A stretch of DNA of 63,647 nt, filler included, from Octopus bimaculoides (GCF_001194135.2; 7 parts of 7 records of this genome joined end to end with filler, not necessarily neighbours in it); one strand, 5' to 3'. Counted from the first letter of the whole stretch, positions 1-63,647 are shown. Notes: generated by a model from the sequence alone, not told the origin. Made by a program: numbers and translations.

Positions 1-11699: not shown

Positions 11700-14600
11700 G
11701 AAGGCAAGCAAGTCAAAGCTTCGAAGTTACTGTTAACATCTTCCTTATTAAAGTTAATATGTACACTACTAAAACTCATAGAGTAATTCTTCAGTTTAAT
11801 GATAAAGTTTTAGTAGAGTATATATTCAGTAGAATAAGTATTTATTAACTTAATGCAAGGAAAATGTTGACAGTGACTTCGCAGTTTCAGTTAGCTTGAT
11901 TTCTCATTCACAAAAACACGTGAGTGTGTGTGTGTATGTTTGGAAGTATGTTTGTGATAAAGACTTGTATGACATGAGTACAACTCTAAGTCTTCGTAAT
12001 AAGTACCCACTAGGAAGCAGAAACGAAAATGACCAGCAATCACGTGAAACCGTAGGTATAGTCTCGTAGACTCAGAGATTAGTACTCGTATTGTACAAGA
12101 GTCTATTACTGTAATCCAATGATGCACAGACGTCTCTTCGAGATGACGTCCTTCGTAGTTCCATGTACTGAAAGACCTGTGGTGATGGAAGCGTGGTCAC
12201 GTGCAGACCTAACTAACTCGAAGCGTGCAGTAAGTTACAACATCCGTTTGTCACTTATGCTCCGAACCAGGCAGATCCGCAACGGGAGCGAATATTCGTG
12301 TGAATAGTCATGGATGGAAAGTCAGTAATGGCATTGACAAGTTTTAGGAGACCGAAACTGAGAACACATTTCAGCTAAATTACCTTGTGTATATCAGAAC
12401 GATATGAAGATTGTCAAGACGACTCACTGTCCTCAAAACACAGGTGCGTTGTATTCACCTTGACAAATTGTTCACTTGGACATTGATGATATATGTGTGT
12501 GTATCATATGTATATATATATATATATATATNNNNNNNNNNNNNNNNNNNNNNNNNNNNNNNNNNNNNNNNNNNNNNNNNNNNNNNNNNNNNNNNNNNNN
12601 NNNNNNNNNNNNNNNNNNNNNNNNNNNNNNNNNNNNNNNNNNNNNNNNNNNNNNNNNNNNNNNNNNNNNNNNNNNNNNNNNNNNNNNNNNNNNNNNNNNN
12701 NNNNNNNNNNNNNNNNNNNNNNNNNNNNNNNNNNNNNNNNNNNNNNNNNNNNNNNNNNNNNNNNNNNNNNNNNNNNNNNNNNNNNNNNNNNNNNNNNNNN
12801 NNNNNNNNNNNNNNNNNNNNNNNNNNNNNNNNNNNNNNNNNNNNNNTATGCACGTGTGTATGTATTTATGTATGTATATATTATATATATATATATATAT
12901 ATTACATCTGTGTCAAAATTGTATTTTCAGGAGACAATATGTAGTTTCAAACATTTTTATGTTTATATATATTTTATATTATAAGCATAGCTTTTTGTAT
13001 ACTTTTGTAATTCTATTGTTTGTTCTTTATTTGCTAAGATGCGATTCTCGTCCTCTTTTTCACCCCGTTCTTTATTTCTATTCTTTATTTTATTTTTTTT
13101 ATTTTCCTTCTCTTACTTTTCCTTGCCAAGGTAAAATTTATTATTTTGAGTTTCAACTCTATCATCGTCTCCGCCTTCATCCCCAACACCAACTCCAACA
13201 CCACCACTATCAACATTACCAACGCTGACATCGGTACGACGATGAATGAATGACGAGATTAGAAGGGGGTGGTTCGAAAGAAGCGGAAAGAAAAGTGTAT
13301 GTGTGGGTGTGTGGGTAGTGTTGTGTTAGTGTGGCTGTTGTGTTCACGTATTCGGTATTTGGTGCAAAGGTGTCCATTTACACCTGTAACTACCAATCAA
13401 GTTAATGTCACACTTTCATGACATCCTGTCTCTCTTACAGAAATTTTGTTTGTTTTTTAATGGCGGATTTTAAAAATGCGAGTTAACTGTGAGTAGAGCT
13501 GAAATGGTGAATTGTCGAGAATTACTTACTTCTCGACCTAACCGTAACTAAACATTAACTATAATTGATCGAATAAGCCACTTAAGGGAGGATATATTAT
13601 CCAGAACGTGGAGTATATCCAAAGGTATCTGATCAGCGGTTTCCTTAAATATAAGCGTTGTCAGAATTGTTAGACTGTTCGATAGAGTGTCGTGCAGTCT
13701 TCGTTCTCTGCACTTGCAACTGAAATTCAGCAGAGGTTAAATTGGCCGTTCATCCTTTCTTGGACTAACAAGTGCAGAGTTTGGCTATTGTTTCTCTTCT
13801 ATCCCTCTCCCTCCCCATCTCTTTTTTCTCTCGAACTCTCTGTCTTTCTCGCGTTTTCTCAGTTCAGATTAAGAGAGGGATAAAATCATATATATGTAAT
13901 GTAAAGTAATGTATGTATGTATGTATGTATGTATGTATGTATGTATATGTGTATATATATATATATATNNNNNNNNNNNNNNNNNNNNNNNNNNNNNNNN
14001 NNNNNNNNNNNNNNNNNNNNNNNNNNNNNNNNNNNNNNNNNNNNNNNNNNNNNNNNNNNNNNNNNNNNNNNNNNNNNNNNNNNNNNNNNNNNNNNNNNNN
14101 NNNNNNNNNNNNNNNNNNNNNNNNNNNNNNNNNNNNNNNNNNNNNNNNNNNNNNNNNNNNNNNNNNNNNNNNNNNNNNNNNNNNNNNNNNNNNNNNNNNN
14201 NNNNNNNNNNNNNNNNNNNNNNNNNNNNNNNNNNNNNNNNNNNNNNNNNNNNNNNNNNNNNNNNNNNNNNNNNNNNNNNNNNNNNNNNNNNNNNNNNNNN
14301 NNNNNNNNNNNNNNNNNNNNNNNNNNNNNNNNNNNNNNNNNNNNNNNNNNNNNNNNNNNNNNNNNNNNNNNNNNNNNNNNNNNNNNNNNNNNNNNNNNNN
14401 NNNNNNNNNNNNNNNNNNNNNNNNNNNNNNNNNNNNNNNNNNNNNNNNNNNNNNNNNNNNNNNNNNNNNNNNNNNNNNNNNNNNNNNNNNNNNNNNNNNN
14501 NNNNNNNNNNNNNNNNNNNNNNNNNNNNNNNNNNNNNNNNNNNNNNNNNNNNNNNNNNNNNNNNNNNNNNNNNNNNNNNNNNNNNNNNNNNNNNNNNNNN

Positions 14601-15575
14601 NNNNNNNNNNNNNNNNNNNNNNNNNNNNNNNNNNNNNNNNNNNNNNNNNNNNNNNNNNNNNNNNNNNNNNNNNNNNNNNNNNNNNNNNNNNNNNNNNNNN
14701 NNNNNNNNNNNNNNNNNNNNNNNNNNNNNNNNNNNNNNNNNNNNNNNNNNNNNNNNNNNNNNNNNNNNNNNNNNNNNNNNNNNNNNNNNNNNNNNNNNNN
14801 NNNNNNNNNNNNNNNNNNNNNNNNNNNNNNNNNNNNNNNNNNNNNNNNNNNNNNNNNNNNNNNNNNNNNNNTATATATTATGTATGCGCGCATGTGTATA
14901 TGTATACTTAAAAATGATGTAATCAGAATAATAATATTTATTTTAAGCATGTTTTCCGATGTTTCGTGCATTTTCAGGAGAGACATTTATTAAAGTATAA
15001 ATAATGTCGATAGATACAGTATTAGTACCCTCCGAACGGCATTCTGCAAACTACTGAGGTGTTTCCAGCAGTATTCAATAGGGTTTATTTAAAGTAATGT
15101 TGCAACTATATCTGTCAAGCTCTAAGAAATATAAGGTGGCAGGTCAGGTTATCTGATGTGTACTAATGATTTACAAAAGTTTCAAGGACCAGGGACAGCT
15201 ATAACAGCCTCTTCTAAAAAAAAGTCTCTAATATATATATANNNNNNNNNNNNNNNNNNNNNNNNNNNNNNNNNNNNNNNNNNNNNNNNNNNNNNNNNNN
15301 NNNNNNNNNNNNNNNNNNNNNNNNNNNNNNNNNNNNNNNNNNNNNNNNNNNNNNNNNNNNNNNNNNNNNNNNNNNNNNNNNNNNNNNNNNNNNNNNNNNN
15401 NNNNNNNNNNNNNNNNNNNNNNNNNNNNNNNNNNNNNNNNNNNNNNNNNNNNNNNNNNNNNNNNNNNNNNNNNNNNNNNNNNNNNNNNNNNNNNNNNNNN
15501 NNNNNNNNNNNNNNNNNNNNNNNNNNNNNNNNNNCGTATATCCCACCAGCCTGTAGAGACAGGTTCGCGAATCAA

Positions 15576-15663
15576 AATAAAGCATCATCAACTCTCCCTA
15601 AATTTCTTTGTCTCTCTTTGTCTCTCTCTCTCTCTCTCTATCTCTTTCATTCTCTTTCTCTCA

Positions 15664-15698
<35 letters not shown>

Positions 15699-15741
15699 TC
15701 TTCGCCACTGCTCTTACCATTTATATGCCTAGTATTACTCT
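15576..15741. repeat. Short dispersed element with internal (CT)n(CA)n, copy 2
   Basis: Shares both flanking blocks with 5479-5635. Confidence 0.65.
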
Positions 15742-16149
15742 AATGCCAGCTCGAGGAATAGTAGAAACACTGAACTAGACTGATGTCACGAAACTTTCTG
15801 GTATCGCTCTTGATAGCAACTTAACTAAGTAATCGATTGTTTTATTTATCAATCGGTTTGCCAAAGTTTGCTCTTCGCCTACTTTTCAATGACATGTCCT
15901 CCCCAATCAAGGATAGTTTCATCACTGTCCAAACGAACTGACGAGTTATAAAGAAGTGAATTTGGACCAATGCTCGTCTTTATTATCGGCATAACGATCC
16001 TTACGAGATAGAACAAAAATTGTTCAAACACACGGGTTCACATCAAGAATTTCGCAAAGGAAATACTGTAATGAACTATTATCTTAAATCAAGTTTAAGG
16101 CGACAACACAGATTTTATCATATATTCACATAAATTAATATGCATCATT

Positions 16150-16285
16150 TATGTTTTACTTCCTTCAGTCATCAGACGGCAGCTATGCTAGGGCATCGCC
16201 TTGAACAGATCAGTCGAACAAATCTACTCCAGTACTTTCTTCTTCCTAAACCCGGTACTTATTATATCGGTCACTTTTTGCCAAA
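16150..16285 (-). mobile_element. SINE family B 3' fragment
   Basis: ttttactt..ttcagtcat..gacggcagctatgctagggcatcgcc matches the reverse complement of the family-B tail. Confidence 0.65.
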
Positions 16286-16299
16286 CTACAACGTACGTA

Positions 16300-16560
16300 T
16301 TCGGCTCACAGTCGTAAGGACGTGAATTCAATTCCCAGCGACGCGTTGTGTTCTTCAGCAAGATACTTTATTTCACGTTGCTCCAGTCCACTCAGCTGGC
16401 AAAAATGAGTAGGCCAGCCTCGTTACACTCTGTGTCACGCTGAATCTCCCTGAGAGCTACATTAAAGGTTCACGTGTCTAGGGTGCGCTCAACCACATGC
16501 AGGTTAATTTCACGAGCAGGCTGTTTCCTCATCGTCATAACCGACGGAGTGCCAGTGCCA
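16300..16560 (+). mobile_element. CORE-like SINE with family-C tail (5' degraded)
   Basis: agcaagatactttatttcacgttgctccagtccactcagctggcaaaaatgag followed by tgtcacgctgaatctccctgaga...ttaatttcacgagcaggctg...gacggagtgcca. Confidence 0.8.
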
Positions 16561-16596
16561 TTGATTAATATAATATATATGTATATAAACATTTCT

Positions 16597-16772
16597 AGGC
16601 ACAGGAGTGGGTGTGCGATAAATAACTTGCTTACCAACCACATGGTTCCGGGTTCATTCCCACTGTGTGGTACTATGGGCAAGTCTTCTACTATAGCCTC
16701 TGGCCGACCAAAGCCTTGTGAGTGGATTTGGTAGACGGAAACTGAAAGAAGCCCGTCGTATATATGTATGTA

Positions 16773-16819
<47 letters not shown>

Positions 16820-17073
16820 ATATGTTTGTGTGTGTGTGTTTGTCGCCCCAACATCGCTTGACAACCGTTGGTAGTGCATTTACGTCCCCTGTAACTAAGC
16901 GGTTCGGCAGAAGAGACCGATAGAATAAGTACTAGGCTTCCAAAGAATAAGTCCTGGGGTCGATTTGCTCAACTAAAGGTGGTNNNNNNNNNNTGGGGTC
17001 GATTTGCTCAACTAAAGGTGGTGCTCCAGCATGGCCGCAGTCAGATGACTGAAACAAGTAAAAGAGTAAAAGA
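16597..17073 (+). mobile_element. SINE family B (tRNA head, internal microsatellite, 3' tail)
   Basis: Head accaaccacatggttccgggttcattcccactg, then internal (TA)n(TG)n, then tail ggtgctccagcatggccgcagtc..gaaacaagtaaaagagtaaaagag. There is a 10-N gap inside. Confidence 0.9.
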
Positions 17074-17119
17074 GTATATAGATAGATAGATGTAGATATG
17101 CATAGATATATATACATAT

Positions 17120-17280
17120 AGAAGTTCCTTTCAGTTTCCATCTACCATATTCACACAGAAGTCTTTGATCGGTCCAAAGCGTTAAAAGAAAAGTCATGCC
17201 CCAAAGTGCGGCATAGTGGGACTGAACCTAAATTCATGCAGTTGGGAAACAAACTTCTTACCACACAACAATGTCTGCAT
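17120..17280 (-). mobile_element. SINE family B head fragment
   Basis: tttcagtttccatctacca..cacagaagtctttgatcgg..agtgggactgaacc..ttcttaccacac. Confidence 0.7.
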
Positions 17281-17836
17281 CTACGGGTATATGTATATGC
17301 ATGTAAATACGCAAGTTTGCAAGAACGTGAGGACGGATATATAGCTAAAAATGTTTTCTGAAATTTTTACAATTTCATAATCCCAAATGCGGTAGTGATC
17401 CCTGCTGGGTATATAAAACATATTAGCTGACACTTTCGTTACAACTTCACCCAAACCTGCATTCCAAAACTAGCACCGACACCCTAAATCCATGTTTTAC
17501 CTGCTTTTAAATTTATATGTCTGTAGACCTACAGGTTTCAAGGGTTCGCAAAATGGTGTTTAGTGCAGCGCACTTCATCCACGTAGGGTACACTTGGGCG
17601 TAAAATATACGACTGAACTTTATACAGTTTTACGCACAAATATGTGAATACGATGTATAGATATATGTAGACTATTAAAGAAGGTAGAAATATGTGCGCG
17701 CGCGTGTGTGTATGTATGCGGTTACTGGTGGCGCGCGCGTATGTATGTGCACAAGCGCAATCATGAACACACACAAACACGAACACACACTTTCTCTCAC
17801 TCTCGCTCTCTCTCACACACACTTTCTTTCCCTCTT

Positions 17837-17880
<44 letters not shown>

Positions 17881-18007
17881 AAACACCCGCGCGTGCATCA
17901 ATACAAATACATACACACGCGAAAGGATATAAAAGTGTATGTGTGTGTAAGTACTTGTGAGTGTGTGTGTGTGTGTATGCGTATATGTATATGCATGTAA
18001 GCATTTG

Positions 18008-18050
<43 letters not shown>

Positions 18051-18241
18051 AGTATGTAAATACGAGTGCGTGAGCATTTATGTATGTATCAATATGTTTG
18101 TATTTTTATACTTAGGCATGTATACATATGTAAGCACATATAAATTTATTTGCGTGCGTATATGTATGTATGTATGTATGTATGTGTGAATATGATTATT
18201 TCTTGTTTTCTTGTGTAAGTGTATATGCGTATGTACTTATG

Positions 18242-18296
<55 letters not shown>

Positions 18297-18624
18297 ATGT
18301 GTGTGTATGTATATGTTGGTATGGATGTGTGTGTGTGTGCGCGCGCGTGTTCCTGTGTGCGTATGTATCTATAAGTTCCTGCGTGCTCACAATTACAAAA
18401 TATAGACGTACCTTTCTTCATAATTGCTTATGTATAACACTATAAAATGAATGCACATCTGTGTGAATATAATTTTGGTGCATAGAAGTATGTGCGTATA
18501 ACATAGAAGGTATATCTATATAACTTTTTTTATATATATATNNNNNNNNNNATATGTATGTATGTATGTATGTATGAAAACAACCACCATTATATACTTT
18601 TAGAGTTTTTTATTTTGTTTGGTG

Positions 18625-18667
<43 letters not shown>

Positions 18668-18677
18668 NNNNNNNNNN

Positions 18678-18718
<41 letters not shown>

Positions 18719-18929
18719 TGTTCAGTTTTTGTGTTTATGTGAATGTGCAATTATATAGATGTATAAATTCTATTATGGTGTTTATTATTTTTGTTCCTTG
18801 TTAACATTATTCATTAATTATTATTCATTATTCATTTTGTTTTAAGTCCTATATATTTCCAGTGGATCAGTCTCGTTTCCTATACTTACATGGTTTTGCA
18901 TTTTCCATCTCTATTTTATATCTTTCTTT

Positions 18930-19390
18930 CGAACTTGACATCGTTTCTGTAATCCATTTGGTCTTTACCTTAATATCGGTCCTGCAATTGGCAAGTCCTG
19001 TTTTGTTATAGTGTGATGGCATTTCGAAATGTCTCTCTTTTTCATTTTAATTATATCCTCCTAATTGGGTAGCCTCATGAAGATACTATATTTTTCAGTT
19101 AAGCAGAATTCGCACACATTTTCTCCATTTATATTTTGTCATGGACTTTAAAGATATACCTTTACATATCAATGTCTTTCCACCGTTCAAACCTTACTTT
19201 TTTACCCGTCATACGTACATGGATAAAACATCATCTACGACATTTAGGCCTAAGCATGCTATGCAATATAGAGATCTTGGTTATTTATCTTTGAAGGTAA
19301 TATCATCCAACGTTTTGTTCGCTTGGAAGAGCCTGCGTTTAATGTTGAAGTGTCAACTGCAATAAATGTAAAATATAACTAAATCCTTCA
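18930..19390 (-). mobile_element. Penelope-like GIY-YIG C-terminal relic (heavily decayed)
   Basis: Minus strand encodes NVCEFCLTEKYSIF followed by a decayed KR.ISKCHH-like segment, the usual Penelope C-terminal pattern (CxLCLxEK..LNKRxE..SKCRH). Confidence 0.65.
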
Positions 19391-19399
19391 ATATTTAAT

Positions 19400-19830
19400 T
19401 ATTACAAAAGCTTTCTGTGAGTCAAATAACATGATGCAGAAAAGGCATGGAATGTTTTTACATACAAAGACAGCAAAGCTTCGTAATATTTCAATTTATT
19501 TCAGTTTTGATGATATGGAAAATATTCCATCAGCATTGCCCAAATGATGTTGGCATTGTTTTTAAGATACACCCAAGACTTGGACCCCGTGCTATCCGCC
19601 CACAACTTAAATCATACTCGCATCACATAACAACAATACGACACAACTATTTCACCTCAATTGGCTCCACTCTCTTTAACATTACACCAAAACACATTAA
19701 AGCAGAAACAGACCCCATAATGTTCAAGAAGTCTTTGGACAAATTCCTTTAAAAAGTCCCGGATAAACCTCCTACACCCGAATATGTCTCCGAAAACAAT
19801 AACTCTCCACTCGAGTGAGCCATGTAGACC
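19400..19830 (+). mobile_element. CR1/L2 (Jockey-group)-like LINE, ORF2 3' end
   Basis: IWKIFHQHCPN..HPRLG..TIRHNYFTSIGSTLFNITPKHIK..FKKSLDKFL*KVPDKP. Confidence 0.8.
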
Positions 19831-19879
19831 GATTCCTGATTTGAATGACTTTGCCAGGTCGATCCCCGGAACTTATTTT

Positions 19880-20195
19880 TAAGCCTAGTACTTATTCTTT
19901 TTTGCGGGCCGCCAAGTTACGGTGACGTAAACACACAAACACTGGTTGTCAAGCTGTGATGTGAGAGGGGTCAATAAACACCGACAAAAAGGCACTCCCA
20001 CACACACACGCACATATATATATATATATGTATGTATGTATGTATGTTTGTATGTATGTATGTGTGTATATGTTTGTGTATGTCTGTTTGTTCCCCCAAC
20101 ATTGCTTGACAACCGATGCTGGTGTCTTTTTACGTCACCGTAACTTAGCGGTGCTCCAGCATGGCTGAAGTCAAATGACTGAAACAATTAAAAGA
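19880..20195. mobile_element. Two SINE family B 3' halves in inverted orientation around a shared microsatellite
   Basis: About 19880-19985 is minus-oriented and about 20083-20195 is plus-oriented; both carry gtcaccgtaactt.gcgg. Confidence 0.8.
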
Positions 20196-20207
20196 ATATA
20201 TATATAT

Positions 20208-20307
20208 NNNNNNNNNNNNNNNNNNNNNNNNNNNNNNNNNNNNNNNNNNNNTTAATTAATTAANNNNNNNNNNNNNNNNNNNNNNNNNNNNNNNNNNNNN
20301 NNNNNNN
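20208..20307. other. Assembly spacer: 44 N + TTAATTAATTAA + 44 N (also centred at 40831, 49258, 52774, 59057, 62053)
   Basis: The same 12-mer (stop codons in all six frames) sits in the middle of six 100-bp gaps. Confidence 0.95.
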
Positions 20308-21084
20308 ATATATATATATATATATATATACGTATACTTGAGAATATTAGCGTGTGAGTTGTTGTTTTATGATATTCCGACAAAATTTCTCCAAATCGTC
20401 AATGCGGTATTAAGGAAATATCTATATTTAAGAAATGTCTGTGGAAAAGTAGGATAAGAGAATATAAAATAATGCATGGACAAATGCAAATGTAACACAT
20501 ACACAGAATGTAAGTGTCGAAAGGAATTGGTTGCTGTATATGAAGTTCAAATAAAAACATTAGCATATAGTAATCATTCTGGAACTGGAAAATAAACCAA
20601 ATTTCTGCGAAACATAAATATAAATCATAAATGTAAGCTAGTAATAGGTGTCCAAAAAACGTTTTCGTCTTAATGATCTGTACTCATGTAACACCACCTT
20701 AAAAGATGTAATCATGATAATATTACCTAACACCAGATATTTTTCATGTTTATACGTCTACTCATTTCACCGTTGTACATGCAGAATTATTGTTTTCTCC
20801 ATCATCATTATTCATATACATCATGTTTGCAGTTTGCTACACTTTTCAAAATTAGCGATTTAGATTTTTACTTAACTTCACGCGCTGAATGTATGTACCT
20901 ATTCCTTCACTTCATTATATGTAAGATTACTTGAATTTTATGCATACGTACATAATACACAAATACATACATACATACATACATACATACATACATACAT
21001 ACATACATACATACATACATACATACATACTCGGAAACTGAATGAAGACTGTCGTATATATGTGTATATTTGCGTATGTGGGTG

Positions 21085-21285
21085 CGTGTGTCTTGTGTTT
21101 GTACCCCACAAATACTTGACAACTGATATTGCTGTATTTACATTCCAGTAATTTAATGATTTGGTGAAAGACACTGACAGAATGAGTACTAGGCTTACAA
21201 AGAATAAATTCTGTGGTTGATTTCTTCGACCAACGGCGGTGCACTTGCATGGCCACAGTCACGTGAATGAAACAAGTAAAACAAC
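21085..21285 (+). mobile_element. SINE family B 3' half (diverged)
   Basis: cttgacaac..agtactaggcttacaaagaataa..ggcggtgcacttgcatggccacagtc..gaaacaagtaaaa. Confidence 0.75.
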
Positions 21286-21645
21286 AAAAAAGCTATGCCC
21301 TTTTAATCCCGAACAAGACGGGTATCTCTGTAAGTTATATGTGATATCTGTATATTTGCGTATTGAAGGAGTTCCTAATGAGTGCGTGTGCCTCCTATGA
21401 TGTATATATCTAATGTTCACGCTCCTCCTTGAAATGTTTCATTGTAAAAATTCCTTCCACTTGCAAGGAGAGAAATCACAGGTGCATGTATATGTGTGGA
21501 TATGTATGCATTTTGAATGTGCCTTCCCATTAAATCTAGTTGCATCAGTCCCAGCTTCAAACTTTGAAACGAAACATATCTAATTCAATGCTTCCCGATG
21601 GAAATAATAACTCAAGTTCATCAAATAACTATGCTTGCAGAATAG

Positions 21646-21877
21646 GGTGGTGTGTTGGAAAATCGTTAGCACGCCGGGCGAAATGCTTAGCGGTATTTCG
21701 TCTGCCGTTACCTTCTGAGTACAAATCCCGCCGAGGTCGACTTTGCCTTTCATTCATTCGGGGTAGATTAATTAAGTACCAGTTACGCACTGGGGTCGAT
21801 GTAATCGATTTAATCCCTTTATCTGTCCCTGTTTGTTCCCTCTATGTTTAGCCCCTTTTGGGCAATAAGAAATTAAC
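21646..21877 (+). mobile_element. SINE family A, tail type 1
   Basis: cgttagcacgccgggcgaaatgcttagcggtatttcgtc..gaggtcgactttgcctttc..ttaatccctttatctgtccctgtttgttccctctatgtttagcccc. Confidence 0.9.
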
Positions 21878-24800
21878 ATGTTTGCAGAAAAAGTTTTGAA
21901 TATTGTTGGGAAATAAACTGCATTATTATTCGTGCAGAAATATTTAATTAATACTTTTATGTATTTGTTTTGTGGAATACTTGATTACTTGGTGTGAATT
22001 CGTGCGTTAATACAAACATTGTTATACTACAGAGTAGTCATAGTTTTTCCCTAAATAATCACTCGCACTATTAAACTAATATATAAATTTCGATGTGAAG
22101 CATAATGTTTATTTTTTTAACGAAAAATTCTTCGGGGATATGTGAAATTGAGAAAAATTATAACTAGTAGCGTAGTTAATAATATACCTATCACTCTTGA
22201 TAGGCTGAACTTAGTACTAGAGCTGCTAGGAAAATGAATTGGAAATGACAATGGACTCGGCTATCGATGCCAATGTGACTCACCTGGTTGGCATATATCT
22301 ACTGAGAGAGCTTTGTAAATATTTTCTTACGTTGCAGTGAGGTTGATAATGGGATGAGGTTCGCGTGACAGTTTATAATAAACTTCATCGTCAACTAGAA
22401 GAATTTGGAAATACACTGATATATTCGTCCGAAATTTCCATTTATCCATCACGTTCGGAGAGGAATAAACTCAGTTCATTTCCTGGATTTAACCTTAAAA
22501 CCTGACTCTAACACCTATTGCCTGTTCAAGAAGTCGAATGAAAATTTACATTACAAACAAAGATTATCAAATCGTTCAAATTCAATTAAGAATAATTTCC
22601 TGAAGAATATTTTCTCAGGGAATTTTATGTCCATGAAAAATATTTAGGAATACTGAATATTCCTAACAAAACATATTAGATGCAAAGAAAAAGTTTCATA
22701 ATACGGAAATACTGATAACAAATTTGCACTCAAGTATAGAAATATGAGGTATTCAAAGAATACTATGGATAAGTTATATAGGAAGGTGATCAATTCATGC
22801 ATTAATGATCGACAATCATCCAATGAAGCCAACAACAATTAGCATTGTCTGTGTCACAGTGAATATTACTGCAGTTAATAAGAATAGAAGGATAGATTAG
22901 GATGGAATTAGTAGATTAAAAGCTCCCTCGCTAAAGGTGTTCATCGTAAATTTGGTATTACTGCTATGAAATATAACTTTGGGAATTATACACATTTTTA
23001 TATTGGGGAAAATGTAGGAAGATCGAAATATATTGGTATATTCCCTTTCTTTAAAAAAAAATATATAAGGGATTACATTCAAATATGTGTTTTCCCAAGT
23101 ACTGAAAACGAACATCCATCCTAAGCAAATTTGGCATATAATGTTTAATAAGTAAACCAACAGACACTCATTTTCAACTAAAAATGGAAATGTACATCAT
23201 CATTGACAGAATATAATTTTTGCTTAGAAATGAAAGATAAATTATATTGATTGGCCAACTATAGCTGCAGTTGAGTTTCACAAATGCAATAGACTACTCT
23301 GTATACACCGATTACCAGAGGTCCTGGAAATCTTATTAGCTTTCATTGAGAATTTACTGAGGAAAGAATACAGATTAGTCGTAAATTGTTATTATAAATT
23401 AAAATTATCGTTTCAAAATATCATACAGAAAATTATTAAAATATCTTATTTCATATGGGTGCAATTGCCTTCCCCTCCTGTTCTTCTCTGTCGTTTATTG
23501 GTCTCTCAATCACATTTCTTCTTGCTCCACACTTATGTACTAATAAAATCCGAAAAGAAGTACATGCTTCAGTAAAGTCATACCATATGTACACGTAATG
23601 TGAAGTTTACAGCATACCATTTATATGCTCATTTGTTCTTATTTTGAAAAGCATTCGGATAAAGCATTTACTTTTTCATAACACTTACATTATCGCATAA
23701 AATACAGAATTCAGCTGAACGTCACATATAATACGTTAACCTCAGAAGATACTATTTATTTATGACACCTACTCCAATTGTCTTTATTATAACTTTGTAT
23801 CTTGGCATTAACAGTGAACATTTCGTGTCTACTTTGTACTCAGTGACACACCCCACCTGCCAAATGTAAATAATTCCGGATGCTGTATTTGGACTCACAT
23901 GTAAAATAAGAATTCATGAATCTGAAATGTGTTTAATAATTTAAACAACTCAGCATTGTATTTTCATAAACTTCTCTTTAATTTGGTTTCATACTTTGCT
24001 AAGACCCTTCTTCGGCATGCTAACGATTCTGATGGCTCGCTGCCTTAATGTAGCATACAATCATTAATAGATGTATCAATACATTTAAAAGCACGAGACT
24101 TCGCATGCATTAACTTAGATTCATTTCTACATATAAGAATCTCTGAGTACTGAATGGAGTAGTAATGTGGTATCACATAAACTGAAGAATCTCTGTATGA
24201 CACCTACTTCCGTTTTAGCAATGGAATAGGCTTTCAGCAGGGAAGTCATTATTGACGAAAACTTGAATTATCTTCCATGTGATAATTATTTCCCTTATTT
24301 ACTCATATATGAGGTCAGAGCCCGGTAAACTTTATTGCTGTTTTCATTCCTTGTTCATGAATGGTGCATATGATGCGTTCTTTAAGCTTTTCAGAACTTT
24401 GGCACATGTAAACGAGCTTTCGAAAATGAATGATGAGAAGGTAACTCAAGGTTCTAAGAAAAAAAACCTAGGTATCCAGCAACTGATCTATGTTGCCTTA
24501 TTTCGTCTGATTTTGCAACGATCTCTCCCTTATTTATATGCATATAATTGATAGTTCACACTGTCACATTTGAAACAGGATGTATTTATATCAACATTTT
24601 TGAAATAGCCAATCATTATTCAAGCGGTGGGAAGTCTATCAGGTTCAAGGGACTTGTGTAAAACCACTAAGGCTTTTGGAAATTTATAGAAATGCCCAAT
24701 TTAAGTTTATACATGTTATCTGGATCTGAGAACGTCTTTATGACATTTTACGTATATAGCAGTCATACTCTGGAGGTATTCATTTCAATGCGAACACCTG

Positions 24801-25889
24801 TGTCTTTAACATTTATCCTTGACGGATTTCAGTTCGCAGTTCTTCAAATCAAGAACGTACGTCAGTCTCTAACATTGTCTTTCTACATTTCGAGTTACTA
24901 GTCACACGTATTTACACACATATATCCCCCAAATAAATGCACACATCAGCATGTATTTATCTATGTATATACATTCATACATACTTACATACATACTCAC
25001 ATACATACATATATATGTATGTGTGTGTATATATGTATATATATATATATATATANNNNNNNNNNNNNNNNNNNNNNNNNNNNNNNNNNNNNNNNNNNNN
25101 NNNNNNNNNNNNNNNNNNNNNNNNNNNNNNNNNNNNNNNNNNNNNNNNNNNNNNNNNNNNNNNNNNNNNNNNNNNNNNNNNNNNNNNNNNNNNNNNNNNN
25201 NNNNNNNNNNNNNNNNNNNNNNNNNNNNNNNNNNNNNNNNNNNNNNNNNNNNNNNNNNNNNNNNNNNNNNNNNNNNNNNNNNNNNNNNNNNNNNNNNNNN
25301 NNNNNNNNNNNNNNNNNNNNNNNNNNNNNNNNNNNNNNNNNNNNNNNNNNNNNNNNNNNNNNNNNNNNNNNNNNNNNNNNNNNNNNNNNNNNNNNNNNNN
25401 NNNNNNNNNNNNNNNNNNNNNGTGTGTGTGTGTGTGTGTGTGTATTTATGTACGTATGTATGTATGTATTAATGTATGTACAATTTCATAATATTCAATA
25501 ATGTTATTACAGTAGTTATTCACCGTCAAAGTAGACATATACCAAAGCAACCGACGTTAAAGAACGAATGTATTCAAAATATATCGAAAGAGTTCAGACT
25601 ATATTTCTTTATTTCCTTCTTCTATCTCATAGTAATTCATTCACTTTCATTGTATAGGATTATAATTGATGGATATTGGATAAATCCGGTTGTATTGAGA
25701 AAATAAATCTTTCAAACAATCAATAAATGAACATCGGTCCTACAACTCTGCTGTAAAAGAACATTACTTATTTACCAGTCAAATATTTCCCTTCTTAGGC
25801 ATTTCGGTATCTATCTATTATTGAGAGTTACTTTTACATGTTTTCTTCTTATTATTTTTACTAGCCTTCGTTATTGATTCATTTGCTGT

Positions 25890-26063
25890 AGTTGTTGTTG
25901 TTGTTGTTGTTGTTGTTGTTGCTTTCTTCTTCTTCTTCTTCTTCTTCTTCTTCTTCTTCTTCTTCTTCTTCTTCTTCTTCTTCTTCTTCTTCTTCTTCTT
26001 CTTCTTCTGCACCATTTTCCAATACTCATCATCATCATCATCGTCATCATCGTCATCATCTTC

Positions 26064-26095
<32 letters not shown>

Positions 26096-26100
26096 CAATG
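25890..26100. repeat. Compound microsatellite (GTT)n(CTT)n...(CAT)n
   Basis: Visible directly; source of the poly-K, poly-R, poly-S and poly-D ORFs. Confidence 0.95.
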
Positions 26101-28109
26101 CGGCTGTTGTTACTGTAATTCATTTATCATATACGTATGCGGCTTTTATCCTTATAGCTAATAGCTAATATGATTTATATTAGTTTCATTATTCACATGA
26201 CTAGTGTTAATTCTTTAATTAAAAATATTTTCGTCATACTCTCTTAATATTTTTTTGTGGCACAAAGTTAAACCAATATAATGATTTGCTCCACAAATGC
26301 ACTGTATCAATTGCAACATCCATCGCCCCACCTATATTACCATAATGTCTGGGGCACATACACACACACGTACATATATATGTATATATANNNNNNNNNN
26401 NNNNNNNNNNNNNNNNNNNNNNNNNNNNNNNNNNNNNNNNNNNNNNNNNNNNNNNNNNNNNNNNNNNNNNNNNNNNNNNNNNNNNNNNNNNNNNNNNNNN
26501 NNNNNNNNNNNNNNNNNNNNNNNNNNNNNNNNNNNNNNNNNNNNNNNNNNNNNNNNNNNNNNNNNNNNNNNNNNNNNNNNNNNNNNNNNNNNNNNNNNNN
26601 NNNNNNNNNNNNNNNNNNNNNNNNNNNNNNNNNNNNNNNNNNNTCTAAATATAGATTTTATGATAATCTTATTTGTCATCATTTAAAAAAATTTTGGTAT
26701 ATTCGATTTCATGCTGTAAACTTGAATGGCTATAAATATTGATAATTGACAGTTCTTCATTTTCGCCGATTCGCCAATAATTATTCGTATGAATTTGAAA
26801 TACAAGTTTGCTTTTTCTACATCATTTAATTTTATCAGATATATACATTTTTTTCGTGAACAGGATGTCATTAACGTCTAACATTTTACCTCGTCACCAT
26901 ACATATATTCATTTTAACATCATCCTGCGAATCTATAAATTTATATTTATCTGCATATATTTAAATATTTGTTATTCCACAAAATAATCTTAGAATTCAT
27001 TCTGGAGGAATGTCGTGCACAAAAGAATCTCTTGCAGTTCATTGAAAGTTGTGCTAGAGTATGTGTGAATCTGGTGCCAGAGTCATTGAAAAATAATTTG
27101 AATTTGTAAGGATTGTAATATCAGTTACTGCTAAGCAGAGTGTGCTTATAAGTGAGGTGAGTTTCAATCGTTAACTCCATCCATAAATGCTTTATTTGTG
27201 GATCAATTTGCACTATGAAAAATGAAGATTAATTATTAGAGAAAACTGTTTTACTGGATTGACCAATAGAAAATCATTGATATAGTTAAGGGGAGGCAAA
27301 TTCTTTAGGATAGACGATTTCCCTAATTCAGATGCAAATTTCTACAACTTTAACGTTAGTACAAATTCCGAACGGATATAGAGGCTAATATTTCAAAATA
27401 CATCAATATTGAAATAAATATACATACTCAGCGTCCAATACCTCAATTTTTAATGCATACTATTATCCATGTATACATATATATCAAACATATATACTAA
27501 CAAAAATATACCGAAATTTGAGTATATGCATACAGTCTCACACACGTGCACACACACACACGTGTGCACACACACACAGACACACGCACACAAACACGTA
27601 CACACATACTGCCTGAACACATTTAATATACATACACACATATCTCGATACTCCATTCGTATAATAGTTGTAAGCTTTTATTGGAGAAGATTATAGTTTT
27701 CAATTGTCGAAATCGATTTGCATATTTTGTAGAAACAGCTGGAGATTAAATTAAAAATAAAACTGTTATTTGCTTTAGGAGAGGTTCTTAAGATTTCAAG
27801 TTATATATTCTCTGGTGCGTAATTGACGAGGCATGTGCTTTCCAGCGCTCTCTCTTGAGTGGTGTGTATTTTTTACGCATTTCGTTGGAGTGTTGATATC
27901 TCCTCTATTGCAGTGCCAGAAAGTGCGTGAGTGTGGGTTTGTGCGTAATATTGTGTATTTATGATATTTATGCTAAATTGGTTAGAAAGGAGATAATTCT
28001 GTGTGTAGACAAGTGCGTCTGGTTGGACTTTGGCGGATTAGACTATTAGTGACGTCATAATATTTTTCTTCGTATAATGCATAGATATTTCCTCGGTTAC
28101 GTTGGATAT

Positions 28110-28494
28110 GTGGAGGCGCAATGGCCCAATGGTTAGGGCAGTGGACTCGCGGTCATAAGATCGCGGTTTCGATTTCCAGACCGGGCGTTGTGAGTGTTTA
28201 TTGAACGAACACACTTAAAGCTCCAAGAGGCTCCGGCAGTGGATGGTGGCGAACCCTGGTGTACTCTTTCACCGCAACTTTCTCTCACTCTTACTTCCTG
28301 TTTCTGTTGTGCCTGTAACTCAAGGGGTCAGCCTTGTCACACTGTGTCACGCTGAACATCCCCGAGAACTACGTTAAGGGTACACGTGTCTGTGGATTGC
28401 TCAACCAATTGCACGCTAATTTCACGAGCAGGCTGTTCCGTTGATCGGATCAACTGGAACCCTCAACGTCGTAAGCGACGGAATGCCAACAACA
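28110..28494 (+). mobile_element. Full-length tRNA-derived SINE, family C, with an 11-bp TSD
   Basis: tRNA-like head gtggaggcgcaatggcccaatggttagggcagtggactcgcggtc..tttcgatttcc and an (AAC)n tail. TSD acgttggatat at 28099-28109 and 28495-28505. Confidence 0.93.
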
Positions 28495-29610
28495 ACGTTG
28501 GATATATTTCAAGCGATAAAATTGTACAGCACCACGAAATCTAATTGAATATATCTATAGCTAATAGTTTTCTAATATAATTGAACTAAATTTTGGCAGA
28601 ACGAGAACAATTTGGAGATTCTTGACTTTTCTGATACTACCTTTCATTGCCTAAAAATTATTTCAGGAACTATTCGGTCTTCATAAGTTATTGGGTTATT
28701 TATTCTACACTAATGTACTTTAGAAATCTTGTCCTATGGTTTGAGATATTTTCTATAATGATAAAGCACCTCTAAGTGAGCAGAGCCTTTCTCTTTACTC
28801 TAGAGCATTTTTTGTATAATCATTTCATGAATAATACATTTTTAGGGTTGTTTCTTTTTTTTGTGTGTGTATTGGTAAAATCTTCAGAGAAGTTATATTG
28901 TACAGTTATAATCTACAGTCAAATCTACTAGATATTGAGTACAAAAGATATTGGTACACAAAAATCAATAGAGTTTTAAATTCAGATTTTAGAAACATAT
29001 TGGGCTTCATGAATTTACATTAAATGTATGCCAAATTCTTCTATATCAATATTTTGTTTTGGATATCTTTTTTTTAAAATCGGACGAAAATATTATGTTT
29101 GATTGTCTAAACACAACCTAGCCCTTATTTTAATATGAAAAGTATGCTAGCATATAGTATCTGATGACACTGGTATCTTATATTGCGTCTTATACTCATC
29201 ATCACCGCATGTCATATATACAAATCGTACGATGTATATTCGCATAAATACTCATTATATAGATATATGTATGCCATAAGTACAAGATTATTGGCATTTA
29301 TGCAAAATAGCATTAAATGTTTCATATACATGTAAATATGTAAATAAACAAAGGTCTATGAATATAAAATATTTCATACTGAAATATGAACTTCGGAATA
29401 TTTTAGTTTAATGAAATCACAGAATTCAATTACAATGTTTATTAAAATAGAATATTTTTCTTTCTCCTTCACACTGTTTCACCCTAATCAAACACATACA
29501 TCAATATAATATTTAAACAGCGCTAGTACGAAGAGTAGACAAAAATATGTTTGCTTATGAAGCAGTCTCGCTTAAATATTTCTCAAGTTGTCTCCCAGTT
29601 GCTTTTTATA

Positions 29611-30889
29611 TTGGTCTGACAATTAAGTTCCCACCGTTTTTATTAAATTTTGGAGTTTATTATGTTTTTAAATTTTGGAAACTATTTTGTTAGACAATTC
29701 TATTTTTGAATCGTATTGGAATCTAATTTGTTGTTTCTTGTAGTTAATTTTTGTTTACTTTCAAATCATTAACATGGAATATCAAGTTGAGAAAAACGAA
29801 CATTTTCGACACCTCCTTTTTGCTTTTAATCAAGGTTCTAAGGCCTCAATAGCTGCTCGCGACATTTGTGCTGAGTACGGAGAGGATGTCATAGTTGAAA
29901 GAACCGCTCGTGATTGGTATGCCAAGTTCAAAAATGGAAATTCGGACCTCAGAGACGCACCTCATCCTGACCGTCCAGTTGAGTTTTATGAAGAGTGATT
30001 AAACCAACGTTTGCACTTAAATTCTCGTCAAACGACAAGGGAACTGGCAGATAAAATGGAATGCTCCCACACTGCTATAGAGAAGCATCTTCACTCGATG
30101 GGAAAGGTTCAGAAGTATGGAGTATGGGTTCCGCATGCTTTAAGTGGCAACAAGAATCAACGCGTCACAATTTCCACTGGTTTGCTAGCTCGTCACCACT
30201 CAACTGATGGACTCAAGAAACGATTCCTTTACCTAGTCGTTAATGGTGACGAAAAATGCTGCCTGTACATCAATATGAAGCAGCGTAAGGAATAGCTTAG
30301 CCGCGGTAAAAAAGCGACACCACGCGGGAAATAGGATCTTCATCAGCGTAAAACGATGTTGTGTGTATGGTGGGACTGGGAAGGGATTATCCTTTACGAA
30401 TTGCTTGAATAGAACCAAACGGTCAACGCAAAACACTGCTCAACAGATGGAACGACACAACACAGCTATTCAAGAGAAAATACCTAATCGTCAGCATGGA
30501 GTTCTTCTGCTGCACGACAACGCCCGCCCTCATAACGCCAATATGACCAAGGAAACCATTCACACCCATGGCTGGGAAATGCTGCCACTCCCCGCGTACT
30601 CTCCTGATTTGACACCAACGGATTTCCACCTCTTTCGATCATTTTCAAATACAATTCGCGGAGTTTCGTTTAATGCTGATTCAGAATTGAGAGCTTGGTT
30701 GGATCAAATTTTCGAGTCAAAATCGGGAGATTTCTACCAACGAGGTATTAAGAATCTTCAATGTTGGGAAGAAGTTGTAAACAAGAAGGGTGTATACATT
30801 ATTGATTAAGTAGTTGTTATTTTTTTATTAAATCTTTTAAAACAATTTAAATTTAAAAAAACCCAGCAGGAACTTATTTGCCAACCTAA
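29611..30889 (+). mobile_element. Full-length decayed mariner (DD34D) transposon, mellifera-subfamily-like
   Basis: TA TSDs (29609-10, 30890-91) and imperfect TIRs (ttggtctgacaattaagttcc / reverse complement ttaggttggcaaataagttcc). Transposase pseudogene 29774-30809 has WVPHAL, GDEK, LHDNARPH and YSPDLTPTDFHLF, with several stops and a frameshift. Confidence 0.95.
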
Positions 30890-32502
30890 TAAACATACGT
30901 GCACATCAATACAGCCACAGAGTCAAAAACATAAGTTTGGCATCGTCTATATCTGTAAATTTGATATTCTAATTATTGCAAAATAAATAGAATGAATATT
31001 ATGAATTACTTCAGAGAAATATAATTAATTAGTGTGTGGATGAACTATGTTGAAGATAAATTAATATATAGAGAAATTATGTAGCAGGGGGAGACAGATA
31101 GATAGTGTTGGAGTGGAAGGGGATAGAGAGACAGAGAAGTATCTAAAATAAGAATGAATCAATCGTGGAAACGCTAACGCTACAAAATCTAAATATGATT
31201 TCATACATCGTCACTTCACGATGGAACCACCCAACTAGTTAAAAGAATTGCTGTGGTCAGTTTTGAACTTGGATTCTGTTCTACTTGATTAGGAATTCGG
31301 GTTGCTAGTCTGTGATTATCGGCAGAATGGGTCGTTTGGAAAGGAGTTGAAGTAGGTATATATAATTCAACTTTTCTTCGATTTTCAACTTCGCGGTTGA
31401 GTACACCATTTAGGTTATATATTTTTCAGTGCCAGACTAGTTGCACAACCTACAATTTTTGATTGGCCGATTATTCCCTCTTGCCACTCACGTCTTTACT
31501 CAGCACTCGGTATTCTGGATTTGCGTGTTCATATTTCAGGATCCTGCTGCTCTAACAGCATATCAAATATTAACATGCATATGCTTGCTTCAGGATTTCG
31601 CTTAGTCCATAATGATATACTCGATAAACCTGTGGATATACGATGTTACATCATTATAGATAATCAGAAAGCAAAATTTTGATGCGACTATATATTATTT
31701 AACGCTATGCTGCAATTCACCAGTTTATTTTGAGTACTCTTGAAACCCAAGTTTTATTTATCTAGCAAGGAAGTGAGATGGGCCTCTCTGTCACTCTTTT
31801 TCTCTCCGCTATCTCACTCTCTTCTTCTCTCAGTCACTCACACATACACTCACTCTCTCTCCGTCTCTTTGTTACTCTCTCTCTCTCTCTCNNNNNNNNN
31901 NNNNNNNNNNNNNNNNNNNNNNNNNNNNNNNNNNNNNNNNNNNNNNNNNNNNNNNNNNNNNNNNNNNNNNNNNNNNNNNNNNNNNNNNNNNNNNNNNNNN
32001 NNNNNNNNNNNNNNNNNNNNNNNNNNNNNNNNNNNNNNNNNNNNNNNNNNNNNNNNNNNNNNNNNNNNNNNNNNNNNNNNNNNNNNNNNNNNNNNNNNNN
32101 NNNNNNNNNNNNNNNNNNNNNNNNNNNNNNNNNNNNNNNNNNNNNNNNNNNNNNNNNNNNNNNNNNNNNNNNNNNNNNNNNNNNNNNNNNNNNNNNNNNN
32201 NNNNNNNNNNNNNNNNNNNNNNNNNNNNNNNNNNNNNNNNNNNNNNNNNNNNNNNNNNNNNNNNNNNNNNNNNNNNNNNNNNNNNNNNNNNNNNNNNNNN
32301 NNNNNNNNNNNNNNNNNNNNNNNNNNNNNNNNNNNNNNNNNNNNNNNNNNNNNNNNNNNNNNNNNNNNNNNNNNNNNNNNNNNNNNNNNNNNNNNNNNNN
32401 NNNNNNNNNNNNNNNNNNNNNNNNNNNNNNNNNNNNNNNNNNNNNNNNNNNNNNNNNNNNNNNNNNNNNNNNNNNNNNNNNNNNNNNNNNNNNNNNNNNN
32501 NN

Positions 32503-32535
<33 letters not shown>

Positions 32536-32543
32536 TAAGTTAT

Positions 32544-32820
32544 GTTGTGTCGATGCCCCCAAGTGAAGAAGTAGGCTCGACCAAGACATATAAATAGAGG
32601 TAGTCTGACCATGGTAAGTGTCGACTGACAGTGGACTGACTGTTGAGTAGCATCGTGTTGCGGTTGAGTAGCGATCATCCGAAGGTGGTAGATAGCAGTA
32701 GCTTGAGACATAAGATGTTATGAGCGAAAGTGGTGTCAATTAGACCCAGAGGTTTCAGGTAATGCTCAGTAAGTGCTGTTGATAGACCATAGTTAAGCTC
32801 CAGGTTCGGTGATTATGCGC
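32544..32820 (+). mobile_element. Possible LTR-like or unclassified repeat fragment
   Basis: A GC-richer block starting TGTTGTG right after (TA)n, containing TATAAATAG. No second copy in the window. Confidence 0.2.
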
Positions 32821-34056
32821 ATACATGTTCTATATTATACACAGCCTTGGTTTTTTTTTATCTCATTACGAAGTCCTCATATATATATATATATATTTAA
32901 CTATTAAACGATATATTATATACATATATAATTACAAACACACACATACACATATGAGTATAAGTATGTTGTGTGTTTGTGTGCGCATGTGTGTGTATGC
33001 ATATACGTACACCTACACACGCACATAAGCATAAATTTGGAGGTTTGTATATTTCTAGATGGGTGTCTAGGTACACGCAAGTACACGTATATATAGATAT
33101 AATAAAATTTAAAAGAGAAATTATATTCTGAATTTATCATAAATTAAGGGAGGAATATATTAAATTTGTTTATCGAAAATATGCTACTCGTTGATTAGAA
33201 TTTATAATTTTAATTGATTTTCTTTTTATTTTCACTATCGTTGCACCGAGTATCTCCCCCTGTGGATAGAATATAGGAAAATTGTTATAAATATTGTGAA
33301 TCATGCTATTAGTATATCAGCTAGTGTTAAGGTTTTCAGTGTTTGTTGCATAAATTATTGGATGTGATTTCTTAACTTGTTTTCATGTCTCTTTGTTTCT
33401 GTTTTGTCACTGTGGATTGAATTTTGTAACGTCAATATTGAAAAGGGTATTTTTTATTGTTACATTGTTATACACAGGAATGGTACTCCGGTAATAAGCT
33501 TCAGAATCAGTTAAAAATTTGACGATTGATGTGTTCTCATATTTTCCGAACGAAACTCATTGACATGTTTTCTTCCTTGTGCAGTTGCTTCTCTATATCA
33601 TCTTGCTTATCTTTTATTGAGAAAAATGTTTTATTCAGCATATTCTTTGGAATAGGTATCCAAACGTTTCGTGACATCAGGACAAATACACNNNNNNNNN
33701 NNNNNNNNNNNNNNNNNNNNNNNNNNNNNNNNNNNNNNNNNNNNNNNNNNNNNNNNNNNNNNNNNNNNNNNNNNNNNNNNNNNNNNNNNNNNNNNNNNNN
33801 NNNNNNNNNNNNNNNNNNNNNNNNNNNNNNNNNNNNNNNNNNNNNNNNNNNNNNNNNNNNNNNNNNNNNNNNNNNNNNNNNNNNNNNNNNNNNNNNNNNN
33901 NNNNNNNNNNNNNNNNNNNNNNNNNNNNNNNNNNNNNNNNNNNNNNNATATACATATAAGTACATACATACTTACATACATTCATACATACATACATACA
34001 TACATACATACATACACACATACATACATACATACATACATACATACATACATACA

Positions 34057-34088
<32 letters not shown>

Positions 34089-34971
34089 CAGGTTGCAAAG
34101 AGTAAGTTGACATTTTATATTTTTCATATCAAACATGCACGTTGTTTGCTTTTTGATTTTGCCCACTATACAGAACAGTAGATTTAGTTGGGCCCCGTCT
34201 GTAAGAAAAACATCACTATTACACAATTTACTCTGACATAAATTTGGAAATGAAACGCTGTACTTCTTGGCAGTCACGCTGGAACCTCCGATACGAACAA
34301 ATAGTGAACACAAAGAACAAATGTTGAATTGCCGTGTGCCAAAATCATGTACCGAGGGTGATAAAAATCAAATATCCATTAAACTTCATAGTGCTTGGAA
34401 TGATCAACAGTGATGGTAGCGTTATGCCTCCATTCATCTTCTCACACGGACTCAGACTCAACACGGAGACCTCCATCGAGTGCTGGGAGGAGGTAGTACC
34501 GACCTGGATAGAGAGTAGCTGCTGGAAGAATCTATGTCTAGCAATAGGACTATGCACCGTGCCACAAAAGCAGAAGGCTCAGTCGTGGCTGGCAGACAGT
34601 TTGTGCTACGTCATCACCCCTCACATCTAGTGACCTAACTCCTCAGACTGCAACCACCTTGATTATTATGTTTGGGGCGCGCTTGAGCGAGTGACCAACA
34701 AAGCTCCTTGTAGCACCAAAGATGATTTGAAGGCAAAGATTATGGCAACATACAAGAACTTAAAGAATGAGACCGCCCAGAAGGGTTGCAGGAGATTCCG
34801 AATTCGTCTGGAGGCCGTGGTTGAAGCCAATGGCGATTTTATTGAATAAATTTACTCTTTACTATTTCAAGATACTTTTATGGAATTTTGATAGATATGA
34901 TTTTTAAAATAAGATATCAGCGTTATTTTTATTTCTCGTTATTTCGACGTCAGTGTATTCAAAACACCCTG
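34089..34971 (+). mobile_element. Internally deleted Tc1/mariner-superfamily element, DD37D (maT-like) transposase remnant
   Basis: Ends are TA|CAGGTTG and CACCCTG next to a gap. Decayed KYPLNFIVLGMINSDGSVMPPFIF..GLRLNTE..VVPTWI, then PNSSDCNHLDYYVWGALERVTNK..RRFRIRLEAVVEANGDFIE. Confidence 0.85.
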
Positions 34972-35180
34972 NNNNNNNNNNNNNNNNNNNNNNNNNNNNN
35001 NNNNNNNNNNNNNNNNNNNNNNNNNNNNNNNNNNNNNNNNNNNNNNNNNNNNNNNNNNNNNNNNNNNNNNNNNNNNNNNNNNNNNNNNNNNNNNNNNNNN
35101 NNNNNNNNNNNNNNNNNNNNNNNNNNNNNNNNNNNNNNNNNNNNNNNNNNNNNNNNNNNNNNNNNNNNNNNNNNNNNNNN

Positions 35181-35211
<31 letters not shown>

Positions 35212-36711
35212 GGGAGATAGAGCGTGTGAGAAAGAGAGGATGATATATCCTGGAGCAGAATGAATCCAAAATTAATCTCACGGAATATATACAAACTTTT
35301 CTTTCACAAAATAAGGTATACGCATGACATTCATTGAATTGCATATCTTTGTGCGGGATTTTTCAACTAGACATTAGAGAATTTATATATGTCATCTGCT
35401 CAATAAAATGTATAAATTTACATGTATATACGTAAACACATCCATATACATACACACATACATATATGTATACACACATGACTACATGCATACATATATT
35501 TAGTCATGCATACAAATATTGAATACATTCATTGATAGAATTTAATAATAGAAATGAACTTCATTAATTAAAATTACTTTACTTACTGTAGAAATACATC
35601 TCATACACATGTCCACATGTATATTATTTGCCACTTTATTAGTACATACAGAAATTTCATGTGCAATTCCATTGGGATTGAATTTAAAAAAATTACATGA
35701 TTTTTCATGTTCATTTGAGATGGATAATATATTGACATCTGATCTTATCTACATATTACACTGACATATATTTTTGCAATGTACCCTTCCAATTTACCGC
35801 CTCATGACACATTTATTATGCATCGAATTCTTGCCCTCCTTGCCAGAATCAACATATATCAGAGAAGGAAATTTGCAAGACAGGAAACCCATTGTTGAAT
35901 TTTTGCAGTAACAACCAAAATAATTGATATACATATTTCACGAATATCGTATGTGTAGGTAGAAATATTTTTAAGGCAGCATCAGTGACAGTTATAAAAA
36001 ATTTACTTAATTGAGAGGTATACACATAATTCGATTTTCACGTCCTCGCCTAGAAATTAAATGTAGATTTAACTTCTTTGTTTCAAAAAGATTAAGTGTT
36101 TTGATATTTATCGCAGAAAATTTACAAATAAGAATTTCAATGAATTGTTATTGGCTACATGATTTAGCCGTAAAGTTTTGCATCATTTAACGTCTCCTAT
36201 ACTTCCAAACAGTTTTCAAGCATTTCCCAACGAGTGATTTGCACAATTATTAAATGAAAATGTGCTTCAAATAGTATCAAATAAATAGTGTGCGTATGTT
36301 ATAATTAAAAAAATGCGAATATTGTGTTAAACATTTTCTGGACTAAAATAATGATTGTACCTAAAATCTACTGAATAATTAATGATAAGGACGATCACAT
36401 TAAATTTTGAAATATCTCTAATAATATTTATTTTACAACTATTATTTGTATATTTCCATTAGAGAATAAATAAGTACGATTACATTAATGGAATTAGAAT
36501 ACTACAGTAATCTTAAAAGCTTATAAATAATGTTGTCTAATTATTTCAGGTTTAATTCCACTCTTCATATTTACGTATCTATCTATCAGCCTGTTTTTCT
36601 GTCTGTCCATCGTATCTCTCTCTCTCTCTCTCTCTCTTGCTATATATATATATATATATATATACATCACNNNNNNNNNNNNNNNNNNNNNNNNNNNNNN
36701 NNNNNNNNNNN

Positions 36712-36765
<54 letters not shown>

Positions 36766-38002
36766 CCTATTTCTATATGTTTACGCTCTGTCATTAAAAA
36801 TTGAAATTCTCCATTGTCAAATAATATTCAAGGAGATAAAATTGTATATTTGCAGCTTTACTCATAATGGTTTATTAAGACATGTCATAAGACAATGATT
36901 ATGTTGTCCAACATATGTGTCTTCATTACTCTGCTAAAAAATTATTGTATCCATAAAAAAAAAGGAAATGCTAAATAGGATATGAATGTCAATTCTTAAT
37001 TAGTGTATCATTTTAAAAGCATTTTGTCAATTCATCGGGTGGAAAGAATGTATATGGAAAAGTTTCAAATTCATTATTTCGTGTAAGAACGCAGCATGAA
37101 AACCTAAAGATTTTGTTGGGAAGTTAATTAGTGAAAAACAATGTTAAAATATATTATTATTTTGTAAATTTGTTTTCCTCACATATCATTAAGAGACTGC
37201 TAATTAATAATTATTGTTTTATTATTGATAATGAATTTAATGAAAATTTACGACTGTGGTATTTCTTATAATAAATCTTATTTTGAACTTTTTTGTCTTA
37301 TGTCAAAATTAGGTAGGTTTTACTAAAAGTATATATGATCACAAAATCGGTAGTAGCGAAATGATATTTACCTTTTAAGGCTCGGTCCCTGGAGTTTTTC
37401 GAAGGGCGGGCGTAGGACCAGAAGGGAATACAATTCCACGGAGAAAGGGCGTAATGACACTATTTAGAAGGGCTCACTTATTTTCTTGAAGGGGGCACGT
37501 GCCACTCATCCCCCTTCCATTTGGACTGCTGCTACTTCTTTGACATCGATTTCTATTACTCACAATGCCAAAATTATATTCCTTAATCACAAACGTATAA
37601 AAAACGATTGAGTTATAATAATCTATATTCCTTGATTTTCGATAGAAATATAATCATTTCATGAACATAATGACACACGTTATTAATTGTAATAAATATA
37701 TTTATTTTTGAAACTAGCATTGATCTTAGTGTTTTTTCTATAAATGCCAGCATATGAGCAAATGTAAATTAAATTTCGTGAATCTATATCTATATACCTA
37801 TACAACTCTATCTCTTTCTCTATCTCTGTATGTATCCGTCTGTCTATCAGTCTCTATATACATCCATATATGCATATGTACATTCACACACTCACGCGCA
37901 CACATATAGAAAGCACAGCGTCACATATTATTTTATTTTGTTTCCATAGCACTTATCCATAGCGTGACTAAATTTATAAAGTATAATCAACATAAAGCCG
38001 AC

Positions 38003-38052
<50 letters not shown>

Positions 38053-38571
38053 TCTTGCGGTTCAGTAAACTGCAACATCAAAATATGATTGCATCATCCT
38101 ATTTAATAAATACAAACATAATAACATTTATTGTGACAATTTGTAGATTTGTTACAAAGGAGTTCGAAATTCGTACATAAAATTTCATATAAATATGTAT
38201 ACCATTCAAGCTGCTGCAATGCCCTAACTACTATTTTTGCTTATTTTCCTAAACTTCACTACTGCAAGCTCTGATGTTACTGTTTTATTCATACATCTGA
38301 ATTATGCCTTGTAGAGTGCATGCAGTATTGACTATTGGGTATATTCAATTACCTGCATATTATTTATGTGAATACCACTTCTATCTTTTTATTTTTTTTG
38401 CTTATGGCATATTACTGGACTTTAGGAACCGAAACTAATCGCGTCTAGGGAACATATACACAAAGATTGACAGCTATCATTTCTTCAGATGTAACTTTCC
38501 TAGCGAGAGTGTGCCTACAAATATTTTCAGATAGAAGTTAAATAGTCAAATACTTTCAAGGGATAGCGGCT

Positions 38572-38745
38572 ATAAAAGTTGGCGAACTGGCAGATTCCTT
38601 ATCACGTTGTATAAAATGATTTGCGGTGATGATTCCGATTTTGAGTTTGTGTTCAACATCTAGAGAGGTTGATACCTGCCTTTTATGGTTTTGGACTCCA
38701 TAAAATAAGTACCAGTTAAGCACTGGGTTCAATAAAATTGACCAG
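38572..38745 (+). mobile_element. Degenerate SINE family A
   Basis: ggcgaactggcaga..gaggttgatacctgccttt..ataagtaccagttaagcactggg. Confidence 0.6.
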
Positions 38746-39004
38746 CTCACTGCTCCGCTGAAAAGATTCACCCTTTTGTCTTATAGTAGAAAAAAATACG
38801 ATTGCAAACTAAAGTCTAGGCTCATGCGCAGCTTTGTGACCAATATTACGCACGGGGAAAGTTGTGAAAAAAAAAGCCATTACTTCATCACTAGACATAA
38901 AACATCTTCTCGTGTAGCAGGAAAACATAGGGAAAAAAATGTTATTCAAAGTAAATGTGGTCTATCTCTAGTCAAATTTAATTTTATTTCATTTATCCCA
39001 CCAG

Positions 39005-39058
39005 ACATAAAGGCACTCGAATGGAAGATAATGGGCGCTATGCTTCCGCATTTGATAT
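39005..39058 (+). CDS. Candidate upstream exon of the mucin-like gene (DIKALEWKIMGAMLPHLI; could contain the start ATG)
   Basis: Strong acceptor (tttaattttatttcatttatcccaccag) and donor GTAAAT. It is 54 nt, phase 1-1, open and frame-compatible with 42801. Confidence 0.35.
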
Positions 39059-39494
39059 GTAAATACATAGGAAAGCCTAAACATCAAAATCGTTTTTACT
39101 ATAATATTAAAGACAAGAAAACAATTTTCTCCCGTCTGCATTTGCTGTTCAGTTTGTTTGTGGACTAGATAAGAACTAAAATATAGAATATTGTAAGATA
39201 TGTATTCAGATAAAAAGTGCTAACAGTCACAGGCGTGGAATTATCTGCAGATTCTTCAGAATATATACATTTTATCTTAAATAAATTCAATGCGTCTGAT
39301 TGTTACACATATAGATGTCGTACTATTAATTCTTAAAGCAAGTTTTATAAATAGAAACCTAAAGCAATGACCGAAGTGAAATCTAACGTACAAAACTTAA
39401 GAAAATGCCATATTTACGCGAACGAAAAGGTTGCCCACATTCACATACGCTCGCGCGCACACACGTGCAATAGGTATCTGAGGTCTACTAATAT

Positions 39495-39800
39495 TCAGCA
39501 ACAGAGCTAAAATTCTCTATGTAAAAATGCTTGATGCATACATTCAAGCAGTATGTATGGCACTCATTGAAACTCATCTAACCTCTAATATAAAAGCTGC
39601 GGAAATATACGTAACAGTGTATCCTGTATTTCGTTCTGACAGTGGAAAGAAGCCACGGTTGATTTGGTCTGTACATCCACAAAGATGTCACACCTCTTGT
39701 ATTGCTGTCACATTCAAACACAGTTTGGGACACCTTAATAATATATATATATATAAAGCAAGTTGATATAGATGTATGCACTACATACCGTCCGCTAATT
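39495..39800 (+). mobile_element. LINE apurinic-type endonuclease fragment (CR1/L2-like)
   Basis: MALIETHLTSNIKAAEIYVTVYPVFRSD and SNTVWDTLII..DVCTTYRP resemble the APE motifs (lTETWL..EI.I.GY..FR.DR; VYRPP). Confidence 0.7.
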
Positions 39801-39854
39801 ACCACGAAATACGATGGCCTTAGACACATAGAAGAGTTATCGACAAACATAAAT

Positions 39855-39995
39855 CAGGACATTATTTACATTATTTACATTTGACGGATGTTTGACCTCA
39901 TCTTTTTTGTTGTTAACACAACGATTCGGTTGATATACCTTCCAGCCTTCATCAGGTGTCTTGGGGAAATTTAGAACCTGGCTTCTCATTCGTAA
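39855..39995 (-). mobile_element. Penelope-like terminal repeat fragment with a degenerate hammerhead core (39916-39959)
   Basis: Minus strand reads acac CTGATGA a ggctggaaggtatatcaacc GAAT cgtt gtgt. The GAAA is mutated to GAAT. Confidence 0.55.
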
Positions 39996-40030
39996 GGTAA
40001 TAATAATGATAATAATAATAATAATAATAA

Positions 40031-40077
<47 letters not shown>

Positions 40078-40091
40078 GTAATAATAGTCAA

Positions 40092-40786
40092 GACGAAGAG
40101 TATGTCAAACGAGGTTACAGTGAATCACGTTTAAAGGAAATAGCAAGTGAAATAGCTAAGATTAGCAAAGATAGTCAAACCTACACGTCTAATCTTAGCA
40201 AACAAAATACAACAGATTACAGAATTGCTTTAGTGATTAACTGGCACCGACGTTTCGCTGGCATTTCAAAAGTATTGAATGAAAGTTACCAACATGTGGT
40301 GAAAAAATATTCCAGTTTCAAACAGACATTTCCTCAGCCGCCCATTGTAGCCTTTCGACGGAATAACAACATAAAAGAATTATTGACCTCTATATCTGAA
40401 TCCAAGAAAATGAACATTGGAGTATCTACACGCTGTACCTTAAAGAACAGCCGCAAGAGAGGTAAGCCCTGTTCATTGTGCAACAACATGAGTGAAGTGA
40501 ATACCATCAAAAATCATAATAGAAATGTTATGATTTATACAGAAGGGGGAACCTGCAAAGATTCCCATTTAGTGTACGGTGCAGAATGCACGAAACATAG
40601 CTTGATTTATGTTGGTTGTACAACGGAACAATTAAACAAAAGGTTTAATGGGCACATATTCGACGTCAGGCACAAGAACAGTAGTTCAACAGAACTTGTT
40701 GAACATCTCGTTTCAAGCGGTTGCAATTTTGAAGAAGATTTGAAAGTGCACATTCTCAAAAAATATCCTGAATGTACCCCACTTTC
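40092..40786 (+). mobile_element. Penelope-like element ORF fragment (RT thumb end, linker, GIY-YIG endonuclease; Neptune-like architecture)
   Basis: Stop-free frame: KRGYSE..QPPIVAFRRNNNIKELL..CSLC..GTCKDSHLVYGAECTKHSLIYVGCTTEQLNKRFNGH..ELVEHL..DLKVHIL. It is cut by an assembly gap. Confidence 0.9.
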
Positions 40787-41088
40787 NNNNNNNNNNNNNN
40801 NNNNNNNNNNNNNNNNNNNNNNNNNNNNNNTTAATTAATTAANNNNNNNNNNNNNNNNNNNNNNNNNNNNNNNNNNNNNNNNNNNNATAGAATATGAGAG
40901 GTTTAGTTGATTTGTGATTTAAACGAATAGGTACGCTGAGTAAGTGCTATAGCTGGTCGACTGTTAGGTACCAAGATCACCGCTAAGGGATACATTTAGG
41001 GTTTCGTATATCATATTAAAGGAAAAATCAAAAACCAAGGCAGAACGAGTCGTTTAGAATAATTTAATTAGGGTAACGTGAATTTGAA

Positions 41089-41164
41089 GTCTTACAGTCG
41101 TTTCTGGGATAACCCAAGTGGTTGGTTAGCATGTCTACACACTGGGCATTCCATCATCAGAGAC
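41089..41164 (-). ncRNA. Type I hammerhead-ribozyme motif with a long stem II
   Basis: GTCT-CTGATGA-[stem II]-GAAA-C-GACT-G-TA^-AGAC. Stem I is GTCT/AGAC, stem II pairs TGGAATGCCCAGTG with CACTTGGGTTATCCCA, and the cleavage triplet is GUA. Confidence 0.75.
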
Positions 41165-41639
41165 AATGTATGAATATTTTAGACGGGGAAAATTTACAGT
41201 TTATAAGGAATAAAATAGAAGAATAAAGAGTAAAGGTAGTTCGGAGAATATAGGCAGGGGATAATGTTTACAATGCATCTTTTTCCAGAAGATAGGGATG
41301 TTGGTGGGTACTTACAGGTCGTTACTTAAAATTCCAGGTAAATCCAAGCGGTATTTTGGCAGTATTTTGAATGATGTATTCACATTGTAAATGTGTATAT
41401 AGAGCGAGCAAGTAGGATACACATAAATGGGTTTTGTGAGAGGGTGTATATGGGAGATAGAAGAGAAAGATACAGAGACAGAAAGACAGGAGAGAAGAAA
41501 AAGAGAGAGGAGAGAGAAGAAAGGAATAAAAATAAGATAGGAGTAAAAGAGTAAAAACATTAAAATAAAATAATAAATAAAATAAAAGTAAAGGTAATGA
41601 TAGAGATATCATAAATAGATGATAGATCACTGGCCACTA

Positions 41640-41815
41640 TACATTCTTCTTTTCTCTCCTTGTTTCTTTCTATGTTCCTTTCTGTGGAAGAGCGTAGGCT
41701 CGAAACATTAAAGACTTTTTCACTTCCCGGGCGTTATACTAATACATCTGTTTGTTGTCTACACCACCTGTTTTCGTCTTTTGTTGTTTTTTTTTTGTGA
41801 ATTCCCCCTATATAT
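41640..41815 (+). mobile_element. Penelope-like terminal repeat fragment with a hammerhead-like remnant (41682-41715)
   Basis: ctgtggaa gagc gtag gctc GAAA cattaaagac, the same layout as the motif at 49405. Confidence 0.4.
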
Positions 41816-42408
41816 GTAATATCTTGGACTAATGAGTATGCGTCAATTAGTGTGCAGATGTGTTGAATAAAATCTTATTGATATTTAAAACTAAAGACAA
41901 TCGTAGCAATACCTCATTCTTTAAATGAAGCAGGCTAATAGCAACATGGCTGCCCACACTCAAGATATTTAGCGAGACACCACTTTATGTATCAATGTGC
42001 TTGGTGTGACCCAGACTGCAAGATTGATGTAACACAATATAATGTACAACATCCCATCCATAAAGGACATTCGGGGGATGGGTCAAATTATCGTCGTACA
42101 AACTAACGAATAATACCAATTCAATCTTCTCTTTATTTAATCGATCAGTTATATATGTGTGTATATATGTATGTATGCGTATATACATACATATATACAC
42201 GCATACACACATACATATATACATACATACACGCATACATACATGCATACATGCATACATACATACATGACAGGCTGCTGGCATTTATAGTGTTAAGCAC
42301 TTTTGATATGCAAATTAGGGACTCCTTCATAGAGTAACTGCTGCATTTGATGAGTATATAAACAATTTGGCTGCTTGTTTCTCTAGTGACTGTCACAATG
42401 ATGTCGAC

Positions 42409-42451
42409 GCCTCTGATGAAAACCCAATAAGGTTCGAAAATCGATTAAGGT
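42409..42451 (+). ncRNA. Minimal type I hammerhead-ribozyme motif with a palindromic loop III
   Basis: GCCT-CTGATGA-AAACC caataa GGTTC-GAAA-A-TCGA-T-TA^-AGGT. The core is intact, stem I is GCCT/AGGT, ATCGAT is a palindrome, and there is an A.C mismatch at the base of stem II. Confidence 0.65.
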
Positions 42452-42521
42452 TGTTCATCATTTTTTTCAGTCTGCAGAGAAATGGCTATAATTTTCCCTG
42501 TTTATCATTATACCAATATGT

Positions 42522-42559
<38 letters not shown>

Positions 42560-42800
42560 CAAAGGTTTTAATTTCTTCATTTCATCCGATCATGAAGAAG
42601 TAATTATTTGTGATACACAATGTGACTCAATATAATATATCATTGTTTAAATTCATGCTACCCGCCATGTTAAAATATTAATCTGACCCATAAAGTATTG
42701 AAATGATCGTAACGTAAGAATATGTATGATACCAATACCACCATTCATGTACTTATGTGTGTGTGTGTAAAAGTAATATTTATATTCTTCTTTTTTTCAG

Positions 42801-42875
42801 TAATACATCAGTATGTGCAAAATACTACTTTAACCGACTACACCGAAGTTTACCCCAACTTTGAGGTTTGCGAAG
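42801..42875 (+). CDS. Candidate internal exon of the mucin-like gene (IHQYVQNTTLTDYTEVYPNFEVCE)
   Basis: Acceptor ttatattcttctttttttcag and donor GAAG|GTAATC. It is 75 nt, only the phase-1 frame is open, and it joins 48089 as G|GA (Gly). Confidence 0.6.
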
Positions 42876-42966
42876 GTAATCAGTATTTATATGTATGAAT
42901 ATATGTTCGTACGTATATGCCTGTGCGTAAATATATGTACGAATACGTCATATATATATGTGTGTT

Positions 42967-43007
<41 letters not shown>

Positions 43008-43026
43008 ATGTAAGTATACATCTGTA

Positions 43027-43064
<38 letters not shown>

Positions 43065-43474
43065 NNNNNNNNNNNNNNNNNNNNNNNNNNNNNNNNNNNN
43101 NNNNNNNNNNNNNNNNNNNNNNNNNNNNNNNNNNNNNNNNNNNNNNNNNNNNNNNNNNNNNNNNNNNNNNNNNNNNNNNNNNNNNNNNNNNNNNNNNNNN
43201 NNNNNNNNNNNNNNNNNNNNNNNNNNNNNNNNNNNNNNNNNNNNNNNNNNNNNNNNNNNNNNNNNNNNNNNNNNNNNNNNNNNNNNNNNNNNNNNNNNNN
43301 NNNNNNNNNNNNNNNNNNNNNNNNNNNNNNNNNNNNNNNNNNNNNNNNNNNNNTATATGTATGTATGTATGTATATATGTATAAGGTAATAATTTTATTC
43401 TCAAACGCAGGATAATATTAATAATATAAATAACATGAACAGGATAAATTATCCATATATTGTAGAAAAATCTG

Positions 43475-43655
43475 TCGGTGACCAGCCATGAGACTCAAAC
43501 TCACGTCCCTGTGATTACGCATCCAGTGCTTTACCATTAATCTAAACTGACCCAACGATTTATACATCCTGAATTTACAGAAGAATTTGTCGTTGGTAAA
43601 ACACTTGACGCGTAATCACAGGGATGTGAGCTTGAATCTTATGGTTGGCTGCCGA
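43475..43655. repeat. Inverted pair of tRNA-like sequences (62-bp arms, 57-nt spacer)
   Basis: Arms 43475-43536 and 43594-43655 match at 51/62 positions. The minus copy has A-box-like and B-box-like motifs and a CGT anticodon-like loop. Confidence 0.8.
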
Positions 43656-44293
43656 TTATTAGCATTATCCTGTGTTTGAGAATGAAATTATTTCCTTATC
43701 TTTATCTTTCAATACATCTTAACGCTTCTAAAGCAAACTTTGTTTCTTGACTTTCAACATAGGTTGAATTTAATAAATTTATGTATGTATATATATGTAT
43801 ATGAATTTGTTTTATGTATATATACTTATATTAACATACACACATATTTTCGTTATATTTAAATACCTAACATGTTCGAGTACATTAGAACGTATGAAAG
43901 AACCTTCAGATGTGAAAATAGTCCCGGCAGAAAATGCTTCTCTTAGACATAGGTGAAAATATATAATGGACTGTGAATGGCGTCACGTTCTTGTTCGTTA
44001 GAACACGTGCGTGTCTGCGTTATTTATGTTTTTTTATCAGTTCGATATCTACGGACGCCAGATTTAACAACGGGAAAGAAAGAATGCAGAAATGCGTAAA
44101 TCGCACGATCTAGTAACTTCATGCACAGTCCATTCTGTGTTTCTACACATGAATAGAGGAAAGATACCACCCAGCACTATTTCCTCAGCGGAAGCTTTTC
44201 TCTCGTCCGAATGCACTCACACGTGTTAAATAAGACTTTACATGAATATATATTATTCGATGTTGCTTTGTTTGACATCATGTGTATGAGTGT

Positions 44294-44325
<32 letters not shown>

Positions 44326-44359
44326 CGAAGTATGTATGCATATGTATATATTTATATCT

Positions 44360-44800
44360 TTTATTTTTTACTTGTTTGAGTCATAAGACTGCGGTCATGC
44401 TGGGGTTGCCTTGAAGAATTTTTAATAGAATGAATCGGTACCATTACTTTTTTTTAAAGCCTTGTACTTATTCTATCGGCCTCTTTGGCCAAGGCGATAA
44501 GTTACGGAGACATAAACACACTGATACCGATTGTCAAGCAGTGGTGGGGACAAAGGCTGGAACAAACACACATACACACACATTGATATAGATAGATAGA
44601 TAGATAGATATATAGATAGATAGATAGATAGATAGATACAATGAGCTTCTTTCAGTTTCTGTCAACCAAATCCATTCACAAGTTTTGTAGTCGACCCGAG
44701 ACTATAGTAGAAAACACATGAACAATGTCCCACGCAGTGGGACAGAAACCGGAATCATGTGGTTGAAAAGCAAGCTTGTTACCACACAGCAGCTACACCT
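44360..44800 (-). mobile_element. SINE family B, near full length, internal (GATA)n
   Basis: The tail, the microsatellite and the head (cccacgcagtgggacagaaaccggaatcatgtgg) are all present on the minus strand. Confidence 0.88.
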
Positions 44801-45005
44801 TCACTACATGTGTGTGTGTGCGTGTGTGCGCGCGCGTGTGTGTGTGTGTTTATGTGTATGCATGTATATATGTATATATTTTCCTCTTTTTTATGTATGT
44901 ATATTCTTTGATCATTTGTTTTTGTCGAACAAACCGACTCGAATGTTATANNNNNNNNNNATATATATATATATATATGTATATATATACCTCGTTCAGA
45001 GATTT

Positions 45006-45046
<41 letters not shown>

Positions 45047-46699
45047 TCATATATTTGTCAGTAAAGTGGGTATATTAATTGAAGTGTACAGTATTACATA
45101 TCAATTACGGCCAATCATACCGGTCGGTTCTGTAGTGAAGTTCAACGGAGTGTTGGGTAACAATCCGATTATGTAACCATGCACTCTTCAGAGATGATAG
45201 TTACATAGACATAAATATTGACATATATATAGATACATATGAAATATAGATGTTTGCGTAAATATATATAATTTGCTTGGTTTATACTCCAACAATAATA
45301 TTTATCATTTCTCCCTCCAGGCCTTATATTAACTGTAGTTATAACTGGCAAACATTCTGACATACATACATTCACATATCCATTCATACATACATATACA
45401 TATAACTCATACAGACACATACATTCGTCCTCTATACGGATTAGTCTGAAAAGTTGAGCAACAAGAGCGCTTACACATAATACGCACAATACGATAATCT
45501 CCTCCCAAAGGTTCTTGTTAATCTGTTTTCCAAAGAATATTTTCTTAATAGTTCATAACTTTTAAGAAAATCTTTCTTTAAATGTTGTTACTGTACTAAG
45601 TTTTTTCAAAAATACAATATATATATATATANNNNNNNNNNNNNNNNNNNNNNNNNNNNNNNNNNNNNNNNNNNNNNNNNNNNNNNNNNNNNNNNNNNNN
45701 NNNNNNNNNNNNNNNNNNNNNNNNNNNNNNNNNNNNNNNNNNNNNNNNNNNNNNNNNNNNNNNNNNNNNNNNNNNNNNNNNNNNNNNNNNNNNNNNNNNN
45801 NNNNNNNNNNNNNNNNNNNNNNNNNNNNNNNNNNNNNNNNNNNNNNNNNNNNNNNNNNNNNNNNNNNNNNNNNNNNNNNNNNNNNNNNNNNNNNNNNNNN
45901 NNNNNNNNNNNNNNNNNNNNNNNNNNNNNNNNNNNNNNNNNNNNNNNNNNNNNNNNNNNNNNNNNNNNNNNNNNNNNNNNNNNNNNNNNNNNNNNNNNNN
46001 NNNNNNNNNNNNNNNNNNNNNNNNNNNNNNNNNNNNNNNNNNNNNNNNNNNNNNNNNNNNNNNNNNNNNNNNNNNNNNNNNNNNNNNNNNNNNNNNNNNN
46101 NNNNNNNNNNNNNNNNNNNNNNNNNNNNNNNNNNNNNNNNNNNNNNNNNNNNNNNNNNNNNNNNNNNNNNNNNNNNNNNNNNNNNNNNNNNNNNNNNNNN
46201 NNNNNNNNNNNNNNNNNNNNNNNNNNNNNNNNNNNNNNNNNNNNNNNNNNNNNNNNNNNNNNNNNNNNNNNNNNNNNNNNNNNNNNNNNNNNNNNNNNNN
46301 NNNNNNNNNNNNNNNNNNNNNNNNNNNNNNNNNNNNNNNNNNNNNNNATATATATATATATATATATATATAAACACTTACTCACAGGCACGCACGTATA
46401 CATGCACGCACACACACACACACGTACACACACGCACGTAAGCAAGCACATGCACTTCACAATGAGTGTGCTGAATCGAATGTATTGCAGATTGACTGGG
46501 TTTGCATTTTGGTCACTCCTTTCCCCTCGAAACAGATGTACGGTGAAGTCAGTTAAATTGTCAAGGTACTCTTTTTCTGTTTTAACAAATGTGTGTTCTT
46601 TACTTATTCCCGGATCTCAATACAGAGTGACGTGCAAAAATTTACCGCAGTTATGCGCCCTTATTTACTTTATCTCCCTTTGTTCCGATTTCAGTTAGT

Positions 46700-46861
46700 G
46701 AACAGGTGTGGCTGTATGTTAAGAAGCTTGCATCCTAACCACATGGTTCTGGGTTCAGTCGCACTGAACCTGGGCAAGTGTCTACTACTATAGTCTCGGG
46801 CCGACCAAAGCCTTGTGAGTGGATCTGTGGCAGGCAGAAACTGAAAGAAGCCCGTCGTATA

Positions 46862-46932
<71 letters not shown>

Positions 46933-47180
46933 CATCGTGTCTGTGTCATCGTGTCTATGTGTCATTGTGTACTATATTTGTACCCCACCACCGCTTGACA
47001 ACCGCGGTTGGCGTATTTATGTCCCCGTAACTTAGCGTTTCGGCATAAGAGAGCGACAGAACAAGTACCAGGCTTAACAAAATATAACTACTAGGGTCGA
47101 TTCATTCGACTGAAATTTCTTCAAGGCGGTGCTCCTGCATGGCCGCACTCTAATGACTGATACAAGTAAAAGGTAAGCGA
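46700..47180 (+). mobile_element. SINE family B, near full length, internal (TG)n
   Basis: caggtgtggctgtatgttaagaagcttgc..gggttcagtcgcactg..gaaactgaaagaagcccgtcg..ggcggtgctcctgcatggccgcac. Confidence 0.9.
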
Positions 47181-48088
47181 AAAAAAAACATACTAAAATG
47201 AAAATTATGGTGAAACGAAAATAACGGAGCATTATACTAATATCGAGCAGCAGTTTGTTCCGTCTGTCGAATTCTGATTGCGATGTCGGGTATTTTGACA
47301 CTGATGTTTATTTTTAGTGTGGTAAATAGTCGTACATGTTTCGTTGTCTGTTAACAATGTTATGGAGGTTGCGTATGTAAACAATGACCACGCTAAAATT
47401 TGAGTCTTCAAATGTTTTATTAGCTGGTGTTGTCTGTAAGTGCAAGTGGACATCTAATAAATAAATGGAACACTGTTAATATAGAATAACGATTAGGAAT
47501 TTTCAGGGTATGACTTGTTGGATGATATTAAGAAAGTAGCGCAAGGAATTTAAATCACTGCATATAATTAATGTCATAGGTATGTTACCTATGAAAAGCA
47601 AAAGGGAGGAAGGGACTATTTCACTTGGAAGGTGACACAGATATCTCTTCGATAACTGAGTGCTTCTGGCCTGAGTTTGAATTTGCCAGCTTTTACAGCT
47701 GTAAGCGACCTTTCTAGAACCTTCGGTCAAACAGTTTAGTGGGAAAATTCGCACGCTTCCTCTGCGGTTTCCAGCCACAACCTCAATAGATCAATAAAAG
47801 CTGATTGGTCGAGTTATATTCACGTAAGTGTTAATACCTTTTCTGTGACACTTTTCCTTTCATAAGAATACATTAATTCGTGATTCTGAATTGGGAAAAT
47901 CTAAGAGCTATGGTTCAAAGCTCAGCAGGGTACTCGCTACGCGTTTTTGTAAAATTAATAAAGTAAGTTCTACTCATGAATCAGTGTTAACAGACCCACA
48001 CAGACACATGCATACCACGCAACTGACAAAGCCCTAAAATTTATAACAGTTTATATTTACAATGATATTTTTATATCTTTTTTAACAG

Positions 48089-49092
48089 GATACGAAGAGT
48101 CCAGCAACCTTTCCGAAACCTCGACTCAGACTCCGTGTCCCTCATCACCTGTGGAATCAACCGCTGAAATGACATCCATGCTCACTTACTCGTCAAGTTA
48201 CGAAACAGACGTTTCCAGTTTGAGCTCTTTCATACATGCTACGTCATGCTCCTCCACTTTAGAATCAACCCAAATTCCGTCAGACATACAAACGACATCA
48301 AACTGGCCTGAAAAAACATCGACCGAATACACTAGCTTTTCCGTTTTCTCTACGACTCTCGAAATATATTCCAGTACTACACAGAGCTTAGATTGCAATG
48401 GTGGTGCCTGTACGAGCAGCAGCAGCGGAAGCAGCGAAAGCAGCGGAAGCAGCGGAAGCAGCGGAAGCAGCGAAAGCAGCGAAAGCAGCGGAAGCAGCGG
48501 AAGCAGCGGAAGCAGCGAAAGCAGCGGAAGCAGCGGAAGCANNNNNNNNNNCAGCAGCGGAAGCAGCGAAAGCAGCGGAAGCAGCGGAAGCAGCGGAAGC
48601 AGCGAAAGCAGCGGAAGCAGCGGAAGCAGCGAAAGCAGCGGAAGCAGCGGAAGCAGCAATAATGTTGTGACCACCAGTACGACCAGTAACCCCAGTAGCA
48701 GCACCACTAGCGGCAGCAACGGGGACAGCAGCAACAGCATCGGTGTCGGCAGCAGCGACAGTTTCGTTAGCAGCACCACCATCATCAGCAGCAGCAGTAG
48801 GCTGTGCAAATGCCAATGTCCCGTGTCTGAAACGGTCATGAACGAGAATGAGCAAAAATCGTTTAAACGTAAAATGAGTTCTGTGGCTGCTTATATATCG
48901 ATACCTAAGAAAAATCTCAGTGCCACCATTAGACGTAAAACCAGCGCCCAAGACGACAGACCGTCTGCTCAAGGCATTGGCTATCTCGGTGTTGCCTTTC
49001 TTGGCGCTGTTTTCGGTGGCCTTATTATTATGGACCTCGGTTCATTAGCCAATCAGTTTGTAATTTTGTATAGAAACCTAACCGGACGGTAA
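48089..49092 (+). CDS. Last coding exon of a single-pass membrane mucin/proteoglycan-like protein
   Basis: Acceptor tttttatatcttttttaacag (phase 1), then an open frame of about 334 codons: Ser/Thr-rich stalk, (SSG/SSE)n, CKCQC, basic juxtamembrane motif, TM helix GIGYLGVAFLGAVFGGLIIM (48973-49032), short tail and TAA. A 10-N gap lies at 48542-48551. Confidence 0.85.
48415..48657 (+). repeat. Coding 9-bp tandem repeat AGCAGCGGA / AGCAGCGAA
   Basis: Two unit variants are interspersed and encode Ser-Ser-Gly and Ser-Ser-Glu. True copy number is uncertain because of the gap. Confidence 0.95.
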
Positions 49093-49144
49093 AAGATACG
49101 CAACTACATACATACACGCACGCACAAACACACACATACCTACA

Positions 49145-49189
<45 letters not shown>

Positions 49190-49354
49190 ACACACACACA
49201 CACACATATATATNNNNNNNNNNNNNNNNNNNNNNNNNNNNNNNNNNNNNNNNNNNNTTAATTAATTAANNNNNNNNNNNNNNNNNNNNNNNNNNNNNNN
49301 NNNNNNNNNNNNNTATATATATATCTGTGTGTGTGTGTGTGTGTGTGTGTGTGC

Positions 49355-49440
49355 ATCGTTGGCGATTTTCTTTCTTCGTCTTCCCTTCTTTGGACTTTTT
49401 CTATATTTCGGATGAAGAGCTCCGCTCGAAACGTGAAATC
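49355..49440 (+). mobile_element. Penelope-like terminal fragment with a degenerate hammerhead-like motif (49405-49439)
   Basis: attt CGGATGA a gagc tcc gctc GAAA cgtg aaat, with substitutions in the core. Confidence 0.4.
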
Positions 49441-49454
49441 CTGAGTAACAGGAT

Positions 49455-49635
49455 TTCACCCACTGCTTACCAACAGGTGTTGGTGTGTTTACGTCACGCT
49501 ACCTAGCGGTTCGTTAAAAGAGATCAGTCTTTAAAAAAAGTACTGAGGTCTATTCATTCGACTAAAAATTCTTCAAAGCGGTGCCCCAGCATGGTCGCAG
49601 TCTAATGACTGAAGCAAGTAAAAGATAAAAGATAA
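49455..49635 (+). mobile_element. SINE family B 3' half
   Basis: ggtgtgtttacgtc..agcggttcg..attcattcgactaaaaattcttcaaagcggtgccccagcatggtcgcagtctaatgactgaagcaagtaaaagataaaag. Confidence 0.8.
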
Positions 49636-51844
49636 TCATAATCTATTCCATTGAAAATTCTAGTGGACCAACCAATCAACCAACCAACATTTATATCGGT
49701 TATTTTTATATAGAGCTAAGTACACACGGACGCACTCATTCAAACCAGTTGCTATTCATATAAATTTAATTAATAGTCTGCTATTCAGAAACTTGATTAA
49801 ACTCAGTTTCACAGCTATTTATTATGATATTTTTTCATTGGAATGTAAAAGGGCGGCAATTTTAGCTATTATGATAACTAAAACGACTCCTGTGATATAA
49901 TTAACATACATAACTGCCTAACTGCTGAGTTGTTTTTCCACTAAATTTACTACAGACAAACCAATTTATTTTATTTGTCAACAACAACGACATGGTATTT
50001 GTGTCTCTGGTATTTTCTCGTATTTTCTCTTGGGCAAAACAATGCCTTTCAAATTGTTTCATCTTCGTTCATTGACAGAGGCTATATTTGTTCTCCGACG
50101 GTTAATGTTTAAAGTTTGTGGGTATTTATTTCTCGCAAGATTCCAACACTTTTATCCACTAAGTCGCAGTACTTTATATTTTATTTAATCCACTACTCGT
50201 AGCCAATATTTTTGAAAACAAATTTATATAGAATTAGTCACAATATATTATTGGTACTTTACTTTACCCGTATCGCATGATAAAATGATGTCGAATTCAG
50301 CTAAAGAATTTGAAATTGGAACACAGAAGGCTGGAACTAAATACTGGAACCTAGTTTGGTACAGTGTTTAACTTTACCAATTTAAACGGTCGACGTTACT
50401 GTAACACATTTTAACGACAAAACATAGCAACAACAACAATCGAGACCTTCATTATTGGATTACATCGGATTATGCTTTATTAGAAGGATTAGGGTAAGAA
50501 AAGAAAATCGAGTGATTCCAAGTCAGAACTAAAATGTAATCGGAGACTCGCTTACCAAGTTCTCGACATTAAAAGTGGTAACAATAATTTGTTATTCAGA
50601 GAAATGATTGTCCCTATGGGTAAGAATTATTTACATTGCTTGTCAAACTGTATTTATACTCTGAGATCAAATCATCACAAAGCTGTTTTTGCTTTTCATT
50701 GATCTGAAATCGATAACATCCAGGCAAATAATGGTGCCAAATTATTACACTATAACCATCCTCTCCACCTCTAATATTTTGGCTCAATGCCAATCTCAGA
50801 AATTAATAATTTATTACACAAAATTAAAGGCCGAATTTATTCAGAAAAAGAACAGGACGATGAAACGTTCATGCCTTTTGCACGAGCATTAGTGAAGTAT
50901 GTGATTTGATTCCCAAAGCTTCGCAGTTGTATGTATTTTGGATTCTTTGTCCTGGCATATATGTTTGTATTATTTGGCAGGGGTCTGTTACCGGTGAATT
51001 ATAGAAATCATGGTATTCTTCTGATCAATATTGGATCAAGTAAAGAGAATTGGCTTCAACGAAGGATCGATACTGACTGTCAGGAAGTGGCTTTGTAATT
51101 GTTCTCTGGTGAAAAATATCCGCAACAAGAAACAAACCTCTGGAAATAAACAACGAAAAATTATCCAGATTTCAGAAACAATTGAAAGTATAAGAAGAAT
51201 AGGCAAGATAGAGTGAGAGACAGAAACAGAGAAAAACAGAGAGACGCACAGGTAGATAGGAGACAAAAAGAACGCCAGAGAGATACAGTGAGAGAGAGAG
51301 AGGGGGAGGCAGAGGGAAGGAGGACATAGAGTGAGAGGGAAAAGGAGAGACAGACAGAGAGAAAGAAGAGACAAAACTGGTATGAAAAAAAAAAAGAAAG
51401 AAGGCTGAAGAAAGAAAGAAAAAGAGGAAGTAGATAAAAAGTGCAAAGAAATTCAAAGACCCGGGAGGACAGCAGTATGGAAGGACAAAATAAATAAATA
51501 ATAAAACATAATAGAGCACATAAAAATAGAGGTTATAAAAGAGAATACTGAAGAACGATATCAATAAAAAGAAGACTACTTATATTGTTATCAGTTAAGT
51601 TATTTTGAAATTACTTCAAATTTCAAAGCAGCCATATTAGATTCCTAGATCCGGTGTTTGTAGATTATTTCTGCCATGTTAAAATCAGTACAAGAATGAC
51701 AGAATGAATGTCTACAGTCACTGGTATCTTCTTTAACGATTAATTGAGCTTCCAAAACAGATGGCACGCGCGCGCACACACATATCCACATACATATGTG
51801 TATATATGTATTTGCATATATATTATACATGCATATGCATGTAT

Positions 51845-52020
51845 ATATGCGCATGAGTGGGTGTGTGTTAAGTAGCTTGCTTACCAACCATATGGTTCCG
51901 GGTACAATCTCACTGCGTGGCACCTTGGGCAAGTATCTTCTACTATAGCCTCAGACTGAAAAAAAGCCTTGTGAGTGGATTTGGTAGACGGAAACTGAAA
52001 GAAGCCCATCATGTGTGTGT
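51845..52020 (+). mobile_element. SINE family B 5' half
   Basis: gcttgcttaccaaccatatggttccggg..ggcaccttgggcaagt..gtggatttggtagacggaaactgaaagaagccc. Confidence 0.85.
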
Positions 52021-52299
52021 GTTTGTATTTTTTTAACCTTTAGTCGGCAGAACGTACGAAGTGACTCAAAGGCTATGAGTTTCATGCATGACAGTTGTCG
52101 AAAGTTCATCAAGTGCTATGCAAAGAAACTCTCAGCCTTTGAAACACATTGTAACAGACGTAAAATAAAAATATAAACTCGTATTACATAGTCACGTTTT
52201 GAGTTCTGTTTGTACCACCAAACCTATGTATGCATGTATGTATGTATGTATGTATGCACACACACACACGTACATGCATATGTATGCGTACGTTCATAT

Positions 52300-52690
52300 A
52301 TCTTCTATCTTTTAGATGTTTTATCATTTGATTGCGGCCTTGCTAAGGCGCCGCCTTGAAGAAATTTAATCAACTCCGGTAATTATTTTTTAAAGCTTGG
52401 TTCTTATTTTATCGGTTTCTTTTGCTGAACCGCTAATGTTACGAGGACATAAACACCCCAACAACGGTTCTCAAGCGGTGGTGGGGTCAAACACAGGCAC
52501 CAAGACACACACATATACATCTATACGAGGGACTTCTTTCAGTTTCCGTCAACCAATTCCTCACAAAGCTTTGGTCGGTTCGAGGCTATAGTAGAAGACA
52601 CTTGCCCAAGTTGTCACACAGTGGGACTGAACCCTGATCCATGTGGCTGAGACGCAAACTTCTTACCACACAGCCACACCTGCGCCTACA
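52300..52690 (-). mobile_element. SINE family B, near full length
   Basis: Tail through head on the minus strand, ending ttcttaccacacagccacacctgcgcct. Confidence 0.85.
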
Positions 52691-52696
52691 TGTATA

Positions 52697-52729
<33 letters not shown>

Positions 52730-53518
52730 NNNNNNNNNNNNNNNNNNNNNNNNNNNNNNNNNNNNNNNNNNNNTTAATTAATTAANNNNNNNNNNNNNNN
52801 NNNNNNNNNNNNNNNNNNNNNNNNNNNNNATATATATATATAGATAGATAGATAGATAGATAGCTATAAAGTAAGATGAATTAGAATAGATAATATATTT
52901 AGTATTATCCTCCAGACAGAATTAGAGTTTTAGCAGTAAGCAATCCAATCCGGTTTATGTACATGCGTTGCCTTAAAGTCTTCGCAAAGGGAATCATACA
53001 AATACGTTACTGTTTAACAACAACTATAGTACCGTAATTTAGAGAAACGATCGCAGTGTATACATATATAAAAAATAGAAGTGAAGTTTATTTTTGTTGA
53101 GGGTGAACTTGATCCATTACGACCGAGACGGTTTAAAAATATGTAATTTCAGCTTGAAATAATATGAATCAAAAATATTTCGATTAAATTTCAGGTTAAT
53201 TTATGTTCAAAACATAGTTTAAGTAATTACAAATATATTTTACTAAATTTTTCACCATTTTCGAAATTTATCGAATGAAAGTTAGTGGATCTCAGCAGAA
53301 ATATGGTAAAGAAAGTTGTTAAAATCCACTTACAGAAATGAAATGTTATAGTAATTATTGTAACGAATGCTTCAGAGTTGTGAGGAAAATATTTCTTTTG
53401 CGCTGAGCGATTATGAAGACAACCCAATAAAGTCGAAAAAGAAAAGAAAGCAAAAGTTTAGAGCATTAGTATATAATATATTTATGTATTTACGTATACA
53501 CAAATACATACATAGATG

Positions 53519-53554
<36 letters not shown>

Positions 53555-53916
53555 TATATAAAGATATATATACGTAAATGCACACACATTCATATGTGTT
53601 TATTATTATAAGCATGTAGATTTGTGTGTGTATATATGTGCTGGTGAATGTGTTGTATATGCGCAAGTGTGTTTCTGTGTATGTACAGGAATGTATATGG
53701 CGTTGAAAATAATTGGGAAAATCGTAGCGGAAGTTTATAATGGGATAAGACAGGCTGTAAGGAAAAGTGATGTTGAGAAGAATAGGATATATTGTAAAGG
53801 AGATAATTATATTGGTGATGTCTATATGTGGGGGATGGTGGCTGGGGGTAAAACATGTGTATAAGTGTAATTAGGAGTATACTTAAACGCGCACACGTAC
53901 ACACACGCGCACACGT

Positions 53917-53968
<52 letters not shown>

Positions 53969-54285
53969 CTATGTATGTATGTATGCATATATATATATGT
54001 ATGCACATATACATGTATGCGTGCATGTGTACGCGCGTGTGTCCGTAGGTGTGTGTGGCCACCAAGTCGATAATCTACCTCTAAACGTATTTGTGAATGT
54101 CTATATATTTCATTGTGTATATACGTAGGTGTGTGTTTATTCACATGTCCCTGAAATATGTCAATGAATATATGTAAATATATGTAAATATATTATACTT
54201 TAATGTTTGTATGTGGCTACAGTGCTATTCTTTGTTATTATTGTGTTTTGTGGTTTATTCTTGTCGCATGATTCCAGGTAGGGTA

Positions 54286-54378
<93 letters not shown>

Positions 54379-54894
54379 GTGAGAAAATAAACGTATCTAG
54401 ATGAATGCGGGTGAAAGTGAGTGCATAATTATGCGAGTAAAAGGGAGCGTAATTATCTCTGTGTATGTAAATCTGGTTGTAGATGCATTTACAAGTGTGT
54501 GTGAATATATAGGTGTGAGTATGTGTGTATGAGTATGTGTGTATGTGTATGTATGCATTCAGAGTGCAAGGGAGATGGACATAGATTGCTATATGTTCAC
54601 ACAGGTACACGCTCACACACTAAAATATATGTGTGTGTGTGTGTGTGTCTGCTTACGGCTGTGTGAATCTACGCGTCCTTGTGTATGGGCGTGTGATTTT
54701 GGGACTGTGACAGTATAATTAGATGTTACTTGGTTTATGGAATATCCATCATATATATATATATATATGTATGTATATATATATATATATATATNNNNNN
54801 NNNNNNNNNNNNNNNNNNNNNNNNNNNNNNNNNNNNNNNNNNNNNNNNNNNNNNNNNNNNNNNNNNNNNNNNNNNNNNNNNNNNNNNNNNNNNN

Positions 54895-54929
<35 letters not shown>

Positions 54930-55332
54930 CATATATATGTCTGCGTATGTAATCATGTATATATGTACATATATATATGTATCTATCTTTATATAATTGT
55001 AAGTATGCATATATGTATATATGCATATATATATATATATATATATATATAGATATATATATATATATTCATATGTATATATATATATAGCTATATATAG
55101 TTATGTACGTATATATACAAATATATACATAGTATATATATATATATATATATAGCACACACACACATGTGTGTGTATATCTATATATATATATATACAT
55201 ACATACAAGAACCAGCGTCTATAACACTGTGTTTGTGTGATTGAATTCATCTACCTGTAGCCTTATCTGTGTGATGTGCCATTGTGCAGATCGTGTGTGC
55301 AGTTTGATGAAGCTTGGCGTTTTTGTTTTTTG

Positions 55333-55374
<42 letters not shown>

Positions 55375-55906
55375 GAAGAAAATCATGAATATATAATTAT
55401 GTTTGCATTTGTTGCAAAGAGTGTTTCTGGTGGTAGAAAAATAAACAAAAATAAAAGAAAAAATGTAATATGAAACAAGAACTAAGAATACAAAACAATG
55501 TAGAATGGAGAGCCATGTGAAAAATAACAACCATTAATAATATTGCATTAATACTACTACTAATATTGATATCAATAATAAAGACAACAATAATAAAGAC
55601 AACAATAATAATAACAAATGCAAAAATTAAAAAAAAACACCAATAGCAACAACAAAAATAACAACAGTGAAAGTAATGAAGACACAAAAAAAAAACACGT
55701 TATGTCCCTTCTCCCTGTTGTGGAACCGTTAGTTAAGATGGTGGACAATTACAGCTTTTACCTCATTATAGCTTTAATTAGCTATTTCAGTTTACTCTAA
55801 TTAACTCAGTGGACATTTGTGGATGTTTACCATCTTTTAAGGCGTTCATTAGAAAGATAGAAAAATAACAACATCATCATCATCAACAACAACAACAACA
55901 ATAACA

Positions 55907-55959
<53 letters not shown>

Positions 55960-56224
55960 TATGTATATATATTATATATGTATCTATATATTATATGTAT
56001 ATGTATATATATTATATATGTATCTATATATNNNNNNNNNNNNNNNNNNNNNNNNNNNNNNNNNNNNNNNNNNNNNNNNNNNNNNNNNNNNNNNNNNNNN
56101 NNNNNNNNNNNNNNNNNNNNNNNNNNNNNNNNNNNNNNNNNNNNNNNNNNNNNNNNNNNNNNNNNNNNNNNNNNNNNNNNNNNNNNNNNNNNNNNNNNNN
56201 NNNNNNNNNNNNNNNNNNNNNNNN

Positions 56225-56308
<84 letters not shown>

Positions 56309-56824
56309 GTATATATGTATAATACCTATATATATATATATATATATACATATATGTTTGTGTGTGTATGTATGCGTGTGTGCATATATATGCATATATA
56401 GTATACATCAGTGTGTGTATATACATATTTACATATATATGAATGCATGTATATAATTATACACATGCAATTTTTGTGTAATCCAGACAGAGTCACAAGC
56501 ATATATACGTATGCATATATAACTGTGTGTGTGTGTTTGGCAAATGGATGCGTGTGTTTGGCAAATTAGTACCAGTTGCTCGTTATACAAACAAGGTTTC
56601 CAATATGCCGAATATATTTATTTATGTTTGTGTTGTGACTGTTGTACCTGATTTGGAGGACAGCATCCGCTATTAGAACAGGCACAGGAGGACGAAAGAT
56701 ATTGATAAAACGTACTTTGTATGGATAAAAATGCAAGAGCTTCTGCATGGAATAGTGTTTTCGACGTCTGCTTATCCAGTTATTAAATCAACATCGTGTA
56801 AGCACGTATGTCTGTAAACATGCG

Positions 56825-56858
<34 letters not shown>

Positions 56859-56896
56859 CTGTTCTCTCTTGCTCTGTATTGTGTGAGCATTGATAT

Positions 56897-57286
56897 TGTT
56901 GTTGGCACTCCGTCGCTTACGACGTCGAGGGTTCCAGTTGATCCGATCAACGGAACAGCCTGCTCGTGAAATTATCGTGCAAGTGGCTGAGCACTCCACA
57001 GACACGTGTAGCCTTAACGTAGTTCTCGGGGGAGATTCAGCGTGACACAGAGTGTGAGAAGGCTGGCCCTTTTGAATTACAGGCGCAACAGAAACAGGAA
57101 GTAAGAGCGAGAGAAAGTTGTGATGAAAGAGTACAGCAGGGTTCGCCACCATCCCCTGCCGGAGCCTCGTGGAGCTTTAGGTGTTTTTCGCTCAATATTC
57201 ACTCACAACGTCCGGTCTGGGAAACGAAACTGCGATCATACGACCGCGAGTCCGCTGCCCTAACCACTGGGCCATTGCGCCTCCAC
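56897..57286 (-). mobile_element. Full-length SINE family C with a 12-bp TSD
   Basis: Reverse complement closely matches 28110-28494. TSD gagcattgatat at 56885-56896 and 57287-57298. Confidence 0.95.
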
Positions 57287-58190
57287 GAGCATTGATATAT
57301 TCAGTAGATATGTTGCATTAGATATGTTCACAATTTTCTTCAATAAAACTACTATAAATTTAGAATAAATTTGTCGAAATTTTACGTCATATGATTTTAT
57401 TTAAATTATTTCATTTCATTACTCTCAAAGCAATTATTTCAATAATATTCTTTCCTTTCATTTTTTTTTTTTTTGCTAAAAGCTTTATAATCAAATACTC
57501 ATATTTGGGTATATTGTGCATTATCTAATTTAATTGGATATATTCACTTTGATATATAGCAATTTGCTTCATATGATGCCCTTTACATCCTTAGAAATGG
57601 CAAATTTTTTCGCATGTTAATTGAAAGGTATCATACTAAACATATCCATTTATCATAGTTATATGCCAACGTATTTTCTAAATTATAAAAAATTACATAT
57701 ACATACATATATACACACACACACACATATATATGATAGTAACAACAATAATTTAAAATATGCGATTCTTTAAAGTAGTTTATGGCTTTTATAATCGTTA
57801 ATTTAATCAAACTTGACATTAGAACTATTTTCTATTTCTTCTTAACATATTTTGGAAAATTATAAATTATAATTCTCGCATATTATCGTCCAATTAATAA
57901 TATAATTTAGCGATTTTTTTTCTTTGTTTCGTAAAGTGCGTTTTATAAGGGGTTTCTGTAAAATGGCGTGGAGTCAAATTATCTCCGATATTTCTTGCAT
58001 CACATATTCCTTAAATTTCATTCAATATTCTATTATTATACATTCATGTTCTATAATGCTTATAACCTCTAAACGTCATTATGAAAATCACTTTAACGTA
58101 TCAGGTTTCAGAATTCCTTGTAAATATTTGCCACTGGTAATGCATTCGGTGCTGGAATACACACAAGTGATATAATATTTACAACGTGAA

Positions 58191-58405
58191 GACGGCGATC
58201 TGGCAGAGACGTAAGCACGCCGGAGGAAATGCTTAGCGATATTTCGTCTGTCTATACGTTCTGAGTTCAACTTCCACCGAGGTCGACATTGCCTTTCATC
58301 CTTTTGGGGTTGATAAATTAAGTACCAGTTGCGTACTGAAGTCTATTTAATTGACTCAGCTTCTCCCCCCAAATTTCGGGTCTTGTGTCTAGAGAGGAAA
58401 AGAAT
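58191..58405 (+). mobile_element. SINE family A, tail type 2
   Basis: ctggcagagacgtaagcacgccgg..aaatttcgggtcttgtgtctagagaggaaaagaat. Confidence 0.88.
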
Positions 58406-58599
58406 GTTTACAATGCAATACTATTAAGGTAAATGGCCCGTGCAAAACCGATATTTCCACATAGCATCTATCGACCACACCCATGACATCGATTCTTCTA
58501 GTCGAGCCATTTGGTTGGGAAGCAAGCTTCCTGTCACACGGCTATATATATATATATATATATATATATACGTATACACATATATAACTTAAATTAAAA

Positions 58600-58905
58600 C
58601 TTACATTTGATTCGACCAAAGATTGGTCCAGGCCATGTATAACTTAATAGCACCACCTGATAGGATTATCTAAATCCTTTTTACAGTCAAGTTTGGTCTG
58701 TGGTCCATCCAAGTAGTGAGTTCTTATTGAGTGAGTTGTATCCAGGTATGGGTGGCTTGTCTGGTATATGCTCTGGTGTTTGCTGAATTTTTTTTCTGGA
58801 GAACATTATTTTTCTTTGTGGTTGGGTCGTTGATGACCTCTTTCTAGCATATCGGATGTCCACTTAGTGGTCATCCCTTCTTATATGCATGTAATACAAT
58901 TTTTG
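58600..58905 (-). mobile_element. CR1/L2-group LINE 3' end
   Basis: Minus strand encodes ..QQTPEHIPDKPPIPGYNSLNKNSLLGW, the same C-terminus type as at 19750-19830. Confidence 0.7.
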
Positions 58906-58979
58906 TGAATTATCAAATTTTTTATATGCTAGTACCACTAGTTTTTAAATTGAAATTAATATTCAGTTTACCACCCTCA

Positions 58980-59012
<33 letters not shown>

Positions 59013-59112
59013 NNNNNNNNNNNNNNNNNNNNNNNNNNNNNNNNNNNNNNNNNNNNTTAATTAATTAANNNNNNNNNNNNNNNNNNNNNNNNNNNNNNNN
59101 NNNNNNNNNNNN

Positions 59113-59143
<31 letters not shown>

Positions 59144-59486
59144 TCTCGACTAAAACCTCTTCATAGTGGTGCCCCGGCATGGCCACAGTCTAATGAATTA
59201 TACAAGCAGAAGATATACATACATACATGCATACATACATGCATACATACATACATACCTACTTACATGCATACATACACACATACATACATACATACTC
59301 ACACACATACATGCATACATAATTGTATCTATATACGTCACTTAAGTGTATGTTTATATCTCACTTTTAAGTTTATCGCTGGTGATTTTCTATAGTATTT
59401 TTTCGTTGCCAGCACTGGCAGTTACATTTCGTATATGAACATGTCCATTTAAACAACGCAATCGAAGATAGACAAAATAAGTAATG

Positions 59487-59531
59487 GCTGTATATGCATC
59501 TTTCGAGAGTTATTGAACTCTCATCAGCATC
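59487..59531 (-). ncRNA. Degenerate minimal hammerhead-like motif
   Basis: gatg-CTGATGA-gagtt caat aactc-tc-GAAA-g-ATGCAT-a-TA-cagc. Loop III is palindromic, but stems I and III are mismatched. Confidence 0.45.
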
Positions 59532-60044
59532 ACATCCAACCTATTCTACTGCATTTCACTTGACGGGAGTGGGAGGAGAAAAGTGGTGGCAGAAGTTGAA
59601 ATCAGTAGACAGAGAAAAGTCGGAGAATGTTGTCGTTTTGGGGATAATGAAGTAGACTGACGAAGGTATCAGAAAACGGCAATGGTAAATTTTGGGCAGG
59701 GTGAAACTATTCTAGTTTATGTGTCAAATAAATATGAGAATTCCTTAAGAATCAAGCCGCAATATCTTGTAAGACGCCAGAAAATGGTTTGGTACAAACA
59801 CATGTAGCTCTCGGTGAAATAATACAATGTAGATTTTAAGTATCGGGAGGAGACCGTAAATATGAAAGTACCAAATCCATACTTTAAACATCGACCCGAC
59901 TCACTAGTGGCTCCTTGGTGTGGTGTATTTTATGTCCTCTTCTCAACCATATTCTTTTTAGTTGCTTTTTGTTTGTTTTTTTTGTTTTTTTTTGCTTTGA
60001 AGTTTTATGGTTGCAAGTTTGTCTGTAACTGGGTTAGCAGCAGC

Positions 60045-60185
60045 TGATGTTCTTTGAGTGTAACCTTATATCGTTGCCTAGGTCCGGTATTTTGGGTAGG
60101 AGTTCACCCAATGTTTTCTTGAATGTTTCGATAGGAGTCCACTTCATGTTTCTGATTCCTTTGTGTACGCAACTGAATATATTTA
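60045..60185 (-). mobile_element. CR1/L2-group LINE ORF2 C-terminal fragment
   Basis: IFSCVHKGIRNMKWTPIETFKKTLGELLPKIPD resembles LFN.LP..IRN...FK..LD.FL..IPD. Confidence 0.6.
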
Positions 60186-60719
60186 TATATATATATATCC
60201 ATATAAATCTATGCACACACAAGACACACACACACATACATAGGTACAGAGATACATGCATACATACATATTTATATACATATATATATGTATTTACATG
60301 TATATATGTATGTATGTATGCATGTATCTGTATAACTTATTTGTGTGCGTGTATCCCTCTGCCATATGGTACTCGACAAGTCATACTAGCATATGTACTA
60401 AATGTTCAGAAGTTGAACTTAGATTAGGTGTTTATGTGTGTATATGAATATCCATATGTGTGTGTGTGTGTGTGAGTATATATGGGAGAGAAAGAGAGAG
60501 GCAGTGAGGAAAAGAGAGAGGAAGAGAGAGAATGTGGATACAGAGAAGAAGAGAGAGAGAGAGAAAGAGAGAGGTCACTTAACTCCTTAACTTTCTGTAG
60601 GAATACGATTGCACGTGTGAATGAGACTTAAGCTGAAGCACTGGCGCCATTTGAAGAGTTGCTGGAGAAAAGGGTGAGTGGGATGAGAGGAGTAGGAGGA
60701 GACAGGGAAATGAAGAAGG

Positions 60720-60890
60720 AGACGGAGGAGGAGGAGGAGGAGGAGGAGAAGAAGAAGAAGAAGAAGAAGAAGAAGAAGAAGAAGAAGGAGGAGGAGGAGG
60801 AGAAGAAGAAGAAGAAGAAGACGAAGAAGAAGAAGAAGAAGAAGAAGAAGAAGAAGAAGAAGAAGAAGAAGAAGAAGAAGAAGAAGAAGA
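60720..60890. repeat. (GAG)n/(GAA)n microsatellite
   Basis: Visible directly. Confidence 0.95.
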
Positions 60891-61502
60891 ATGGTAGGAA
60901 AAAAGAAAAGCGGAGGAGGAGAAGNNNNNNNNNNNNNNNNNNNNNNNNNNNNNNNNNNNNNNNNNNNNNNNNNNNNNNNNNNNNNNNNNNNNNNNNNNNN
61001 NNNNNNNNNNNNNNNNNNNNNNNNNNNNNNNNNNNNNNNNNNNNNNNNNNNNNNNNNNNNNNNNNNNNNNNNNNNNNNNNNNNNNNNNNNNNNNNNNNNN
61101 NNNNNNNNNNNNNNNNNNNNNNNNNNNNNNNNNNNNNNNNNNNNNNNNNNNNNNNNNNNNNNNNNNNNNNNNNNNNNNNNNNNNNNNNNNNNNNNNNNNN
61201 NNNNNNNNNNNNNNNNNNNNNNNNNNNNNNNNNNNNNNNNNNNNNNNNNNNNNNNNNNNNNNNNNNNNNNNNNNNNNNNNNNNNNNTATATATATATATA
61301 CATATATACATATATACATACATATATACGTATATATATCCATGTGTATATTCCTTTATTCTTTGACTTGTTTCAGCCAATTGACTGCGGCCATGCAGGA
61401 GTTTCGAGCAAATCGACCTCTGGACTTATCCTTTATAAGCCTAGTACTTGTTCTTTCGGTTCATCCTATTCTTAAATATTATATACATACTACATACATA
61501 CA

Positions 61503-61538
<36 letters not shown>

Positions 61539-62741
61539 TATGCACATATATGTATGTATGTATGTATGTATGCATATAAAATACCTCAGGATCGTTCAGT
61601 CAATGGTGGGGCACCTCGCCATTCGATATTTTATTGAAATTAAATTCACAACTCATGGAGGCATGAAGACATTGCAATACAACATCTTTCGCTTAACTTG
61701 GCCTAGAGTTCTTCAACAGTGTACGTACTTAATCATATCAAAGACAGAAAGACCCATTATGTTATAAACACATTACATCGAGGAGCACTAGATAGACTAC
61801 CCATGCCTCTATACATTTCGGTCAATAGCTTCATATTTCAGTGAACTGTGGTCACAGAACGTGTGCCAAATCATAACGGAAATGACTATCGAAGTTGTTA
61901 GCATAAACTTTAATGTGGCCTGAGCTAGTAGTGATCGAGAGATTTCAAAGTTTATCATATCTATAGGCAAGTGTGTATATGATTATCGATAAGCTGCCGA
62001 ATCTGAGANNNNNNNNNNNNNNNNNNNNNNNNNNNNNNNNNNNNNNNNNNNNTTAATTAATTAANNNNNNNNNNNNNNNNNNNNNNNNNNNNNNNNNNNN
62101 NNNNNNNNAGTAGTGAAAGAAGGAGGGAGAGAAATTAGAAGAGGAAGAAAAAGATGAAATTGACGAAGAGAAAGAATATGAGCCGCACGTGCTTTCTACA
62201 GGAGCGATCCCACAGGGACGAGTTACAATTTGTGTGGAGCTTTCCTGTGAGCAATGAGAGAATGTTGGAGTAATGAGATATAAAATAAAAATACTCTATA
62301 TAAAACATGTGAATGCATGGATGAGATGCAGGAGAGCATCCTCGAAATGTAGGATAGCATCCAGCAAGGGCTAGTCAACCAGCCCCATATATACAGGATC
62401 ACCTTGACTACCAAGGAGACGAAGTCTTTACTCAGTTGTTCATCTGTCCATAGGCGCATGCTTAGAGCAATTCCATTCACTCTCACCACTTTTGCAACAG
62501 CCAGCCACTTTTTGTCAGCGCCAAGAGGAAGAGACACTTCCCTTTCCACCTTTATTTTCCAGATAGGTTTGTCCGTAGGGTGACATGTTGATCCTCATTC
62601 CTTTCAATCGCATCCACTACACAAACCAACCACTTTCTTCACACTTACCAGACAGAGATAAAAATGCCTGTTCATCCTTTGTGAACGGTGTGTACTAGAG
62701 CTATTTTCACGATCGAGTCGGCCAATAACTGAATCTATCCA

Positions 62742-63373
62742 AGGCAGCGAGCTGGCAGAAACGTTAGCACGCCGGGCGAAATGCTTAGGGGTATTTTGTT
62801 TGCCATAACATTATGAGTTCAAATTCCACCGAGGTCGATAAAGTATGTACCAGTTACGCACTGGAGTCGATATAATCGACTTAATCCCTTCATCTGTCCT
62901 TGTTTGTTCCCTCTATGTTTATCCCCTTGTGGGCAATAAAGAAATAAGAAACGTTAGTAGGCCGGGCGAAATGCTTAGCGGTATGTTGTCTGTCTTTATG
63001 TTCAAATTCCGCTGAGGTCGATTTTGCCTTTCATCCTTTCGAGGTCGATAAATTAAGTACCAGTTGCGTACTGGATTCGATCTAATCGACCGGCCCCACC
63101 CCCACAAAATGTCGGGCCTTGTGCTTAGAGTACAAAAAAAAGATTTTAGTATCCACGAAAGGCGGTGAGCTGGCAGAAACGTTAGCACGCCGGGCTAAAT
63201 GTTTAGCGATATTTCGTCTGTCTTTACGTTCTGAGTTCAAATTCCGCCGAGGTCGTGTTTGCCTTTCATCCATTCGGAGGTCGATAAATTAAATACCAGT
63301 TGCGTACTGGAGTCGATCTAATTGACTGGCCCCCTCCCCAAATATGTCGGGCCTTTTGCCTAGAGTAGAACGG
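62742..63373 (+). mobile_element. Cluster of three SINE family A units
   Basis: Unit 1 (tail 1, internal deletion) at about 62742-62947, headless unit 2 (tail 2) at about 62948-63149, and unit 3 (tail 2) at about 63159-63373. A direct repeat aataactgaatc lies at 62724-62735 and 63374-63385. Confidence 0.9.
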
Positions 63374-63439
63374 AATAACTGAATCCACTCTCATGCAAAA
63401 ACAACTGTTTCACAGAACTTCACGAATTAGTAATTTTGA

Positions 63440-63647
63440 GGATGGTGTTACAGTTTGTAGTAATAGGATGGTGTTGCAGCTTGTTGTGACAATGACGTTG
63501 GTGATTCTGGTTGTAGTGAGAGTGACTGCAGTGCTACAATTTATAGCCATAGCAATGGCGTTACAGTTCGTAGTATCACAATTTGTAGCGATAATGTTGA
63601 TGGTGTTAAATTGACATTGATAGCGGCGTCAGAATTTGTAGTGATAG
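63440..63647. repeat. Degenerate minisatellite (motif close to ATGGTGTTACAGTTTGTAGT)
   Basis: gatggtgttacagtttgtagt, gatggtgttgcagcttgttgt, aatggcgttacagttcgtagt and similar units recur; the array runs off the window end. Confidence 0.6.

What the first reader, a model, noticed from the sequence alone, without database searches (positions are those of the whole stretch)
48805..49092. Cys-x-Cys-x-Cys + 'LS..RRK.SA.DDRPSA..IG' + TM: an apparently unnamed membrane-anchor module
Seen: CKCQCP, a helical spacer of about 25 residues, ISIPKKNLSATIRRKTSAQDDRPSAQGIGYLG, a hydrophobic helix ending in D, and a short tail. From recollection (not a search), very similar C-termini recur in many uncharacterised mollusc proteins with unrelated ectodomains (mucin, lectin, WSC-type), and I know no named domain or function for it. 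Inference: a conserved lophotrochozoan display module. CxCxC may mediate disulfide oligomerisation, and the basic RRK/DDR segment may be a cleavage, shedding or partner-binding site. This is the best candidate in the window for an undescribed system.
Basis: partly seen in the sequence, partly recalled or inferred. Interest (0 to 1): 0.72.

Follow-up and report, generated by a model that had tools for sequence, protein, structure and literature searches.

The report
Unnamed mollusc stalk-and-membrane-anchor module
The end of this gene encodes a conserved stalk, membrane-spanning helix and short tail that many mollusc cell-surface proteins with unrelated outer domains share, which no domain library names and whose function is untested.

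Summary
Window 48805-49092 encodes CKCQCP, a helix, LSATIRRKTSAQDDRPSAQGIGYLG, a hydrophobic helix ending in Asp, an 18-residue tail and a stop. It is the end of a terminal exon (48089-49092) whose first part is a Ser/Thr-rich, mucin-like stretch.

A search of 1.84 billion representative proteins gave 567 hits at E<=1e-3. In 143 of the best 150 the module lies at the C-terminus. C1, C3, C5, S39, R43, S47, D50, R52, S54, G59, G62 and D77 are invariant or nearly so.

All 29 hits that carry an organism name are gastropods or bivalves, so only Mollusca is shown, not Lophotrochozoa. Most are called uncharacterized or hypothetical. The attached outer domains are C-type lectin, IgGFc-binding, PAN, WSC, EGF and TSP1. 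Minimal members are just a signal peptide plus the module.

Pfam, PDB sequences, Foldseek and a literature search give no name for it.

Best reading (inferred): a type I stalk-TM unit that forms disulfide-linked parallel oligomers. The conserved TM face R52-A55-G59-G62-L66-F70-L73-D77 would be the packing or partner surface. Cleavage at the basic segment remains possible but untested.

The parts
48068..48088 (+). Polypyrimidine tract and AG splice acceptor of the terminal exon. The intron is phase 1.
   Evidence: Sequence tttttatatcttttttaacAG. The tract and AG are conserved in related-species genomic contig L001, although the first exon bases differ. No other exon was detected in 40887-48088 by tblastn with 150 family members.
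48089..49092 (+). Terminal coding exon including the stop codon. The start of the gene (signal peptide and any globular ectodomain) lies outside the piece.
   Evidence: Open frame 47980-49089 with TAA at 49090-92. P0001, an ORF on contig L001, is collinear with it.
48089..48804 (+). Ser/Thr-rich, mucin-like stretch that precedes the module.
   Evidence: Translation. Across the family the 40 residues upstream of CxCxC are 19.6% Thr and 15.7% Ser.
48421..48657 (+). 9-nt tandem array AGCAGCGGA (about 26 copies, encoding SSGSSE/SSGSSG) with a 10-N assembly gap at 48542-48551.
   Evidence: Tandem Repeats Finder and the sequence itself. The array is absent from the related-species copy P0001. Frame continuity across the gap is inferred.
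48805..48819 (+). Cys-x-Cys-x-Cys (CKCQC), module residues 1-5.
   Evidence: Invariant in the 42-sequence alignment A1. At least 90% conserved in 80 longer members.
48844..48897 (+). Stalk helix, module residues 14-31. It is charged, with a narrow hydrophobic stripe at 20, 24, 27 and 31 (then 33, 38, 42).
   Evidence: AlphaFold2 predicts helix H14-31. Column hydrophobicity is and conservation.
48916..48969 (+). Juxtamembrane polar/basic motif LSATIRRKTSAQDDRPSA, module residues 38-55. Near-invariant residues are S39, R43, S47, D50, R52 and S54.
   Evidence: AlphaFold2 predicts a short helix 39-46 and a loop 47-52.
48970..49047 (+). Transmembrane helix QGIGYLGVAFLGAVFGGLIIMDLGSL, residues 56-81. 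G59, G62 and D77 (codon 49033-49035) are invariant.
   Evidence: Conservation has a helical period with its peak at 95-100 degrees (12/2000 shuffles reach it for residues 55-82; 47/2000 for 52-82). The conserved face is R52, A55, G59, G62, L66, F70, L73, D77. AlphaFold2 predicts one continuous helix 53-93 with pLDDT 88-98.
49048..49092 (+). Short cytoplasmic tail ANQFVILYRNLTGR plus the stop codon.
   Evidence: Across the family the tail after D77 has a median of 22 residues, quartiles 18-28.

Best explanation
Shown:
- The finding is the C-terminal module of a type I membrane protein. It belongs to a large mollusc family of such modules that has no name.
- The module consists of CxCxC, a charged helix of about 18 residues, the motif L-S-[SA]-T-[IV]-R-[KR]-K-x-S-A-x-D-x-R-P-S-A, a glycine-rich TM helix with an invariant Asp near its cytoplasmic end, and a tail of about 20 residues.
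- It is joined through a Ser/Thr-rich linker to unrelated extracellular domains (C-type lectin, IgGFc-binding, PAN, WSC, EGF, TSP1), or it stands alone behind a signal peptide.

Inferred mechanism:
- The module is more than a passive anchor. It is an assembly unit that holds the ectodomains in parallel, disulfide-linked dimers or higher oligomers.
- The three alternate cysteines would lie on one side of an extended strand and cross-link neighbouring chains.
- The amphipathic stalk helix and the conserved TM face (A55xxxG59xxG62...L66...F70...L73...D77) would pack helix against helix.
- The result would be multivalent display of lectin or mucin-like domains on mollusc epithelial or haemocyte surfaces.
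- The invariant outward-facing polar residues (S39, R43, S47, D50, S54) and the R52/D77 pair are then most likely a docking surface for a conserved partner or processing enzyme.

The confidence of 0.45 is for the inferred oligomerisation mechanism. That the module is a real, conserved, unnamed type I anchor family I put at about 0.9.
For: Family and position:
- 567 representatives at E<=1e-3.
- The module is C-terminal in 143 of the best 150.

Conservation:
- D50, R52, G59 and D77 are 100% conserved. C1/C3/C5, S39, R43, S47, S54 and G62 are at least 90% conserved in longer members.
- Overall identity is only about 30-55%, across gastropods and bivalves. That pattern indicates purifying selection rather than recent copying.

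Type I topology:
- Signal peptides and extracellular Pfam domains lie upstream.
- An N-x-S/T sequon lies between CxCxC and the helix in 62 of 102 members.

Oligomer:
- Minimal members with a clear signal peptide (P0010, P0090, P0158, P0133) have exactly three ectodomain cysteines, the CxCxC itself. An odd number cannot all pair within one chain.
- Hydrophobic positions 20, 24, 27, 31, 38, 42 and 78, 81, 85, 88, 92 follow 3-4 spacing between highly charged positions.
- TM conservation is periodic at about 100 degrees per residue and lies on one face.
- AlphaFold2 predicts helices 14-31, 39-46 and 53-93, mean pLDDT 86.
Against: - No experiment or multimer model supports oligomerisation.
- The hydrophobic periodicity of the stalk helix is not significant against shuffles (828/5000 for residues 17-33; 1563/5000 for 15-34). 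The heptad stripe breaks at residues 34 and 43-54.
- The three cysteines could instead be free, bind a metal, or bond to another protein.
- A conserved TM face fits a heterologous partner equally well.
- The window's own copy lacks the N-x-T sequon. Its N-terminus, and hence its signal peptide, is not in the piece.
Confidence: 0.45

Rival explanations
1. Shedding or processing module. The invariant basic/acidic juxtamembrane segment (R43-K-K-x-S47-A-x-D50-x-R52-P-S54-A), together with the small, glycine-rich start of the TM helix, is the recognition site of a conserved protease (a sheddase, or a rhomboid-like intramembrane protease). Cleavage would release lectin or mucin ectodomains into mucus or haemolymph.
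For: - A near-invariant polar motif lies directly outside the membrane, followed by S-A-x-x-[IV]-G-x-x-G at the top of the TM helix.
- The ectodomains are of mucosal or secreted type: mucin-like, IgGFc-binding, lectin.
- From general knowledge: rhomboid substrates carry small, helix-destabilising residues at the outer end of the TM.
Against: - The would-be P1 residue at position 45 is Lys in 70% and Arg in 8% of members, so this is not a furin-type R-x-[KR]-R site.
- Conservation runs along the whole TM face down to D77, which a cleavage site alone does not explain.
- There is no proteomic or experimental evidence.
Confidence: 0.2
2. Receptor-adaptor coupling unit. The conserved TM face, with R52 at the outer boundary and D77 near the inner boundary, recruits a common partner subunit that signals for the short-tailed receptors. 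The partner may be one of the stand-alone module proteins with longer tails. This would work like DAP12- or FcRgamma-coupled receptors in vertebrates.
For: - There is an invariant charged residue in the membrane and a short tail, median 22 residues after D77.
- Stand-alone members carry about 45-residue tails. The Haliotis ones include TTYHSV, a TxYxxV-type motif.
- Oyster transmembrane C-type lectins are reported to signal through Syk/ERK (review PMC13027682). Whether those proteins carry this module was not tested.
Against: - No partner with a complementary basic TM residue was identified.
- D77 lies at the cytoplasmic end of the helix, not in the outer third as in DAP12-type adaptors.
- No ITAM was found in 146 tails, and YxxPhi in only 20.
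Confidence: 0.2
3. Passive anchor spread by exon shuffling. The similarity only reflects common descent of a convenient 3' terminal exon and has no function beyond spanning the membrane.
For: - In the window and in Gigantopelta L003 the module occupies one terminal exon behind a phase-1 intron.
- Tandem gene copies exist.
Against: - Twelve positions, mostly polar, stay invariant or nearly so while the rest has drifted to 30-55% identity across mollusc classes.
- A plain anchor needs only hydrophobicity.
Confidence: 0.08
4. Reverse topology. The basic segment is cytosolic and phosphorylated (RRKTS and KRKMS fit basophilic-kinase consensus sites), and the hydrophobic helix is a tail anchor.
For: - Lys and Arg cluster N-terminal of the helix: net charge +2.3 for residues 40-54.
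- R-[KR]-K-x-S47 fits a PKA/PKC-type consensus (general knowledge).
Against: - Full-length members have signal peptides and extracellular domains (Lectin_C, PAN, WSC, EGF, TSP1) upstream, with no other TM segment.
- Conserved N-glycosylation sequons sit next to CxCxC.
- The C-terminal flank is also basic, +2.0.
Confidence: 0.03

Closest known systems
DAP12/DAP10/FcR-gamma/CD3-zeta type disulfide-linked single-pass subunits
   Same: - The minimal members have the same layout: signal peptide, very short ectodomain whose only cysteines lie just outside the membrane, a TM helix with an invariant Asp, and a short tail.
   Different: - No sequence or Pfam relationship.
- The Asp lies at the cytoplasmic end of the helix.
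- There is no ITAM.
- A roughly 50-residue structured stalk with its own invariant motif is present.
- Most members carry large ectodomains themselves.
Syndecan C-terminal region (Pfam PF01034)
   Same: - A Ser/Gly/Thr-rich ectodomain, basic residues next to the membrane, a TM helix with small-xxx-small motifs that dimerises, and a short tail.
- The window's SSGSSE repeats resemble glycosaminoglycan-attachment regions.
   Different: - No Pfam match even at E<=10.
- Syndecans have no CxCxC.
- The syndecan C1/V/C2 tail motifs are absent.
- This family carries lectin, PAN and IgGFc-binding domains.
Coiled-coil oligomerisation stalks locked by neighbouring cysteines (COMP, thrombospondin, immunoglobulin hinge CPPCP)
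   Same: - A cluster of closely spaced cysteines next to an amphipathic helix, which could give covalent parallel oligomers.
   Different: - Those are soluble or hinge regions that are not fused to a TM helix.
- The heptad stripe here is only about three turns long and not statistically established.
Apicomplexan micronemal adhesins (TRAP/MIC family) with a shared TM and tail cleaved by rhomboids
   Same: - Many different adhesive ectodomains share one conserved TM-proximal region with small residues at the outer end of the helix.
   Different: - A different phylum and no sequence similarity.
- Cleavage here is purely hypothetical.

Membership tests
Unnamed mollusc CxCxC-RKKxSAxDxRPSA-TM module (family defined here) | Cys-x-Cys-x-Cys about 33 residues before the LS motif | tested here: met
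   CKCQC at 48805-48819. The C5-to-S39 spacing is 34 in the window; the family median is 33.
Unnamed mollusc CxCxC-RKKxSAxDxRPSA-TM module (family defined here) | Invariant S39, R43, S47, D50, R52, S54, G59, G62 and D77 | tested here: met
   All nine are present in the window sequence.
Unnamed mollusc CxCxC-RKKxSAxDxRPSA-TM module (family defined here) | Position at the C-terminus with a short tail after the TM helix | tested here: met
   18 residues follow D77 before the stop codon. The family median is 22.
Unnamed mollusc CxCxC-RKKxSAxDxRPSA-TM module (family defined here) | N-x-S/T sequon between CxCxC and the stalk helix (present in 62 of 102 members) | tested here: not met
   The window has VMNENEQ with no sequon there. 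It does have N37-L-S39. This is a frequent feature, not a defining one.
Unnamed mollusc CxCxC-RKKxSAxDxRPSA-TM module (family defined here) | Signal peptide and extracellular N-terminal part (type I topology) | not testable with these tools
   The 5' exons of the window's gene are outside the piece. The feature is shown for relatives P0003, P0009, P0010, P0015 and P0090.
Syndecan (PF01034) | Match to the Pfam model of the TM helix and C1-V-C2 tail | tested here: not met
   No Pfam family at E<=10 for the 95 residues. Only scattered single-member chance matches for 42 modules.
GPI-anchor signal | Hydrophobic stretch at the extreme C-terminus with no charged tail after it | tested here: not met
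   A polar, basic tail of median 22 residues follows D77, with net charge +2.0 for residues 82-95.
Tail-anchored proteins | No signal peptide, with a cytosolic N-terminal domain | tested here: not met
   Relatives have signal peptides and extracellular domains.
Furin-type cleavage site ahead of a TM helix (as in ZP-domain precursors) | R-x-[KR]-R motif, and a ZP domain upstream | tested here: not met
   Position 45 is Lys in 70% and Arg in 8% of members. No ZP domain appears in 80 members.
DAP12-type signalling adaptors | Asp in the outer part of the TM helix plus a cytoplasmic ITAM | tested here: not met
   D77 is 18 residues after G59, at the inner end of the helix. There are 0 ITAMs in 146 tails.
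Cys-locked coiled-coil stalk | Continuous a/d heptad pattern next to the cysteines | tested here: inconclusive
   Hydrophobic positions at 20, 24, 27, 31, 38 and 42 are visible, but the periodicity is not significant against shuffles (828/5000 for residues 17-33; 1563/5000 for 15-34).

The most novel reading that the evidence does not exclude
The module is the common chassis of a mollusc-specific modular surface-receptor system. Hundreds of lectin, PAN, IgGFc-binding and mucin ectodomains would plug into one invariant stalk-TM unit. Through its R52...D77 face, that unit would assemble with stand-alone module proteins or another adaptor, and so couple glycan recognition to signalling or regulated shedding. 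This would be an independent invention of the vertebrate receptor-plus-DAP12/FcR-gamma logic.
Probability: 0.12. Interest if true: 0.8.

Novelty: new variant of a known kind. Interest (0 to 1): 0.5.

Why it matters
- Hundreds of mollusc protein clusters end in this module, including many of the membrane-bound C-type lectins and mucin-like proteins thought to act at mucosal and immune surfaces. Databases label them only 'uncharacterized'.
- Defining the module as a domain would improve annotation of oyster, mussel, abalone, snail and probably cephalopod genomes.
- It would give a handle for finding all surface-displayed members.
- It points to specific residues to test for how these animals assemble, signal from or shed their surface lectins: the three cysteines, R43, D50, R52, G59/G62 and D77.

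Tried and rejected
- The word-index protein search with the 95 residues found nothing. With the profile A1 it returned only 24 proteins, all of 176 aa or less. It missed longer proteins whose exact segments were in the query alignment, so it was of little use for taxonomic range.
- Pfam at E<=10 on the window protein, Pfam on 80 full-length members and Pfam on 42 isolated modules gave no family over the module.
- PDB sequence searches and a Foldseek search of the PDB with the AlphaFold2 model found nothing.
- Literature searches found no description of the module. I tried the motif strings RKKTSA, DDRPSA and similar, CxCxC with mollusc, general terms and the run accessions of the nearest contig.
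- Rfam found nothing in the piece.
- tblastn with 150 family members found no further exon in 40887-48088.
- P0002, a 1676-aa protein with 14 repeats of '...TGSNDRPSAQVVAV...', was rejected as a chance match inflated by repeats.
- P0001 (85% identical) is not a full-length protein. It is an ORF called on a genomic contig of a related species, and its 'start' lies in the intron.
- The long antisense ORFs over 48198-48972 are by-products of the AGC/GGA repeat.

Full report
**What is in the window**

The piece 40887-49213 is AT-rich eukaryotic DNA full of microsatellites, with three runs of N. It contains one convincing coding stretch, on the + strand. That frame is open from 47980 to 49089 and ends with TAA at 49090-92.

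A polypyrimidine tract and AG at 48068-48088 mark a 3' splice site, so the terminal exon runs 48089-49092 and follows a phase-1 intron. A 1,065-nt genomic contig from a related species (L001) aligns through the intron end, and the tract and AG are conserved there. tblastn with 150 family members found no other exon upstream. The signal peptide and any globular ectodomain of this gene therefore lie outside the piece.

The exon first encodes a Ser/Thr-rich stretch. This includes a 9-nt array (AGCAGCGGA, about 26 copies, 48421-48657) that is interrupted by a 10-N gap.

- CKCQCP
- about 24 residues that include a predicted helix
- ISIPKKNLSATIRRKTSAQDDRPSAQGIGYLG
- VAFLGAVFGGLIIMD
- an 18-residue tail

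**Is it more than chance?**

Yes. phmmer with the 95 residues, read against all 1.84 billion representative proteins, gave 567 proteins at E<=1e-3 and 25 at E<=1e-10.
- One high-scoring hit, P0002, is a repeat protein with 14 copies of '...NDRPSAQVVAV...' and is spurious.
- The other 149 of the best 150 align over the motif and the TM helix.
- In 143 of the 150 the match ends within 60 residues of the C-terminus.
- Three proteins with two modules (P0004, P0049, P0095) look like fused models of tandem genes.

**Anatomy and conservation**

In the alignment of 150 segments, the 42-sequence alignment A1 and 80 longer proteins:
- D50, R52, G59 and D77 are invariant.
- C1, C3, C5, S39, R43, S47, S54 and G62 are at least 90% conserved among sequences that cover them.
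- The rest has drifted to about 30-55% identity.

The consensus reads C-x-C-x-C ... (N-x-T) ... EEL..KI.EIKKEL.V.K..LS[SA]T[IV]R[KR]K[TI]SA.D.RPSA..[IV]GY.G[VI]..L..VFG.I.L[LM]D[LIF]..L.

Other measurements:
- The spacing from C5 to S39 has a median of 33 residues.
- An N-glycosylation sequon lies between CxCxC and the helix in 62 of 102 members.
- The tail after D77 has a median of 22 residues.

AlphaFold2 with A1 (mean pLDDT 86) predicts helices 14-31 and 39-46, a loop 47-52, and one long helix 53-93.

Conservation in residues 52-82 peaks at the alpha-helical period of 95-100 degrees per residue. Only 12 of 2000 shuffles reach the observed value for residues 55-82, and 47 of 2000 for 52-82. 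The conserved residues lie on one face: R52, A55, G59, G62, L66, F70, L73, D77.

Hydrophobic columns sit at 20, 24, 27, 31, 33, 38, 42 and again at 78, 81, 85, 88, 92, between strongly charged columns. The periodicity of the short stalk helix is not significant on its own.

**Who has it, and what is attached**

All 29 hits that carry an organism name are molluscs.
- Gastropods: Haliotis, Lottia, Patella, Littorina, Nucella, Batillaria, Babylonia, Gigantopelta.
- Bivalves: Saccostrea, Mytilus, Pinctada, Pecten, Argopecten, Ruditapes, Tegillarca, Mactra, Mya, Potamilus.

Most are named 'uncharacterized' or 'hypothetical'. The rest are named only after their ectodomain or by loose similarity (for example 'mucin-1-like', 'Klrk1p').

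Among 80 members of at least 180 aa, Pfam finds Lectin_C in 20, IgGFc_binding in 9, PAN in 8, WSC in 2, EGF in 2 and TSP1 in 1. It never finds a family over the module. The 40 residues before CxCxC are 35% Thr+Ser.

Minimal members consist of a signal peptide, 15-25 residues, the module and a tail of about 45 residues. Examples are P0010 (Gigantopelta) and P0090/P0158 (Haliotis).

Gene structure varies:
- In Gigantopelta the module occupies one terminal exon behind a signal-peptide exon. The intron is phase 1, as in the window.
- In Ruditapes an intron splits the module after LSST.
- In Tegillarca, two module genes and a C-type lectin gene lie within 11 kb.

**Topology**

Signal peptides, extracellular domain types and conserved sequons place everything before the hydrophobic helix outside the cell. 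That makes these type I proteins. Both flanks of the helix are basic (+2.3 and +2.0), so the positive-inside rule does not decide the matter. The tail-anchor reading and the GPI-signal reading both fail (see the membership tests).

**How it most likely works**

The pattern of selection argues against a passive anchor: invariant polar residues outside the membrane, one conserved TM face, and an invariant Asp in the membrane.

The best-supported mechanism is covalent parallel self-assembly. This is an inference. The evidence:
- The four minimal members with clear signal peptides have exactly three ectodomain cysteines, the CxCxC itself. An odd number cannot be satisfied within one chain.
- Alternate residues of an extended strand point the same way. 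This geometry is a structural argument, not a tool result. It would let the three cysteines ladder onto a neighbouring chain.
- The stalk helix has a narrow hydrophobic stripe.
- The TM face contains a small-xxx-small motif, A55xxxG59xxG62.

The remaining invariant residues (S39, R43, S47, D50, S54, and the R52/D77 pair at the two ends of the membrane span) probably form a docking site. Neither was tested.

The basic triplet is not furin-like, since position 45 is Lys in 70% of members. No ITAM occurs in 146 tails.

**Comparison with known systems**

No Pfam model, PDB sequence or PDB fold matches. Literature searches, including searches for the motif strings themselves, found no description.

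In function it resembles several things, but it meets the defining features of none of them:
- DAP12-type disulfide-linked single-pass subunits
- syndecan C-termini
- Cys-locked coiled-coil stalks
- the shared TM regions of apicomplexan adhesins

A review describes the oyster transmembrane C-type lectins CgCLec-TM1 and CgCLec-HTM as signalling receptors (PMC13027682). Whether they carry this module could not be checked here.

**Verdict**

- 'Lophotrochozoan' is not shown. Only Mollusca is documented, and only the best 150 of 567 hits could be inspected.
- The proposed functions remain hypotheses. Oligomerisation has indirect support and cleavage has none.

I rate this an undescribed domain of a familiar general kind, a stalk plus single-pass anchor. 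It is of moderate interest, mainly for annotating and experimentally dissecting mollusc surface lectins and mucin-like proteins.

Noticed in passing
window 48421-48657 (gap 48542-48551): A 9-nt AGCAGCGGA array (about 26 copies, encoding SSGSSE/SSGSSG) lies inside the exon and contains a 10-N assembly gap. The related-species copy (P0001/L001) has no such array, so it is a recent species-specific expansion. Frame continuity across the gap is inferred. The Ser-Gly pairs flanked by Glu resemble glycosaminoglycan-attachment sites.
   Followed up: partly
P0010, P0090, P0158, P0133 (relatives); L003 10001-17581: Stand-alone members consist of a signal peptide, 15-25 residues, the module and a tail of about 45 residues, with CxCxC as the only ectodomain cysteines. 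The Haliotis tails carry TTYHSV, a TxYxxV-type tyrosine motif.
   Followed up: partly
L006 10304-10813 and 12883-13137 (Ruditapes): Here an intron splits the module right after LSST (profile position 41). In the window and in Gigantopelta L003 the whole module is in one terminal exon behind a phase-1 intron.
   Followed up: partly
L004 1-11061 (Tegillarca); P0004, P0049, P0095: Module genes occur in tandem. Two module genes and a Lectin_C gene lie within 11 kb in Tegillarca. Three database proteins with two modules look like fused models of neighbouring genes. The separate Lectin_C and module genes in L004 may be one gene that the annotation split.
   Followed up: no
L005 minus strand 2361-2708 (Haliotis cracherodii): A partial module copy (profile positions 1-45, nearly identical to the P0090 exon) then diverges. 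It is probably a pseudo-exon or a duplicated fragment.
   Followed up: no
P0002 (1676 aa): The second-best hit of the representative search is a repeat protein with 14 copies of '...TVTGSNDRPSAQVVAV...'. Its score is the sum of chance matches to DDRPSAQ and the following hydrophobic stretch. It is not a family member.
   Followed up: yes
window 48198-48972 minus strand and other + frames: Long ORFs on the opposite strand and in the other frames (up to 213 aa, rich in L/P or A/E/K) are by-products of the AGC/GGA repeat, not genes.
   Followed up: yes
module tails of 146 relatives: 61 of 146 tails have a cysteine 4-20 residues after D77, a position typical of juxtamembrane palmitoylation.
   Followed up: no
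(tool behaviour): The word-index protein search returned only proteins of 176 aa or less. It missed longer proteins whose exact module segments were in the query alignment. Its silence should not be read as absence.
   Followed up: no
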